Shown here one piece after another: positions 1 through 64,000 of a stretch of DNA of 64,000 nucleotides. The position numbers were made by a program, and so were the translations under genes. The DNA comes from a virus: the IMG/VR virus record IMGVR_UViG_3300044846_003008; one strand, given 5' to 3'. The notes below the pieces were generated by a model that made no database searches, was not told where the DNA came from, and saw only the letters and a list, made by a program, of their open reading frames with translations. Numbering within the stretch: the first letter of the stretch is position 1; every line of letters starts with the position of its first letter.

Positions 1-3000
1 TTACGGTTGGGGTGACAGTTCTTGTAGGTGTTACGGTTGGGGTGACAGTTCTTGTTGGGGTGACAGTTCTTGTTGGCGTTGGTGTAGGTGTTGGACAAAT
101 TCCACCACTACATAAACCTCTTCGATTTTTAAATGCTCCAAATAATCCTGATACGGTACTAACCCAACTTGATGAACATACACTAGCAGATTGTCCCGCA
201 TCAAGTGAGATTGTTGCAAAATTTCCTGAACAATCTATAAATGAAAATTCTCTACTAGAATCACCTATGGCTGATGCTACGCTTAAGTCCCAACAATAAC
301 AAGTGTTACAATATTGGCAAGACCCTAAAGCAGTTGCGGTTGCGGTTCCCAATATTTGAGGAATTGTACTTGAACATATCTCAAAATTTTCATTAAAAGC
401 AGTAACCGTTAATGGGGAACTAAGGACATTAGTACAACAAGGTGTGAAAGTAACAATGGCATCATCAACTAAAAAACCACCGGTGTAATTAATAAAATAA
501 CTAATACAAGGGGTTGTTGGTGTAGGGGTTTTTGTTGGTGTTGTCGTTTTTGTTGGTGTTACGGTTGGTGTTACAGTTCTTGTTGGTGTAGGTGTAGGTG
601 TTGGGCAAATAAAACCACCTTGGTTACATTGGAAACAACCACTAACAGTGATATCGTTAAAAGGGTAAATATTAACTTGATTCCATACTTTAGTTTGGAG
701 TCCTGCCGGATTGTTTAGGGTAATGTCATAACATTGACCTAACGTGTCAACTACCGTCCAAGAATTAAATCCTGTTGTTTGACTAATAAATGGTGTCCTA
801 TTAGTTGGTAATGACATTGCGAAAACTTGACCTGTACAACAACTAGCCACGGCAAATAATGAATATGGTGTTGTTGGTGTCGGTGTCGGTGTTTTTGTCG
901 GTGTTTTAGTTGGTGTGTTAGTTGGTGTTTTTGTTGGTGTTACGGTTGGTGTTTTTGTTGGTGTTGGTGTTTTTGTTGGTGTTGGTGTAACATTGACAGG
1001 ACCAACATTATATACGTACCCTTCTAAGTTACAAAGGATTGGTTGTGGTGTTTTAGTTGGTGTCGGTGTCAGTGTTTTTGTCGGTGTATTAGTTGGTGTT
1101 TTTGTTGGTGTTGGTGTATTAGTTGGTGTTTTTGTTGGCGTATTAGTTGGTGTTACGGTTGGAGTAACAGTTTTTGTTGGCGTATTAGTTGGTGTCGGTG
1201 TTGGACAAATAAATGATGTTGATTTTACCAATATAGTACCTGAAGAATCTTTAACCGCCACCCAATAAGTTGTTCCAAAAATTGAAACTCCGTAACCTAT
1301 ACTTGAAGTAGTAATCCAATTAGTGTTAGTTAATGCCTGAATTTGTGTTAAAAACACTGATGCTCCCACTTGATATGGTGGAAAACCACCAACAATGTTG
1401 TTTAAACTCACTGTTGCGGTAGTCCCATTACACGAGGATGTTACGGTAAAATTAAGTGGTGGTCTTGTATTCGTTGGAGTATTGGTTGGTGTTGTCGTTT
1501 TTGTTGGTGTCACGGTTGGTGTCACGGTTGGGGTAGGAGTTTTAGTTGACGTTGGTGTTGGGGTTGGTGTAGGACAAGGATTTGTGATTAAACAAGAGTT
1601 ACAGTTAAAATCCCCTCCAACAGGTGGAAACGCAGGTTTTGTATTATCCCAAATAATTGTTGTTGGTAATGAAACGGGTGTAAGTATTTTATAACATTTA
1701 CCATTAGTCGCGATTAAAACATAGTTTGTGTTTACGTATGGTGTTGGTACATTAATTACTTCATAGGTTGGTGATGAAATTGGGTCACAACAAGCAATTG
1801 CGTATGCGGATGAGTAAAAAGTTGTTTGTGTTGGGGTATTAGTTGGTGTTTTAGTTGGGGTATTAGTTGGGGTATTAGTTGGTGATTTAGTTGGGGTATT
1901 GGTTGGTGTTACAGTTCTTGTTGGGGTATTAGTAGGCGTATTTGTTGGTGTTTTTGTTGGTGTGTTAGTTGGGGTTACTGTTCTAGTTGGGGTATTCGTA
2001 GGTGTATTTGTCGGGGTGTTCGTAGGGGTATTCGTAGGTGTATTTGTTGGGGTTACAGTTCTAGTTGGGGTATTCGTAGGTGTTTTTGTTGGAGTGTTAG
2101 TCGGAGTATTGGTCGGAGTATTGGTCGGAGTAACAGTTCTTGTTGGTGTATTCGTAGGCGTTTTTGTTGGAGTGTTAGTCGGAGTATTGGTCGGAGTATT
2201 AGTCGGAGTAACAGTTCTTGTTGGGGTATTTGTAGGAGTGTTGGTAGGTGTTTTCGTAGGTGTATTTGTAGGTGTGTTGGTCGGGGTTTGAGTGTTAGAT
2301 GGAGTGTTGGTTGGCGTGTTCGTAGGGGTTTTAGTTGGTGTCACAGTACTTGTTGGCGTGTTCGTAGGGGTTTTAGTTGGGGTATTTGTTGGAGTATTAG
2401 TTGGTGTATTTGTCGGTGTCTGTGTTATAGTTGGTGTGTTAGTTGGGGTATTTGTTGGGGTATTTGTTGGGGTTTTAGTTGGTGTGTTAGTTGGTGTAAC
2501 GGTTCTTGTTGGGGTATTCGTAGGGGTTTGAGTTCTTGTGTTCGTTGGTGTGTTTGTTGGTGTATTTGTCGGAGTTTGAGTTCTTGTTGGTGTGTTCGTT
2601 GGGGTTAGAGTACTAGTCGGTGTGTTAGTAGGCGTTTCAGGTGGTGTTGAACCGGGTGTTCTTGTTGGTGTTGGGGTTTGAGTTCTTGTTGGTGTATTAG
2701 TCGGAGTGTTAGTAGGTGTATTAGTCGGAGTGTTAGTAGGTGTATTCGTAGGTGTATTCGTAGGTGTATTAGTTGGTGTATTAGTCGGAGTTACAGTTCT
2801 TGTTGGTGTATTCGTAGGGGTGTTCGTCGGAGTATTTGTTGGGGTATTCGTCGGAGTGTTCGTCGGAGTTACTGTTCTTGTTGGTGTGTTCGTTGGTGTG
2901 TTTGTTGGTGTATTTGTAGGTGTGTTAGTAGGTGTATTAGTTGGCGTTACAGTTCTTGTTGGTGTATTTGTTGGGGTATTAGTTGGTGTATTTGTTGGGG

Positions 3001-6000
3001 TTACGGTTCTTGTTGGTGTATTCGTAGGTGTATTTGTCGGTGTATTCGTTGGTGTATTTGTTGGGGTTACGGTTCTTGTTGGGGTGTTTGTTGGTGTATT
3101 TGTTGGTGTATTTGTGGGCGTATTAGTTGGGGTAACAGTACTTGTAGGTGTGTTAGTTGGGGTATTAGTTGGTGTGTTAGTTGGCGTGTTAGTTGGTGTG
3201 TTTGTTGGGGTATTAGTCGGAGTGTTTGTTGGTGTGTTAGTCGGAGTGTTAGTTGGTGTGTTAGTCGGAGTGTTCGTAGGTGTATTAGTAGGTGTATTAG
3301 TAGGTGTTACGGTTGGAGTTTGAGTTCTTGTTGATGTGTTAGTTGGAGTATTCGTAGGTGTGTTAGTAGGTGTGTTAGTTGGGGTATTCGTAGGTGTTTT
3401 TGTTGGTGTATTTGTCGGAGTATTAGTTGGTGTTTGAGTTCTTGTTGATGTGTTAGTTGGTGTATTTGTCGGGGTTGGTGTCAGTGTACTTGTCGGGGTT
3501 GGTGTTGGGGTTGGACAAGGGTTTGTTGATAAACAAGATGAACAATCAAATTCACCTCCAACAGGTGGGTATACTGGCTGAGTATCGTCCCATACAATTG
3601 TTGCTGGAATTGTTGTGATTGTAAGTACTTTATAACATTTACCATTAGTTGCAACTACAACATAATTAGAATCAACACCCGCATATAACAATGGAACCCT
3701 AATTACTTCGTATATAGGTGATATGTCACAACAAGCGATAGCATATGCTAATGTGAATGGTGTTGTTGAGGTTGGTGTTTGTGTTGGGGTTTTTGTCGGG
3801 GTATTAGTAGGGGTGTTTGTTGGTGTATTAGTAGGTGTGTTTGTTGGTGTATTAGTAGGTGTGTTAGTCGGTGTTTTTGTCGGTGTTACTGTTCTTGTTG
3901 GTGTGTTGGTTGGTGTTTGAGTTTGTGTTCTTGTATTAGTCGGTGTATTTGTTGGTGTTTTTGTTGGTGTTGGAGTTGACGTTGGCGTTGGTGTTGGGCA
4001 AATAAATCCACCTTGATTACATTGGAGACAACCACTAGTCGAATTATCGTTATAAAAATAGATATTAACGTTATTCCATACTTTAGTTGCCGGACCAAAA
4101 GGGGTATTTGGACTAATGTCATAACATTGTCCTAAAGTATCTACTACAGTCCAAGAACTAAACCCGTTTATTGGGTCAAAATATGGTGTATAGATAGTCG
4201 GTAATGACATTACAAACTGAGACCCACTACAACAATTAATAACAACAAATAATGAATGTGGCGTTGTTGGTGTTGGGGTATTAGTAGGGGTGTTAGTTGG
4301 GGTTACAGTACTAGTTGGGGTTACAGTACTAGTTGGTGTTTTTGTTGGCGTATTTGTTGGTGTGTTAGTAGGGGTGTTAGTAGGGGTATTAGTTGGGGTG
4401 TTAGTCGGAGTATTTGTCGGTGTTACGGTTCTTGTGTTAGTTGGAGTGTTAGTTGGAGTGTTAGTTGGAGTGTTAGTCGGTGTATTTGTTGGGGTATTAG
4501 TTGGTGTTACAGTTCTAGTTGGGGTTACAGTTCTAGTTGGGGTGTTCGTAGGAGTATTCGTAGGGGTATTCGTAGGTGTATTTGTAGGTGTGTTAGTTGG
4601 CGTATTCGTAGGAGTGTTAGTCGGAGTATTGGTCGGAGTATTAGTCGGGGTATTAGTTGGTGTTACAGTTTTTGTTGGTGTATTTGTTGGAGTGTTAGTT
4701 GGGGTATTCGTAGGTGTGTTAGTTGGAGTATTTGTTGGTGTTACTGTTCTTGTGTTTGTTGGTGTGTTAGTAGGTGTGTTGGTCGGGGTATTAGTTGGTG
4801 TTACAGTTCTTGTTGGAGTATTTGTCGGGGTGTTAGTTGGAGTGTTAGTTGGTGTGTTGGTTGGTGTTACAGTTCTTGTTGGAGTATTTGTTGGAGTATT
4901 TGTTGGAGTATTTGTTGGGGTATTTGTTGGTGTTACAGTTCTAGTTGGGGTGTTTGTCGGTGTGTTTGTTGGCGTGTTAGTTGGTGTGTTAGTCGGGGTA
5001 ACAGTTCTTGTTGCGGTATTCGTTGGAGTATTAGTCGGAGTATTCGTTGGAGTATTAGTCGGAGTATTAGTCGGAGTATTAGTTGGTGTATTTGTTGGTG
5101 TATTGGTTGGCGTATTTGTTGGTGTATTGGTTGGCGTATTTGTTGGTGTATTAGTCGGAGTATTTGTTGGGGTGTTAGTTGGAGTTTCAGTTGGAGTATT
5201 CGTAGGGGTATTCGTAGGTGTATTTGTCGGTGTATTTGTCGGTGTTTTTGTTGGCGTATTAGTCGGAGTATTTGTTGGAGTATTTGTCGGTGTATTAGTT
5301 GGGGTTTCTGTCGGAGTATTCGTAGGGGTATTCGTAGGTGTGTTAGTAGGAGTTTCTGTTGGCGTATTTGTTGGGGTATTCGTAGGTGTGTTAGTGGGAG
5401 TTTCTGTTGGAGTTGAAGTTGACGTTTTAGTCGGAGTATTTGTGGGTGTGTTAGTTGGAGTTTCTGTTGGTGTATTTGTTGGTGTATTTGTTGGTGTTGA
5501 TGTTTGGGTACTGGTAGGTGTTTGAGTTTGAGTTTTAGTGGGCGTTGGTGTGGGTGTTGGGCACGTATAAATTGGATTAAATGTGAAACAAGTTGCACAA
5601 TCAACCATTGAGCCCATTGAAATGTGTTGGTAAATATTTGTTGACGTTGTTGAAGGTATTGATTCAGCACAACCAACAAACCCATTTGTTGATATGAAAT
5701 AACTTCCGGATAATGGATAAAAACTATAAGGTATCTTAGAAATTGTGAATTCATTATAAGGTGAACAACAATTTCTAAACTTACCAACAATTGGTGGTAA
5801 TGTTGGTGTTGGCGTTGGGGTTGGGGTTTGAGTTGGTGTTGGTGTTGGGCAACCATTAGCGTCGCACCTTACTGAATAAACTACAGTTCCGGGCTCATCA
5901 ATCGTGACGTTATATCCGCAGAAATATAAGATGGTGTTTGGTAAAATTTGTGAAGAAATTTCGGTCCCATTACATAATGTTAAACTATAATTTAAATTTT

Positions 6001-6325
6001 CACTTTTTGGGTTGATAATTGAAATACAACGACATTTAGCGGGTGTGCTGGTCGGTGTACTAGTCGGTGTTAATGTTGGTGTCGGTGTTGGTGTTATGTC
6101 ACAAGGTAACAATAACATTTCTTCACAATTATTAGCGTCCGTTGCGATAACTAAAACCTCACCAAATAATTCGATACCTCCAAATTCAGGAACTTGGAGA
6201 GTTAACGTTGGAGGCACGGAAACAACACCTGTAATAACCTTACTACAATAAGTTCTTGTCTTATCGCAGATTATTATCTCATAAGGTGAATGACCCGTTA
6301 AACTTGTTATCTGAACTACACTCAT
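1..6325 (-). CDS. Giant (>2100 aa, runs off the window) Thr/Pro-repeat protein with Cys-rich domains; putative virion fibre/adhesin
   Basis: ATG at 6325 ([27 protein letters not shown]...). It is the antisense frame of all + strand 'VGV' shadow ORFs, which share one frame. Long TPTN/TPTR tracts separate Cys-rich domains. Probably absent from the ORF track because no stop is reached in the window. Late motif at 6335-6341. Confidence 0.85.
1830..3500 (-). repeat. Degenerate 12-nt coding tandem repeat ([12 protein letters not shown])
   Basis: Imperfect GTTGGTGTATTA-like units with synonymous variation. Confidence 0.9.
4260..5560 (-). repeat. Degenerate 12-nt coding tandem repeat (TPTN/TPTE)
   Basis: Second long Thr/Pro tract of the giant ORF. 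Confidence 0.9.
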
Positions 6326-6418
6326 TATTTAAACATAAATACCATTTATATTTGTTATTTTTTAATACATTTATAAAAAATAACTGATAATTTTTAAAAT
6401 TAAATGAACAATCTAATC

Positions 6419-7483
6419 TTAAAGAGATGCACAAGGTACATTGTTAAATAATTGACAAACTGACGATTCTAAAAATGAGGTAATTTCTTCATTTGAAAAT
6501 GTTGGTGATAACCCGTTATATCTTGAAAGTAGTACTAAACCTAAGTAAATACTATGTCCTGTAACTATCACAGAATTCGTCATTAATTGCGGATTATCAG
6601 TATTTCGATTATCATCAACCCCTCTAATATCTGACCCCCATAATGTGCTAGTTACGGTAAACCACACATAAACAATACTTGGTGTTTCAGGCGAGTGGTT
6701 AGTGTAACTATACCAATTACCATTAATATCACCACAAGTGTAAGTTCCGTTATCTAATTCTTCAGTTCTATCACCACTACCCGGAGCTCCAAAAGCACCG
6801 ATACCGATAGTGTCTACAGTACTACCAAATCTGGTCATAGTTAACTGAGGCCAAACGTTTTGTTTGGTAACAAAATAATAAGAACCAATTGTTCCGTAAG
6901 TGATTGGAATTGGACTATCAATCAATATTCTATTACCATTATCGAACATATCAAATCCACCGTCTTGGATGTAATTAGTTGAAGGTATAAAGTTATATAG
7001 GTATTCAAACGTCATTGCAGAATACGGGACATATGAATTTAATTTCCACCAATTAGACATTTGGGTTAAACAAGATACGGGAGTAACACTTGGGGTAAGT
7101 GTTGGGGTAGGTGTGTTAGTTGGTGTTGTCGTTGGTGTATTTGTTGGTGTTGGGGTAGGTGTTATTAAACAAGGGTTAGGTGTTATTGTTGGTGTATTTG
7201 TTGGTGTTGGGGTTGGCGTGTTAGTTGGTGTTGTGGTTAATGTTGGTGTTGGTGTCGGTGTCGGTCTTTGAACATTTAAAAAATTAGGACAATCCGAACC
7301 TGACACTAATATAGTGTAGGACCCGTAAACATCACGAGGTGGGGTTAAGATTGATGGGTCGAACGTGTAAGGTAAAATAACTTCACCTAAATTTATGGTT
7401 GTATTAACATTGTCAGGTTTAAACAAAACATTTGCTTGTTCTCCATCGTAATTTATACTTGATATTATAATTGATTTACTCAT
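6419..7483 (-). CDS. Hypothetical virion-associated protein with PT linker
   Basis: 354 aa: short N-domain, PTPT linker, beta-rich C-domain. Confidence 0.75.
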   Translation of the reverse strand: MSKSIIISSINYDGEQANVLFKPDNVNTTINLGEVILPYTFDPSILTPPRDVYGSYTILVSGSDCPNFLNVQRPTPTPTPTLTTTPTNTPTPTPTNTPTITPNPCLITPTPTPTNTPTTTPTNTPTPTLTPSVTPVSCLTQMSNWWKLNSYVPYSAMTFEYLYNFIPSTNYIQDGGFDMFDNGNRILIDSPIPITYGTIGSYYFVTKQNVWPQLTMTRFGSTVDTIGIGAFGAPGSGDRTEELDNGTYTCGDINGNWYSYTNHSPETPSIVYVWFTVTSTLWGSDIRGVDDNRNTDNPQLMTNSVIVTGHSIYLGLVLLSRYNGLSPTFSNEEITSFLESSVCQLFNNVPCASL

Positions 7484-7487
7484 CTTA

Positions 7488-10421
7488 TTAAAAATTATTT
7501 TCCACGGCTAAACAAATTTCGCCATTCATTGATATTAGTCGAGACATATCACTAAATGAAATGTATACGTGACCTTGTTTACCCCAATTTTGTCCCCAAC
7601 TATTTTTAATTCTAAATAATTGTCTTGTTTTATCAACACCGTTAATTACGTATGCGTGACCACCAACAATACCACCTGTTGCTCTAATTAAACCATTCTT
7701 ATCTGGATAGAACATTCCTGAGAACCAATATGTCCCAACAACTACGGGGCCTAAATTAAACACGGTATTTATTAATGTATTAACATCGTAACCCCAATAA
7801 TATGATTTAATTGCGTTTATTGATTTTAAATATTTAGCACCCGCTCTAACTGATGTTCCGTTATAATTTTCTCCCGGCCATTCATCTATTTTTTGGGACT
7901 CACTATAAATTAATTGAGGGTTAATGATTGGGGGAATTCCTCCGTGTTCCACAGGACCGTCTTCAATCCAATGAGACCAAGCATAACCAACACATTGTGG
8001 TGTTGACCCTTGATTACCCCACCATCCGTCAGGATTCCAATACTTACTAAGATTCTGAGGTGTTGGGGTTGGTGTTGGGGTTCGAGTTGGGGTTCGAGTT
8101 GGTGTTGGTGTTGGTCGTTTTGATGAACTTGGGGTCGGTATAGGTCGTCTTGTTTTACTTGGTGTTGGCGTTCTTCTATATCTAGTAACAACAGGTCGAT
8201 TAACGACACTCATTAAATAATCGTAATTGTTGTTTATTAGATAATTTTTATCTCTGTCGTCAGGAATATATAAACGACCTAATAAATTTGCGTCAGGTTT
8301 TATTTCTATTGGAATCTCCGGAAGATTACCATCAATAATTTCATAAGTGAAATCATCAATTTTACAAACATCGGTTGAACAATCAGGACAATCAGGGTTA
8401 AACATTCTAAATGTGTTTTTTAACACATTAAAATTATGTTTAACTTCAGGAGCAGACATTGGGGTAACATACATTCTAAATTGTGATACACCACCTTCAA
8501 ATGTTCCTGCGAAATATTTGTCAAGAATTATATTAGTATTTAACTGACTAAATGTTGTTCCGCTTAAATTAAAATCCGATAAACATTCAGGGTCTTGAAT
8601 ATATGGTCCATTAGGTAACGTTGTTGATGAGAAAATTAAATGTTCTCTTAACCCTTGTGTACCACCACCCCAAGAAATATTGAATGGGACTCCGACTTGT
8701 TTTTCTTTATCGGTATTTAACCCTCTTGGTATTATTTCTTCGAAGTCTTCTATAGTGTGAAAAATCTTACCATTAACATAAAGTTTTAATCGACCTTTTC
8801 GATATGCTTTTTCGATTAACCATTTTTCATTTAAATTAACTAAATCAATTTGTTCTGCCGGTGTGGAACCTGTGTGGGTGTATTCAACGTTTACTAAAGA
8901 AATTGAGTTATTCGATAGTGATTGTAAATACGATTTTGTGGTTATTTCACCTAAACCACCTTTATAGTACAAATCACAATAATCAAACCAAGTATAACGT
9001 TCCCAAACCGCATTTAATTGGAACCAATGTTCTTCTTCTAACCACGCAGGGTTTTCAGTTTGACATCTAGGGTATATCGGGTCGGTGCAATAATTATCAA
9101 TAGTAAATCCTGTAACATAAGTTGTACCTGTTTCCGAGCAAGAAGATAAGATATCGTCAGGAGAAACCTGACTATTATCTAATAATGAAACGGTTACACA
9201 ATTACCGGTAATTCTTAAAACTCTAACACCGATTTGTGGGTTTTTAGGGTCCCCACATAATTTAAATGACAATGCGTTTGACATTGAATCAAATAATGGG
9301 TCAGTCTCACAAGTATTCTCAACTGATGAGGTATACCCCGTACCACATATGTGTTTTTGGCATTCCCAACCACAAGTATCGTATTCGGTTGGGGTACAAC
9401 CACAACTCGTACATCCTGTAATAATAGTTGAACCTGTTGTTGGTGTACTACATCCGCAGATATCGCAACCATAATTAACGTGAGAATCGTGAATATTATT
9501 AAATGACCTTGGAGGGTAAACATACACACAACGACTATTGGTAACCCCCGTGTTACAACAAGCACAAGTTTCTAATTTATTTTGTAATTCGCTCGTAACT
9601 CTAGTATAACCCGTTAATGAAATTGGGGAACCATCGGCGTGGTGGTAGAATTTATTTTCAGCTCTACTACCTATATAAAAAAATGTGTTTTTATTTTCAG
9701 GGTAAAGTACATTTAATGTTGTTTCGTCAGAATCGGGAAAATATTCGTCAACTAATCTTGGTTTTAGTAACATTTCAACCGACCAACCTTTATTCATTCG
9801 TTCAGGAAATATTTCGTAATCATAACCAAATAGTTTGTAAAAACCTTGGTAAAAACCACCATATAATTCGTGGTATCGACCTTCATAAGGACTATATTTA
9901 CTAACAACTTCATATAATATGGTTTTATCAAAACCTGAGAAACTGATGTTTGGGGTGCTAGTGTGACCTGTCACTTGAAACATCTTTAATCGTCTATCAA
10001 AATATAAACGATTGAACTTTAATGAATCGTCGAATAATCCATTAGTGAATGTAATGGTTTGACCTGTTAATGAATCAACAAGTCCGTTATCCATACCTGT
10101 TAGTCCGATATCACACGATGTTGACCCTGAGTAACAAGACAAATCTTCATTATCTTTATTGTAATAATTTAATGAAACGATAACGTTATCTTCGTTGTAT
10201 TCTTTGTAATTTAATATTTGATTTTGAACTGATAAGGTATTATTAATATCTAATGAAAATGGTAATCTATTACCATATGTTTGGGCAATTAAATAAGGTG
10301 AAAATACCACTTCTTCATTATAATCCCTTTCGTCATTAGACAAAGACATATCTTGGGAATCTAAATTCAATTTAATCCCCCAATTTGGTTTACCGTATTG
10401 ATTAATATTTTGACCTGACAT
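7488..10421 (-). CDS. Structural-type protein with C-terminal papain-like (C1) cysteine peptidase
   Basis: 977 aa. After a PT linker: NQGSTPQCVGY (oxyanion Q, catalytic C), GGHAY and KNSWG motifs. N-terminal part is Cys-rich and possibly LamG-like. Confidence 0.75.
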   Translation of the reverse strand: MSGQNINQYGKPNWGIKLNLDSQDMSLSNDERDYNEEVVFSPYLIAQTYGNRLPFSLDINNTLSVQNQILNYKEYNEDNVIVSLNYYNKDNEDLSCYSGSTSCDIGLTGMDNGLVDSLTGQTITFTNGLFDDSLKFNRLYFDRRLKMFQVTGHTSTPNISFSGFDKTILYEVVSKYSPYEGRYHELYGGFYQGFYKLFGYDYEIFPERMNKGWSVEMLLKPRLVDEYFPDSDETTLNVLYPENKNTFFYIGSRAENKFYHHADGSPISLTGYTRVTSELQNKLETCACCNTGVTNSRCVYVYPPRSFNNIHDSHVNYGCDICGCSTPTTGSTIITGCTSCGCTPTEYDTCGWECQKHICGTGYTSSVENTCETDPLFDSMSNALSFKLCGDPKNPQIGVRVLRITGNCVTVSLLDNSQVSPDDILSSCSETGTTYVTGFTIDNYCTDPIYPRCQTENPAWLEEEHWFQLNAVWERYTWFDYCDLYYKGGLGEITTKSYLQSLSNNSISLVNVEYTHTGSTPAEQIDLVNLNEKWLIEKAYRKGRLKLYVNGKIFHTIEDFEEIIPRGLNTDKEKQVGVPFNISWGGGTQGLREHLIFSSTTLPNGPYIQDPECLSDFNLSGTTFSQLNTNIILDKYFAGTFEGGVSQFRMYVTPMSAPEVKHNFNVLKNTFRMFNPDCPDCSTDVCKIDDFTYEIIDGNLPEIPIEIKPDANLLGRLYIPDDRDKNYLINNNYDYLMSVVNRPVVTRYRRTPTPSKTRRPIPTPSSSKRPTPTPTRTPTRTPTPTPTPQNLSKYWNPDGWWGNQGSTPQCVGYAWSHWIEDGPVEHGGIPPIINPQLIYSESQKIDEWPGENYNGTSVRAGAKYLKSINAIKSYYWGYDVNTLINTVFNLGPVVVGTYWFSGMFYPDKNGLIRATGGIVGGHAYVINGVDKTRQLFRIKNSWGQNWGKQGHVYISFSDMSRLISMNGEICLAVENNF

Positions 10422-10431
10422 CTTTTTTACG

Positions 10432-10458
10432 ATAAATACTTTAAAACGAAGTATTTAT
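10432..10458. promoter_or_regulatory. Back-to-back putative late promoters (inverted repeat)
   Basis: ATAAATACTT-N7-AAGTATTTAT between divergent genes; each arm reads TATTTAT on its gene's sense strand. Confidence 0.6.
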
Positions 10459-10472
10459 TAATAAAAAAGAAG

Positions 10473-11303
10473 ATGATTTCATATAATACAGAATATTTTG
10501 GTAATAATTGTTACTTCTATTTGAGAGACAGAGGTGATAAAATATCCTTATACTACTCAGTAGGTGAGACTTTAAATGAATCTCGTAAAAATGATGAGAG
10601 GGAAGATTTCGACAAATCTAATTCGAAAAATGTTAAGTCAATTATTCAAAAAGTATTAAATAGTAAAAAGAAAATGTCTAAAGAGCAAATTAAAAAAATG
10701 CTCAAAACAAAAAAATCTGAAGAACTTGATGAGTTAGTTGATTCTGACGGGACGATGTTAAGTTCTCGTGTACCATTTTTAGACCAAACAATGCACCCAC
10801 ATAAAACTATGGACCAAACGGTTGCTATGTCAAGACAAGCGGGAAATCCAATTACTCGTGGTTATCGTGTTTATTATGGGGAAGGAACTGAAAATAAAGA
10901 TAACTTAGTTTCTGAAGTTGATTATTCCGATGCTTTTGGTTATGAAGAAACTGAAGATATGGATTATCAAGACACAGTTAAAACTCTTGAGGATATGGGG
11001 GTTGATAATTCTGAAGAAAGAGCCGAAGAATTTGGAAAGATACCTAAAGTTAAAAGAAAAGGTGATATTCTAAAACAACGTTTAGTTGAAAAAGGAACTA
11101 TTGATGAAGAACAAAAACAAAAAATGGTTAAAATGGTTGAAGATATTTTAACTAAAAAATCTAAAGATAAGTCTGATGTGGTAACTAAAGAAAGCCCTAT
11201 AAGTAAAATTTTGGTAAAAAATATTAATTCAATTAAAAAAATTGCAGACAAAGAAGGTATTAGTCTTAATCAATTAATTAAAATTTTAAAATCGAATGAA
11301 TAA
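10473..11303 (+). CDS. Hypothetical protein
   Basis: 276-aa ORF, first of a tightly packed operon. Confidence 0.8.
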   Translation: MISYNTEYFGNNCYFYLRDRGDKISLYYSVGETLNESRKNDEREDFDKSNSKNVKSIIQKVLNSKKKMSKEQIKKMLKTKKSEELDELVDSDGTMLSSRVPFLDQTMHPHKTMDQTVAMSRQAGNPITRGYRVYYGEGTENKDNLVSEVDYSDAFGYEETEDMDYQDTVKTLEDMGVDNSEERAEEFGKIPKVKRKGDILKQRLVEKGTIDEEQKQKMVKMVEDILTKKSKDKSDVVTKESPISKILVKNINSIKKIADKEGISLNQLIKILKSNE

Positions 11304-11766
11304 AGATTTATATGGTCATAGTGTTCCTTTACCCGAAGATGTTATTGGTTATTTAGACCAATGTCATCAATCAGCCGTAGGTGCTGACGATTCAACTGAA
11401 GGTTATCGTAGAAACAAAGAACTACGTGATAAACGTGAAGTTAGTTACCAACAATTGAAACGAATGAAAAATTGGTTTGACGGATTTAATGGTCACGACA
11501 ATGATTTACCATTTATCTTAAATGGTGGTCACTACGTAAAAAATTGGGTAAATGATACTTTAACATCAATGAGAGACGGGAATTATTTATCAAAAAAGAT
11601 TAAGTCAGTTGCGATGGATAATCAATTTATTGACCCACACGAAAAAAATAGTATTGTGAACCAACATAGACCAAGTAAAAGTCATAGTTCCAATGTTGAA
11701 AGATATGACTCAGCCGTTACCGAAAGTTTAAAACGGATAAATGATTTAATAAAAAAAATAATATAA
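11296..11766 (+). CDS. Hypothetical protein
   Basis: 156 aa; C-terminal VTESLKRINDLIKK helix. Confidence 0.8.
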   Translation: MNKDLYGHSVPLPEDVIGYLDQCHQSAVGADDSTEGYRRNKELRDKREVSYQQLKRMKNWFDGFNGHDNDLPFILNGGHYVKNWVNDTLTSMRDGNYLSKKIKSVAMDNQFIDPHEKNSIVNQHRPSKSHSSNVERYDSAVTESLKRINDLIKKII

Positions 11767-11767
11767 T

Positions 11768-12064
11768 ATGCCAGTTAATGAACCCTTAAATTTTGAACAA
11801 CCGACAAACTCGTTGTCTCAAATTGCTGAAGCTGAAAGAAAAAAATTGTTACCTAAAAACGATTTTAAAAGAACCGCTAATGAATACTCAAGTGTTAATC
11901 CTGACGCAATGGCGGATGGGGATGCTCAAGGTAAAGGAACAGGTGGTGATTTAGATGTTTATAATGAAAGTGCTGGAGCTATCCAAGATATTTTGGAAAG
12001 AAAGGCGGAAATGGTTATAAACGCATATAAACCAACAACCCCTTATACAACTCCAGGTTTATAA
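11768..12064 (+). CDS. Hypothetical protein
   Basis: 98-aa ORF, coupled spacing. Confidence 0.75.
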   Translation: MPVNEPLNFEQPTNSLSQIAEAERKKLLPKNDFKRTANEYSSVNPDAMADGDAQGKGTGGDLDVYNESAGAIQDILERKAEMVINAYKPTTPYTTPGL

Positions 12065-12468
12065 TGAAACTTTACAATACATTTAAAAGTCTTATTTTAG
12101 AGGTAGCATCTATTGATTCCATCACTGACGCAATTAAAAAAAGACAAAAGGTTATTGTTTATTATGATGGTGATGAACCGGGTGGACGTGGTTTACGTGA
12201 AATAGAACCTGTTTGTTTCGGTTATAGTAAAGCAGATAACCCAATATTAAGAGCGTGGGATTCTGAAGGTGCGTCACATACGGGATATAAAGGTGAACAA
12301 CCTATACCGGGTTGGAGGATATTCAGATTGGATAAGATATTATCATTTAAACCGACAGGTGAAGTGTTTAATCAACCCCAACCAGGATATAACCCAAATG
12401 GTGATAAAAGTATGACACGAGTTATTATTAACGTTAAATTTGATAATAACACAAATGAACCTGTTTAA
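12064..12468 (+). CDS. Stand-alone WYL-domain protein
   Basis: R.IEP..(G)....LRAW ... WRIFRLDKI pattern of WYL domains. Confidence 0.7.
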   Translation: MKLYNTFKSLILEVASIDSITDAIKKRQKVIVYYDGDEPGGRGLREIEPVCFGYSKADNPILRAWDSEGASHTGYKGEQPIPGWRIFRLDKILSFKPTGEVFNQPQPGYNPNGDKSMTRVIINVKFDNNTNEPV

Positions 12469-12478
12469 TTTTTAAAAT

Positions 12479-13132
12479 ATGACAAACGAAAATGATTTAA
12501 TGATGAAACTAATGACCGCTAAAAAAATTATGACAAAACATAATGAAATTGGTCGTGGTGGAATTCCTGTTAATGTTAATAATTCAGCACCAATGGTTGA
12601 GGATTTTAAGTCACCACAAGCGACTTACAACTTACCATCGGAATATATGAACGAATCATTAACTATGGGACATATGCAAAATGATGATGTTAATACTCCT
12701 TATTTATCTGAAGAGGCGATGAGTAAAAACATTCATAAAATGCCCCAACAAGCTAGTCAGGATAGAATACTTCAATCAAAATTACCTGATTCAATTAAAC
12801 AACTAATGATGGAACATCCGATATCACAACCTGATAGTCCATTGTCAGGGGGTAGTGGAATTTCAAGTGAGTTGGCAGAAAAAGCTGCAAGATTGATGAA
12901 TACTAAAGCGAATGGTGATATGATTAAACCACAACAAAGTAGACCACAACAATCAACACAAGTACCACAATCAAGTGATTTAAAAGCGATGATTCAAGAG
13001 GCCGTTAGAGAAGTGTTATCTGAAAATGGTTTAATAACTGAAAGTGTTTCTAAAACAAATGACGTATTCTCATTTAAAGTTGGTTCACACATTTTTGAAG
13101 GTAAAGTGACTAAAATTAAAAAACTTAAATAA
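12479..13132 (+). CDS. Hypothetical protein
   Basis: 217-aa ORF followed by a terminator. Confidence 0.8.
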   Translation: MTNENDLMMKLMTAKKIMTKHNEIGRGGIPVNVNNSAPMVEDFKSPQATYNLPSEYMNESLTMGHMQNDDVNTPYLSEEAMSKNIHKMPQQASQDRILQSKLPDSIKQLMMEHPISQPDSPLSGGSGISSELAEKAARLMNTKANGDMIKPQQSRPQQSTQVPQSSDLKAMIQEAVREVLSENGLITESVSKTNDVFSFKVGSHIFEGKVTKIKKLK

Positions 13133-13153
13133 TTAAAATAACAAATAATTTGT

Positions 13154-13181
13154 AACCCTCACCATTTGGTGGGGGTTTTTT
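13154..13181 (+). terminator. Rho-independent terminator
   Basis: AACCCTCACCA/TGGTGGGGGTT hairpin plus T run. Confidence 0.75.
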
Positions 13182-13232
13182 ATTGATAAAAGAAATTTTA
13201 TTACCTATTATTCTTTCAATATAATATAAAAT

Positions 13233-14450
13233 ATGAAAGAAAAAATAAATGTATTAGTTCTCCCTTCAGACACAACAGGTGTTGGAAAATTTAGGTCATT
13301 AGACCCTCACACGTTTCTACAAGATTTGTATCCTGATGATTTTCACGTAGACATTGATTATGAACCAAAAGTTAATGATATAAACTATTGGAAGAAATAT
13401 CAAATAGTTCACGTACATAGGAATATTGGTCACGATTACGATTCTTCACCAAAATTGATTGAGAGTCTAAAATCAATGGGTATTGTGGTTATTGTTGATA
13501 TTGACGACTATTGGTTACCAACGAAAGAACATCCAATACATACGATTATTGTTAAGAACAAATTACACGAAAAGATTTTAAATAATTTAAAAGTCGCTAG
13601 TTTTGTTACCACAACAACGGAATTGTTTGCAAATGAAATTCGAAAATTTAACAAAAACGTAATTGTGTTACCTAACGCAATTAACCCGAAAGAATCTCAG
13701 TTCAATCAACCGACATTAAAATCCGACCGAATTAGGATTGGTTGGTTAGGAGGTTCATCACACGAACACGATTTAAAGTTATTGGGTGGATTTGTTCAAA
13801 AAAATTCATCACTTAATAATAAGTTACAATATGTGTTATGTGGATTTGACACAAGAGGTACGGTTACTGAATACAATAAACAAACAGGTGAAAATAAACA
13901 ACGTGATATTTTACCACACGAAACCGTTTGGGTTAGATATGAAAAATTGTTTACAAATGATTACAAAACACTTAATGGTGATTATCTAAATCACTTAAAA
14001 AAATACGTCAATGAACCGTTTATTTCGGATTTAGACCAACCATATAGACGTGTTTGGACTCAACCTGTCAATACTTACGCAATGAATTACTCTAACTTTG
14101 ATATTTCATTGGCACCAATTAAAAACCACATTTTTAATCGTATGAAATCTCAATTAAAAGTTATTGAAGCTGGTTTTTATAAGAAAGCGTTAATAGCATC
14201 TAACATTGGGCCTTACACAATTGACTTGAAACATTCATTAAATAATGGTAACTTTGTTGATGGTAACGCATTGTTAGTTAATGAACACAATAACCATAGT
14301 GATTGGTCTAAACACATTAAGAAATTAGTCGATAACCCAAATATGATTATTGATATGGGTGAAAGATTATACGAAACCGTTAAAGACACTTACGACTTAA
14401 ATGTTGTTACCAAAACAAGAGCTGAATTTTACAAATCTTTAATTAATTAA
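13233..14450 (+). CDS. Glycosyltransferase (GT-B/GT4-like)
   Basis: DIDDYW, IGWLGG and DISLAP..FNRMKSQLKVIEAG motifs. Confidence 0.75.
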   Translation: MKEKINVLVLPSDTTGVGKFRSLDPHTFLQDLYPDDFHVDIDYEPKVNDINYWKKYQIVHVHRNIGHDYDSSPKLIESLKSMGIVVIVDIDDYWLPTKEHPIHTIIVKNKLHEKILNNLKVASFVTTTTELFANEIRKFNKNVIVLPNAINPKESQFNQPTLKSDRIRIGWLGGSSHEHDLKLLGGFVQKNSSLNNKLQYVLCGFDTRGTVTEYNKQTGENKQRDILPHETVWVRYEKLFTNDYKTLNGDYLNHLKKYVNEPFISDLDQPYRRVWTQPVNTYAMNYSNFDISLAPIKNHIFNRMKSQLKVIEAGFYKKALIASNIGPYTIDLKHSLNNGNFVDGNALLVNEHNNHSDWSKHIKKLVDNPNMIIDMGERLYETVKDTYDLNVVTKTRAEFYKSLIN

Positions 14451-14452
14451 AA

Positions 14453-15187
14453 ATGATAAAAATACCTTTAACTAAGATATTATTCTTAGACATTGAAACT
14501 GTAGGAATTGAAAAAGATTACGACAGTTGTCTTGAAAAAAGACCTGAAATTGCTAATCAGTTTATGAAGTATTACGATTGGTTTCAGAAACGATTTCCTG
14601 AAGACCATATTAACCCACCAAACAATATTGATGAAAGGGAGAAAAGGATTAATGTGGTTTTTAGTAAAAGAACCGCATTAGTTCCTGAGTTTGCTAAAAT
14701 TGTTTGTGTTAACGTTCAGTTCGTTATGGATAATGGTGAGATTAAATCACAATCATTTTCGGGTGACGATGAAAAAAAATTATTACGTGATTGTAAAAAA
14801 GTTTTAGACAAATGTTATAGATTGGATTTCCATATCTGTGGTCACAACTTAAAGAATTTTGACATTCCGATGTTGGCTAAGAGAATGATAATCAATGGTA
14901 TTGCACCATCATCTATGTTACCATCATATGACACTAAACCTTGGGAAGTTAAAGCGATTGATACTAAAGATGTTTGGCAATATGGTGCTTATAGTTCAAT
15001 TGGGTCATTAGATTTATTATGTGCTTCGTTAGGAGTTCCATCGCCAAAAGAAGGTGATGTGACGGGTGATAAAGTTCATACGGCATATTGGGATGAAGGT
15101 AGATTAAAAGAAATAACAGAATATTGTGAACGCGATGTTCGAGTATTAATTGATATAATAATAAAATTAAAAGAATTAGAACAATGA
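14453..15187 (+). CDS. PolB-like 3'-5' exonuclease (DEDDy)
   Basis: LDIET, GHNLKNFDIP and YCERDV motifs. Confidence 0.8.
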   Translation: MIKIPLTKILFLDIETVGIEKDYDSCLEKRPEIANQFMKYYDWFQKRFPEDHINPPNNIDEREKRINVVFSKRTALVPEFAKIVCVNVQFVMDNGEIKSQSFSGDDEKKLLRDCKKVLDKCYRLDFHICGHNLKNFDIPMLAKRMIINGIAPSSMLPSYDTKPWEVKAIDTKDVWQYGAYSSIGSLDLLCASLGVPSPKEGDVTGDKVHTAYWDEGRLKEITEYCERDVRVLIDIIIKLKELEQ

Positions 15188-15789
15188 AAGAAAATGATTT
15201 AGAATTCTTCAAACAAGAAACCGAAAATCTTAAAAAAATGTTTTCAAATGACGAGTTTGATGATGAAGACATTGATTATAATCAAATTATGGATGAGTTA
15301 GGTGTTGATGTTAAAGAACTTGAGAAAGAGTTTAATAACTACACACCACAACTTACTTTAGGGTTTACAAAAGTACATCCTGATGCGGTTGAACCTAAAT
15401 ATAATTACGATAGTGATTCAGGGTTTGATTTACATTCAACTGAGGAAATTGTAGTTCCACCGTTTGGTAGAGTTTTAGTACCAACAGGGATTTCATTAGA
15501 TATCCAAGATGGTTTTGAGGTTCAGGTTAGGTCTAAGAGTGGTTTGGCGTTAAAACAAGGTTTAATGTGTTTGAATTCACCGGGAACTGTCGATAATGGT
15601 TACACGGGTGAGGTTAAAGCAATCATTTTTAATACGAATAACGAACCATTTACTATAACAAAAGGTATGAAGGTAGCTCAAGCGGTGTTATGTCCTGTAG
15701 TTAACGGAAAATGGGTTAATTTGGTTAGTAACGAAACAATAAACGAAAAAGAAAGAGGTGAGAACGGATTTGGTTCTACCGGTATATAA
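15184..15789 (+). CDS. dut: Trimeric dUTPase with acidic N-terminal extension
   Basis: SGFDL, RSKSG, GTVDNGYTGE, AQ and RGENGFGSTG motifs. Confidence 0.92.
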   Translation: MKENDLEFFKQETENLKKMFSNDEFDDEDIDYNQIMDELGVDVKELEKEFNNYTPQLTLGFTKVHPDAVEPKYNYDSDSGFDLHSTEEIVVPPFGRVLVPTGISLDIQDGFEVQVRSKSGLALKQGLMCLNSPGTVDNGYTGEVKAIIFNTNNEPFTITKGMKVAQAVLCPVVNGKWVNLVSNETINEKERGENGFGSTGI

Positions 15790-15797
15790 TTTAGAAA

Positions 15798-16334
15798 ATG
15801 GCACATCCAGAACAAAGAGTATTTTTATCATCGGTTAAAAATAAATTTCCTGAAAGTTTTAAAAATTGTCGGGTATTAGATATAGGGTCTTTAGACATTA
15901 ATGGTAATAATCGTTATTTGTTTGAAAATTACGAATATGTTGGTATTGATATTGGTGAAGGTAATAATGTTGATTTAGTATGTAGAGGTCACGAATATTC
16001 AGATGAAAACCAATTTGATGTGGTTATATCATCAGAATGTTTCGAACACGATGAATTTTGGCCTTTAACAATTAAAAACGCGATTAAACATTTAAAACCT
16101 GGTGGTATGTTCACATTTACTTGTGCCGCTCCGGGTAGACCTGAACACGGAACACGAAGAACATCACCAAGTGATAGTCCATTCACATCACAATTAGATA
16201 ATGATTACTATAGAAATTTGGACGAAAGTGATATCAGAGCTGAAATTAATATTGATGAATATTTCTCTGATTATGAATTTAAAATTACAACGGTTTTTCA
16301 TCAAGACCTATATTTTTGGGGTATAAAGAAATAA
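15798..16334 (+). CDS. Class I SAM-dependent methyltransferase
   Basis: VLDIGS, FDVVISSECFEHD, LKPGG. Confidence 0.8.
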   Translation: MAHPEQRVFLSSVKNKFPESFKNCRVLDIGSLDINGNNRYLFENYEYVGIDIGEGNNVDLVCRGHEYSDENQFDVVISSECFEHDEFWPLTIKNAIKHLKPGGMFTFTCAAPGRPEHGTRRTSPSDSPFTSQLDNDYYRNLDESDIRAEINIDEYFSDYEFKITTVFHQDLYFWGIKK

Positions 16335-16335
16335 T

Positions 16336-17091
16336 ATGAAATGGTTTACAGGTTTAAATAATCATAATAAGTCACTTTATGATGATTATATCAAAATGTA
16401 TAAAGTTGCGGTTTTTACCGCTAAAGAAACTAACCCGTCAATTAAACCCTATCTAATTTTAGATGGGGAAATTGACGATTCAGTTAATGAACTAATTGAT
16501 ATGGGTGTTAACGTCATTCAACATCGAGTATCTTTCTCTGATAAAATTTTGAACCATTATAACGATGACACAATCGCTTTAGGAGCGTTTTTACGTATTG
16601 ATATTCCTAAGATTTGTGAGTCTCTTAAAATTGAAGACGAGTATATTCTGTACACTGATAATGACGTTTATTTTATGGGTGATGTTACACCAATCACTCA
16701 ATATAAACCTGAGTTTTTTGCCGCGTGTGGTGAATTTATCCCGACATTAGAATCAATGAATATGAATTCAGGTGTTATGTGGATAAATTGGAAAGCGATG
16801 TTAAACGAGTTTGATGATTTTGTTAAATATATTGTCGAAAATTTCGCAAATAATATGTATGACCAAGATGCGTTAAAAAAATACTATGATGGACGTATAA
16901 CAAGTTTAAACCCCCTCTTTAACTACAAACCATATTGGGGGCAAAATAAAGATATTAGGATACTCCATTTTCACGGACCAAAACCTACGTTCGACGAGAA
17001 AAAATTAAATGAATTCCCCTTCCAAGCATTAATCACTCCATTTTATCGAGAAATGACGATAAATTTTAATAAAAAGTTAGAAACAATATGA
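16336..17091 (+). CDS. Glycosyltransferase family 8-like
   Basis: LYTDND (DxD), NSGVM, DQDAL, HFHGPKP. Confidence 0.8.
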   Translation: MKWFTGLNNHNKSLYDDYIKMYKVAVFTAKETNPSIKPYLILDGEIDDSVNELIDMGVNVIQHRVSFSDKILNHYNDDTIALGAFLRIDIPKICESLKIEDEYILYTDNDVYFMGDVTPITQYKPEFFAACGEFIPTLESMNMNSGVMWINWKAMLNEFDDFVKYIVENFANNMYDQDALKKYYDGRITSLNPLFNYKPYWGQNKDIRILHFHGPKPTFDEKKLNEFPFQALITPFYREMTINFNKKLETI

Positions 17092-18596
17092 TAACCATAA
17101 TTTATTCAACAAATAAAGATAAAGAATACAACGATAAGTTTAATGACCACCTAGTATTAACATCTGGACTTCAATGGGTACAGGTTTTACCTTATGTAAA
17201 TCATAACGAATACTCATTATCCGAACTTTATAATAAAGGAATAAAAGAGGCCAAGTATGATATTGTAGTTTGTTGTCATAATGATATTAAACTTGAGAAA
17301 AATTGGGGTAAAAAACTTTTGGAGGACTTTTCTAATAATCCTGATTACGGGATAATTGGAAAGGCCGGTGGGTGTCATTTCCCAAAGTCAGGAATATATT
17401 GGGAAAATATGCAACAAATTATGGTGGGTCAAGTTTATCATCACCCTGAAGGTTCTAATAAGTGGTTAAGTAAATATTCACCTAAATTACCATTTATAGT
17501 TCCTGTTGTAACAATTGATGGGTTATTCATATCTTTTGATAAAACAAAGATAAAACATAAATTTGATGAAACTATCGGTAGATTCCATTTCTATGACCAT
17601 TTATTTTGTATTCCAAATTATTTAGACGGTGTTAAGATTGGTGTTACCACATCATTCGAAATTACCCATCAATCAGTTGGGAGACCAAATCAGGAGTTTT
17701 ACGATAGTCGTGATTTGTTCGTTAAAAAATATGGGGATAAATTACCTTTAGATTTAAAACCAACGGAAATATTTGCACCTACCATAAAAGAAAAACCAAT
17801 TAAAAATATTGGTAAAATGGCGGTTATTATTCCGACTAAAAGTAAATTGGATTTATTATTTGACTGTATTGATTCTTTTCACAAAAATTGTAACTCATCA
17901 TTATATGATATTTTTGTTGCAGATACAGGGTCGTCAATTGATGAAAAAAATGAGATTAAAACGAGATATGAAAATACCAATGTTAATCTCATTGAATTTG
18001 ATTATTATAATTTCGCTAAGATTAATAACGAAGTGGTTAGGGATTATATTGGTAATGAATATGAGTTTTTATTATTCTGTAATAACGATATTAAAATAAT
18101 GAACAATGTTGTTTATGGGATGTTAAAAACATTTAAAGAAAAACCAAAATCGGGAACTATTGGTTGTAGATTACATTTTGGTGATAATACGATACAACAC
18201 GATGGTGTTATGTTATATACAAAACCAAATAGTCCTGTTCAGGTCAGTCATTATGGTCTTGGTAATTATTATAACTACACGATTGGTCTCAAATCAGTAC
18301 CTGGGTCGACAGGTGCTTTGTTAGGTATTAGAAGAAATACGTTTATTAAATCGGGTTTATTTAATGAGAAATACACCAATTGTTTTGAAGATGTTGAACT
18401 AAATTTAAAATTATTAACATTAGGGTTTGAAAATATATTTGACGGGTCATTAGTTGCTTATCATTACGAAAGTCAAACAAGAAATGAAAACCCTGACAAT
18501 CTAACAACATTATTAAATGACTATAATTATAATTTATTCCCATTTATTAGTGAGAATGTGAGTACTATTAAAAAGTACGTAATCTCAGTTCAATAA
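17088..18596 (+). CDS. Two-domain GT-A (GT2-like) glycosyltransferase
   Basis: CHNDI in the first domain; VIIPTK, LFCNNDI, FEDVE and HYESQTR in the second. Confidence 0.8.
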   Translation: MITIIYSTNKDKEYNDKFNDHLVLTSGLQWVQVLPYVNHNEYSLSELYNKGIKEAKYDIVVCCHNDIKLEKNWGKKLLEDFSNNPDYGIIGKAGGCHFPKSGIYWENMQQIMVGQVYHHPEGSNKWLSKYSPKLPFIVPVVTIDGLFISFDKTKIKHKFDETIGRFHFYDHLFCIPNYLDGVKIGVTTSFEITHQSVGRPNQEFYDSRDLFVKKYGDKLPLDLKPTEIFAPTIKEKPIKNIGKMAVIIPTKSKLDLLFDCIDSFHKNCNSSLYDIFVADTGSSIDEKNEIKTRYENTNVNLIEFDYYNFAKINNEVVRDYIGNEYEFLLFCNNDIKIMNNVVYGMLKTFKEKPKSGTIGCRLHFGDNTIQHDGVMLYTKPNSPVQVSHYGLGNYYNYTIGLKSVPGSTGALLGIRRNTFIKSGLFNEKYTNCFEDVELNLKLLTLGFENIFDGSLVAYHYESQTRNENPDNLTTLLNDYNYNLFPFISENVSTIKKYVISVQ

Positions 18597-18697
18597 TTAC
18601 TTTTGAATAGACTTGACTATTTTTTCATTAAATAGATTTCATATGATGACTATTTAAACTTAGATGATTATCATCTATAAAACTTAAAAAAGATTAA

Positions 18698-19447
18698 ATG
18701 GCTAACAGAAAAAAAGTCACACCAAATTCTGAAACTTCGGAGGTTAAACAACCTATGAGTCGTAAAGATATCATTGGTCAAATCATTAAACGTAAAACTA
18801 AGGAAAAGTTTTTAACTGAAACACAAAAAAAGTATTACGAGACATTGATTAATAATGAAATCACCGTATGTTCAGGACCTGCGGGAGTTGGAAAAAGTTA
18901 CATAACGATGAAGGCTGCGGTTGATTTGTTATCAGACCCAATGACTCCGTATGAAAAGATTATCATTGTTAGACCGGCCGTTGAGGCTGAGGAAAAATTA
19001 GGTTCATTACCCGGTAATATGGAAGAGAAATTGGACCCATATATTTTCCCGTCTTATTACTTATTAAATAAAATAGTAGGTAAAGAAGTCCGTGAAAAAT
19101 TAAAAGAAATTGATGTTATCGAAGTCTTCGCATTGGCGTTTATGAGAGGAATGAATATTGATAATTCAATTTTAATTTTTGAAGAAGGTCAGAACGCAAC
19201 CCCAAGTCAAATGAAATTGCTATTGACAAGAATAGGTTTCAATAGTAAATTTTTCATATCTGGTGATGTTGAACAATCTGACAGATATAAAGACAAGAAA
19301 CAAAGTGGTTTGTGGGACGCGATTCAAAAATTTAGGGATGATAAAGACGACACGGTAAAAGTGTTTGAATTCACCAATAAAAAAGATATTGTTCGTAACC
19401 CAAAAATCTCAAGAATTCTTGACAAATACGATAACGAATCGAATTAA
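18698..19447 (+). CDS. phoH: PhoH-family ATPase
   Basis: GPAGVGKS, RPAVE, LGSLPG, MRG, EEGQN, GDVEQSD, VRNP. Confidence 0.92.
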   Translation: MANRKKVTPNSETSEVKQPMSRKDIIGQIIKRKTKEKFLTETQKKYYETLINNEITVCSGPAGVGKSYITMKAAVDLLSDPMTPYEKIIIVRPAVEAEEKLGSLPGNMEEKLDPYIFPSYYLLNKIVGKEVREKLKEIDVIEVFALAFMRGMNIDNSILIFEEGQNATPSQMKLLLTRIGFNSKFFISGDVEQSDRYKDKKQSGLWDAIQKFRDDKDDTVKVFEFTNKKDIVRNPKISRILDKYDNESN

Positions 19448-19449
19448 GA

Positions 19450-20052
19450 ATGAGAATAGGAATTGAAGTAAATGGTGTTCTTCGGAACACCATTGGTAAA
19501 ATTGAACAAACTTACCAAAAATTTTATATTGATAAAACAGAAGGTGTTAATGACGAAGACTCTTTTGAATATAAAATGAATTTACCCGTCACATCATTAG
19601 ATTTAAGAAAACATTTTGAGTTTCAATCTGACGAGGAATTATTCACCTTTTTGTATGAAGAATTTGCGATGGAGATATTTGGACACTCACAATCGTCAGA
19701 ATATAGTACATTCAATGACTTACAAGAAATCTATTTAAAATACCGAGATAATAATGAGTTAGTTATAGTTTCCGACGAAATCGGAAAATCAAAACCATCG
19801 ACATTATTCTTTCTTTCAAAATTTGTTTGTCAATTAGAAAAAGTAAAATTTTATAGTAATTTGACAATTAATTCGATGTGGGATGAAATTGATGTTTTAC
19901 TTACATCAAATCCCGCTTTATTATTAGAGTATCCGACGAATAAAATCGTAGTTAAATATGAAACAGAATACAATAAAGATATTGAAACTGAACATACCAT
20001 CACTACGATTAAAGAGTTTGATGATAAATTACAAGAACTATTAAAATGTTAA
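19450..20052 (+). CDS. HAD-superfamily 5'-nucleotidase-like protein with atypical motif I
   Basis: MRIGIEVNGVL resembles IGIDxDGVL. Confidence 0.5.
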   Translation: MRIGIEVNGVLRNTIGKIEQTYQKFYIDKTEGVNDEDSFEYKMNLPVTSLDLRKHFEFQSDEELFTFLYEEFAMEIFGHSQSSEYSTFNDLQEIYLKYRDNNELVIVSDEIGKSKPSTLFFLSKFVCQLEKVKFYSNLTINSMWDEIDVLLTSNPALLLEYPTNKIVVKYETEYNKDIETEHTITTIKEFDDKLQELLKC

Positions 20053-20312
20053 AAGTATTAAATGAACATTATTATCTTGATATTGACGAAATGGAGTCTT
20101 ATATCAACATTAAACAACCAATAGATACGGTTAGTGGAGAAACACACATTAGTGTGGTTAAATATGAAATGGTTAAAACTATGGTTGAAATCATTATGAC
20201 TGAGAGTGAAGAAGTTGACGAAACATTAGGGGGGAAAAGTTCTGAACTTTCAATACCATTTAAATTGGCATTTAATACGTTATTAAATAAAAAAATTCTA
20301 AATAAATACTAA
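20046..20312 (+). CDS. Hypothetical protein
   Basis: 88-aa ORF in operon. Confidence 0.7.
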   Translation: MLKVLNEHYYLDIDEMESYINIKQPIDTVSGETHISVVKYEMVKTMVEIIMTESEEVDETLGGKSSELSIPFKLAFNTLLNKKILNKY

Positions 20313-20313
20313 T

Positions 20314-21375
20314 ATGAATCAAGAACAAATCACAAAAATTGAAAACTCGGTTGAGAATTTAAAAACCAAATCATCAAGAATCTATTTAGTTGTTCAGGAC
20401 ACTAAAGGAAACCCTAAAGCATCAATTGCTTACATTTACAAATTAGGTTTAACGTTAAAAAACAATGGTTTTAACCCAATTATGTTACACGAAAAACCTG
20501 ATTATACGGGAGTATCTTCTTGGTTAGGTGATGACTATAATGATTTACCTCATCAAGCGATTGAAGGTCAAAATTTACAAGTAACTCCTGACGATTTTAT
20601 CGTAATTCCTGAATTATTTGCCTTTATTATGAGTCAAATCACACAATTAACTTGTGGTAAAATTGTTTTATGTCAAGCGTACGACAATATGTTGGAAACA
20701 TTAAATGCTGGTGAGACTTGGGCACAATTCGGTTTCTACAAATGTATTACAACATCTGAGGAACAAAAAGAACAAATCCAACAAATTATGAAGAATGTCT
20801 CTTTTGACATTTTACCTCCTGTTATTTCGGATAATTTCACACCAAGTAAATTACCTGCAAAGACTATCGTTTCAATACACTCAAGAGACCAAAGAGATAC
20901 TATTAATTTAGTGAAAGCATTTTATTTAAAATATCCACAATATAGATGGGTTACTTTAAGTGATATGAGAGGTTTAAGTGAAATTGAATTCGCAACTAAA
21001 CTAAGAGAAAGTTTTGTATCAGTATGGATTGACGAAGCGAGTGGTTATGGAACATTCCCATTGGAATCAATGAAATCTAACGTCCCTGTCATCGGATTAG
21101 TACCAAATTTACTACCTAGTTGGATTAACGAGGATAATGGTATTTGGGTTAATAATAAAACACAAATTGTTGATGTATTAGCTGACCATTTACAAAATTG
21201 GTTGGAGGACAATATCAGTGAAGAATTTCACGGGAAAATGAAAACTACCGTTGAATCATTACCAACTGAAGAAGATTTTAATAAACAAGCGGTTTCTTTA
21301 TTTGAAGATTATTTCTCAACTAGACAAAAATCATTTGAAGACCAACTATCTAAACTACAAACAATAGAAGAATAA
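20314..21375 (+). CDS. GT-B glycosyltransferase-like protein
   Basis: IVIPE and SGYGTFPLESM..NVPVIG (GT4-like C-terminal motif). Confidence 0.65.
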   Translation: MNQEQITKIENSVENLKTKSSRIYLVVQDTKGNPKASIAYIYKLGLTLKNNGFNPIMLHEKPDYTGVSSWLGDDYNDLPHQAIEGQNLQVTPDDFIVIPELFAFIMSQITQLTCGKIVLCQAYDNMLETLNAGETWAQFGFYKCITTSEEQKEQIQQIMKNVSFDILPPVISDNFTPSKLPAKTIVSIHSRDQRDTINLVKAFYLKYPQYRWVTLSDMRGLSEIEFATKLRESFVSVWIDEASGYGTFPLESMKSNVPVIGLVPNLLPSWINEDNGIWVNNKTQIVDVLADHLQNWLEDNISEEFHGKMKTTVESLPTEEDFNKQAVSLFEDYFSTRQKSFEDQLSKLQTIEE

Positions 21376-21376
21376 T

Positions 21377-22180
21377 ATGGAAAAATTTGACGTATCAGTA
21401 ATATTACCAATTAAATCATCAAAAACATTAAACTTTGATGAGTATTTTGGGAAAGCAATTGAATCACTTAAAACACAAAAATTATCAATTAACGAATTAG
21501 TTATTGTTCATACTAATGAAACATCTTTAACTGAATTTTTAGATACTTTTGATTTTGGTGATTTAAAAGTTCGAAAATTTGAGTGGACTAAAACACCAAA
21601 TTACGCAGAACAAATTAATCTTGGTGTTAGAGAATCTAATTCCAAATGGGTATCTTTGTTTGAATTTGATGATGAGTATTCAAATATTTGGTTTAAAAAT
21701 GTTGATTTATATAGTAAATCATATGAAGATGTTGACGCATTTTTACCAATAGTTGTTGACACAACTGACAATGGTATTTTTGCAGGATTTACAAATGAGG
21801 CGACATTTGCGGCTAACTTTAGTCAGGAAATGGGTGTTTTAAGTAATGAAACATTACAACAATACCAAAATTTCCAATCATCAGGTATGGTTATTAAAAA
21901 AGATAAATTCATTGATTATGGTTTAATTAAACCATCATTTAAGTTAACATTTGGTTATGAATTTTTCTTGAGAATGACACATAACTCAGTTAAAATTATG
22001 TCAATTCCAAGAATTGGTTACAAACACGTTAATTTACGTGAAGGTTCTATCTTCTGGAATTACAAAAAAGGTGATAATGTATTGACTGATGATGAAGTAA
22101 GATTTTGGGTTGAGTCGGCTAAAAAAGAGTATTTCTTTATTAATGACAGAGCCATAAAGTTTGAACCTCAAGAAGTTTAA
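21377..22180 (+). CDS. GT-A (GT2-like) glycosyltransferase
   Basis: VSVILPI, AIESL..Q, NLGV, FEFDDE. Confidence 0.7.
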   Translation: MEKFDVSVILPIKSSKTLNFDEYFGKAIESLKTQKLSINELVIVHTNETSLTEFLDTFDFGDLKVRKFEWTKTPNYAEQINLGVRESNSKWVSLFEFDDEYSNIWFKNVDLYSKSYEDVDAFLPIVVDTTDNGIFAGFTNEATFAANFSQEMGVLSNETLQQYQNFQSSGMVIKKDKFIDYGLIKPSFKLTFGYEFFLRMTHNSVKIMSIPRIGYKHVNLREGSIFWNYKKGDNVLTDDEVRFWVESAKKEYFFINDRAIKFEPQEV

Positions 22181-22926
22181 TGGATAATAACAATGTAACT
22201 AATGAAACAAGTACGGAGTTAAAAAAGAAAGGTAGAAAACCAACACAAGAAAATTATTTTGATATTCGTGAAGAGTTAGCGGTTGTAGATTATTTAACCG
22301 CTACCACTTCCGAAGAAAAAAATAAAATATACAACGAATTTTTACGTAAACCTTTAGATAAGATGATATCTTCAATTATTCGAAGATATAAATTATACCG
22401 AAAAGATATGGACTTTTACGAAATCCATATAGACACTCACTCCTTTTTGATGACCAAAATTGACAAGTTTAAACCTGCTAAAGAAAAGAAGGCTTATTCT
22501 TATTTTGGAACTATCTGTAAAAATTATTTAATGGGTCAAATCATTAAAGACCAAAAAGAAACTAATCGAAAAATTTCGTATGAGGATATTTCATATGACA
22601 TTGAAAACAATGACGATTATTCTTATAGTATTGAAAATGATGGTATCGAAGCCCCTGTTGTAATAGCCAATTTTTTACTTGAACTTGACGAATTTCTTAA
22701 AAATGAAAATTTAAGTGAAAACGAAGTTAAATTAGGTCAAGCATTATATGAGTTATTCGAAAATTATCAAAGTATTTTCATTGGTAATGATAATAATAAA
22801 TTTAATAAGAACATAGTTTTATTGTCACTTAGGGAAATGACTAATTTATCGACCAAAGAAATACGAAGTTCAATGAAGAAGTACAAAACTATGTATTTCA
22901 CATTGATACAGAAAATGGTTAAGTAA
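22180..22926 (+). CDS. Putative phage late sigma factor (gp55-like, sigma region 2)
   Basis: KFKPAKEKKAYSYFGTICKNYL resembles the sigma region 2.3-2.4 pattern of T4-like gp55. Confidence 0.55.
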   Translation: MDNNNVTNETSTELKKKGRKPTQENYFDIREELAVVDYLTATTSEEKNKIYNEFLRKPLDKMISSIIRRYKLYRKDMDFYEIHIDTHSFLMTKIDKFKPAKEKKAYSYFGTICKNYLMGQIIKDQKETNRKISYEDISYDIENNDDYSYSIENDGIEAPVVIANFLLELDEFLKNENLSENEVKLGQALYELFENYQSIFIGNDNNKFNKNIVLLSLREMTNLSTKEIRSSMKKYKTMYFTLIQKMVK

Positions 22927-22940
22927 ATATTTATGTTATT

Positions 22941-23321
22941 ATGGGAAGACCAGCAAAAAAAGAAATTGCGTTAACACAGGATTCAATTCTATCGTTAATG
23001 CAGGAAATCTACAATGAACTTGTGGAACAAAGAAATACCGCAATCAGGATTCAAAACAAAATGTTGACTATGATGAAGGAACCTGAAGATATGACATTAA
23101 TAGGTCCTGTTATCGAAAAACAACAAAAAATCATCAATGATTGTGTTGAGAAAAAATTATCATTATCAAAATTACAATCAAGTATTTGGGAGAAAGCAAA
23201 TTTAAATACTAACACCGGTGGTAATTTCACTATTTCTGATATTGATATGGATGATGATATTATCAAAAGTTTATTAAATAAAGATACTGACACATCTAAT
23301 GGGTCATATAAAATGAAATAA
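22941..23321 (+). CDS. Hypothetical coiled-coil protein
   Basis: 126 aa; late motif at 22928-22934. Confidence 0.75.
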   Translation: MGRPAKKEIALTQDSILSLMQEIYNELVEQRNTAIRIQNKMLTMMKEPEDMTLIGPVIEKQQKIINDCVEKKLSLSKLQSSIWEKANLNTNTGGNFTISDIDMDDDIIKSLLNKDTDTSNGSYKMK

Positions 23322-23325
23322 TGTA

Positions 23326-25227
23326 ATGGGGGATAATAGTTCAGGATATAAAAACGTTCAGAGTAAGATTAATGCTACGAAGACTTATACTAACGCAAAG
23401 GGTAAGTATGATAATTTGAAAAAAGAGGCCGGGTCAACTTTTGACCAAAAAAAATCTGACGTTACCCAAACTTTAGATAAACTGAAAGGGCAATCTAAAA
23501 GTTATCAACGAGAATTAAAAAACCAATTTGAAGAACTATTAGATATTAAATCAATTCTTGGTGGTAAAGGGGGTAACTCCGTTGCTTATATCAAGAAAAT
23601 AATGACTAAGGTTCTAAAAAACATTGAACCAATTTTAGCGGAATTAATTGCGTCAGAAGCTTTAACAGCGGTTGGTTGTGACCAATCACAAACATTTAAC
23701 CAACAATCATTGTATGTTAAAGTTAAATCGGTTGATTTAGGTAATTTATTAAAGAAAGACCCAAGTAGTTCTATTGGGAAATTATTATATGAAAAAAGAG
23801 CTTTAACTATTCAGTCGACACCATTCTCGATGAATAAAGAATTGTATCAAAGAATTCAAAGTGGTAATGATTATTTAGGTGATAATGGTCAGTTATATAA
23901 TGGACGTTCAGGACAACCGTTATTCAACCTTAGATATGTGGAAACCGATAACTTTGGACAAACAGGTCCGTGGTTTAAAGTGGATTTACAAAATCGTGTT
24001 GGTGGGGTTAATAATGTTAAAGAATTTATGGTTGATTATTTTAAGACAATTAAAATAGTTGATTTTCACAATATTATTTCTTGGATTATTGAGGCAATCA
24101 CGGGAGCCATATCTATCAAAGGTGATTTTGGTATTAATCAAGTTGAAGATTCAAGTAAAGCGATGATGATTATTCAGAGAATACTTGGATTATGTTTTGA
24201 TAACCGAAAACAAATTGATGTGAGTGGAATTTCTAAATTGTCAGAATATGATGACATTGACGATTCATTCTATGAATTTACCGACATTGATTTAAGAAAA
24301 ATACAAGACCGAGTTAATAACATTAAAAATGGTGTTATCCAGTTTGAAACCTGTGATATGGTTAATTTACCATTAAATGCTCAAGCAATTACTGATACTT
24401 TAAATGAAATGTTATTTGTTGAAGGTACAAAAGAGGAGGATATATCTAATAACATTTCTAAATTAATTGCTAGTGACCCAAATTGGGGTGGATTGGCGCT
24501 TAATGGTAGTCTTGAGGCGGAAATTGATTTAAATTTTTTAAAGGGTATTGTTAAAGGATTGGCTTTCGCGTTATTATCACCAAAAATATTATTACCAATA
24601 TTCATAATGTTAAAGGCGATTGGTCAAAGCGTTGGTGATGCAATAAATTCATTTTATGATTTTATCAAAAGATTTAAAACATTTTTTAAAAATATAATAT
24701 CAAAAATAGGTGCGATTTTCGTTAAAGAATTATTTAAACTAATTAAAATTGACATTAAAAATTTAATACAAAATGTTATTATTGATTTAGCGAAAGAAAA
24801 AGCCAATAAAAAAATAATAATGATTCTTAAATTAGTTCAGTTATTAATTACTGTTGCGGAATTTATTCGAGATTGGCGGGAATGTAAAAGTGTTATTGAT
24901 GAACTACTTTGGTTACTTAAAATTGCCACATCAGGATGGGGTGGTGAGATATCATTACCATTATTGTTTGCATCACAATTACTTGATGGGTATTCGGCAA
25001 CAAGAGCCTTTATGGGGACTATTGAGGAACTTCAAAAAATTGGGGTCCCAACGGGGGATATGCCGGATGGTAGTCCAAATTTATCGGTATTAAGTACATT
25101 TTCACAAATGAAAGCACAATCTAATGAACAGGCCGAAAATGGTAAAATTCAAGTGGCAATTCCACCATTAACTATGACACCAGCGGGTTTAACAGTTCCT
25201 GCGAGTGGTTTCGGTAAATCAATATAA
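23326..25227 (+). CDS. Hypothetical protein (tail/baseplate region)
   Basis: 633 aa with amphipathic/hydrophobic helices, upstream of the gp5-like gene. Confidence 0.7.
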   Translation: MGDNSSGYKNVQSKINATKTYTNAKGKYDNLKKEAGSTFDQKKSDVTQTLDKLKGQSKSYQRELKNQFEELLDIKSILGGKGGNSVAYIKKIMTKVLKNIEPILAELIASEALTAVGCDQSQTFNQQSLYVKVKSVDLGNLLKKDPSSSIGKLLYEKRALTIQSTPFSMNKELYQRIQSGNDYLGDNGQLYNGRSGQPLFNLRYVETDNFGQTGPWFKVDLQNRVGGVNNVKEFMVDYFKTIKIVDFHNIISWIIEAITGAISIKGDFGINQVEDSSKAMMIIQRILGLCFDNRKQIDVSGISKLSEYDDIDDSFYEFTDIDLRKIQDRVNNIKNGVIQFETCDMVNLPLNAQAITDTLNEMLFVEGTKEEDISNNISKLIASDPNWGGLALNGSLEAEIDLNFLKGIVKGLAFALLSPKILLPIFIMLKAIGQSVGDAINSFYDFIKRFKTFFKNIISKIGAIFVKELFKLIKIDIKNLIQNVIIDLAKEKANKKIIMILKLVQLLITVAEFIRDWRECKSVIDELLWLLKIATSGWGGEISLPLLFASQLLDGYSATRAFMGTIEELQKIGVPTGDMPDGSPNLSVLSTFSQMKAQSNEQAENGKIQVAIPPLTMTPAGLTVPASGFGKSI

Positions 25228-25228
25228 T

Positions 25229-25459
25229 ATGACAAAAGAAGAGTTAACAAAAAAAACGATGGCGGTGATTGAAGACCCAAAATCAAGTTCAAATGGTGAT
25301 TTAATTATGGCGATGGATGTTATTCAAAAAGACTTTGATTCTGTAAAAGATACTTTAATAAAAATGACTCACCATTTAGATAGTTTAGAAAACACTTATA
25401 ATGTAGTATTAAAAGAATATAATACAAGAACTAATGGCGGAAAATCAATTAATAAATAA
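25229..25459 (+). CDS. Hypothetical coiled-coil protein
   Basis: ATG at 25229 (MTKEEL...). Confidence 0.65.
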
Positions 25460-27032
25460 TCAAATAATCTTCCCCGGTGAAGTTTATGATGATAACGACC
25501 CAATGATGTTGGGACGTATTCGAGTGATTCCTGAAACTAAGAATTATGAGGATATTATCAAAAGTATACCTGATTGGAATGAATTAAAAGACCCTTGGAC
25601 TTCTAAAGACCCAATTTTGTTTTTACCGTTATTACCATTTTTTATTAAGATGGTTCCAATTAAAGGGGAATATGTTCACATTATTTATTCTAACAAAGAC
25701 TTCCCATTCCAAAACCAATTCTACGTTCAAGGTCCGTTTTCATCACCGATGACAACGCCTTTCGAATATTATCAAGGGGCTAAAAAATTCTTAGCGAGTG
25801 GTGATAGAATTAAGGATAGTATTTCGATATTAAATGACGATAAAACTTATAAGAAAAAAGAAAGTAAGGGTGTGTTTCCTGAAGCCAAAGATAATGCGAT
25901 TTTAGGTCGAGGGAGTGCTGATATTATCATTAAAGAAGAAGAATTATTATTACGTGCGGGTAAAACAAATAGATTAACTAAAACACAATTACCTATTGCT
26001 AACACAACGAGAGCCTTTTTACAATTAAGTAAATTTACTCAGAAAAAAGAAGAGTTAGACCCTGAAATACAAATTAGAACAAAAAAAGAAGTTAAAGTTG
26101 TTCAAAAAATGGTGGTGTGGGATATTTCAAATTTAGAGAACCAACAAAACGCCTTTACAGGTTCTGTCGGATTATACACCGTTAAACCAAATGAAAAAAC
26201 GAATAGTTCTAATTTTAAGGTACACACAATCACTCAATTGAGTAACGGAACAGATTATAGTGGTCCGTTAGAGTTAGTTAATTTTAGGGGGGTTACATTC
26301 GAAGATGCGGTTAATACTATTAATGATTTTATTGTTGGGGTATTTAATCAATTTAGAGATTCTAAATTTCCTGTCAATAACAAACTTAATGCGTCACCTG
26401 ATAAGACATTCCCTTTTGTTGTGTCACCATCAAAATTGACTTACGAAAAAGGGGTGAAATTTGATTCAACACCAAGTGGTGATGATATTATTGAAATGGC
26501 GAATTATGGTAGATTTTATGCTAAAATAAAACCAACAGGTTCGGCTAGTGTTAAAAGAGGTTTCTTTTTAGTTTGGGATAATGAAAATGGTAATTTTAAA
26601 ATCGGTTCACCTCTTAAACCAATTATTGAAGAAGTTAATAATTTTATCTTTAGACCGAATGAACCTGTCACATACGCTACTTTAGGTGCTCAAAAATTAT
26701 ATCTAATTTCTCACGATTCTGAAGGCCCTAATGGTAAAATTTCATTAGCCGATACATTATATGGTATTCCCCAAGATATGTTTGTTGGTGGGTTTGGTAA
26801 AGCCGGAAGTAAAGATAGTATTCAAGCCAAAACATATCCTATGGTTAGGGGTGATAAGTTGATTGAATTGATGAGAAAGATAGTTGATTTCTTGGGAGGT
26901 CACGTACACGCAATCTCAACAATCCCACCTGTCCCAATTGCTTCAGGTAGTGGACAATCGTTGGTTGAGATTAATTCTTTATTGGCAGATGCAGAAAATA
27001 CAATTCTTAATGAAAATATTAGATTGAATTGA
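25434..27032 (+). CDS. Baseplate hub/spike (gp5/VgrG-like OB fold)
   Basis: [17 protein letters not shown]...P..GEYV N-terminus; C-terminal HVH. Confidence 0.6.
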
Positions 27033-27053
27033 TATTTATATGTAAAACATTAA

Positions 27054-28505
27054 ATGTCGATAAATAATTCATATTTTAGCAAAAATAATACCATAATTTC
27101 AAATAGTACCACTAACACAGGGCGAAATCCTGTGATGGAACTATTTTATGGGTCAGTTATTAACACACAATATCCTAATGGTTATAGTCGTTTTATATTC
27201 GATTTAGATTTAGAGTTATTAACACAAAAGGTACTTGAAGGTACAATTTCCACAAGTTGTGGGGATGAGGTTAAACATACTTTAAGGATGATTAATACCT
27301 CAAGTTTTAGTGATTACTTAAATACCGATACGTCCCAAAGTAGGCAAAGAGCAACATCGTTTGATTTATTTTTATTCAGAATACCTAATGAACAATTATG
27401 GGATGAAGGTGTTGGTTATGATTTCGCCGATTTAATTTATGAAGTAAAAAACGACAAAAATTATTCAGTTAGACCATCTAATTGGTATCAAACAACAACT
27501 ATTGATACTTGGGTTCAGCCGGGGATTTATAACAACAACAACGCAGGTTTAGTTAATTATAATGATTTAACTATCGTAGATACCCAACATTTTCAGTTTG
27601 GTGATGAGAACATTAGTTTTGATATGACTAATGAGATAAACGCTATCTTAGAAGGTTCATTAACTAATGTAACTGGTTGGGGGATTGCTTTTAAACCTCA
27701 AGTTGAAAACTTAACAGGGTTAACTGATAATTTTGAGGTCCAATTTTTTACTCGTCATACCCAAACATTTTACGAACCATTCTTAGAAACATCATATAAT
27801 GATTTAATCGAAGATGATAGAAATTTATTCACGTTGGGTAAAACTAATAAATTATACTTATACCTATACGATAATGGAGTACCAATTAATTTGGACTTTA
27901 ACCCAAATGTTACTCTTATTGATTCGTCAGGTGTTTCTATACCTGGGTTAACTAATTTGACAAGTTGTCAAAGAACTAAAGGGGTTTACGAAATTTTAAT
28001 ACCACCACTTATTGGTTATAAAACACCTTGTACATTTTCAGATAAATGGTCGAACATTAAACTTAACGGATTTGCTCTTCCTGATATTACAAATGACTTC
28101 ACATTACAACCAATTAAAAATTCAATCCAAATTGGGTCAACGACATCTGCGGACCCTAAATTATATGGTTTTGATTTCTACGGGTTAAAACAAGATGAAA
28201 AAATATATAACACTGACATTCGTAAAGTGGGGGTAATAATTAAACAAGCATTCTCAACCCAAAAATTATTACTGAAAGTCGATGCGTATTATCGAATTTA
28301 TGTTAGGGAAGGTCAAACTGAGGTTGAAGTTCAAGATTGGACTAAAATTAATCGTACACCAAATGAATACTATTTTATGTTTGATACGAGAGATAAGATA
28401 CCTAATGAATATTATGTGGATATTAAAGTTGCTAGTAGTGGTGAGATTAATACCTATAAACGACAAATCAAATTTCAAGTGGTTAATGTCAAATATTTAG
28501 AATAA
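27054..28505 (+). CDS. Putative structural protein
   Basis: 483-aa beta-rich ORF; late motif at 27033-27039. Confidence 0.7.
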   Translation: MSINNSYFSKNNTIISNSTTNTGRNPVMELFYGSVINTQYPNGYSRFIFDLDLELLTQKVLEGTISTSCGDEVKHTLRMINTSSFSDYLNTDTSQSRQRATSFDLFLFRIPNEQLWDEGVGYDFADLIYEVKNDKNYSVRPSNWYQTTTIDTWVQPGIYNNNNAGLVNYNDLTIVDTQHFQFGDENISFDMTNEINAILEGSLTNVTGWGIAFKPQVENLTGLTDNFEVQFFTRHTQTFYEPFLETSYNDLIEDDRNLFTLGKTNKLYLYLYDNGVPINLDFNPNVTLIDSSGVSIPGLTNLTSCQRTKGVYEILIPPLIGYKTPCTFSDKWSNIKLNGFALPDITNDFTLQPIKNSIQIGSTTSADPKLYGFDFYGLKQDEKIYNTDIRKVGVIIKQAFSTQKLLLKVDAYYRIYVREGQTEVEVQDWTKINRTPNEYYFMFDTRDKIPNEYYVDIKVASSGEINTYKRQIKFQVVNVKYLE

Positions 28506-28532
28506 ACAAATAATTAAATAAAAAAAAGAAAA

Positions 28533-28700
28533 ATGGGAAATGTAAGTGCAAATACTGAAACAATAATTTGTGTACTTGATTGTAGTGGTAATACTCAATC
28601 AATAACACCACCTCATCCGGTGTTTAGTGATTTATCAGGTGGAACTGTAACACAACTTAATATGGTACAACTTGGTGGCCAGAATGGTCTTTACTCATAA
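28533..28700 (+). CDS. Small hypothetical protein (55 aa), not in ORF track
   Basis: MGNVSANTETIICVLDCSG...GGQNGLYS*, A-rich leader, followed by a terminator. Confidence 0.65.
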   Translation: MGNVSANTETIICVLDCSGNTQSITPPHPVFSDLSGGTVTQLNMVQLGGQNGLYS

Positions 28701-28723
28701 AGATTAAAATTAACATAAAAATT

Positions 28724-28749
28724 AGGGGGGTTTATTAACCCCCTTTTTT
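28724..28749 (+). terminator. Rho-independent terminator
   Basis: AGGGGGGTT..AACCCCCT plus T run. Confidence 0.7.
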
Positions 28750-28769
28750 GTTTAATAGAGAATTTTATC

Positions 28770-28777
28770 TATCTTTG
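28770..28777 (+). promoter_or_regulatory. Bacteroidota-type -7 promoter element
   Basis: TATCTTTG fits TAnnTTTG, upstream of 28795. Confidence 0.55.
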
Positions 28778-28794
28778 TAGAAACAAATTAGACG

Positions 28795-29220
28795 ATGAAA
28801 ACATTTTTTAAACAACTCGGTAAAAGATTGTACGCCAAGTATCTATTGATGATTAGATACAACACAAGTAAGCAAACTCAAATTTTAAGTCAAAATGAGA
28901 GGATTTGCAAGACTATATGTTATAAACTGATAAAACACTCCGACTCGAAGTTTCTAATCGCCCCATTGTCAGGAAAACGATACATTAAAAATGAATCGTT
29001 AAAGATATTCATAATCCTTGACGACAAAAAAGTTACAATCACAAATCACGTTTACCATTATGATGTGATTTTACCTCAAAGAGATTGGGATAGGTTGGTT
29101 TTAATGTATGATAATAAAACAGAATCAATTAGAGAGGAATTTGAGAATGAAATGATGTCACAAATTGTTTGTTCCTTATCCACCATATTATCGAAAGTCT
29201 CTGAGAAATTAGAAGACTAA
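28795..29220 (+). CDS. Hypothetical protein
   Basis: 141-aa ORF. Confidence 0.75.
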   Translation: MKTFFKQLGKRLYAKYLLMIRYNTSKQTQILSQNERICKTICYKLIKHSDSKFLIAPLSGKRYIKNESLKIFIILDDKKVTITNHVYHYDVILPQRDWDRLVLMYDNKTESIREEFENEMMSQIVCSLSTILSKVSEKLED

Positions 29221-29221
29221 C

Positions 29222-29254
29222 AAAAAACCCCCAAGTAATAATTGGGGGTTTTTT
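29222..29254. terminator. Bidirectional terminator
   Basis: AAAAAACCCCCAA..TTGGGGGTTTTTT between convergent genes. Confidence 0.75.
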
Positions 29255-29610
29255 TATTTTAATTGTTCATTAATTATTTCTTTAATTATTCTGATTAACT
29301 CTCTTTCGGATAATCTAACAATTTTCTTTTTAGATTTGTTTTCTTTTGTTGTGTGAACGTTATGAGTATCAACATCATAAGAACCCTCTTTATTTTTTTC
29401 CCAAACACCAACAACTCTCTTAACATTATTTTTTGTTGTACTTTTTACTTCTTTATGATTTACTTCACTATCAACAAATTCTGTAAAAGGTCCTAAATGA
29501 TTTGAATCCCATTTCTTCATTCCAAGTTCTATCGGTCCTGTATATTCGCCGGCACTTGATATTGTATCGGCTTCTTTTAATGGGACAATATGGATTTTTT
29601 GATTTTTCAT
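29254..29610 (-). CDS. Hypothetical protein with C-terminal KKIVRLSERELIRIIKEIINEQ tag
   Basis: 118 aa; late motif at 29622-29628. Confidence 0.7.
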   Translation of the reverse strand: MKNQKIHIVPLKEADTISSAGEYTGPIELGMKKWDSNHLGPFTEFVDSEVNHKEVKSTTKNNVKRVVGVWEKNKEGSYDVDTHNVHTTKENKSKKKIVRLSERELIRIIKEIINEQLK

Positions 29611-29637
29611 TACTATACTTTATAAATATCAATTATT

Positions 29638-29871
29638 ATGGAAGAACAAGAATTATACGGAAATTTATTTAACACCATCCCATTATTAAGTGAGGACCAT
29701 TTAGAAATAATGTTAACCACTATGGATGAAAAAACCGCCTTGTATTATTTAACACAGGCGGTAAAATTTGCTTATCAAAATGGTATCTATTCTCTTGGGG
29801 AATGTGAAATTATATCTAAATCAATTAGATTAGTTCATAGACCATCAGAAGATAAAACCGAAACTAATTAA
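29638..29871 (+). CDS. Hypothetical protein
   Basis: 77-aa ORF. Confidence 0.65.
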   Translation: MEEQELYGNLFNTIPLLSEDHLEIMLTTMDEKTALYYLTQAVKFAYQNGIYSLGECEIISKSIRLVHRPSEDKTETN

Positions 29872-29873
29872 GA

Positions 29874-30572
29874 TTATGACTTAAATAATCCACCCGCGTT
29901 TGATGGGTCAACGGATGCAGTTACGTTAGTTTTTACCTCACCACCTTGTGTGGTTGCTGCGGGAGTTGTACCATCGGTTTTTACTTCACCACTTGGTGTT
30001 GTAACCGTTTTAGCCACTTTAGTTTTTATTGCATTTTGTAATGCGATAATAGTTTTAGGACCAACCTTACCATCAACAGTTAAACCTGCATTATATTTGG
30101 TATTTAACAATGTCTGTAATGCCTCAATTTTAGCACTTTTAACTTGTGGGTTAATTGGTTGTGCCGCACCTGCTGCGGGTGTTGCCGCGGGTTGACCACC
30201 TGTTTCTTCATTAGGAAAAACTAACGCCCCGTTAGAGTTTGATTGTAATGCCGCCTTAACATATGGTAACGCTTCAGGTGTTAGTTGTTTTGCGGTTACT
30301 TTATCCGCTAAAAATTTACTAATTTCCGCAACAGTCTTTGGTATTGTGGCTTTATTAGTTTCTACCCAACTATTTGCCGCGTCAATTAATTTTTTTTGTT
30401 CAGGAGTTGCGGATGAAACAATTTTAGGGATTGTTGTGTTAGTTTTAATCCCACCACCTGTATTTAATGTTGAATTGGTTAACGCGTTACCTTGTGCTAA
30501 TGGGTTGGCTTGTTCGTGTAAACCTAATATTCTTTCTTTTTCACTTTCCGTGATTGTGAATCTATTTTTCAT
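29874..30572 (-). CDS. Protein with peptidoglycan-binding (PG_binding_1-like) domain
   Basis: IEALQTLLN....LTVDGKVGPKT..AL. Confidence 0.65.
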   Translation of the reverse strand: MKNRFTITESEKERILGLHEQANPLAQGNALTNSTLNTGGGIKTNTTIPKIVSSATPEQKKLIDAANSWVETNKATIPKTVAEISKFLADKVTAKQLTPEALPYVKAALQSNSNGALVFPNEETGGQPAATPAAGAAQPINPQVKSAKIEALQTLLNTKYNAGLTVDGKVGPKTIIALQNAIKTKVAKTVTTPSGEVKTDGTTPAATTQGGEVKTNVTASVDPSNAGGLFKS

Positions 30573-30583
30573 ATTATATTTTT

Positions 30584-31264
30584 TTAGTTTTCAGATAATT
30601 TAGCGATTAATGCGTCAACATCACTGTCGGTTATTTGACCTGTTGGGTTTTGAATTCCGACTGATTGTTGTACTTGTTTAATTGTGTCCGTTATTTGTTG
30701 AGGGTTTAACGTTACTTGTCCACCAACTTTTGGAGAGCCCCCAACTTTTGGTTTTTCTTGTACAGTTTTCTTTTTACCTAAAATTTCCTCATTACTTTTT
30801 AATTCAGTTCCTTTACAATATCGTTTACGTAAAATATTAGTTAATGCACTACCTTGATTCCCGTAACTTCTTTTACCATCATAACTTGTATAATAAAATG
30901 GTGTTTGACTAACCGTGATTGGTTGACATCCAAACTTAAAATACTTACCAATATTTAATTTTTTATTAGTTTGGTCAACAGTTACTATTGTTTGTGCGGG
31001 GACGTTTATTTTTTTACCACCAACTGCACCAATAAATGTTTGGTCATTTTGTAAAGTATAATTCAACCCATTAAATTGTTTTGTCGTTGTGGGTGGTGTA
31101 ACCACTGTTGAATAGTCATATTGTGCTGGGTCAAAAGTCGAATCACCTTCACCACCGGCACCAATTTCGTTAATAAGATTTAAATATTGTTTTTTCGTTG
31201 AATTTTCGTGTAGTGATAAAATTCTTTTAATTTCATCGCTATCTATTTCAAATAATTTTTTCAT
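30584..31264 (-). CDS. Hypothetical protein, possible degenerate PG-binding C-terminus
   Basis: N-terminus like the neighbour (E..RIL.LHE); IKQVQQSVG...TGQI. Confidence 0.6.
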   Translation of the reverse strand: MKKLFEIDSDEIKRILSLHENSTKKQYLNLINEIGAGGEGDSTFDPAQYDYSTVVTPPTTTKQFNGLNYTLQNDQTFIGAVGGKKINVPAQTIVTVDQTNKKLNIGKYFKFGCQPITVSQTPFYYTSYDGKRSYGNQGSALTNILRKRYCKGTELKSNEEILGKKKTVQEKPKVGGSPKVGGQVTLNPQQITDTIKQVQQSVGIQNPTGQITDSDVDALIAKLSEN

Positions 31265-31298
31265 ATAAATTTTGTTTAATAATAAATATCGTTTAAAT

Positions 31299-31326
31299 AA
31301 AAAAAGGGACTGTGAAGTCCCTTTTA
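31299..31326 (-). terminator. Terminator after major capsid gene
   Basis: AAAAGGGAC/GTCCCTTTT hairpin. Confidence 0.75.
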
Positions 31327-31344
31327 GTATTAAGAAATAATTGA

Positions 31345-33147
31345 TTATCTCAATTCTTTCAAGTCGAATGTACGAACACCATCAACTGTGATTCTCGCGT
31401 AGAAACGGTTATTAACCATTTTCTTAGCGTATCTCGTCATTATACCTTTGATAGGTGTAAAGTTGAATGGGTTATACATTGTTGGAGTTAATTGTAACGG
31501 TACGTATGGTGCGTAGATGTAACCTGTGTCTAACAATGATGTTCCTTTGTGTCCAATCAATACTGTGTTTGATGGGAAGTAAGGGTCACGGTAAACTTGG
31601 TAACGACCTGCTAATGTACCAACTCTTTCAATACCCATATTGTATTGGTCTTGCTCAGGAGACGCGTTAGATACGTGGAAGTATTCTAAATCGTCAAAGA
31701 TAGCTGAAACTTCAGAAGAAACAACAATCCAGTTAGCTCCACCTCTCAATGTAGATTTGTGAATTTGTGCTGATAATTGGTTAATAGCCGTAATCAACGT
31801 TTGATTCCAATCTTTTTGAGTATAAGATGTTGTTTGTTGGATTCTTCTCCATCCGTTGTAATCCCAACGTAAATTCCAAGCCGCTCCTTTACGTAAGTCA
31901 CGTAAAATTTCACGGTCAATCTCAGCCGCAACTTGTTCAGATAACAATGCAGTTAACTCAGCCTCAGCGTCGATGTTATGGAAAGCCGCAACGTCTTGAG
32001 CTAACTCAGGTGACCATTGTGCTCTTAATTTTCTTTCAGTAACTGATACTGTAACTGACTCTAAGTCAAAAGATACCTCACCAATTCTGTCTTCGAATTC
32101 TAATTCTTCGTAACGTTTAAATACTGCTACGAAAGAGTCAGTAGTGTCTGCAGAAACGATAGTTGTTCCTGTGTAACCATCTAATGTGTCAGCACCACAA
32201 CCAACACAAGCTGGACAAGATAAATCCACTTCTAAATAGATGAAACCATTTGCGTCACAAATATTTTTGAATGAACCACCATTTCCTGTAGTTGCGAATG
32301 TTGTATTAACTGTGTTACCATATTGAACGATACCTTTACCATATTGTTGTGTAACAACTCTAAATAATAATGGTGTGTTAGCGGCAACCGCACAAGCTGA
32401 ATCAACGTCGATTGATAAACCAGCACCTTTAGTGATGATTAAGTCAGATAAAAATTCTTCAGTATCCATTTCGTTACCGTTAGGTCCGATTAATTTACCC
32501 GCTCCTGTTTCAGCAAAACCTGATAATTTGATAATTACTTTTCTTACAGTTTCACCATCTAATTGGTCAGTTTGGTCAACTAATTCAGAACCTGACCAAA
32601 TTTGAACTCTTGTGTCTGCAGTAATTACTTCAAAAGAACCTTTTGAGTAATCGAACAAACCTGCTGGGTCCAATCCTGGTTCAGCACCTTCATAAAATAA
32701 ATCATAAAGATTTTTGTTACCATAAGTAGAACCATCACCATATCCAGCACCTACTGATGCAGGTCCGTCCGGAGCTCCAAATGGTTTAAAGTGTTCGTTA
32801 CCATTGTTGTAACCTTGAATTTTAGGTACGAAGTAGAACAATTTACCGATTGGTAAGTTCATTGCTTGTACAGAAACGATATCATTCGCTAATAATTTAG
32901 AGAATACACGTCTAACGATAGGGAAAACTACAGTTTCAAACGCTCCGTTTGAACCTTCTGAAGTTGCCTCGTTAATTAAGAAAGACGCTTGATTCTCATA
33001 TAATTGAGCTACGTTTTCTTTTAAGTGACCTGATAAGTCTTCTAAGAAACCTAATTTGTCCCATTTGTTGATTGTATCTTCTTTGATAACTTTAAGGTGT
33101 TTTAACCCGATGTTACCTACAAGACCTGATTCTAATAATGCTCCCAT
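31345..33147 (-). CDS. Major capsid protein (T4 gp23-like)
   Basis: VSVQAM..P.G, RKLRAQWSPELAQD..AFH.IDAEAEL, EIDREI, YAPYVPL, GIMTRYA. Confidence 0.95.
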   Translation of the reverse strand: MGALLESGLVGNIGLKHLKVIKEDTINKWDKLGFLEDLSGHLKENVAQLYENQASFLINEATSEGSNGAFETVVFPIVRRVFSKLLANDIVSVQAMNLPIGKLFYFVPKIQGYNNGNEHFKPFGAPDGPASVGAGYGDGSTYGNKNLYDLFYEGAEPGLDPAGLFDYSKGSFEVITADTRVQIWSGSELVDQTDQLDGETVRKVIIKLSGFAETGAGKLIGPNGNEMDTEEFLSDLIITKGAGLSIDVDSACAVAANTPLLFRVVTQQYGKGIVQYGNTVNTTFATTGNGGSFKNICDANGFIYLEVDLSCPACVGCGADTLDGYTGTTIVSADTTDSFVAVFKRYEELEFEDRIGEVSFDLESVTVSVTERKLRAQWSPELAQDVAAFHNIDAEAELTALLSEQVAAEIDREILRDLRKGAAWNLRWDYNGWRRIQQTTSYTQKDWNQTLITAINQLSAQIHKSTLRGGANWIVVSSEVSAIFDDLEYFHVSNASPEQDQYNMGIERVGTLAGRYQVYRDPYFPSNTVLIGHKGTSLLDTGYIYAPYVPLQLTPTMYNPFNFTPIKGIMTRYAKKMVNNRFYARITVDGVRTFDLKELR

Positions 33148-33184
33148 TTTTAGTTTTTGTTTTTTATTTGTTTTTAGTTTATTT

Positions 33185-34627
33185 TTATTTTATTTTCGTC
33201 ATCAAATCTTTCATTCTAAGGAATTGTGGATTTTCATACGTTTTTGATTCAATCAAATTAACCGCTGACCCTGTAGAAGGTGATTTGTCAATTGTTCTTT
33301 CGATTGATTCGTTGATTGGTTTTGAATTATTTCCTGATAACTCTTCTTTAAGAGATTGGAATAAATTCTTAGATTCTTTAATTGTTTCTACAGAATCAAA
33401 ACGTCTTAAAATATTTATTTTCTCTTGTTTAGTTGTTGTATGTTCAGTGAACAAACGAGTAGCGTAAGCTAAGTTTGAATTGAATACTGCAACTTCATTA
33501 AGTTTATTTCTAAATACATTAAGTGCTTTTCTGTATTCTTCGTTTTTCTCTCTAAGAATTTGTAATTCTTTTCTATTTTCACTTTCTTTGATAGCGGTAT
33601 TAAATGAAGAATGTGCTCTTGGTTTTGGTAAACCACCTTTTCTGAAATTAGACCCATTAGCTTTAGTTCTTGCAGCTTCTTTAGCTTCTACTTTTTTAGG
33701 TTTAACTTTAAATTCACCATCTAAATTTTCACCATCTTTATAAGAGAAACCTTTTTTAGCGTTACCTGTACCTACTGACTTAGGACCTTCTTTTCTTTTT
33801 GTTGCGAAACCTTTACCTTGATTTGGTTTAGAATCATAGTTGAATTTTGGTTTACCCATACCAACACCTTTTGGTTTGATAGAGTTTTTAGATTCCATTA
33901 CAGGTTCTTCATCTTCTTCTTCAACGTCTTCTTCATCCATTTCGATTTCGTACATAACGTTATCGTCTTCTTCTAAATCATCAACATCTTCGAATTCGTC
34001 AAGACCTGACATATCGTCTTGTTCATTAAACAATCTTTCAACAATCGAGTCAACATCGTCTTCCTCGTCAAAATTCATTTCATCTTCTTCTTCAAGAGAG
34101 TCCAAATTCATTTCATCTTGTTCTTCTAAATCATCCCATTCAAACATTTCTTCATTTTCCATTTCCTCATCTGATTCTTGTACTATCATATATTCTTTGT
34201 TTGTTGAATTATCTTTTAAACTGATATTCCCCTCGTTATCTTTTTTAACGATTACCTCGTCTTCAGGACCCATTAATTGGAAAACTCTTAAAACTTCTTC
34301 ATCACTAACATCATCGCCAGTTAAATCAATCGGTTCTTCATCGTCCATTTCCATATCAAAGTCCTCTTCTCCTTGAGAATCAATGTCAAGATTATCAATA
34401 TCCATATCTGCGTCTAAATCTGTGTCTTCCACATCATCTTCTACATCCATTTCAACATCTGTGTCTTCAATCTCATCTTCTTGTTCGAATAGAGACTCTT
34501 TTACCAATTCTTTGATTTCTGCTTTCATTGTTGAAGCAAGTATTCCTTTTGCGTTTTCTGCGACGGCTTCTTCCAAGTTTTTCATTTGGATAAATGCGTC
34601 TTCTACTAAAGAGTTTTCTTTTGCCAT
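33185..34627 (-). CDS. Prohead core/scaffold protein (gp22-like)
   Basis: Very acidic coiled-coil protein between protease and capsid genes. Confidence 0.7.
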   Translation of the reverse strand: MAKENSLVEDAFIQMKNLEEAVAENAKGILASTMKAEIKELVKESLFEQEDEIEDTDVEMDVEDDVEDTDLDADMDIDNLDIDSQGEEDFDMEMDDEEPIDLTGDDVSDEEVLRVFQLMGPEDEVIVKKDNEGNISLKDNSTNKEYMIVQESDEEMENEEMFEWDDLEEQDEMNLDSLEEEDEMNFDEEDDVDSIVERLFNEQDDMSGLDEFEDVDDLEEDDNVMYEIEMDEEDVEEEDEEPVMESKNSIKPKGVGMGKPKFNYDSKPNQGKGFATKRKEGPKSVGTGNAKKGFSYKDGENLDGEFKVKPKKVEAKEAARTKANGSNFRKGGLPKPRAHSSFNTAIKESENRKELQILREKNEEYRKALNVFRNKLNEVAVFNSNLAYATRLFTEHTTTKQEKINILRRFDSVETIKESKNLFQSLKEELSGNNSKPINESIERTIDKSPSTGSAVNLIESKTYENPQFLRMKDLMTKIK

Positions 34628-34802
34628 TTAAAAATGTTTGTTTTATTTCTTAATAAATATTACCATTTTTAAAAAAAACTTAATTTTGGGATTTACTGTG
34701 TCAAATATTTTTAATATCTTGTTAAATTTTTAATAAAAAAATTTTTAGGCATAAAAAAAAGGAGAGATATAATCCCTCCTTTTACATTATTGAATTTTAA
34801 AA

Positions 34803-35021
34803 TTAATCTTCTATCACTTCATCTATTTTGCTTTCAACAATACCTGTTATCCTCCAATCCATTGTATAATTCTCATATACTTTGGTAACTTTCGCCTCAA
34901 CGTCAGTCGGACTATAACCTTTTACTAATTTTTCTTCTCTTAGTTTTTTAACTTTTCCTGATTCTGCATCTAACAAATCAGAGCAAATTTTAGCTACGAA
35001 ATATTTTTCTCCTTGTTCCAT
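34803..35021 (-). CDS. Small protein resembling Bacteroidota DUF4494
   Basis: YFVAKI...GKVKKLREEKLV...S.TDVEAKV...I..SKIDEVI pattern (recognised from memory). Confidence 0.5.
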   Translation of the reverse strand: MEQGEKYFVAKICSDLLDAESGKVKKLREEKLVKGYSPTDVEAKVTKVYENYTMDWRITGIVESKIDEVIED

Positions 35022-35034
35022 AAATTAATTGTTT

Positions 35035-35757
35035 TTATCTGTTTCCCAAATAATCGTTCAATTTCTTCATTAAGTCAAGCGATTTATTACCTCCTTCTAA
35101 TTCTTTTTCTTTTCTTGATTGATTTTCTTCTTCGATGTTTTCATCAAACTTCATTCTATCGTTAGGGTCTAAGAATAAATAAGCCCCCGGTGTTGACGGT
35201 GATGATACTAAGTCAAAACAAATTAATTCGAAATCATCTTGAACTTCATTTTGTTCTCCGACTTTTTTAAGTGAACCAACCCCTCTTGATGAAATACCTA
35301 AAGTAACACCTTGTCTTAGGTAGTTAGCCGCCATATCACCTTTAGTTGATACAATACCTCTCTCGTGAAATCCTGGGCTTGTAAGTAATTTTAATTTACC
35401 CATTAATACATTACCTTCCCACCATACTTCTGTAATCATATGTGAAACACGGTCCAAATCAATTAAAGAAGATTCAGGGTGGTTTAACTCTGAAAGTGCC
35501 ACCCCTTTATCAATCATTTTTTTGTAGTTATCCGCTTCACGTTTTAAAATACGTTCAGGATAAACTCTACCATTTCTGTTTGGTGTATTGTATTTTTGTA
35601 AAACTGCGTAAAATTCGAATGGTTTAGAATGGTCTAAAAAACTTTTAGATTCCATAATGTAAGAATTACTCTCAGTCTTTGGGGAAATAAATCCCGCATC
35701 ATATTCTATTAATATTCCCCTACCTGTTTCATTAGGGTTTAAAATTTTTAAACTCAT
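35035..35757 (-). CDS. Prohead protease (T4 gp21-like)
   Basis: NRNGRVYP, ELNHP, VSH, GISSRGVGS, DLVSSPSTPGA. Confidence 0.92.
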   Translation of the reverse strand: MSLKILNPNETGRGILIEYDAGFISPKTESNSYIMESKSFLDHSKPFEFYAVLQKYNTPNRNGRVYPERILKREADNYKKMIDKGVALSELNHPESSLIDLDRVSHMITEVWWEGNVLMGKLKLLTSPGFHERGIVSTKGDMAANYLRQGVTLGISSRGVGSLKKVGEQNEVQDDFELICFDLVSSPSTPGAYLFLDPNDRMKFDENIEEENQSRKEKELEGGNKSLDLMKKLNDYLGNR

Positions 35758-35779
35758 CTTGATGTTTTAATAATAAATA

Positions 35780-36250
35780 TTAAACATCTTCGGTTTGTAT
35801 CGTTTCTTTGGGTGTTTTAATGTTTTTGGATAAGTAAAATTTAAAATGGGGGTTTGTTTTAAAATTATCTAAAAATATTTGTGAAGTAATATCTTTTAGA
35901 GTATCTTTAACCATTCTATCTTTAAAATTTAATGTGGTATCGTTAATGTAAAAATTAATCTCAAGATTCATAAACGATTTTTTATTTAGATTTAAACCAC
36001 TTGACCTTAAATCTAAGTCGACGATAAATTTATCATCAAATATTGTGTTTTTAGTTTTTTCGTAAACTGAATGTTTAATCGCTCTGCTTAAGTTAAGTAC
36101 AACTCGTGACCAATTATCAACGTCTTTTTTAGGTTCGACCCAAGTTTGTATGTTTAGGTATAGTGATTTTAAATTCAATGAATCAACTGTTCCGTATAAA
36201 ACTTTCGCAGTTTTAAAACCTTGGATTTTTGAGGTTTTCCCTTTTTTCAT
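35780..36250 (-). CDS. Hypothetical protein
   Basis: 156-aa ORF divergent from bS21. Confidence 0.75.
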   Translation of the reverse strand: MKKGKTSKIQGFKTAKVLYGTVDSLNLKSLYLNIQTWVEPKKDVDNWSRVVLNLSRAIKHSVYEKTKNTIFDDKFIVDLDLRSSGLNLNKKSFMNLEINFYINDTTLNFKDRMVKDTLKDITSQIFLDNFKTNPHFKFYLSKNIKTPKETIQTEDV

Positions 36251-36341
36251 TATTTTTCATATTGTATAACGTTTATTTTTATTAAATGTAAGTATATTTA
36301 CAATAAGAGTCAAAAACCTCATAATTTAACAAAAAATTAAT

Positions 36342-36536
36342 ATGCTAATAGTAAAAGTAGGAAAAGATAAAAACATCGAAAGGGCGTTAAAACAATACAA
36401 AAGTAAGATTATTAAGACGAGACAAATGTCCGAGTTGGTAAATAGAAAAGAGTTCGTTAAAACTTCGGTTAAAAAAAGAAACGTACTTAACAAAGCTAAG
36501 TACGTTCAAAAAATGTATAAATCAAACAAAGATTAA
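36342..36536 (+). CDS. rpsU: Ribosomal protein bS21 (phage-encoded, Bacteroidota-type)
   Basis: NIERALKQYKSK...EL..RKEFVKTSVKKR...KAKY54; 64 aa, basic. Confidence 0.88.
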   Translation: MLIVKVGKDKNIERALKQYKSKIIKTRQMSELVNRKEFVKTSVKKRNVLNKAKYVQKMYKSNKD

Positions 36537-37249
36537 AGATTTTCGTATAAACTTTTAAGTTTGTAATAATTTAATTTATCATATTTCTCAGTTGAAAGTT
36601 TTTCAATTGTTTCATTGATTGCGTTTCTAGTTGAGTTGTCGTGATTTTGATTATACATAGTGTTTAATCTTTCAACCACACTTTCTTTAATTGTAGAATA
36701 CTTTGGTTCTAACTCAGTATCGTCAACCGATAGTAATTGATTAAATTCTTTCTTTTCAGATTCATTTAACCCCTCAATATGTTTTGAGATAGTTTTGTTC
36801 GCCATAGAAATCATAGAACTTATTGGGACATTTACCACGTCTTTCTGTTTTACAGGGAATTTAGATAAAGATTCAGAAATAAGTTTTTTACTTTTAATTC
36901 TACTTTCAATCGTTAATACACCTGTACTAAATAATGAATCAATTGTTTCATATTGATTATTTGATTTACTATTTTTAACCCATAATGATAATTTCTTCAT
37001 TTCAGACGGGTCAATTTTATTAATAGTGTTCTCAAACAATTTAATTGACTCATTAATGTAATCGTCAACAACGGATTCGTTTAGTCCTTTATTAGATGAT
37101 AAGTCATCATATAAATAAAATAATTTACTAACGTTTTTGTTCTTTAATACGTATTTATCGAAGTTTTTTAATTCTTCTTTAAATGTCCCGTTTTTATAAG
37201 ACTCAAGTAATACGTTTTCAATTTTCGATTTTAATATTCCAAATTTCAT
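36533..37249 (-). CDS. Hypothetical head-module protein
   Basis: 238 aa downstream of portal; late motif at 37265-37271. Confidence 0.75.
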   Translation of the reverse strand: MKFGILKSKIENVLLESYKNGTFKEELKNFDKYVLKNKNVSKLFYLYDDLSSNKGLNESVVDDYINESIKLFENTINKIDPSEMKKLSLWVKNSKSNNQYETIDSLFSTGVLTIESRIKSKKLISESLSKFPVKQKDVVNVPISSMISMANKTISKHIEGLNESEKKEFNQLLSVDDTELEPKYSTIKESVVERLNTMYNQNHDNSTRNAINETIEKLSTEKYDKLNYYKLKSLYENL

Positions 37250-37271
37250 TTTTTCGTTTTTAATATAAATA

Positions 37272-39125
37272 TCAATCTCTTAGAAGTTTGTTCAGTTGAC
37301 TTTCCATATCACCTAAAGAATTTCTCGCTTTAGATAAATCAATGAACGTTTCTTCGTTTAATAAATCTTCATTTTCCACTAATATTTTTAAATTATCTCG
37401 TCTTTCATATGATTCAGGGGTAACACCTGCTTCACCTCCCGGTTCAGGACCTGGGGGTGGTGGTGCTGATGGTTCACCTCCTCCGCCACCTAAATCGGGC
37501 ATTCCTCCCCCTCCTCCTGGAGGTGGTGGTGGTGGTGTAGCACCTGCGGCTGCGGTTTGAGTCGCTCCTGAAGTGTTTTTAGTTCCGTATAATTTATCAA
37601 TATTATCAAAGATACCTGTATGTGTGATTAATGTTGCGGTATTTGTTAATTCAGCCCCAACCGCTTTTTCAACACGTTGTTGTTGTAAGTCTAATTTAAT
37701 TTCATCATCAGAGAATCCAAGGATATGTTTTTTAGCCCAAGATACTGATACAGGTGCGATACCTTCAATTGCCGCAACGGCATCTTTGTATAATGTAATT
37801 TTTTCTTTCCACGCCTCAACTTTTAATAAGTCGGCTTGTGTTGATGGATTCGCTAATCCTAAAGTAAAGTTGGATAATTCGTCTTCAAATCCTAATAAAA
37901 ATAAATGGATAACCGCGATTTTATTCATTTCCGCAATCATACATTTTTGTATTCTATTTATTGTTCTTGCGAAACGAATATCCATTAATGACAAGTTTTT
38001 ACCTTCACCAACAGGTTCCTCAAATCCTAAGAATGCTTTTGGAACACGTAATGCCGTTAATAATTTCTTTTGGATATATTCGATATCGGCAATCTCACCT
38101 AAGTTTTGTGCTCCCGGTAATGTTTCAATTGGACTTGGTGCTGCTGGGTCACGAACAGGGATAAAATAATCTTGGTCTACTGCCATTTGATTATATCTCA
38201 TATCAACGTTACCTGTTTTACTATCAACAATTTGGTCACGTTTAAATTTGTTAGCGACACGTTGTACGTATGGTTCAACATCCTTATCATCCATATTACC
38301 AACGAATACTTTAAAAACACGTCTTTCAGGGGCTCTTGATGTTCTATAAATTAACATAGCATCCTCAGACAATAATAATTGTTTCCAAATACGTCTTGCT
38401 TTCTCTAACATTGATGTACCATATGGAAGTTTTCTATCATCCCCCAATAAACGGAAGTGAGCGATTTCCCAAGAGTTAAACTCCATATCCTTAACCTTCC
38501 ATTTAAATCTTAGACCTTTACTTTCAGCCGGTTCTTCAACATTCTGAGTTCTTGCTGCCATACCACGTTCTAAACGTTCAATTTCGATATTTGGTAATTG
38601 CATACAACCAACGATTCCTTTCTCAGCATCTAACTTCAAATAAACAAAGTTATCCCCGTATTTACAGGTGTTTCTAACCCACATTGGTAAGTTGGTATTA
38701 ATGTCTAAGATATTGTTGAATAAATCCGTTAAAATTGATTTAATACGTTTTGACTCTGAGTAGATTTGTAACATATAACCGTTTTGGTCAACTGTTGTTG
38801 ATTCTTCCCCATAAATGTCTAACGCTGCGGAAATTTCAGGTGTGTATTCCATAGATTCATAATCATAGAATGACGCCAAACGTGTTGGTTCATAATAGAT
38901 TGCTTGTGAGTATAAGTTTGTTTCGATTTTAGACCATTGGTGACCTAAATAAACCGTTTGTTGTGCTTGTAACTTTTCCCTCTCATAATCGGCTTTAGAA
39001 GTTGTTTTTAACAATTCTTTTTTGTCGAACTTATATGTTGGGTAATCTTGATTTAACAACGAGTTAGGCCCAAATGCTTGGGACAATCGTTGCCAAACTG
39101 TCAAATTTTGATTATTGTTTTCCAT
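37272..39125 (-). CDS. Portal protein (T4 gp20-like)
   Basis: EDAMLIYRTSRAPERRVF, DYFIP, IETLPGAQNL, ALRVPK; Pro/Gly-rich C-tail. Confidence 0.93.
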   Translation of the reverse strand: MENNNQNLTVWQRLSQAFGPNSLLNQDYPTYKFDKKELLKTTSKADYEREKLQAQQTVYLGHQWSKIETNLYSQAIYYEPTRLASFYDYESMEYTPEISAALDIYGEESTTVDQNGYMLQIYSESKRIKSILTDLFNNILDINTNLPMWVRNTCKYGDNFVYLKLDAEKGIVGCMQLPNIEIERLERGMAARTQNVEEPAESKGLRFKWKVKDMEFNSWEIAHFRLLGDDRKLPYGTSMLEKARRIWKQLLLSEDAMLIYRTSRAPERRVFKVFVGNMDDKDVEPYVQRVANKFKRDQIVDSKTGNVDMRYNQMAVDQDYFIPVRDPAAPSPIETLPGAQNLGEIADIEYIQKKLLTALRVPKAFLGFEEPVGEGKNLSLMDIRFARTINRIQKCMIAEMNKIAVIHLFLLGFEDELSNFTLGLANPSTQADLLKVEAWKEKITLYKDAVAAIEGIAPVSVSWAKKHILGFSDDEIKLDLQQQRVEKAVGAELTNTATLITHTGIFDNIDKLYGTKNTSGATQTAAAGATPPPPPPGGGGGMPDLGGGGGEPSAPPPPGPEPGGEAGVTPESYERRDNLKILVENEDLLNEETFIDLSKARNSLGDMESQLNKLLRD

Positions 39126-39174
39126 ATAGGTAATTTAATTGTATTTATCCATAATTAAATACTTTGTATTTTCA

Positions 39175-40941
39175 TTATCTTCTACCTGTCCCAAATAACC
39201 AACCATAAGTTTGGTAATCTTGTGATGACACGGCGTTATTATTGTTCATTCTATCCATCATATTTGGAACTACGGGATTGAATGATATGTTATCTCTAAC
39301 AGAATTATTATCATTAACCGACCAAGACTCAATCATTGCTTTTGCTTGTTCAGTCACTTTAGTTAATTTACTAAATGAAGTTTCCCCCACATATGTCGCC
39401 ATTGCAATCGACATAAGTAAATCGTCGTGTCTTCCTTTCTGGTGGTCAGGTCTACCATTAATGTAAATAAACGTATCCATTTCATTATATAAACGATGAC
39501 TATAAATTCGGAAATCGTGTCTCATTGCCTCTTCATATGACGCAATAATCTGAACACGTTTATTGTTAAAGTTAATTCCCGGTATCTTTTCTGCGGATTT
39601 AGGATTATACTTCCAACTATTATTCATATCTTCACCATCAACATATAGGTCCTTATAACCTAACTCTTGTAGTTTACGTGATGTGGAAACACCCATCCCA
39701 CCCGTGATATCGACTACGATATATGCTGAATACATATTAGCCCATTTATAACAAATCTCGGCCATAGTATCGGGGGGTAATTTACCTACGAATTCGGCAA
39801 CTTGTTCACGAGTGTCAAAATCAACAATTTGAAATGAACTAAAATCCTCACTATCCCCACGACTGACATCGACACCCATTATATATTTGTGACCAACAAC
39901 AGGTTCTTTCCAAATCCACAATTGATTACCTAACATTCTGTTTTGAGGTTCCAATAAATAATTTTCACGGATTTTTTGCATTAATCGAGAATCGAATACA
40001 TTATCCCCCGAACCAAGGAAGTTACACTCTAACTCTTGGGAAACTTTACGTTTATCGTATTTAAGTTTCTTAACCATTTTTTCAAACCAATCGGAACAAG
40101 GTTTGTAACCATTATTAATTAATTCTTTGGCTTCCTCAAAGTTTCTTTCATCAAATGATTTTTCGGACCAACTAATTATTTTTGTTGGGTCATATTCTTC
40201 TTTATGTAATAAGTAATGAATTGCGTCTTCAGTTTTAACAAAGAATAAATCTTTAGTATAACGAGGGTCCCGATACCAATACATTTCCGTAATTTTGAAA
40301 TCATTCATTCCACGTAATGCTTGGTCATAAATCTCATAATAAATTGGGTCATTACCATTAGGTGTTGAAACCACAATTACTTTACCCCCTGTTGATAGGG
40401 ACGCCATACACGCTGACCAGAAGTCACTATCGGCTTCGATAAACGCGGCCTCATCAAATACTAATATCGTAGGGGTAAATCCACGTAAAGCATCCTTTGA
40501 TGTTGCAACGGCTTTAACTTCACAACCATTATTTAATTTCCAATGTTTTGTTGATTTTTTGTTAGGGTCAATACCTATGTTTACCCAACTTGGCCATTGT
40601 GTTGTGAACATTCTAACTTTGTTAGCCATTTCAATTGACGTATCAAGTTTGTTGGCGATGATTAGAATTTTTTCAGGTTTTTCTTTTCTTGCGAATGCTA
40701 ATTTTTTTGATATCCAAGCGGCGGTAACTGTCGATACACCTGCCTGACGATATTTTAATGCGATATTCTCATTGTAGTCTTCATAATCCTGTAGTAACGT
40801 AATTTGGTCAGGGAATAACTCTAATGGAACGTATTTTGAAACTGTGTTGTCATATGTCTGTAGATACGTTTTTAATGCGTAAGACGTGTCTTTCATACAT
40901 TTGACATATTCCAATAATACTTGGTCTTTTGTTAAACTCAT
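39175..40941 (-). CDS. Terminase large subunit (T4 gp17-like)
   Basis: KYRQAGVST, LVFDEAAF, STPNG, QELECNF, MGVDVSRG, HDDLLMS. Confidence 0.93.
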   Translation of the reverse strand: MSLTKDQVLLEYVKCMKDTSYALKTYLQTYDNTVSKYVPLELFPDQITLLQDYEDYNENIALKYRQAGVSTVTAAWISKKLAFARKEKPEKILIIANKLDTSIEMANKVRMFTTQWPSWVNIGIDPNKKSTKHWKLNNGCEVKAVATSKDALRGFTPTILVFDEAAFIEADSDFWSACMASLSTGGKVIVVSTPNGNDPIYYEIYDQALRGMNDFKITEMYWYRDPRYTKDLFFVKTEDAIHYLLHKEEYDPTKIISWSEKSFDERNFEEAKELINNGYKPCSDWFEKMVKKLKYDKRKVSQELECNFLGSGDNVFDSRLMQKIRENYLLEPQNRMLGNQLWIWKEPVVGHKYIMGVDVSRGDSEDFSSFQIVDFDTREQVAEFVGKLPPDTMAEICYKWANMYSAYIVVDITGGMGVSTSRKLQELGYKDLYVDGEDMNNSWKYNPKSAEKIPGINFNNKRVQIIASYEEAMRHDFRIYSHRLYNEMDTFIYINGRPDHQKGRHDDLLMSIAMATYVGETSFSKLTKVTEQAKAMIESWSVNDNNSVRDNISFNPVVPNMMDRMNNNNAVSSQDYQTYGWLFGTGRR

Positions 40942-41021
40942 ATAGATGATTTAACATATAAATATCAAAAAACCCCCAATTAATCACTTAATGGGGGTTT
41001 AACTATATTTTTTAATTGGTT

Positions 41022-42479
41022 TTAATCCCAATCATCCATATCTAAATCGTCGAAATCACTCATATCTTCGTCGTCATCGTTACTTTGTACCGGTGGTTCT
41101 TCATCTTCATAATCATCGTCATCATCGTGACTATTTTGAATTTGAACTCTAACCTCACTAACCATACGGTCTATCGCTTTCATTGCAGATGGGTTATTTT
41201 GTAACAATCCTTCTGTAAATGATTTTAATTCTTTTGCTGATAACCTACCAAGTTTGTGGAATAAATATAATTGGATAATTCTTTGGTCGTCCGCAAATAT
41301 TTCATTCGGCATTGCTTGTTGTAGTTTTTTCCAAAAGATTAAACCTAAACGTGAATCCCAAATTTCCCCCGGTAAAGTGTCTTCACTACCCGCTACCATT
41401 TTTGATTGTTTTTCATCTTCAGGTAAACTATCCCAAGCCATAAAGTCAAACACACCTTTTACTAATTCGTGAACTAATAATGGTAATGTCATCGCTTTTG
41501 CACTGATGATGTAAGGTCCGTTATCGGTTTCAGGTTCAACTATTTCGACCTGACCTAATTGTCCCATACCTGATGATGCTGAACTTTCCATATTAGGATA
41601 AATCCAATATAAATGTTCCATAGTTGCTTGAGACACATTGTATGCCGTCATCAACTCAGGATTGATATCGTTAATCTTATCACTCAATTCTTTATACAAA
41701 TGACCAACATTAAATGCTGCTCCCTGTACAAATGTATTCATAATACGTCTTTTAGTCTTTTCATCTTTGAATGTTTGAAGTGCATCGGCCTCCATTCTTT
41801 TGTCAAAAATTTCTTTACCTTTTTCCCAATCAAAATCTTCGAAATCGGCAGCAAACTCTTCTAAGTCTTTTTGATGTTTTTCAGCATTTTTAAATGCGTC
41901 AACAACTTGAGCATCACTGAACTTTTCAGGTTGACTTCTCATTCCTCGTGCTGAAGTCATTGGTGCTGAAATTAATTGTGCTTGTAATTTCAAACGTTTA
42001 CTATATGGGGGTTTGTCTAAATTAAAATGTTCTGTAACTAATTTCTCCGCCATTTTTTCGATAGCTTCACTGTTTCTACCTTGGAATCTTGAAATTGTAT
42101 TTAATGAACTCATCGCAGTACCCATTAAGTTTCTAAACACACTATTTGGGTCACCTTCCACCATTTGTGAATTATCACCTAACGCCTCTTTAACTTTCTC
42201 AACTGAATGTTGGAATGATTCTGAAGATAATATGTCAATTAAATCATCCGACAATCCCATTTCGTGGAATGGTGTTGATTTATCTTCAATCTTTGATTGA
42301 GTTCCACGTTCCATTCTTGACCCCCCAACATTTGAATAATCAATTGGGGCTTCATTCAATTGTGATTTAATGTTGTCCAATAACGTTTTTTCACGTTTAG
42401 TTAGACCTTCATTAATTAATTTGTCGTCTAAATAGTTTTTAACTACTTTAACATCTTCCATATTAGGGTTTAAACTCAT
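41022..42479 (-). CDS. Hypothetical protein
   Basis: 485 aa; LVHELVKG motif, acidic tail. Confidence 0.8.
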   Translation of the reverse strand: MSLNPNMEDVKVVKNYLDDKLINEGLTKREKTLLDNIKSQLNEAPIDYSNVGGSRMERGTQSKIEDKSTPFHEMGLSDDLIDILSSESFQHSVEKVKEALGDNSQMVEGDPNSVFRNLMGTAMSSLNTISRFQGRNSEAIEKMAEKLVTEHFNLDKPPYSKRLKLQAQLISAPMTSARGMRSQPEKFSDAQVVDAFKNAEKHQKDLEEFAADFEDFDWEKGKEIFDKRMEADALQTFKDEKTKRRIMNTFVQGAAFNVGHLYKELSDKINDINPELMTAYNVSQATMEHLYWIYPNMESSASSGMGQLGQVEIVEPETDNGPYIISAKAMTLPLLVHELVKGVFDFMAWDSLPEDEKQSKMVAGSEDTLPGEIWDSRLGLIFWKKLQQAMPNEIFADDQRIIQLYLFHKLGRLSAKELKSFTEGLLQNNPSAMKAIDRMVSEVRVQIQNSHDDDDDYEDEEPPVQSNDDDEDMSDFDDLDMDDWD

Positions 42480-42503
42480 TATTATAGGTTTTGTTTGTTA
42501 ATA

Positions 42504-43247
42504 TTATATTCCTATTGATTTTGATGTTAACCAATCAGGTAATTCATTCTCTTCAAGACTAACAATCGGTTTCATATTTCTTTTTACTACCGGAAATTTT
42601 TTCGGTGATTCAACCATTACATTTTTAATTGTATTAATAAAATCTTGTTTACTCATTTTAGGTGAAATATGTTTCTCAACTAATCGTGTAATTTTCTTTT
42701 CTAATTCTGATTCATTTGTTGGTAATGTAAATCCGGGTACTGTACTTTTAGCAACATTGTTTAATGTTTTTGCGTATAAATTTTGTGCAGTTTTTTGGTA
42801 AACAGGTGTTCCATCATCTTCATTTGTTTCAGTTTTCTTTTCAGGTAACTTATCAAAGTTAGTCTTTTTTGCGAATTCATCCGCCATTTTACACCATTTT
42901 TTTTGTTCTTTTGTTTTACCCTCACCACATTTTGAAAAGAAATATTTTTGTTGTTTTTTAGACTCAAATTTTTCATCAATTTCTTCATTCTCACCCATCG
43001 GAATTGCCGTCACCGTTTTATCGGAATTTTGTTTGATATCATAACCTTTTGCGTTTGCGGGAAGATTACCACCATCAGGTCCTACCTTAAATTGGGGTTT
43101 CCCTGGTATTTGAGTAACTTGTTCATTAACTTTAGATTCTACCAAACGGGTATGTAAATTATTAATCTGTGATTCAGATAGTGTAGTTAACATAGTGGCT
43201 TTAAAACCATTCTTAACTAATTGTAGTATTTTGTCATTAATTTTCAT
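42504..43247 (-). CDS. Hypothetical protein
   Basis: Likely start MKINDKIL at 43247, overlapping the upstream stop. Confidence 0.75.
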   Translation of the reverse strand: MKINDKILQLVKNGFKATMLTTLSESQINNLHTRLVESKVNEQVTQIPGKPQFKVGPDGGNLPANAKGYDIKQNSDKTVTAIPMGENEEIDEKFESKKQQKYFFSKCGEGKTKEQKKWCKMADEFAKKTNFDKLPEKKTETNEDDGTPVYQKTAQNLYAKTLNNVAKSTVPGFTLPTNESELEKKITRLVEKHISPKMSKQDFINTIKNVMVESPKKFPVVKRNMKPIVSLEENELPDWLTSKSIGI

Positions 43248-43647
43248 AGACCACTTTTTTTTCAAATTCTAATACGATATCTCTTTCGTATAATTTATCT
43301 TTAACTGATTGTTCAGTTTCACCAAATCTGAAGACAAGTTTTTTGTGAGTATTAAAATCAATATCACTTCTTTCATCTTCCCAAGATAATGCGATAATTC
43401 CGTCCATACAATCTGACATTGAAAAATAGTCTGACTTTTGAACTACGGCTAGTGATATAAAATCACTTTTTAAAGTTCCTACTTTTTGTATAAACTCTAA
43501 ATCGGGAGGAGAAGGGTATCCGTTCGCAGGAGCGGATTCCCAACTATCACCCCAAATTTCTTCCAAACCATCGGAGAAAATAAACTCATAGATATTATCT
43601 CCTTTGTAGTTTGGACCTAATTCATTAACATAAATTAAATAACTCAT
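43237..43647 (-). CDS. Hypothetical protein
   Basis: 136-aa ORF. Confidence 0.75.
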   Translation of the reverse strand: MSYLIYVNELGPNYKGDNIYEFIFSDGLEEIWGDSWESAPANGYPSPPDLEFIQKVGTLKSDFISLAVVQKSDYFSMSDCMDGIIALSWEDERSDIDFNTHKKLVFRFGETEQSVKDKLYERDIVLEFEKKVVYEN

Positions 43648-45260
43648 AGAATACCACCTTTTGGTGTGATACGGAATTGTTTGTTTTTATGTTCAAATAC
43701 TAAATTGTTATTTTTTGTTCTTCCTAAGAATTTAGCATTTGGGTATTTTTTCATCACTTTCATTGAAACCATTTCTTGAACAACATTCACTGATGATTTT
43801 CTAACTTTAGATGAGTTATCTTTTTGTTCTTTAAGAACATTTTTTTCTTTATTGTCAAGTTTGAAATACTTTTTCAATACGTCGTCAACTTTTGATTCTG
43901 TAAACATACCTTCAAACATATCTTCTAAACGTGAAGCATCTTCTGAGTCGATATGTGGATGATTAATTCTATGTTTACGAGGACCATCTAATCCCGCTCT
44001 TGGTGCCGGTCTTTCTTGTGGTCTTTTACCAGGTCTGAATGGGTCGTCTCTATCTTTTCTACGTCTTTCACGTTCAATTTCTCTTTCAGTTTCTCTCTCA
44101 CGAGTTCTGTCAGGTGTTTTGATTCTTTCAGGAGCGTCAATTTCATTTTCATCAATTTCGAATGCGTTGTCTATATCTTCTCTGTCGATTTCATCATCTT
44201 CATACAAATCTTCGTAATCATTTTCATAATCATCTTCATCTTTGTCGAATTTTTTACGGAACTTATCCATTGACCAAGAATCTTGGTCTAAATTACTATG
44301 GTCTAAATGTTTTGGGAATTTTTTGAATTTTTTAGGGTCAAAGTCATCAAAATGGTGTCTCATAGTTTCGTCATCAAAACCTTCAGCCATTTCTTCATCA
44401 CTCATTCCTTCTTCGTCACTCATTCCTTCTTCGTCACCCATCCCTTCTTCGTCAGAACCACCGAATTCGTCTTCTTCAACACCTTCGATTTTGTCCATAA
44501 TTTCTTCTCTATCTTCTTCATCCATATTATCTAAATCTAACGCCGATAATACAGAATTGATAACGTACTTCATATCTTTAGAAGATAATTCCTCACTTTC
44601 ATCATCACCACCAAACGCTCTAATTTTTTGAGCTAATTTACCCGTTAATTTTTGGATAACTTTTAAAGTAACTTTTTCTTCTTCATCACCACCTTCTTCT
44701 TCAGTGTCAACATCACCACCTAAGTCCATATCATCTAAACCACTTAAATCAGCGGATGGTTCTTCTGTTGGTGCGGGAGCGGGTGCGGGAGCGGGTGCAG
44801 GTGCGGGAGCTACCGCCGCGGGAGCCGCTTGTTCTTTCTCCTCAGTTTTTTTACCTAAGTTTAGGTAATATCTTTTTTCTTCTAATTCTTTATCTTGTTG
44901 ACTTTCGGTAAACAATGAAACGTTACGGTCATAACCTTCGTTCATATTAACTTCTTTAGCTACAAGATTTAAACGTTTAAATGCTTGTGAATATGATGAA
45001 TAATATTTTCTATTTTTCATCGGCTCAAGATAATCGAAAGTATCTGTAGATTCATTAATAGTTCTTTTAATTACGTAACCATTTTTTTCTCTATCTATAC
45101 GATATGTTTTACCATCTGAGAATTTCTTAGAAAACTCAGTAGATTTATCTTCATTAATTGGGTTTGGTTTAGTTTCTTTATAACGGGCAATTTCCATTAT
45201 ACGATTTATTTTATCCATACCTTGTAGTTTTTCACTACCAATTGGTCTTAAATTTCCCAT
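43644..45260 (-). CDS. Acidic low-complexity hypothetical protein (possible head core)
   Basis: 538 aa; APAPAP and EEGMSD repeats; late motif at 45294-45300. Confidence 0.75.
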   Translation of the reverse strand: MGNLRPIGSEKLQGMDKINRIMEIARYKETKPNPINEDKSTEFSKKFSDGKTYRIDREKNGYVIKRTINESTDTFDYLEPMKNRKYYSSYSQAFKRLNLVAKEVNMNEGYDRNVSLFTESQQDKELEEKRYYLNLGKKTEEKEQAAPAAVAPAPAPAPAPAPAPTEEPSADLSGLDDMDLGGDVDTEEEGGDEEEKVTLKVIQKLTGKLAQKIRAFGGDDESEELSSKDMKYVINSVLSALDLDNMDEEDREEIMDKIEGVEEDEFGGSDEEGMGDEEGMSDEEGMSDEEMAEGFDDETMRHHFDDFDPKKFKKFPKHLDHSNLDQDSWSMDKFRKKFDKDEDDYENDYEDLYEDDEIDREDIDNAFEIDENEIDAPERIKTPDRTRERETEREIERERRRKDRDDPFRPGKRPQERPAPRAGLDGPRKHRINHPHIDSEDASRLEDMFEGMFTESKVDDVLKKYFKLDNKEKNVLKEQKDNSSKVRKSSVNVVQEMVSMKVMKKYPNAKFLGRTKNNNLVFEHKNKQFRITPKGGIL

Positions 45261-45319
45261 TTTATGTTTTTGTTTTAATATTATTTTTTATATATAAATA
45301 TATTACGATATAAAAATGT

Positions 45320-46087
45320 TTATTTTTTTATCATTTGTTGTCTTCTTTCTTTCAATGAAAGTCTTTTATCAACTAACTTATCTTTAAGTCCCCTAATTTT
45401 TTCGAGATATCCGTTACGTCTTAAAATTTTAAAAACTAAATTTTCTTCAGAATATTCACCACCTTTTCGTAAACCACTTTCTCGGTATTTACGGATTTTA
45501 TCGTTGAATTTTTTAATGATGTTTTTTGCTGATTCAATTTCCTCATCCTCGGTATTATCAATAACACCATCTATAGATTTCATCCATTGTTTAGCTTTTT
45601 CAGCAATTCTGTCGTAGTTAATGTCAACTGATTCTTTATCGGGTTTAGTAACCCAATCATCATTCATTACTGAATATATTCCGATACTCTTAACTTCTTT
45701 AACTGACGATTCGTCCTCAACATATAATTCAACATCATAACCAAAGATAGTGATATTATGTTTATCGTTATACACTGATTTTTTTAAATAAAATAATTCT
45801 TCATACAAAGGTTTTTCTTCGTCTGAAAATTGGTCAAAGTCCACTAAGATATGGATATCGACATCTGAAAATTCGGACCAATTATAATTCGCTAATGAAC
45901 CTGTCATTATCACATCACTAACGATAATATCAACATCTAAAAATTCGATAAAATCATTAGCAATTTCTAAAAGTCGTGTTCTGACTTTAGGATTCATTGT
46001 TGGTATGGCAGAATTTTTACCCCAAATTTTAGGGTTAAGTTCATCCTGTAAATGAAAACTTTTTAGAATAGCGTCTAAATTACTCAT
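45320..46087 (-). CDS. Pol-beta superfamily nucleotidyltransferase
   Basis: TGSLANYNW...SDVDIH (GS..DxD) and VELY. Confidence 0.75.
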   Translation of the reverse strand: MSNLDAILKSFHLQDELNPKIWGKNSAIPTMNPKVRTRLLEIANDFIEFLDVDIIVSDVIMTGSLANYNWSEFSDVDIHILVDFDQFSDEEKPLYEELFYLKKSVYNDKHNITIFGYDVELYVEDESSVKEVKSIGIYSVMNDDWVTKPDKESVDINYDRIAEKAKQWMKSIDGVIDNTEDEEIESAKNIIKKFNDKIRKYRESGLRKGGEYSEENLVFKILRRNGYLEKIRGLKDKLVDKRLSLKERRQQMIKK

Positions 46088-46115
46088 ACTAATAAATACT
46101 TGAGTAATCTAAATA

Positions 46116-46358
46116 TTACAATCTTTTAAATTTATAATTCTTTTCAATATTTGTTTTGAAAAACTTACCTTGAGATTCTGACATTCTCATTTGTGTGAAA
46201 GTTTGATGTGGAACATCTAAATATTCATATCTCAACCCATTATTAAATTCAATTATTAAATGTTTTTTTTCGGTATCGTATTCTGCCTTTCTAAAGTTAC
46301 TTGATTTTACTTCACAAATAATTTTAGTTCCTTGAATAAATTCTTTTGTAATTCCCAT
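46116..46358 (-). CDS. KTSC-domain protein
   Basis: VKSSN...AEYD....L.IEFNNG.RYEY.DVP.......SESQGKFF..NI. Confidence 0.85.
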   Translation of the reverse strand: MGITKEFIQGTKIICEVKSSNFRKAEYDTEKKHLIIEFNNGLRYEYLDVPHQTFTQMRMSESQGKFFKTNIEKNYKFKRL

Positions 46359-46359
46359 A

Positions 46360-46755
46360 TTATGCGATTGTTAGATTTACTGTTGCACCCATATCAGATG
46401 CGGTTAATTTTCTTTTATTAGAATTAAATTGTTTTATTAAGTCTAAAATGTTGGTACTTTTAATTGAAAACGATTTATCCGTATTATCAATAATTTTAAT
46501 TTTATCACCGTCTTTATATATTTTAGTGACCGCAACAGGTCCATCATAAAACAATGTATCAACGGTAACCTTAAATTGTTCAGTTCGTTGTCCTGACTTA
46601 AAAATTAAATGACCTCGATTATCTTGGCTAACCGATATATTCACACCTGATAATGTAATCCCATTTGATGGTTTACTTGAATCCATAGTTTCATTAATCA
46701 CTCGTTTAACTATTCGAGCTAAATCCGATTCAGTCAATTTTATTACTTTTTTCAT
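46360..46755 (-). CDS. Hypothetical protein with N-terminal KKVIKLTESDLARIVKRVINE tag
   Basis: 131 aa; late motif at 46771-46777. Confidence 0.75.
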   Translation of the reverse strand: MKKVIKLTESDLARIVKRVINETMDSSKPSNGITLSGVNISVSQDNRGHLIFKSGQRTEQFKVTVDTLFYDGPVAVTKIYKDGDKIKIIDNTDKSFSIKSTNILDLIKQFNSNKRKLTASDMGATVNLTIA

Positions 46756-46827
46756 TCTTCTTTTTAATATATAAATATTGATTGAATTTTAAATATAATT
46801 ATGTTATACTTAATTAAAAAAAAGAAT

Positions 46828-48882
46828 ATGATTGAATCAGTAGATAACGATGGTAAAGGTAAAAGTAAATCAAGCGGTGGTTCCACAACACCTGTATTAG
46901 ATAATTTTAGTCGTGATTTGATTAAATTAGCAGAAGAAGGTAAATTGGACCCTGTTATTGGACGAGATAGGGAGATTACTCGTATTGCTCAAATTTTATC
47001 AAGAAGAAAGAAAAATAACCCAATTGTTATCGGTGAGCCAGGTTGTGGTAAAACTGCAATAGTTGAGGGATTAGCTATTAAAATTTTTAATGGTGAATGT
47101 CCGAGAAATTTAATGGATAAACGAATTGTGTCGTTAGATATGACTTCGATTGTTGCCGGAACAAAATACCGAGGACAATTCGAAGAAAGAATGAAAGTGA
47201 TTATTGAGGAATTACAAAACAACCCAAGTATCATTGTATTCATTGATGAAATCCATACGATTGTTGGTGCGGGTAATGCGTCAGGTTCTATGGATGCGTC
47301 TAATATCTTCAAACCTGCGTTAGCAAGGGGGGAAATACAATGTGTTGGTGCGACAACCTTAGATGAATATCGTAAAAACTTCGAAAAGGATGGTGCGTTA
47401 GAAAGACGTTTCCAAAAGGTAATTGTTGATTCCGCAACTAAAGAAGAGACATTACAAATCCTTAAAAACGCAAAAGATAAATACGAAAATTATCACAAAG
47501 TAGTTTATTCTGATGAGGTATTAACTTTATGTGTTGATTTAGCTGAAAGGTATATCACAGATAGAGAATTCCCTGATAAAGCATTCGACATTATTGATGA
47601 GGTTGGTGCTCGTAGTCAAGTGGAAGTTAAAATCCCTGAAGAGATTGAAAAACTTAAATTAGATGCTCTTAACATTAAACAAGAAAAGTTGGATGTTGTT
47701 AAACGTCAAGACTATGAAGAGGCCGCAAATTTAAGAGACAAAGAAAAACGTATCCTAAATAAATTGGAGAACGAGAAAAAGAAATTTGAGGAAGATTTAA
47801 ATAAACAACGTAAAGAAATTAGTCCTGAACTTGTTTATGATGTTGTTTCCAATATGACAAAAATTCCAATTTCCAAATTAAATGCAGATGAAACTAAATC
47901 ATTGAGTGAAATGGAAGGTAACTTAAATGAAAAAGTTATTGGTCAACCTGAAGCGGTGTCTAAAATTGCTAAATCAATCAGACGAAATCGTTTAGGGATT
48001 AAGGACCCGAATAAACCAATTGGTTCATTCATATTCCTTGGTTCAACAGGTGTAGGTAAAACTCACTTAGCAAAACAATTGGCTAAACAGATTTTTGGTA
48101 CTGAAGATGCGTTAATTAGAATTGATATGTCAGAATATCAAGAGAAACATAATATCTCAAGATTAATCGGTTCACCTCCGGGATATGTTGGTCACGAAGA
48201 AGGGGGTCAATTAACTGAACAAGTTAAAAACAAACCTTACTCGGTGATTTTATTTGATGAGGTAGAGAAAGCGAACAAAGACATTTTCTCAACATTACTT
48301 CAAGTATTGGATGATGGACACTTAACAGATAGTTTAGGTAGAAAAATCAATTTCAAGAATTGTGTAATAATTATGACTTCAAATATTGGGGTTAGAAAAT
48401 TACAAGACTTTGGAACAGGAATTGGTTTTGGGACTGTTGCTAAATCATATGTTGAAGAAGAACAAAAACGAGATATGTTGAAGAAAGAACTTCAAAAGTT
48501 TTTCGCACCTGAGTTCTTAAATCGTATTGATGAGGTTGTTGTATTTAAATCATTAAATCGTGAAGATGTTAAGAAAATTGTTTACTTGGAAGTTGATAGA
48601 TTACAAAAACGATTAACAGGTTTAAAATATAACTTTACATTTGATGAGTCAGTTATTGATTTAATCTCTGAAGTTGGGTACGATGAAATATATGGTGCTA
48701 GACCTTTGAAAAGAGCAATCCAAGATAAGATTGAGGATTATATCTCAGAAGAAGTATTAAAGGGTTCTTTAGTTGAAGACGGGTTATATAACCTAATCGT
48801 AGTTGATAAAGAAATTAAGATTGAAGAAACTAAAATAGAAGATAAACCTAAAAGAGGTAGAAAGAAAAAAGGGGCTGAATAA
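46828..48882 (+). CDS. clpC: ClpC-like AAA+ unfoldase lacking the N-terminal domain
   Basis: Two Walker A motifs (GEPGCGKT, GSTGVGKT), KYRG and GYVG pore loops, UVR-like M-domain (DYEEAANLRD), IGF loop; likely start MIESVDN. Confidence 0.85.
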   Translation: MIESVDNDGKGKSKSSGGSTTPVLDNFSRDLIKLAEEGKLDPVIGRDREITRIAQILSRRKKNNPIVIGEPGCGKTAIVEGLAIKIFNGECPRNLMDKRIVSLDMTSIVAGTKYRGQFEERMKVIIEELQNNPSIIVFIDEIHTIVGAGNASGSMDASNIFKPALARGEIQCVGATTLDEYRKNFEKDGALERRFQKVIVDSATKEETLQILKNAKDKYENYHKVVYSDEVLTLCVDLAERYITDREFPDKAFDIIDEVGARSQVEVKIPEEIEKLKLDALNIKQEKLDVVKRQDYEEAANLRDKEKRILNKLENEKKKFEEDLNKQRKEISPELVYDVVSNMTKIPISKLNADETKSLSEMEGNLNEKVIGQPEAVSKIAKSIRRNRLGIKDPNKPIGSFIFLGSTGVGKTHLAKQLAKQIFGTEDALIRIDMSEYQEKHNISRLIGSPPGYVGHEEGGQLTEQVKNKPYSVILFDEVEKANKDIFSTLLQVLDDGHLTDSLGRKINFKNCVIIMTSNIGVRKLQDFGTGIGFGTVAKSYVEEEQKRDMLKKELQKFFAPEFLNRIDEVVVFKSLNREDVKKIVYLEVDRLQKRLTGLKYNFTFDESVIDLISEVGYDEIYGARPLKRAIQDKIEDYISEEVLKGSLVEDGLYNLIVVDKEIKIEETKIEDKPKRGRKKKGAE

Positions 48883-48894
48883 CCCCTTTTTTTA
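48865..48894. terminator. Bidirectional terminator
   Basis: AAAAAAGGGG..CCCCTTTTTT. Confidence 0.7.
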
Positions 48895-49710
48895 TTATCC
48901 GAATATAATGTTATTTACAGGGATAAGTGGATAATAATTGTAACCTAACGATTCAATCATCTGTTTACCGGTTTTAATTCCTGAATAAACATCTTCAACA
49001 ACCACATATTCATTTCGTGTGTGGTAATTGTAATACCCGATAGCGAAATTAATACAAGAGAAATTAAATTTCTTTTTTAATGCGTAAACATCCGTGTATG
49101 GGTGTGATTGGTAATCGTTACGACCTTCAAATCCTTCAGTTAATGCTTGGTCACACTTTACAAAGAAATCACTCTCACGGTCAAATAATTGAGTCCCCAT
49201 ACAATACTCACTAACCATAACATTGCCAGGTGCATCAAATTGGATTGCGTACCCCACATTTTCAAAAAACTCAGGGTCTGCGACTCTTGAGCCATAACAC
49301 CCCGTTTCTTCAGATACGAAGAACGCGACTTTTAAATTTGGTAGTTCTTTTAGTAATTCCAAACACGCAAAAACCCCACACTTATCATCACCCCCAATTC
49401 CTGTTGGTTGACCTGAATCGTTATACGCTTTTAACGACGGTTTTAAAATACCTTGTTCGTTAGGTAACGTTTCTTCTTTAACGTTGATAGTATCAATATT
49501 GTGAACGGTGTCAGTATGTGCAACAACACAAGGGAAATACTCAACCTCATCGGTTTGTTTTGTTACATAGATGTTTTTCTTACCATCTAAGTAATACTCG
49601 AAGTTATTATCAGTCAACCATTTCTCTAAGAACTCAATCATTAGTCCTTCTTTATAAGTTTTAGTTGGTACTGATAAAACTTCTTTTAGTAAATTATAGT
49701 CTCTTTCCAT
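48895..49710 (-). CDS. M20/M28/M42-clan zinc peptidase-like protein
   Basis: AHTDTVH, GGDDKCG, SEETG, QFD and YHT ligands; likely start MERDYN. Confidence 0.75.
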   Translation of the reverse strand: MERDYNLLKEVLSVPTKTYKEGLMIEFLEKWLTDNNFEYYLDGKKNIYVTKQTDEVEYFPCVVAHTDTVHNIDTINVKEETLPNEQGILKPSLKAYNDSGQPTGIGGDDKCGVFACLELLKELPNLKVAFFVSEETGCYGSRVADPEFFENVGYAIQFDAPGNVMVSEYCMGTQLFDRESDFFVKCDQALTEGFEGRNDYQSHPYTDVYALKKKFNFSCINFAIGYYNYHTRNEYVVVEDVYSGIKTGKQMIESLGYNYYPLIPVNNIIFG

Positions 49711-49750
49711 ATTGTAAATGTACGGAAAGTTTTGGAATGTCAAATGTTTT

Positions 49751-51478
49751 TTAAAATTTTATATTAACTCCGGGTAAATTTTTCTTCCAAATAGGGTTGA
49801 TTGTTAATGTGAAAGTAATTTTAGGGTTAATATTGTAACTTAATGTTTTGATTATTTGTTGAGTGTCACCTATTTGAACACCAAATAAATCTAATTTAAA
49901 TGGAAACGTTGGTGTTGTTGTTGCTTTTAACACTTCACTCAAATCTAAACTCTTACCCGTAGTCCTATTATAGTTATTAATTTCGTCTTTAAGGTAATCT
50001 AATGGTTTCTTTTCTGTAATTGGGGGAAGAACCTTCAGGAAGTTTAAAACCTCTTTATTCTCAGTCTTTTCCAATTGTTCTCGAATGACTTTTTTCATTC
50101 GGTTGGATTCAATCAATTTATAGTTGTGTAAGAAATCATTGAAGGTTTCCAATGTATATGATTGGTCCTCACTTGCACCCCAAGGGTCGGTGGTTTTGAA
50201 CTTTCTAATAACTACGGTATCATCGTCAGTATCGACTCTAAGAATTTTAAATGAATAACCTTCAGATGCCGGAATTGGATGATTTTTATTAATCCCAAAC
50301 TTGGCAATAATTGTTTGATAAATCTGTAAAGTATCTTCCGAATAATCTTCAGTTACCTGTGTAAAGATTTTATCTAATTCATATTTAACATCATTATCAA
50401 ATGCGGTTTGATTAAAACCATTATATCCGTATTCATAAGAGTGTTCATAATAACCACTTGGGACTTTTATATTATAAAATGACTCTTTAAATAACTCCAT
50501 TAAAGTTAAATCAGTACTTGATGCGTCATCATATAATTTAAGTAATAAATTAACCGATGTAACATACTTAGACATACAATCTACTTTTATGATATAGTAT
50601 GGTAATAATATATTACAGAAATCATTTGTTATTTCATTTTTTGCCTCTTCATTTGCCGCACTATTTAGGTTTGATGCGTAGTCACTACATATACTACCAA
50701 TCTCATTAGGGTATAAATCATACAATAATTTTGACACCTCTTGAGATTCATCATCATTTGAAAGGTCAAAATTAAGTAAATTAGGGTTAATGTATTTCAA
50801 TATCTCTCTAATTTTATCAATATTTTCAGTACCAAAATAACGGATTAAATAACCTTCACCCCAATCCTCTTCCGCTCGATAAGAGTCCATAAACTCATAA
50901 CCATCATAATAACTGAATACCGCTTTAATAAACCATATATCGTCATCACTAATATCGTCAAACATTTTTAGAAATTCTTCTTCATCTTCAAATGTCAAAG
51001 TGATTAATGATTTACCCGGATTTCGTTCGGCAATCTTTATTTTACTTATTATGTTATCTTCATCAATATCTGAAAAATCGTAATATCTTGGGAATTCAGT
51101 TACCTTCCCATTTTTAATATCTAATAATGATTGATAAACACGTCCGTGACCTTTAATCTCATTAATAATTGGAATAACACTATCTAATTTTTGACTTTTT
51201 AATTTGTCTATAAAATCTAAATAACCCTCATCGTCAAAATCATCATTATAATATGTTAAATCACCATCTAAATCTCTGTACACATAATATCTTGCCCATA
51301 CGGAATTTTTATCCACTATAATATAAAAATCACCGTCTCTAAATCTTTGGACCCAATCTTTAACTAAAGACTCTTTAATATCGTCAGGTGCGTAGTATTC
51401 TATATCTGAAGCTTGTTGGACATCAACAACTATTACGTTGTCATCCTCAAACACTATTTTACGTTCATTTTCCTCCAT
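49751..51478 (-). CDS. Acidic hypothetical protein, possibly a two-module fusion
   Basis: 575 aa; internal LIES-NRMKKVIREQ junction. Confidence 0.75.
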   Translation of the reverse strand: MEENERKIVFEDDNVIVVDVQQASDIEYYAPDDIKESLVKDWVQRFRDGDFYIIVDKNSVWARYYVYRDLDGDLTYYNDDFDDEGYLDFIDKLKSQKLDSVIPIINEIKGHGRVYQSLLDIKNGKVTEFPRYYDFSDIDEDNIISKIKIAERNPGKSLITLTFEDEEEFLKMFDDISDDDIWFIKAVFSYYDGYEFMDSYRAEEDWGEGYLIRYFGTENIDKIREILKYINPNLLNFDLSNDDESQEVSKLLYDLYPNEIGSICSDYASNLNSAANEEAKNEITNDFCNILLPYYIIKVDCMSKYVTSVNLLLKLYDDASSTDLTLMELFKESFYNIKVPSGYYEHSYEYGYNGFNQTAFDNDVKYELDKIFTQVTEDYSEDTLQIYQTIIAKFGINKNHPIPASEGYSFKILRVDTDDDTVVIRKFKTTDPWGASEDQSYTLETFNDFLHNYKLIESNRMKKVIREQLEKTENKEVLNFLKVLPPITEKKPLDYLKDEINNYNRTTGKSLDLSEVLKATTTPTFPFKLDLFGVQIGDTQQIIKTLSYNINPKITFTLTINPIWKKNLPGVNIKF

Positions 51479-51535
51479 TTAATAAAGTTTTTTAATATAA
51501 ATATGCTCGGGACTTGGACTTTTCAGTTTTTTCAC

Positions 51536-51570
51536 TATATTTGTATAGAGAAACAATATGAGTTCTTTGA
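51536..51570 (+). promoter_or_regulatory. tmRNA promoter (-7 TATATTTG) and boxA-like GTTCTTTGA
   Basis: TATATTTG at 51536-51543; GTTCTTTGA at 51562-51570. Confidence 0.6.
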
Positions 51571-51575
51571 TTTAT

Positions 51576-51963
51576 GGGGATAACTTGGAATTGACTGGCA
51601 TTGTTAATTATTCGGGGCACGCAGTGAGAAGATTCCTATCACTTAAATCTATGGTATCAAATTACAAACGGCAACGTTTTAAACAAAATGGCGACTATCG
51701 GATTAATCCGTGAAGACGCTGCAGTAGCTGCCTAAGCTTAGGAAGACACTAACGGGTCGATGGACATATAACCTAGGAACAGAAGTCTTTACAAAGGTGG
51801 AAAAATGACTGAACCCGAAATCGAGTCATTCATTGGTTGTTAGTTTACGATGATGAAGAACAAACTTACTATTTTTGGAACATTAGAAAATGTTATCCTA
51901 AGCGTGTAGTCCTTAGTCTTTAAGGTGTACAACACGAGGGTTCGACTCCCTCTATCTCCACCA
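51576..51963 (+). ncRNA. ssrA: tmRNA
   Basis: 5' GGGGATA pairs with 3' TATCTCC-A-CCA including G3:U70; T-arm GAGGG-TTCGACT-CCCTC; tag ORF 51670-51735 GNVLNKMATIGLIREDAAVAA*. Confidence 0.93.
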
Positions 51964-51969
51964 AATAAC

Positions 51970-52000
51970 AAACCCCACCTTTTTAGGATGGGGTTTTTTT
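51970..52000. terminator. Terminator after tmRNA
   Basis: AAACCCCA..TGGGGTTT plus T run. Confidence 0.7.
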
Positions 52001-52005
52001 ATTTA

Positions 52006-52308
52006 TTATCTTCTTGTTCTTACTTTGAAAGGTCTTTTATGTTTGTCTTTATACGTATCAAATATTCTTTTACCACTTTCCCCTTTATCAAACCATCTAG
52101 TATCTTCCCCGTGTTTCGATTGTAAATCATCAAAGTCATCAAATTCTTCATCATCGAATTCCATATCATCAAATCCTGATTTACTAAAAGAACTGTCCTT
52201 TTCGTCATACCATTCTTCATCATCAAAAGAACCGTATTTAGATTCCTCAATTACTCTTTTAACTATACGTGTTAAATCCGCTTCAGTTAATCTTATAACT
52301 TTTTTCAT
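52006..52308 (-). CDS. Small acidic protein with N-terminal KKVIRLTEADLTRIVKRVIEE tag
   Basis: 100 aa; late motif at 52325-52331. Confidence 0.75.
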   Translation of the reverse strand: MKKVIRLTEADLTRIVKRVIEESKYGSFDDEEWYDEKDSSFSKSGFDDMEFDDEEFDDFDDLQSKHGEDTRWFDKGESGKRIFDTYKDKHKRPFKVRTRR

Positions 52309-52342
52309 ATTTTTAATTTTATTAATAAATATATTGGGGAAT

Positions 52343-52384
52343 AAAAAAAGGGAAGAAAAAACAATAAAGTTTAAACTTCCCTTT
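52343..52384 (-). terminator. Terminator of the minus-strand ncRNA operon
   Basis: AAAGGGAAG...CTTCCCTTT followed by a U run on the minus strand. Confidence 0.6.
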
Positions 52385-52755
52385 GATTTGTACTAGGGTT
52401 TCCCCTACCGAGTTTGTTAGTGATACAAACTACAGACTCTCTATCGTTGAGTGTTTCTAGAATTCACGGTTATAGGATATCATCATTCACTTTTTTTATA
52501 GTAGTACTTAATGACTGTGGTTATAATAACGTCCACAACTTAAAAAACAATCTACTTGTTATTTTTTTAACTTAACCTTCACTGTCTTTTCTTGACATTA
52601 CAGGAGAATGCTACTCTGGTTATTCGTTTTAAATATAAACGGGTGCACAAGATTCTATAAACCACCTAAATATAACAGAATGTTCTTGAGGTTCTTTTAT
52701 ACTCATCACTCAAAAGGGGTAACTGTTATCACCTCACACTTTTGTTTGGAGTCAC
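52385..52755 (-). ncRNA. Candidate ~370-nt structured ncRNA of unknown family
   Basis: No ORF; several hairpins incl. UAGGG-GAAA-CCCUA; GACUC/GAGUC long-range helix; lies between tRNA-Met and terminator; strand not fully certain. Confidence 0.5.
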
Positions 52756-52757
52756 TG

Positions 52758-52830
52758 TAGCAACGGACGGGAATCGAACCTGTTTGGGTCGGCTTATGAG
52801 ACCGATGAGATACCTTACCTCCCCCCTGCT
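52758..52830 (-). tRNA. Atypical tRNA-Met(CAT)
   Basis: TCGGT-CTCATAA-GCCGA anticodon arm, TTCGATT T-loop; bulged acceptor stem and G8. Confidence 0.7.
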
Positions 52831-52847
52831 ATATTTGGCTTTAAAAA

Positions 52848-53722
52848 AGGCTGAGATTATACCTGTTATTGAGAACCTTTGGAAGGATTATTGTTTCCCT
52901 TCGTATCCACTTTCTTTTGAAAAGTATTCCTCAGTGTCGGTTTTTTAGGTGAACCACTCCTTGAGACATCAACTACTCTCTCATTACTCAACTCTCTTCG
53001 AGAATGCCTCCCCGACTAATCCTTGCGAGATTAGAGGTTTTTGGTAAGAATACATTCAGACTTGCGGTCATCCTGTGCAATGAACAACTCATTACTATGT
53101 AGACACCTTTCGTTGATATCTGACGGACACTTTTGCTTTAGTTTAAATTTTAATTTTTACATTAACCTAGTAAAATAAAGTTTTTCGTGTTGTGGATTAA
53201 TCAAAGTAGTGGTCCGTCTTTCAGATTCGTCGTCTTTTGAACAACGAAATACCAAACTACTCTGTGAAGTATCCCTACCTCAATATTTTAAGATTACTTC
53301 GAAACAATTCTTTTGGTAAAGAATCATCAAGGAAAATTTCAGCACCACCTGTTTGTTTTCATACCTTTCGGTTTTAAGCCACCTCTTATAATGGAAGTCG
53401 TAATTGTAACGTTGGATACGATACTTCTTACATAAATCCTACGAGTTATTCCTATTAGAGTTCCCTCCTCAATCTGATGACCCACATCACCAAATCATAT
53501 AACCACTTTCTCTACATCGTTGACCTCGATACTAAAGGTTATACGGTATCCCGCTTGTGTACTCGACCTCGGTTTCCCAAGACGCAGACCCGTTACACTT
53601 GGGGGTCCACTTTATCCTACTTTCGTAGTTTATTTAATGACCATACACGGCCAATATCTTTATCAGTTTGTTACTCAAAATCAACCACAAGGGTCTCATC
53701 ATCAAACATTCTGAACGGATAA
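52848..53722 (-). ncRNA. Large (~875 nt) structured RNA, GOLLD-like
   Basis: Non-coding, relatively GC-rich; GNRA-capped hairpins on the minus strand; 3' end ACUGAGGA...AGGU-AUAAUCUCA-GCCU; tRNA-adjacent in a phage. Family recognised from memory, not searched. Confidence 0.7.
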
Positions 53723-53729
53723 TCAAATT

Positions 53730-53992
53730 TCAAAGAACGTCTCGGACATTTCCGATTTGTTTTGTAAAGTTAAGTATTTAATTTTGATTTGTCAAACACT
53801 TTTTTTAACTTTTTTTTGAGGTTTAGGAAACCACGGTTTTATAACTAATTGTCAACCTTTCCCTCATTTGTTTTACAAAGATACTTAATGTTTTTTGTTC
53901 TGTCAAGTACTTTGTAAACTTTATTTTCTGATTTAAATTACTTTGTTTCAGAATTGTTTAACAAATGTATGAAATAAATATCGGTAATCAAG
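53730..53992 (-). promoter_or_regulatory. Three tandem Bacteroidota-type promoters plus boxB/boxA-like leader
   Basis: -7 elements TACATTTG (53962-69), TATCTTTG (53876-83), TAACTTTA (53765-72), each with an upstream TTGA; hairpin 53742-55; GTTCTTTGA 53730-38. Confidence 0.6.
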
Positions 53993-54004
53993 TAAAAAAA
54001 CAGA

Positions 54005-54658
54005 TTATTTTAATAAATTTTTAATTCTTGAGATTTCTTCGTTCAAATTATCCTCGGAATCGTTTTTTTTCTGTTTTAGTCTTTCGTCTTTTTCTTTATT
54101 ATGTAATTGGAACATACCTTTACCAATTTTCTTTAATTCTTTACCGGCAATATCCGCACCTTTTAAAAGTTGGTTTGCCGCAAATTCGATTGGTAAAGTG
54201 ACAGGTGATAACGCATTAATTTCATAGTCTTTTGAATCACGATATCTTTTTGTTGGTTTTGTTTCTTTTTTGTCACTTACTTTAGATTTATCTTTAGATT
54301 CCTCATCTTTAAATAATTCACCATTTAAGAACTTCTTAGGATTGAGGTAATCTAAATTAGACGATAATACTGAATAAGTTATTGGTTCTTCAGAAAAAAA
54401 ACCAATTGTTGACCCACCACGAACATTATCGCTAAGATGAGCAAGAGTGTTATTAACACCACAAAATTGAGAATAGAATTTAGAGCCCCCAATATTATGT
54501 TGAATTAATAAATAACCATCAGAACAACTATTATTATTAGTTTTAACCACAACACCATCATAGGGGGACATAACTTTGTCCATCCTATATGACTTCAACT
54601 CCGCACTTTTAGATTTAAAATCTATATCTCCGTGGGTTATTTTATTTGATTTACTCAT
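54005..54658 (-). CDS. M23-like peptidase fold, probably inactive
   Basis: V.SPYDGVV....GY.LIQH...FYSQF; HxH zinc ligands not seen. Confidence 0.55.
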   Translation of the reverse strand: MSKSNKITHGDIDFKSKSAELKSYRMDKVMSPYDGVVVKTNNNSCSDGYLLIQHNIGGSKFYSQFCGVNNTLAHLSDNVRGGSTIGFFSEEPITYSVLSSNLDYLNPKKFLNGELFKDEESKDKSKVSDKKETKPTKRYRDSKDYEINALSPVTLPIEFAANQLLKGADIAGKELKKIGKGMFQLHNKEKDERLKQKKNDSEDNLNEEISRIKNLLK

Positions 54659-55341
54659 TTCATTAATTTTTTAATTCTAGTAATTTCTTCAGTAATTGTT
54701 TGAACATTTTCAAGTGACTCATCATTTTCTTTAAACCCTAATAAATTTAACATTGATTTAAATATTGGGTTACCCATTGGCTTAGTATCACTAGTTTCAT
54801 CACCGTTAGTTTCATCCCCTTTAGTTTCGGTGTCAGTTGTGGTTTCTGAATCAGAGTCTGTTTTATCATTTTCAGGTGTCATTGGTTTACCTGAACCTAA
54901 TTTTTTTGCACTTTCAACGTGTTCCCAATGCCAAGGTTCGGTCCTTGGATTACTAAATGGGTTTGAGAAACCAAATTTCGATGCGTTGTCAGTTAACCAT
55001 TTATGGGCTTTATCACCATATTTAACGACTAAATCAAGAGCAGCACCCCATCCGTGATTTGAAGTACCAGGATATGCGACAGGTGTTCCTGCGGTCCCTT
55101 TCTTTCTTCTTTTCTTGGTTTTCTTATAATAATCCCAATCAAATATTTTGTCTTGGATTTCAAATGGTCGATATGAATCAGTGATTGACCAAGTGACACC
55201 ATCTTCTTTAGCGGCTTTAACCATTTTATCGTAGGCCGCCGCGGCTTCGGGATTTAATTTATGATTACTATTTGAAGAGAGAGGTGTCAGATTGGTTAAC
55301 TTACCATTAGTTTCTTCAAAAATCAATTTTTGATTTTTCAT
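54655..55341 (-). CDS. M15B (VanY-like) peptidoglycan peptidase
   Basis: SYR...Q, PGTSNHGWGAALD, EPWHW. Confidence 0.85.
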   Translation of the reverse strand: MKNQKLIFEETNGKLTNLTPLSSNSNHKLNPEAAAAYDKMVKAAKEDGVTWSITDSYRPFEIQDKIFDWDYYKKTKKRRKKGTAGTPVAYPGTSNHGWGAALDLVVKYGDKAHKWLTDNASKFGFSNPFSNPRTEPWHWEHVESAKKLGSGKPMTPENDKTDSDSETTTDTETKGDETNGDETSDTKPMGNPIFKSMLNLLGFKENDESLENVQTITEEITRIKKLMK

Positions 55342-55460
55342 TTCATTAATTGTTTAATTCTAATTATTTCCTCGGTTATCGGTTTAACACTTTCAAGGGA
55401 CTCGTCATTTTCTTTAAACCCCAATAGATTTAACATTGATTTAAATATTGGATTACCCAT
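54655..55460 (-). repeat. Duplicated ~125-nt 3' ends of two peptidase genes
   Basis: ~54655-54780 vs ~55338-55460, both encoding MGNPIFKSMLNLLGFKENDESLE.V..ITEEI.RIK.LMK. Confidence 0.85.
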
Positions 55461-56030
55461 TGACTTTTCACCTTCAGGTTCATCAGTTTTTGATTCGTCA
55501 TCTTTAGTTTCACTATCTTTACTCACATCCCCTTTAGTTTCATCATCGGGAGTATCACTCGAACCTAATGACGGGTTTGAGGATGATGTTCCACTATCGG
55601 AATTTCGTGAAACGTGAACGTGGTTATCGTGATTGGGGAACCCAAATGTTAATACCGCTTTATCATTTCCACTTTCACTATTTTTAACGTAACCCATTTT
55701 AACTAGTTCATTAACGAACTTATTAATGGCATCATAAATACCATTACTTTTGGCTGCGGATAATGATGAAAATCCTTTACCATTAACCATAGCAATATCT
55801 ACGGCATTCCCTTTAGGGTGTCTACCACTATTTCTATGTCCTGTCACCGCAGTTGTTACGGAAACTTTAACACCGGCAGCTTTGGCAGCTTTATCAACAT
55901 CGGCTAATAACGATGGGTTAATCTTATCTTTTGAAGGTGTACTTGAACCAACAACCCTATCTTTAAAATCGGTATTTTGATATAACGATGAATTAACGCT
56001 AGATGGTGCTTCATATATATTCTTATCCAT
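55338..56030 (-). CDS. M15-like zinc peptidase
   Basis: SGRHPKGNAVDI ... HDNHVHV. Confidence 0.65.
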   Translation of the reverse strand: MDKNIYEAPSSVNSSLYQNTDFKDRVVGSSTPSKDKINPSLLADVDKAAKAAGVKVSVTTAVTGHRNSGRHPKGNAVDIAMVNGKGFSSLSAAKSNGIYDAINKFVNELVKMGYVKNSESGNDKAVLTFGFPNHDNHVHVSRNSDSGTSSSNPSLGSSDTPDDETKGDVSKDSETKDDESKTDEPEGEKSMGNPIFKSMLNLLGFKENDESLESVKPITEEIIRIKQLMK

Positions 56031-56051
56031 ACCAATAAATAGTTGGGATAT

Positions 56052-56078
56052 AAAAAAAAGTGGGTTTCCCCACTTTTA
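56052..56078 (-). terminator. Terminator after RNA ligase gene
   Basis: AAAAGTGGG..CCCACTTTT plus U run. Confidence 0.65.
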
Positions 56079-57131
56079 TAACTTTTTGAACTCAGGTCTT
56101 ATTAGTCTCCATATAGTTTCGTCGTAATCTTTTTTATCCCACATTTGAAACATCACACCTCTAAGTCCTTCTTTTATGTTTTTCATAACAAACTCTGCGT
56201 ATTCTTTCTTAGTTGGTTCAGGGTCAACATCACCATATTTCCCGTATCTAAACCCATCGTGCATTTTACCACAATATTCAGATATTGAATAGTGAGCGTA
56301 TCTCAAATCTTTAACGTAAGATTTTATTTTAGAATAGAATTCATCAGGAACTTCTTTCATCATTTCTAAAACATCATCACCATTTCTCAAACATTCCCAT
56401 ATACCGGTAGTAGATACGTTAGTCATTATTTTATGTAGACGTAAGTATTCCACACCTTTAACTTTCATTCTATCACCATTTGAGAATAACACTATAAACC
56501 CTTCAGCGTCGTCTCTAACCATTTGTTTTAACACAGAATAGTCAGATATACCATCGTAACGTTTAACAACTTTTAAACCGATATTTCGTATAAGATTTTG
56601 TATTCTCATATCTAAATCCCCGTGTAAGTTTACTTCATATCCGTGTTTAGTGTTTGTCGAGCCAAGTAAAACAACATCTTCAAAATCATATGAACAAACT
56701 ATTCTGTTTTCAGCATATATTATTTCAAATAAGTAAGTGAAGTCTTTATGTAATTTGTTGTAATCATAATTAGATAACATTTCCATACCTTTCACCGCTT
56801 GGTCGGAAGTAAATGAACCACGAGTTGCCATAACCCATTCCCCTTCGTAGTGGAATAATATCCCCAATGAACCATCCATTTTCTCATAGACTTTGAAATC
56901 ATCAGTTGGGGTGTGTTTACCTTCCTCCATATTGAAGAATTTTCTAAATGGTCTTGCAACTATATTACCGTTGTCGTCAGTTACTAAACCACGACACATC
57001 AAAGTCACCTCATCCCATAAGTTCTCAAACTGAACTTTCTCAGTGTAATTCCATATGGTTAATGGTAAAGTTGGATGTACTTGTTTGTACAATAACCCAT
57101 CATTGTAATATTTTTCTAAAGTTGCTTTCAT
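56076..57131 (-). CDS. T4 Rnl1-like RNA ligase
   Basis: CRG, RPFRKFFN, EKMDGSLG, TRGSF, FEII, EGF, KVK..EY. Confidence 0.85.
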   Translation of the reverse strand: MKATLEKYYNDGLLYKQVHPTLPLTIWNYTEKVQFENLWDEVTLMCRGLVTDDNGNIVARPFRKFFNMEEGKHTPTDDFKVYEKMDGSLGILFHYEGEWVMATRGSFTSDQAVKGMEMLSNYDYNKLHKDFTYLFEIIYAENRIVCSYDFEDVVLLGSTNTKHGYEVNLHGDLDMRIQNLIRNIGLKVVKRYDGISDYSVLKQMVRDDAEGFIVLFSNGDRMKVKGVEYLRLHKIMTNVSTTGIWECLRNGDDVLEMMKEVPDEFYSKIKSYVKDLRYAHYSISEYCGKMHDGFRYGKYGDVDPEPTKKEYAEFVMKNIKEGLRGVMFQMWDKKDYDETIWRLIRPEFKKL

Positions 57132-57143
57132 ACAACAAATATA

Positions 57144-58085
57144 CTAAATTCTTTTAATAATCGTACCGTCTGAATAGTGAAAAAATTTCATTCCAGGTGA
57201 ATCTACCGTAACGTCTTGACCTAATGTGTTTGTTATCTTAATTAATTCGGGGGTGAATTTACGATTATCAATTGATATGATATTAAAATCTTTTGATTTA
57301 CCATCATAATCGGTTTGCGTTAAATAATAATATGAAATATCATTAAAATAACCCCTCTCTAAGTATTGGTAAAAATGCGTAAATGATGAGGTTCCGACAC
57401 CATCAACTTTTGCGACTTCCACCCAATTAATTGGGTAATATGTTTTAAAAATTGTGAAGAATTGATTATTAGTTTCTGTGGCAGTCGCCCATTCAAGTAA
57501 ATTACCATCCTCAGTTTGTTTACCCTTGAAGTATAATAATTCAATAGGTAAACCTACAGGTTCAGATTCAAAGATTGATAAGTCATCTAAATATGCTGAT
57601 GTTGGACCACCATAGATTGTGTTAGTCCATATTTGAAAATAACCCGACCCTGCGTATGTGGATAATATAGTAAACGACCATTGATACCAAGTATTCCAAT
57701 TTGAATTACAACTTGAGTTAGTTTGATTATCAGTTGTTAATAATGTTGTTTGATTTGGTAACTCATTAGTGTTTACAACTACCGAACAAACACGTTTTGT
57801 GTAAAAGGTTATTGTGTAATTATAATTCGCTTTAAAAGTAATAGGAATATAAATATAAATTGAATTACCATTTGCCGCGGATGAAAATCTTGAGGAATAC
57901 TTCGTCGCGTCAAAAACATTACGATAATTTCCTGTGGCACTTTCATTCCTGTTAAAGACCCAAACATTTGAAGTTGATGACCATCCTGATGGTGATACAC
58001 TTGAGAAGTGTTGGTCAACAAGATAAGTCTGTCCATAAGTGAATATAGACAGACTTAACATTAAGATATTAATTAAAGTTTTCAT
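57144..58085 (-). CDS. Secreted protein with signal peptide and T9SS-like C-terminal domain
   Basis: MKTLINILMLSLSIFTYG|Q; LPIELLYF...L.W.TATE.NN..F...YYYLTQTDYDG; C-terminus ITNTLGQ....YSDGTIIKRI. Confidence 0.7.
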   Translation of the reverse strand: MKTLINILMLSLSIFTYGQTYLVDQHFSSVSPSGWSSTSNVWVFNRNESATGNYRNVFDATKYSSRFSSAANGNSIYIYIPITFKANYNYTITFYTKRVCSVVVNTNELPNQTTLLTTDNQTNSSCNSNWNTWYQWSFTILSTYAGSGYFQIWTNTIYGGPTSAYLDDLSIFESEPVGLPIELLYFKGKQTEDGNLLEWATATETNNQFFTIFKTYYPINWVEVAKVDGVGTSSFTHFYQYLERGYFNDISYYYLTQTDYDGKSKDFNIISIDNRKFTPELIKITNTLGQDVTVDSPGMKFFHYSDGTIIKRI

Positions 58086-59116
58086 TTCTCATTTAATAAG
58101 AATTTATTAGAGATTGCTTTGAAACTGATTTTTCTGTCGTGTGAACGAATAACTAGCCCCTCTCTTTCGGTTTTAATATTTAAAACAGACTTACCTTCAG
58201 CCATTAACAATAATTCATCAATTGTTTCAGGTAATGTAAAATCTAAGTCGAGAATTGGAACCGTTTTCACTTCCAAAATTTTAGTCAATTCAAGCAAATC
58301 ATCTAACGATAAATAGTCGTACTTGTCAATATCAAATCCGTTGAATATTCTAACTGTTTGACCAATACGTTGGTAAGGATTTCCTTGAATTCCTTCACCG
58401 ATGATTTCACCTTGTACCGCAAGGTTTTTCTCCAATCCAACCAACTTATCACGTAATCCTGATTCGATTGCGAATTTCCACATAGAATTGTTCACATCCT
58501 CCAATAAATCCAAGTTTCTTGAACACACTCCAAATACCCCGTCTTTAACGTAGTAAGTTACACTAGAACCATCTAATTTCTCAGTTACGTAGAATTTCGC
58601 CAATTTGTAGATAGGGTATTCTTTTGTCAAGTTTTGAACTCTTTCTTCATCAGTTTTCTTTAAAAATGAAGGAAAATTACCTTTAACTTGTCCTGCCAAT
58701 TGTGCGGGAATTGGTGGTTCGTATTTCACAATGTTTAACATTTCTGTTACGTCAAGACCTTCAAACCAACCCATATCCATATTCGGTGTGTTTCTTTTGA
58801 AAACATCGTAAGCCTCTTTAAGGGGTAAGATTAACCCTTGAGAGATTTGACCTCGTAATCTGATTGTTTTCAAACGGAAACCTTCATTACCGTCCGCCAT
58901 TTTTTTGTATGAACTCTTACGTAAAAATTCAAACTCAGGTTCAATAGGTAAAAATGAGTCAACCTCACAGTAAACAATTAAGTCACCTACTTTATGATTT
59001 ACATCTTTAGCAACAACAACTTTCCATCCGTCAATTGTTGCCAATTCAATTTTGTCAGCCCCTTCGATTGGACTTAAATCAGAAATTTGTCTAATACTCG
59101 CTAATTTTCTTTCCAT
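58082..59116 (-). CDS. RNA ligase, DRB0094/Rnl2-like family
   Basis: RKLASIRQI..L.PIEGADKIE, TEKLDGSS, QGEIIGEGIQGN, REGLV, FKAISNKFLL. Confidence 0.88.
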   Translation of the reverse strand: MERKLASIRQISDLSPIEGADKIELATIDGWKVVVAKDVNHKVGDLIVYCEVDSFLPIEPEFEFLRKSSYKKMADGNEGFRLKTIRLRGQISQGLILPLKEAYDVFKRNTPNMDMGWFEGLDVTEMLNIVKYEPPIPAQLAGQVKGNFPSFLKKTDEERVQNLTKEYPIYKLAKFYVTEKLDGSSVTYYVKDGVFGVCSRNLDLLEDVNNSMWKFAIESGLRDKLVGLEKNLAVQGEIIGEGIQGNPYQRIGQTVRIFNGFDIDKYDYLSLDDLLELTKILEVKTVPILDLDFTLPETIDELLLMAEGKSVLNIKTEREGLVIRSHDRKISFKAISNKFLLNEK

Positions 59117-59274
59117 TTGTTCTTGTGTTAAATAATTTTATATATTTTATTCTCAATGTTTTGTATTGTCTTATCATAAACTGACTTATATTGTCAGGGT
59201 TTGATGAATGTAATTCAATCATATAATTGGTTGACCTTACCTCATCCAATAAATCGAGTAATTCATATTTTTCC
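59091..59274 (-). CDS. Small hypothetical protein
   Basis: ORF fills the gap in the operon; start approximate (MEKYEL). Confidence 0.5.
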
Positions 59275-59625
59275 ATCGTCAATTCTTTTAACCATTTCCG
59301 ATTGTGTGTATACTTCCTCACCCGATTCAAATTTAATCAATAAATCTAAATTCACAACTTTATTATCCATATATTTTTCAGTGTAAGTGTAATTACAATT
59401 TGTTTGAATAACAATACCGTGGTTTTGAAATAATTTATCAATCCCTGACCGGTGTTTTAACGTGTCTTTATCAATGTTATAACTACCATCCCAAATCAAG
59501 ACTCTATCACCTACATCTTTAATTCTATCGTCTTTATGTTGTTTGATATACTCTTGTATTTCTTTTAACATATTAACCGATTCTAAGAATAAATCATCTT
59601 GATTATTTTCGTCGTAAGTTTCCAT
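59263..59625 (-). CDS. Hypothetical protein
   Basis: 120-aa ORF. Confidence 0.7.
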   Translation of the reverse strand: METYDENNQDDLFLESVNMLKEIQEYIKQHKDDRIKDVGDRVLIWDGSYNIDKDTLKHRSGIDKLFQNHGIVIQTNCNYTYTEKYMDNKVVNLDLLIKFESGEEVYTQSEMVKRIDDGKI

Positions 59626-59630
59626 AATAA

Positions 59631-60299
59631 TTAACCAATAACATTTAACATTTCATCAGTGTGGTGGTCCTTTTCAATCTCAGAATGAATTGGTTGTCTA
59701 TCTAACAATGGAACCAACTCTCCCATAAGATTGTATGGTCTAAACTCTAAATGACCATCAATACCAGCATCAATTCTTCTCCCTTTTCCTAATCTTCTAT
59801 TGTTAGGTAAGTGACAGTGACCGTGTATGTGCATCGCACCTTTACGTAAGTTATTCCACGAGTCAATTGGGTAGTGCATCAATTGAATTTCTCTTTTCCC
59901 AATCTTCAATGTGTTGTAGTGAGAAACACTCAAAAACAATTCTTGAACGTTGTCTTTATTATTCTCAATGTGGTGGTCGTGATTCCCCAAGATTAAGTGT
60001 ATGTTTTTACATACAACTCTATCTCTGAATTTTCGGATTGACTCGAACCCACCAAAAGACCAATCACCCAAGTGAATTAAGATATCGTCTTCTTTAACGT
60101 ATTGGTTAATGTTATTAACTATTGTGTCATTCATTAAATCAAGATTACTGAAGTCACGAGTTTCTTTAATTGGAATTGAACCGTCAGGTTTTCTCCAACT
60201 TGTTGTACCACGACAAATGTTTGTGTGATTGTAGTGAGTATCTGATGTTACCCAAACATTTGGGTATTTTCCTTGTTTATTTGCGTTAATTTTAATCAT
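59631..60299 (-). CDS. Calcineurin-like metallophosphoesterase
   Basis: SDTH, HLGD, GNHD, MHYP, HGHCH. Confidence 0.88.
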   Translation of the reverse strand: MIKINANKQGKYPNVWVTSDTHYNHTNICRGTTSWRKPDGSIPIKETRDFSNLDLMNDTIVNNINQYVKEDDILIHLGDWSFGGFESIRKFRDRVVCKNIHLILGNHDHHIENNKDNVQELFLSVSHYNTLKIGKREIQLMHYPIDSWNNLRKGAMHIHGHCHLPNNRRLGKGRRIDAGIDGHLEFRPYNLMGELVPLLDRQPIHSEIEKDHHTDEMLNVIG

Positions 60300-60816
60300 A
60301 TTGTAAATCTAGTAATTTTTCACCACTAAACCAAGATGGAACGTCTCTTTTTTTCCACGCCGCCAAATCTGATTTAGCTCCTTTATAATATTTTCGGTAA
60401 GATAATACTGCCGAGGTGATAGGATGACAATAACTTACCGTTTTAAACTCGTCTGGCATCGCCAATGGGGGACAAGTGAATTCTGTGTCAGGAATGTTTG
60501 GTCTGTTGAATAGACACCATTTAATGACCTCAACCGATTTATGAGTTTTACCATATCTAAATGTATATTCTTCACCCAACGCTAAACCTAATTCACACAA
60601 GTACAAATAGTTTGGTAATGTCTCACGAGCCCAAATCGCACAAGGGTGGTTCTTATGTGTCATCTTGTATGGGATTAGTTCTTTATCCACATTACCAGTT
60701 AAATGTTGAACTGAACACAATAGTTGTGCAGTTTCCAATATCATTTTAACAACGTGTTTGTCTACGTGATATTGTGCATTTTTCTTAACGTCGGTATCTA
60801 AAAAGAATATGTTCAT
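60292..60816 (-). CDS. Pyrimidine-dimer DNA glycosylase-like protein
   Basis: MNIFFLD...DKHVVKMILETAQLL, HKNHPC..W, EYTFRYGKTH, AMPD. Confidence 0.75.
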   Translation of the reverse strand: MNIFFLDTDVKKNAQYHVDKHVVKMILETAQLLCSVQHLTGNVDKELIPYKMTHKNHPCAIWARETLPNYLYLCELGLALGEEYTFRYGKTHKSVEVIKWCLFNRPNIPDTEFTCPPLAMPDEFKTVSYCHPITSAVLSYRKYYKGAKSDLAAWKKRDVPSWFSGEKLLDLQYD

Positions 60817-60817
60817 A

Positions 60818-61276
60818 TTATACAGTATGTTCAATTTGTACTCTAACACAAGTTTGTGATTGTCCTTCATTCATCAAGAAGTTGTTACAATACCCCATTA
60901 TATTAGCGGACCCAATTGGGTTTGCTGAATGTACAACAATTTCAGGGAACTTAATAGGTTTTTGTTTTTTATCAAATCTTGACATATTGATTCTATTCTC
61001 ATTTAATCCGTAGAATTCTGATACCAACCATTTAATTGCGTCGTAACCTGTTTTTTCTTCGATGTTATCGTAATCTAATTTATAATTTTTAGATACGTTA
61101 TTGAAGTATTCTTGCATCGCACTATCACCTAAGTCGTGGTCCAATGAAATTAATTTGATATTAGTTAAACCAACTTTGTTTACCAAATTAACAAACTCAT
61201 AGAAGTTTCTTACTACTAACCAATCTTTATCGACAGGTGTTCTTACATCATCTAAATATATTTTTACTTTTTCCAT
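60818..61276 (-). CDS. Cyclic-phosphate-processing receiver-domain protein
   Basis: IYLDDVRTP, ISLDHDLG, TGYD, VHSANPIG. Confidence 0.75.
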   Translation of the reverse strand: MEKVKIYLDDVRTPVDKDWLVVRNFYEFVNLVNKVGLTNIKLISLDHDLGDSAMQEYFNNVSKNYKLDYDNIEEKTGYDAIKWLVSEFYGLNENRINMSRFDKKQKPIKFPEIVVHSANPIGSANIMGYCNNFLMNEGQSQTCVRVQIEHTV

Positions 61277-61299
61277 AATCTTTCTTTTAACAAATATAA

Positions 61300-61647
61300 T
61301 CAATATCTATGAACGTACACTATCAATCCAAGTTTTTTTGATGTGTCTATCATATTTTTAGTCCCTTTACTCTCACCGTCCCAAAACGCAATTAACATAT
61401 CACCATATTCGGCCATTTGTCTATTACGGATGTGACCGGCACCTTTACCGTGTTTATTCCAATCGGCAGGAAATACCTTTAAATCAAAACCCTTTTCTTT
61501 GGAATATTGTTCACCCAATTTATCGGTTCCTCTAGCACCACCACTAACAATTTCAGGTGTGGTAAGTGTTGGTATAACACCGTCACATATCTCACGTAGT
61601 AATTCATAATCGTTGAATTCTCTACCACCAGCAATAATGACTTTCAT
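61300..61647 (-). CDS. SLOG-family (YspA/DUF2493-like) protein
   Basis: VIIAGGREF, IVSGGARGTD, ADWNKHGKGAG.IRN.QM, AFWDGESKGT..MI. Confidence 0.8.
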   Translation of the reverse strand: MKVIIAGGREFNDYELLREICDGVIPTLTTPEIVSGGARGTDKLGEQYSKEKGFDLKVFPADWNKHGKGAGHIRNRQMAEYGDMLIAFWDGESKGTKNMIDTSKKLGLIVYVHRY

Positions 61648-61874
61648 TATCTGAAGAAATATTTTCTTGAATAATACCCAAGGGTGTTTATGTCAATATC
61701 ATCATTATTAATGAACATAAATCCTTGATATTGGTCGGCGATATGTAACGCACTTTCAATCATAGTACAAATACCAATTTTAAAATCTTTGGTTGCGATT
61801 TCATCGGTTCTTGATAATTGAAGGTTTGCGTAATCAACCATATCTTTAACTGAAACTGTTTTTCTTTTTGCCAT
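61647..61874 (-). CDS. Hypothetical protein
   Basis: 75-aa ORF. Confidence 0.65.
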   Translation of the reverse strand: MAKRKTVSVKDMVDYANLQLSRTDEIATKDFKIGICTMIESALHIADQYQGFMFINNDDIDINTLGYYSRKYFFR

Positions 61875-61941
61875 AACATTAAGTTTTATGTTACGAAGAT
61901 ATATAAATTTTGGGGAAAAACATACGGAATAGAAAAAAAAG

Positions 61942-62048
61942 TTATTAATACAGGATTCGAACCTGTGAGTCCCCGTGTATAGGTATCATACATACCACAT
62001 TCCCGGACTTTATGTATGCTCAACCTTAAGCCACTCGGTCAATTAATT
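61942..62048 (-). ncRNA. tRNA-like RNA without a recognisable anticodon loop
   Basis: D-arm ACCGAGTGGCTTAAGGT and T-arm ACAGG-TTCGAAT-CCTGT intact; all-AU acceptor stem; ~56-nt centre. Confidence 0.55.
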
Positions 62049-62051
62049 AAC

Positions 62052-62259
62052 CACCCCTGAGATTACGGGGTGTAGATGTCCTCAGTTTTTCTTATACAAA
62101 ACCCAACGCGTCTTACCGCTTAAAAATCAACCATTACGTCGGAGTGAGGATGGTGTTCCACACTATTAGCCCAACGACCCCCTTTACAAATCCTAATGAG
62201 GTATCAGATATATCATTGTTTAAGTAACGATACCAAATCTAGTGAGTTTCTCGAACTCA
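62052..62259 (-). ncRNA. Candidate ~210-nt structured RNA sharing the 3' module of the GOLLD-like RNA
   Basis: Helices UGAGUU/AACUCA, GGUAUC/GAUACC, GCG/CGC; terminal CACCCC-GUAAUCUCA-GGGGUG preceded by ACUGAGGA. Confidence 0.6.
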
Positions 62260-62262
62260 TTG

Positions 62263-62337
62263 TGGAGACAGTGGGAATCGAACCCACCACACGGTGATTG
62301 CAAATCATCATCGCCACGCCTTGGAACATTTGCCCCC
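62263..62337 (-). tRNA. tRNA-Cys(GCA), atypical
   Basis: GGGGGCA/TGTCTCC acceptor, loop TTTGCAA, GTGGG-TTCGATT-CCCAC; A8 and A73. Confidence 0.75.
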
Positions 62338-62342
62338 AAATT

Positions 62343-62444
62343 TAGACAACAGGTAATACTCACATTTATTATTACCTAACTCAACGACCTCTGCAGTTGT
62401 GAATCTGTTTTAAAGGTTTTCCTCGGTGAAGAGTTTGTTGTCTA
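62343..62444 (-). ncRNA. Candidate ~100-nt structured RNA (copy A)
   Basis: Closing helix TAGACAACA/TGTTGTCTA; internal AGGTAATA/TATTACCT hairpin; motifs AACUGCAG and GUUGAGUU. Confidence 0.5.
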
Positions 62445-62449
62445 TTTTT

Positions 62450-62608
62450 TTATTTGAAAGACTTTGATTGGTCCTCCCTATTTAATTCTTTCTCAATGTA
62501 GATATTGACCATATGTATTAGTGTGTCAGAATCAATATCAATTGTTTGACTTTCCTTACTTTCTTTCAGAAACGGAAAGATATTTTTAAAATACTCCTCG
62601 AATTTCAT
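62450..62608 (-). CDS. Small hypothetical protein (52 aa), not in ORF track
   Basis: MKFEEYFKNIFPFLKESKESQTIDIDSDTLIHMVNIYIEKELNREDQSKSFK*. Confidence 0.55.
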   Translation of the reverse strand: MKFEEYFKNIFPFLKESKESQTIDIDSDTLIHMVNIYIEKELNREDQSKSFK

Positions 62609-62612
62609 TTTA

Positions 62613-62945
62613 TTATAACTTTATAAATGTTTCATTTTTGATTGATTTACTAATCCATCTTGCTAATTCAGAACCTCTTATTTCCGAATTGAAAGAAGTT
62701 GTCCCAAGGTCTTCAGATAATGTTGTGACCACATCTGACTCCTTAACTTTCGCACCAACTTCTAATGTTGATACATTATGTGTGACCTTTACATCAACTG
62801 TTGAAATTGGAAACTCGTACATATCACCAAAAACCTCAATCTTGTAATACAAATTACCTGCAATATAGTGACTAAATTTAGCCATTGCTTTAGACTTCAT
62901 TAAGTCTTTTTTAATTTCAGTTTCGTTTAACTCAATTGTAACCAT
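62613..62945 (-). CDS. Hypothetical protein
   Basis: Likely start MVTIELN at 62945. Confidence 0.7.
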   Translation of the reverse strand: MVTIELNETEIKKDLMKSKAMAKFSHYIAGNLYYKIEVFGDMYEFPISTVDVKVTHNVSTLEVGAKVKESDVVTTLSEDLGTTSFNSEIRGSELARWISKSIKNETFIKL

Positions 62946-63252
62946 TTTCCAATTTCCATTTATTATGTAATTCATTTATTGTGTGATAAGGACTACCTAC
63001 ACCTTCATAAATCTCATCAAAACCATTTTCTTTAGTAATAACAGATTCTTCAGCTTTAATTGCCCCCCTATATTTATCCCCGTAACTTCCTTGAACTGTT
63101 TTTGTTGCCGGGTCAATATCACCCCAAGATGCTCTCCAACTTCTTGGTTCAATATATTCTACGAAATATTGTTTACCTGTTTCAGGAAATACAACAATTT
63201 CTTTTCCTGTTTCGTCTCGATTTACTAAGAAATCTCTTTTTACATCTTCCAT
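62932..63252 (-). CDS. Hypothetical protein
   Basis: 106 aa; WGDIDPATK..GSYG.KY.G. Confidence 0.75.
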   Translation of the reverse strand: MEDVKRDFLVNRDETGKEIVVFPETGKQYFVEYIEPRSWRASWGDIDPATKTVQGSYGDKYRGAIKAEESVITKENGFDEIYEGVGSPYHTINELHNKWKLENGYN

Positions 63253-63281
63253 AACTGACTGTTATACTGTTTATTTTATTG

Positions 63282-63354
63282 AGCGGGTGGGGGGAATCGA
63301 ACCCTCGTCCTTAGATTGGAAGTCTAATATAATAAGCCACTATACGACACCCGC
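63282..63354 (-). tRNA. tRNA-Gly(TCC)
   Basis: GCGGGTG/CACCCGC, U73, TTAGA-CTTCCAA-TCTAA. Confidence 0.9.
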
Positions 63355-63360
63355 AATTTG

Positions 63361-63435
63361 GGTAGAATCAGACGCGTTCTGTCTACCGAGACCTCGACGT
63401 TGTACTATGTTTCAAGTCAGAGCGTACCGAGACAC
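63361..63435 (-). ncRNA. Candidate two-hairpin small RNA between tRNAs
   Basis: Hairpins 63393-63422 and 63361-63387; 9-nt direct repeat GUCUCGGUA. Confidence 0.4.
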
Positions 63436-63440
63436 TATTG

Positions 63441-63520
63441 TGAACCTGGAGGGAGTCGAACCCTCAATCCTAAAAATCGCGGCTTAAACACGACGCGTAT
63501 ACCAATTTCGCCACAGGTCC
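63441..63520 (-). tRNA. tRNA-Leu(TAA)
   Basis: GGACCTG/CAGGTTC, A73, loop TTTAAGC, short variable arm. Confidence 0.85.
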
Positions 63521-63526
63521 TTTTTG

Positions 63527-63599
63527 TACCCCTACAGGGATTCTAACCCCGATTAAACCCTTAGAAGGGGTTGGTCCTATACAGTTGAACGATAGGGGC
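63527..63599 (-). tRNA. tRNA-Arg(TCT), divergent
   Basis: AACCC-CTTCTAA-GGGTT; T-loop TTAGAAT; D-loop lacks GG. Confidence 0.75.
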
Positions 63600-63608
63600 G
63601 AATTATTG

Positions 63609-63680
63609 CGGACTATGTAGGATTCGAACCTACGACCTATCCGTTAACAGCGGAGTGCTCTACCACTGAGCTAATAGTCC
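63609..63680 (-). tRNA. tRNA-Asn(GTT)
   Basis: GGACTAT/ATAGTCC, G73, loop CTGTTAA, canonical T-arm. Confidence 0.92.
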
Positions 63681-63692
63681 ATTTAATTGTTG

Positions 63693-63765
63693 AGGTCCCT
63701 AACGGATTCGAACCGTTATCCCTGGGTTACAAAGCCAGAATAATAAGCCATTATACTAAGAGACC
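63693..63765 (-). tRNA. tRNA with TGT anticodon (nominal Thr)
   Basis: GGTCTCT/AGGGACC, loop TTTGTAA, AACGG-TTCGAAT-CCGTT. Confidence 0.75.
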
Positions 63766-63780
63766 AATTAAGAGTGTTAT

Positions 63781-63894
63781 TAATTCGTTTTACCTAAGAC
63801 CGCGAATCCACGTAAAACTCAACTTCACCAATATTTTTACTGCAGTTCCAATATTGTCACATTGCTACTATACTGAACTAATAACTACGAATTA
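63781..63894 (-). ncRNA. Candidate ~115-nt structured RNA (copy B)
   Basis: TAATTCGT/ACGAATTA closing helix; CAATATT/AATATTG and GTTTTAC/GTAAAAC hairpins; motifs AACUGCAG and GUUGAGUU. Confidence 0.5.
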
Positions 63895-63907
63895 CCCATC
63901 ATAATTT

Positions 63908-63981
63908 CACCATCGTTAGGGCTCGAACCTAAAGCTTCCGACTCCACGTCAGATGTGTTGACCAATTTACACCACTAGTTA
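63908..63981 (-). pseudogene. Pseudo-tRNA (loop CGTGGAG; Pro/His-derived)
   Basis: D-, anticodon- and T-arms pair, but the acceptor stem is broken and U33 is missing. Confidence 0.6.
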
Positions 63982-64000
63982 CTTAGATTGACAAATAATT

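Follow-up and report, generated by a model that had tools for sequence, protein, structure and literature searches.

A GOLLD RNA gene with the domain order of env-38 in an uncultured large phage

The GOLLD locus and its surroundings

The stretch of viral DNA analyzed here (the window; 64,000 nt from IMG/VR record IMGVR_UViG_3300044846_003008) carries on its minus strand, at 53722-52848, a region that an earlier note had read from the letters alone as a phage GOLLD RNA adjoining a tRNA. The covariance-model search bore this out. The Rfam GOLLD model (RF02032) matched 53264-52848 (minus strand) at 316.3 bits with an E value of 1e-89, which is twice the model's gathering score of 150 bits, and the match covered model positions 1 to 416 of 416 without truncation. 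The last position of the match, 52848, was exactly the 3' coordinate proposed in the note, and the proposed 5' coordinate, 53722, proved to be the first base of a structurally conserved leader hairpin (P0) upstream of the published core. GOLLD RNAs are among the largest and most elaborate noncoding RNAs of bacteria and phages, and the structure of their cage was solved only recently; the family was reportedly described by Weinberg et al. in 2009. As elsewhere in the family, the window RNA lies in a phage context beside tRNA genes and has relatives from lake metagenomes. Neither ROOL nor any other large-RNA Rfam family was matched in the stretch (gathering threshold; E values of up to 1 across 51400-54100). 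ROOL, which forms RNA-only cages of 6 or 8 subunits in phages and prophages and has no known function, resembles the window RNA in being a large phage RNA encoded near tRNA genes, but the two are unrelated in sequence and fold.

On the same strand as GOLLD, and 15 to 18 nt after its 3' end (about 18 nt had been claimed), ARAGORN and Rfam place a tRNA(CAT) at 52759-52832 and 52759-52829, respectively, with an Rfam score of 27.2 bits, below the threshold of 29. A phage tmRNA gene (51576-51963, plus strand; RF00023, 74.5 bits) is convergent with GOLLD and received no call from ARAGORN; its sole long open tag frame, which is unusually long, reads ...GNVLNKMATIGLIREDAAVAA and stops at 51733-51735. 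Between these genes lies an ORF for an acidic protein of 100 aa (52006-52308, minus strand) with no Pfam or PHROG match. The stretch coding for its N terminus (MKKVIRLTEADL..., 52335-52237) is present in three copies each in the related loci L017, L035, and L046, which suggests a multicopy family of small proteins in these phages. About 370 nt of noncoding sequence (52385-52755, minus strand), without an Rfam match, separate the tRNA(CAT) from a terminator-like hairpin; these are absent from the closest relative, L035, as an indel relative to the window. The "dedicated noncoding operon" of the earlier note is partly right, since the 2.5-kb intergenic block also contains the oppositely oriented tmRNA gene and the 100-aa ORF.

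The flanking genes belong to phage-like families (RNA ligases, M23 and VanY peptidases, and a ClpB-like ATPase), and, together with the adjoining tRNA(CAT) and an array of five tRNAs at 63281-63765 (ARAGORN), they agree with the phage noncoding context beside tRNA genes that had been proposed. Two RNA ligase genes with the orientation of GOLLD, one of the Rnl1 (T4) type (56076-57131, minus strand) and one of the Rnl2/PHA02142 type (58082-59116, minus strand), lie 2 to 5 kb upstream of it. Among phage homologues, those closest to the Rnl2-type ligase come from cyanophages, a Limnohabitans phage, and 735-kb uncultured phages (42 to 47% identity).

The host probably belongs to the Bacteroidota, because none of the 53 ORFs of at least 120 aa was preceded by a Shine-Dalgarno motif (GGAG, GAGG, or AGGA at -20 to -5), the leaders of these ORFs are 83% A+T, and a TAnnTTTG box occurs upstream of GOLLD. 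The same observations make the earlier label of a Bacteroidota phage plausible, on indirect support. Such an association is not new, since the published GOLLD alignment lists partial matches in Flavobacterium and Bacteroides genomes. A search for GOLLD in 3 Bacteroidota metagenome-assembled genomes and 151 sampled Bacteroidota genomes gave no match, but it is uninformative, as the control genomes likewise gave none. A 20-nt GOLLD motif matched named genomes 37 times, and Rfam found GOLLD in none of them; a pattern of 17 specified bases should turn up about 70 times in 596 Gb, so these matches are attributable to chance and say nothing about host range.

Elsewhere in the window, tRNA-like pieces occur in an odd order at 61940-62345 (minus strand). 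A T arm and the 3' strand of an acceptor stem (62337-62260; Rfam tmRNA tRNA-like domain, 25 bits) are followed after 62260 by a stretch of about 210 nt containing a hairpin with a GUAAUCUCA loop, like that of GOLLD L27, and ACUGAGGA upstream of it, and the arrangement ends with a weak class II tRNA-like 3' part. No relatives of this stretch were found by exact pattern. A candidate mini RNA within it (62052-62259) had been proposed to share the GOLLD L27 loop. TAATCTCAG has three occurrences in the window, where 0.18 would be expected. For the pattern that combines ACTGAGGA...GTAATCTCAG, 83 loci gave no match, and its 10 matches in IMG/VR, none of them in a comparable hairpin, look like chance; second copies in relatives did not lie in good hairpins either. 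The first 6,000 nt of the window (1-6000) show an extreme GC skew (+0.33 to +0.66) and a negative AT skew relative to the rest.

Conservation of both domains among related phages

RF02032 is a model of the conserved 3' domain (416 positions), and the 5' half of the RNA lies outside it; an annotation based on Rfam would therefore report 52848-53264 and miss both the 5' half and the leader. Since the model represents the 3' domain alone, the 5' half needed a test of its own, for which the env-38 GOLLD RNA was used. This RNA, from the GOS metagenome, forms a protein-free 14-mer cage with D7 symmetry (PDB 9MEE; Kretsch et al. 2025, PMC12286853), and its sequence was taken from the supplement of the cryo-EM paper on the 14-mer. 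Three pieces of env-38 aligned with the window: one with 53653-53547 (78% identity; score of 88 versus a maximum of 44 in 200 shuffles), one with 53472-53374 (67% identity; 50 versus a maximum of 38 in 200 shuffles), and one with 53352-53234 (74% identity; 84 versus a maximum of 35 in 200 shuffles). The pieces occur in the same order as in the window and span env-38 nt 1 to about 420, nucleotide 1 corresponding to about 53655; the env-38 positions are approximate because about 17 of the stated 833 nt are missing from the PDF text. Because the pieces align in the same order, the RNA as a whole is a standard GOLLD of the same two-domain type as env-38, with a cap-forming 5' domain (approximately P1 to P13; 53265-53655, minus strand), delimited by the env-38 alignment and covariation, and a ring-forming 3' domain (P14 to P27; 52848-53264, minus strand), delimited by RF02032 and helix covariation.

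The two RNAs also share P21a and P21b, a self-complementary GC in loop L21a, an A/U-rich internal linker, and an adjoining Met-type tRNA. They differ in that the window RNA has an additional conserved leader (CGUUCUUUGAA plus P0) upstream of the first base of the env-38 construct, and in that tRNA(CAT) lies downstream of GOLLD in the window, whereas env-38 lies downstream of its tRNA-Met. The cage of env-38, moreover, has been solved, while the window RNA is known here from its sequence.

All four GNRA hairpins that had been reported for the minus strand were present, namely, CUAC-GAAA-GUAG (about 53628-53617), UUGG-GAAA-CCGA (about 53585-53570), CC-GAAA-GG (about 53369-53360), and, in P21a, CUAAUCUC-GCAA-GGAUUAG (53034-53016). 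The GAAA loops at about 53624-53621 and at 53366-53363 are conserved in the GOLLD 5' domain. Two copies of the reported GAGUAG repeat lie inside the RNA (53263-53258 and 52978-52973), both at positions conserved in the Rfam consensus. Within the 3' domain, a 10-bp long-range pairing of CAGAUAUCAA (53121-53112) with UUGAUGUCU(C) (52973-52964, minus strand), the Rfam pseudoknot, showed compensatory changes in most of its 10 pairs (alignment columns 772-781 with 921-930). The A/U-rich linker of this domain (about 53197-53140, minus strand), between its first helix and the pseudoknot, was recognized by low posterior probabilities and insertions in the model match; it varies in length and is unconserved among the relatives in alignment A1 (defined below). 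It is the counterpart of the env-38 linker (nt 497 to 538), which is disordered and points into the cage (PMC12286853).

A search of IMG/VR with the 20-nt motif, which comes from the 3' domain, yielded 43 phage loci. Of these, 38 share the entire stretch of approximately 900 nt at 71 to 82% identity and collapse to 23 distinct sequences; another locus, L035, is 92% identical to the window, and its stored stretch ends within the 5' domain. All 15 relatives that were scanned with Rfam scored 310 to 335 bits for GOLLD. Alignment A1, which comprises the window and the 23 distinct relatives (24 sequences), gave 183 pairs predicted by RNAalifold, 104 of them with compensatory changes. The 3' domain accounted for 80 predicted pairs, and its helices covary. 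In the 5' domain (53653-53266), 99 pairs were predicted in 21 helices, with standard pairs in 97.8% of the cells. Double changes were seen in 65 of these 99 pairs, compared to 13 to 19 pairs in slid controls, in which partners were shifted by 1 to 3 columns and pairing dropped to 34 to 44%; the gap between the observed values and the controls is large. None of 500 shuffles reached the pairing and covariation values of the 5' domain, a count that is not a probability, because the sequences are interrelated and the structure was derived from the same alignment. These results show that related phages preserve the two domains through compensatory changes, and this covariation, together with the E value of the model match, puts the find well outside what chance would give.

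A further locus, L003, belongs to the Acinetobacter phage vB_AciJM_313 (PX050566.1, about 81150-82136), where an unannotated gap of about 985 nt within an array of 23 tRNAs is 66% identical to the GOLLD 3' domain of the window. This gap is probably an unannotated GOLLD gene in a cultured phage that has a laboratory host.

Three other readings of the region were weighed against this evidence. The earlier note had kept in reserve a new class of giant RNA, unrelated to GOLLD, should the model fail; that fallback is excluded because the model matches over its full length at 316 bits, and with env-38 aligning in the same order as well, we give it virtually no weight. Nothing spoke in its favor: the folding energy of the GOLLD stretch, taken as a single sequence, was uninformative (z of -1.08 relative to shuffles, similar to -1.14 for the downstream 419 nt), and thermodynamics alone does not discriminate. 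Equally negligible is the chance that the stretch is not an RNA gene but codes for small proteins, such as the 81-aa product of an ORF on the plus strand (53477-53722). Short ORFs of 40 to 81 aa do occur on both strands, but these are expected by chance in 900 nt at 34% GC; as had been noted, there is no credible ORF, since none of more than 81 aa overlaps 52848-53722 on either strand. Substitutions follow base pairing and not codons, and relatives carry indels of nontriplet length across the region. It also seems highly improbable, if slightly less so, that the locus is a decaying GOLLD or untranscribed, nonfunctional DNA. The degenerate appearance of the adjoining tRNA could be taken that way, but every model position is matched without truncation, the compensatory changes among the 24 sequences show that selection still maintains the structure, and the intersubunit loop has stayed self-complementary. 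We are highly confident that an uncultured large phage encodes a canonical GOLLD RNA, complete in length, at 53722-52848 (minus strand).

Leader, promoter-like elements, and RNA ends

Two promoter-like elements precede the RNA on the minus strand. The upstream element, P1 (53866-53927), consists of TTGACA (53906-53901), a 17-nt spacer, and TATCTTTG (53883-53876), a perfect instance of the Bacteroidota -7 consensus TAnnTTTG; the element gave 10 of 12 matches in a sigma-70 scan and is conserved in relatives. The proximal element, P2 (53742-53817), with TTTGAC (53796-53791) and TAACTTTA (53772-53765), is a diverged copy of P1, is likewise conserved in relatives, and is followed by a small hairpin (53755-53742). 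Within the window, the pair did not behave as a multicopy motif. We infer a promoter function for both elements, which are consensus matches, the sigma-70 scan finding as many sites in shuffled sequence; the transcription start is predicted at about 53760-53755.

Alignment A1 revealed the motif CGUUCUUUGAA (53729-53739, minus strand), which is separated from the -7-like box by about 25 nt and from the leader hairpin downstream by 6 nt. GTTCTTTGA is at least 90% conserved in A1 between variable flanks, and CGUUCUUUGAA is nearly invariant across 22 relatives. For CGUUCUUUGAA, we could identify neither a convincing partner for base pairing nor a role in the promoter. The leader stem-loop P0 (53656-53722, minus strand), which abuts helix P1 of GOLLD, consists of UUAUC...GAUA enclosing UCAG...CUGA and a variable apical hairpin. 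Single-sequence folds of relatives independently gave the same nested stem from differing sequences (UCAG/CUGA, UUAGA/UCUAA, and CUAG/CUAG), and P0 lies outside the env-38 cryo-EM construct. A pairing of leader UUGA with UCAG of L27 that was proposed by RNAalifold did not covary and was set aside.

At the other end, the terminal hairpin P27 with loop AUAAUCUCA (52842-52864, minus strand), recognized from the sequence and the Rfam match, is followed by a run of six U residues (52847-52842), and a U run is present there in nearly all 24 aligned sequences. P27 and its U run are possibly a weak terminator or a processing spacer. A second hairpin, AAAGGGAAG ... CUUCCCUUU with a U run (52343-52384, minus strand), resembles an intrinsic terminator more strongly than P27 does and was missed by a simple terminator scan because its loop is too long; it is the likely end of any transcript that reads through GOLLD and the tRNA.

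These features would be consistent with the following course of events. Transcription would begin, judging from position, at one or both of the Bacteroidota-type promoter-like elements (53927-53742) and pass through the conserved leader, with CGUUCUUUGAA first and P0 after it. The transcript would then either terminate at P27 and its U run or extend into the tRNA(CAT) 15 to 18 nt downstream, in which case an RNase P cut at the 5' end of the tRNA would free the GOLLD 3' end. Whether GOLLD is coprocessed with a functional tRNA is uncertain, because the tRNA is aberrant and received no ARAGORN call in the closest relative, L035.

The leader also bears on whether this RNA should be called a GOLLD variant, as the earlier note had done. 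It might be a member of the family whose biology is altered by clade-specific additions (P0, CGUUCUUUGAA, and a fused aberrant tRNA(CAT)), which could change the oligomer number or tether a tRNA-like cargo. CGUUCUUUGAA and P0 are conserved in the clade and lie outside the env-38 construct, tRNA(CAT) recurs beside GOLLD in the clade, and small differences in helices are known from published work to shift GOLLD stoichiometry (10, 12, or 14 subunits). On the other hand, P0 may simply have gone unreported in standard GOLLD loci, the core follows the order of env-38 and scores as high as any family member, and tRNA adjacency, including the Met-tRNA beside env-38, is already published (PMC12286853). 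On balance, we consider an altered biology unlikely: "GOLLD" was right, but "variant" was overstated for an RNA with the env-38 domain order and relatives that score 310 to 335 bits in 15 of 15 scans. The canonical GOLLD gene at this locus is real but ordinary, a member of a known and structurally characterized family, and adds nothing new in kind to it.

Cage contacts and a possible role in translation

In env-38, loop L21a makes a symmetric kissing contact between half-cages, and a switch between GC and CG has been reported at this contact (PMC12286853). The P21a hairpin of the window RNA (53016-53034, minus strand; loop C-GC-AAG) has GC as its L21a dinucleotide (53026-53025). Across the 24 sequences, the dinucleotide was always self-complementary: 12 sequences (that of the window and those of 11 relatives) had GC, 9 had CG, and 3 had AU. 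These data are an independent replication of the published covariation, and they support the presence of the same quaternary contact in the clade of the window RNA.

A second GOLLD of known structure, that of Streptococcus agalactiae (Sag), has 700 nt and forms a dodecamer (PDB 9L0R; PMC12990946). Sag GOLLD lacks P9, P11a to P11c, and P21b; it assembles into 12-mers, and its isolated 3' domain assembles into 10-mers (PMC12990946). It belongs to the same family as the window RNA and has the same 3'-domain core, but the window RNA, which carries both P21a and P21b, differs from it in having kept P21b and in having a full-length 5' domain of the env-38 type. By homology, the window RNA is likely to form a cage. 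It would most likely assemble without protein into a closed, hollow cage with dihedral symmetry, as env-38 does, with the 5' domains forming the caps, the 3' domains forming the rings, and the A/U-rich linker pointing inward. The presence of P21a, P21b, and a 5' domain of full size makes a 14-mer the probable form of the cage, although GOLLD oligomers vary, as the Sag 12-mers and the 10-mers of the isolated 3' domain illustrate, and stoichiometry is not readable from sequence.

We know of no GOLLD whose biological job has been established, and the question is a long-standing one. Several features of the neighborhood touch on translation. In 13 of the 24 distinct loci, GOLLD has a tRNA(CAT) on its own strand no more than about 450 nt away, directly downstream in 5 and upstream in 8. 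In the window, the acceptor and T stems in the cloverleaf of this tRNA are mismatched; the same tRNA in relative L011 has an intact T stem, and the tRNA(CAT) of several relatives has a 1:72 mismatch and G-C-rich anticodon stems, like bacterial initiator tRNAs. A convergent tmRNA gene accompanied GOLLD in 7 of 15 relatives. That GOLLD is linked to tRNA genes, with a Met-tRNA in the case of env-38, has already been published (PMC12286853); we found no published report of a linkage between GOLLD and tmRNA in an unsystematic literature search. Near GOLLD in some relatives, ARAGORN also called tRNA-like genes with irregular anticodon loops ("anticodons" of 4 or 2 nt), at 4247-4337 in L015, 8236-8325 in L040, 3748-3821 in L001, and 1700-1787 in L002, and these may be tRNA mimics.

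Because its neighbors are a tRNA(CAT), a phage tmRNA, a tRNA array, and two RNA ligases, we tentatively suggest, as a guess from gene neighborhood, that the GOLLD cage might act on the translation apparatus in lytic growth by holding or shielding tRNA or ribosome-related cargo. A more specific proposal, which we regard as doubtful, is that GOLLD in this clade of lake phages is one arm of a conserved RNA island for translation rescue or initiation, in which the leader and the fused tRNA-like element are functional. Such an island would run from the tandem promoters through the leader (CGUUCUUUGAA and P0) and GOLLD to tRNA(CAT), facing the convergent tmRNA, and its leader and tRNA-like element would, as parts of the cage RNA, serve as a cargo tether or as processing signals. 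If this were true, tRNA(CAT), tmRNA, or stalled ribosomes would be the long-sought partner of GOLLD.

For the family as a whole, the locus makes modest contributions. It yields a usable set of about 24 different GOLLD sequences of full length that are closely similar to env-38, whose structure is solved, and that independently reproduce the covariation of an intersubunit contact. The conserved structured leader outside the published GOLLD construct is one usable addition, and the recurrent neighborhood of tRNA(CAT) and convergent tmRNA could guide experiments on the cargo or partners of the cage.

Follow-up and report, generated by a model that had tools for sequence, protein, structure and literature searches.

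A probable new family of compact, pseudoknotted RNAs in the tRNA arrays of uncultivated phages, distinct from GOLLD

The tRNA arrays of uncultivated phages probably harbor a new family of compact noncoding RNAs, which is present as a single copy, measures about 205-270 nt, and contains several pseudoknots. The representative described here lies on the minus strand of a 64,000-nucleotide stretch of IMG/VR virus record IMGVR_UViG_3300044846_003008 (that whole stretch being referred to below as the window), at positions 62262-62052, where it occupies 208-211 nt and is bounded at both ends by tRNA genes. Judged by comparison with its relatives, the element is a structured noncoding RNA with several pseudoknots, conserved in hundreds of contigs from uncultivated phages and metagenomes. 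It is not a member of the GOLLD family, it is independent of GOLLD, and its family is absent from Rfam 15. An initial annotation of this DNA had predicted a discrete RNA of ~210 nt adjoining tRNAs, and both the covariation and the distribution of the family indicate that the predicted RNA is conserved and structured; the limits then given, 62259-62052, are exactly where helix P1 begins and helix P9 ends. The parts of the locus are as follows.

~62260..62337, minus strand: upstream tRNA-Ala-like gene, with G3:U70, a UGC anticodon loop, and a weak D arm
62243..62262, minus strand: CAA linker and hairpin P1 (UGAGU/ACUCA) with loop L1 UCGAGAA, the family loop consensus being aaGAGAu
62206..62240, minus strand: second domain, in the window's lineage a long hairpin, AGAU..GUAUCGUU / AAUGAUAU..AUCU
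62177..62209, minus strand: hairpin P3 (AUCU/GGAU), whose loop ACCUC is predicted to pair with a downstream GGGGU (PK3)
62130..62175, minus strand: helix P5 (GUUGGG/UCCGAC) around hairpin P6, whose loop L6 ACCA(U) is predicted to pair with AUGGU past an invariant GUA (PK6)
62084..62129, minus strand: UGAU and a U-run, hairpin P7 (GCG-GUAAGA-CGC), and A/U-rich hairpin P8 (GGUUUU/AAAACU), covarying helices
62052..62083, minus strand: linker J8/9 (GAGGACAUCUA) and terminal hairpin P9 (CACCCC/GGGGUG) with loop L9 GUAAUCUCA, the same sequence as loop L27 of GOLLD
61950..62040, minus strand: downstream tRNA-like element, with a class-II D arm, a T arm, an A/U acceptor, and an irregular middle/anticodon region
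52848..53264, minus strand: conserved 3' domain of GOLLD (RF02032, 316 bits, E 1e-89), a comparator that lies outside the small RNA

The two ends that define the RNA, a 5' hairpin UGAGU-nnGAGAn-ACUCA and, ~175 nt away, a terminal hairpin with an NNR-AUCUCA loop, are both found in the window, the former at 62259-62243 and the latter at 62072-62052, and the terminal hairpin reads CACCCC-GUAAUCUCA-GGGGUG on the minus strand, as first noted. CAA lies between the discriminator base of the upstream tRNA-Ala-like gene, whose bounds are 62337-62263, and hairpin P1 of the small RNA. Annotated tRNA-Ala genes of Pseudomonas phages are 77-83% identical to this gene, which has an Rfam tmRNA/tRNA-clan match of 25 bits; it falls under the Rfam gathering threshold for tRNA, and in the window ARAGORN calls neither of the tRNA-like genes that flank the small RNA. 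The downstream tRNA-like element, which begins ~11 nt past P9, scores 15.9 bits with the Rfam tRNA model and is kept in 14 related loci; at this position, other members have ordinary tRNAs. Nine kilobases from the small RNA and on the same strand, the window's GOLLD RNA, confirmed by Rfam (52848-53264, 316 bits), terminates in GGU-AUAAUCUCA-GCC, with tRNA-Met (52759-52832) next to it. The earlier reading that both RNAs sit next to tRNAs also holds, a tRNA or tRNA-like gene lying ~11-15 nt 3' of each.

Several other features were seen in the window. An element of ~100 nt at 62343-62444 (minus strand), just upstream of the tRNA-Ala-like gene, is kept at ~80-90 bits in eight related loci. At 58082-60299 (minus strand), 2-4 kb downstream of the array, there is an RNA-repair pair consisting of an RNA ligase (phrog_968, E 2.5e-88) and a phosphoesterase (phrog_547), and a GTP-binding-domain protein is encoded at 61300-61647. 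A full-length tmRNA gene (RF00023, 74.5 bits) lies at 51576-51963 (plus strand), ~0.9 kb from GOLLD and tRNA-Met and on the strand opposite to them. Finally, a third copy of GUAAUCUCA occurs in a short hairpin-like context at 18575-18591 (plus strand); it scores 7.4 bits (E 0.28) with the P9 part of the family covariance model, R2, and is probably due to chance.

Relatives of the small RNA were collected by synteny and by pattern. With the RNA-ligase gene 3 kb downstream as the anchor, 80 related viral loci were obtained, and a profile search found the small RNA in eight of these. A scan pattern that combined both invariant termini (UGAG-3 nt-GAGA-1 nt-ACUCA, then 160-190 nt, then G-N-AAUCUCA) matched in 102 viral contigs, at least 120 metagenome contigs, and eight genome contigs. 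When these matches were scored with the profile, at least 165 distinct sequences proved to be true members (at least 60 bits) and 13 were chance matches, among them seven of the eight from prokaryote genomes. Scanning by the 5' hairpin alone gave at least 61 further viral loci, mostly with other variants of the terminal loop. The first collection scan, for CTGAGGA followed after a gap by GTAATCTCA, had yielded 116 matches, which were set aside as chance because none had the hairpin. The exact 17-mer of the window's hairpin was not found in IMG/VR. In the GenBank phage collection, the window query matched through the flanking tRNA-Ala only, a consensus-type member matched nothing, and no cultured carrier of the small RNA was found.

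In 30 of 31 long contigs there is one copy of the RNA per record, and the remaining contig has a second, weak match to R2. The window's element matches R2, which was built from 78 sequences with the window's own among them, over its full length (109.7 bits, E 2e-38), and it is the only strong match there. At the upper end of the family's length range, variants of ~240-270 nt (L427, L448, L459, L475; L429, L452) carry large insertions in the P8 region or the P3 loop. The sole true member among the eight prokaryote genome contigs (L420; JAURFD010000048.1, 711 bases) has two flanking tRNAs and belongs to a Candidatus Nanopelagicales MAG bin; it is probably phage DNA in that bin and provides a weak hint at a host group. 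GOLLD is known from prophages, whereas only this one of the eight small-RNA matches in prokaryote genome contigs is genuine. At L463:8202-8230, the 5' hairpin (CAAUGAGUAAGAGAUACUCA) occurs alone, with a tRNA gene directly after it and the rest of the RNA absent; this lone hairpin has either been left behind by a deletion or indicates that the hairpin is an independent module.

The fold was derived by hand, by reading the order of the helices block by block from diverse members, and was tested on an alignment of 83 rows fitted to a model of that structure. It took the place of an earlier covariance model, made from an RNAalifold consensus on a MAFFT alignment, which gave 16 pairs only; a column-wise search for helices on the sequence alignment was unsuccessful in the variable regions. 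The consensus order is P1, P2 (with PK2), P3 (with PK3), P5 around P6 (with PK6), a U-rich stretch, P7, P8, a conserved linker ending in CUAC, and P9. Covariation supports eight helices and three pseudoknots. In the 83-row alignment, which was fitted to the nested helices and consequently favors them, 47 of the 57 pairs have changed on both sides, the proportion of paired cells is 82%, and the covariation score is 0.373, as compared with 0.144 after shuffling (none of 500 shuffles reaches 0.373) and no more than 0.14 for slid partners. The pseudoknot helices lie outside the model, and their pairs show two-sided changes although they are absent from it: all four in PK2 (88% paired), all five in PK3, and three of five in PK6. 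In most members, the second domain is helix P2 (AGUCUU/AAGACU), whose loop would pair downstream to form PK2; the window's lineage has one long hairpin in place of this P2/PK2 pseudoknot.

The terminal hairpin is 95% paired and has two-sided changes in all seven pairs of P9. Among the relatives found by synteny, its loop is constant and its stem reads CACCCC/GGGGUG, CUCUCC/GGGGAG, UCACCU/AGGUGG, or CACCAA/UUGGUG. The initial annotation had remarked that the terminal stems of the small RNA and GOLLD differ in sequence yet still pair, and it had named a want of homologues or of covariation at this stem as the outcome that would count against it; in fact, more than 160 relatives keep the hairpin, with compensating changes in the stem.

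The position of the RNA relative to tRNA genes is precise: CAA comes directly after the upstream discriminator base, and only a few bases separate the last stem from the next tRNA. By ARAGORN calls, an upstream tRNA ends 2-3 nt before the UGAG in 67 cases, and a downstream tRNA starts 12-15 nt past the loop in 90; in L354, L372, and L303, Rfam tRNA matches abut the element. T-loop motifs are present on either side in ~79% of members, and about one-fifth lack a canonical tRNA T-loop motif on one side. The identities of the flanking tRNAs vary widely among members. A two-piece tmRNA, as might be read from a 20.8-bit tmRNA_permuted match, was rejected on the ground that these flanking tRNAs are not the same in every member. 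No terminator was found within 61500-64000 of the window, and no protein gene is linked consistently to the RNA, the best being common to 24 of 122 loci. Since the element fills the gap between tRNA and tRNA almost to the base, tRNA-processing enzymes probably release it. This proposal draws on the established processing of tRNAs by RNase P and RNase Z: the small RNA would be co-transcribed with the flanking tRNAs, its 5' end would be cut by RNase Z or exonucleases, and its 3' end would be cut by RNase P.

Other elements recur in these arrays. In several (L118:2577-2700, L282, L301, L454), a non-tRNA element that starts with GUGAGAGUAAUCGGUCGAGCC and ends near GGCCGUGACUUU lies directly 3' of the small RNA and looks like a further conserved RNA. 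In L206 and L311, a different recurrent element, running from GCCAACCAAGCUAAACUACGAUACGGG to about GGUCAGGAAAGACUGAC, is found 3' of the small RNA.

It had been postulated that the small RNA and GOLLD share a binding or assembly module, in which the CUCA of the terminal loop pairs with the UGAG of an upstream ACUGAGGA (62086-62079 in the small RNA). This idea survives with changes: the terminal loop is that of GOLLD L27, but the pairing with ACUGAGGA is not supported, and the docking site is likely to be P1/L1 instead, as far as sequence can indicate. ACUGAGGA consists of the last three bases (ACU) of the 3' strand of P8 together with the start of linker J8/9. At this site, the family consensus is ACCGAAAU, and close relatives read ACUGAGAA, ACUGUGAA, or ACCGGAAA; these changes are uncompensated and the loop is unchanged, and thus the UGAG/CUCA pseudoknot is not conserved. 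By reasoning, an H-type pseudoknot of this kind would also be sterically awkward, as nothing would separate the loop strand from the 3' strand of the stem. The GOLLD copy in one relative keeps UGAGGA. Within the window, ACUGAGGA is found five times (1.2 expected), and simple arithmetic gives ~2-3 8-mers shared by chance between a 210-nt and an 850-nt RNA. The second word cited as common to the two RNAs, the 11-mer UGGUUGAUUUU, is indeed present twice, as described (0.25 expected; 3 of 100 shuffles reach 2). It comprises the U-run and, before it, the 3' strand of PK6, and since the PK6 part covaries with loop L6 between members, its identity with the GOLLD 5' domain is only lineage-specific.

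The two ends of the small RNA are its most constant parts. In L9, the core AUCUCA is near-invariant and is preceded by three variable loop bases (GUA, GGA, AUA, CAA, GGG, CGA, and others); the sole substitution seen inside its UCUC is C to U, which would still pair with G. The P1 stem and the GAGA of L1 (mostly GAGAU) are invariant across the members seen, although part of the constancy of P1, L1, and L9 is a matter of ascertainment, having been built into the search patterns; among members found through RNA-ligase synteny, GAGA is kept in eight of eight and the full UGAG stem in seven of eight. GAGAU of L1 is complementary to AUCUC of L9. With GAGAA in its L1, the window's lineage would have four pairs, the fifth being an A-A mismatch without compensation. 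No covariation between L1 and L9 is seen among members, because both loops hardly vary. These sequences make the invariant 5' hairpin P1/L1 (UGAGU-aaGAGAu-ACUCA) the likely docking site of the terminal loop. L9 would then dock on the 5' hairpin of its own RNA, 190 nt upstream, with GAGA(U) pairing to (A)UCUC and with a receptor helix closed by UGAG/CUCA, and this docking would close the fold in the way that L27 of GOLLD does on P23 and J24/26.

In the cryo-EM work on GOLLD, L27 is described as an intramolecular hub that pairs with P23 and J24/26 (PMC12286853); the supplementary files of that paper contain no mention of L27. In GOLLD copies of the same phage group, P23 is UGAGRA...UUCUCA and J24/26 is GUGGAUA, and P1/L1 of the small RNA is UGAGU-AAGAGAUA-CUCA. 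From these short motifs, we infer that P1/L1 may be a compact counterpart of the GOLLD P23-J24/26 receptor. Tentatively, then, the two RNAs might have a portable loop-receptor module in common, consisting of a terminal AAUCUCA loop, with the common loop core (R/N)UAAUCUCA, and a possible receptor in the form of a UGAG/CUCA-closed helix with an internal GAUA.

The invariant complementarity of GAGAU in L1 and AUCUC in L9 could also be used between molecules, joining them head to tail into rings, cages, or filaments. There is precedent for such assembly: the GOLLD and ROOL cages are built via kissing loops (PMC12286853), and RNAs of less than 200 nt, such as the manA motif, have been reported in large assemblies (bioRxiv 10.64898/2026.07.01.735769). 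However, the equivalent loop of GOLLD works within one chain, and sequence alone cannot tell intramolecular from intermolecular pairing. We consider it unlikely that L1 and L9 pair between molecules.

The small RNA resembles GOLLD (RF02032; env-38 cryo-EM, PMC12286853) in being phage-borne, in lying beside tRNA genes and thus in the same genomic niche, in having a complex fold with pseudoknots, and in carrying a short terminal hairpin just before a tRNA. This P27-type hairpin, with its identical loop GUAAUCUCA, is a diagnostic trait of GOLLD found in the small RNA, and the 5' hairpin, with UGAG..GAUA..CUCA, is like a collapsed P23/J24-26. Such features are what might be expected of a miniaturized or degenerate GOLLD, descended from the GOLLD 3' domain, and the initial annotation had in fact suggested a minimal or sibling member of that family. 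However, GOLLD is four times larger and has two domains, and the small RNA lacks both its size (>600-800 nt) and its arrangement of a variable 5' and a conserved 3' domain. Helix order and type differ as well: in place of the P17 long-range helix and P18-P26 that form the GOLLD core, the small RNA has P1-P9 with three H-type pseudoknots, which are not collinear with them, and no helices are in common beyond the terminal hairpin. Moreover, the models of the two RNAs do not cross-match. The GOLLD model (RF02032) finds nothing in the small element at E up to 10 in the window and at E up to 1 in eight other members, its 150-bit threshold not being reached. With filters off, the family profile has no match to GOLLD, and the family covariance model aligns positions 193-209 only, that is, the 17-nt terminal hairpin, at 3.6 bits. 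Membership in the GOLLD family is consequently rejected, and descent from the GOLLD 3' domain is very unlikely.

If the small RNA is not a GOLLD, it might still be the partner of one. In this model, the two RNAs form a two-RNA system, and the shared loop allows the small RNA to attach to the GOLLD cage or to assemble together with it. GOLLD is rare in phages generally, and its presence in 9 of the 31 long contigs with the small RNA looks well above that frequency; where both are present, in these nine contigs, they are on the same strand, in tRNA-rich regions, and 0.8-17 kb apart. However, GOLLD is absent from the other 22 long contigs, and among records at least 90% complete with the small RNA it is found in one of nine and absent from eight (in the largest records, the best 30 first-look candidates were scored). 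ROOL is present in none of the 31. Thus, the small RNA mostly occurs without GOLLD and does not need it, and a two-RNA system as an obligate arrangement, which the earlier annotation had raised, does not hold. In addition, the solved structure of GOLLD shows L27 acting as a hub within one molecule, and a shared phage lineage can account for the co-occurrence. We regard a partnership of the two RNAs as highly improbable. That the resemblance is due to chance and the stretch is a mere tRNA-array spacer has practically no probability, since the 8-mer and 11-mer of the initial annotation are explicable by chance or lineage but conservation in hundreds of contigs, with covariation far above both controls, argues against it.

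Taken together, these results favor the reading given at the outset, that of a separate family of phage tRNA-array RNAs. An earlier description was sought in several places. Against Rfam 15, the window's element has no matching family at an E-value limit of 10, nor do eight other members at a limit of 1, and the full match to a described family that would have removed its novelty is therefore absent; no description of the small RNA was found in the literature. A survey of IMG/VR viral contigs, the same source data as those used here, has reported 8,495 candidate RNAs supported by covariation, some of them tRNA-like (Fremin et al. 2023; PMC10690425). The main text of that paper names no motif that fits the description of the small RNA, and, compared on the basis of this main text alone, the 8,495 unnamed candidates may include the family (PMC10690425). 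ROOL (RF03087) is like the small RNA in being an ornate phage RNA with multiple pseudoknots near tRNA islands, and unlike it in being ~3 times larger, in having no sequence or model match to it, and in not occurring in any of the 31 contigs. By position, the classical analogues of the small RNA are rnaC and rnaD (species 1 and 2) of phage T4, small stable phage RNAs that lie directly beside tRNA genes and are, at ~120-140 nt, shorter than the small RNA. With filters off, R2 finds nothing over rnaC/rnaD in the T4 tRNA region, and elsewhere it gives only two short fragments at less than 5 bits. By analogy with other phage RNAs of tRNA islands, the small RNA probably has a protein-independent role in the cell during infection.

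GOLLD and ROOL are among the largest RNAs of bacteria and phages, and to our knowledge, no function has been assigned to them; the structures of their cages were reportedly solved only in 2025. The family described here adds a separate, far smaller, and abundant phage RNA in the niche of GOLLD, one that keeps the loop central to the GOLLD 3' domain, and it is a well-supported family that Rfam is without. At 210 nt, with three pseudoknots and hundreds of natural variants, it is a tractable object with which to probe what an L27-type loop does. If the portable module is real, the small RNA would serve as a naturally occurring, minimal model for the folding hub of GOLLD; the module could also join separate molecules, into rings or cages made of RNA only or, in phages that encode both RNAs, into assemblies of the small RNA with GOLLD. 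More broadly, the finding opens the question of a common mechanism for tRNA-island RNAs and of why phages devote space in their tRNA arrays to them.
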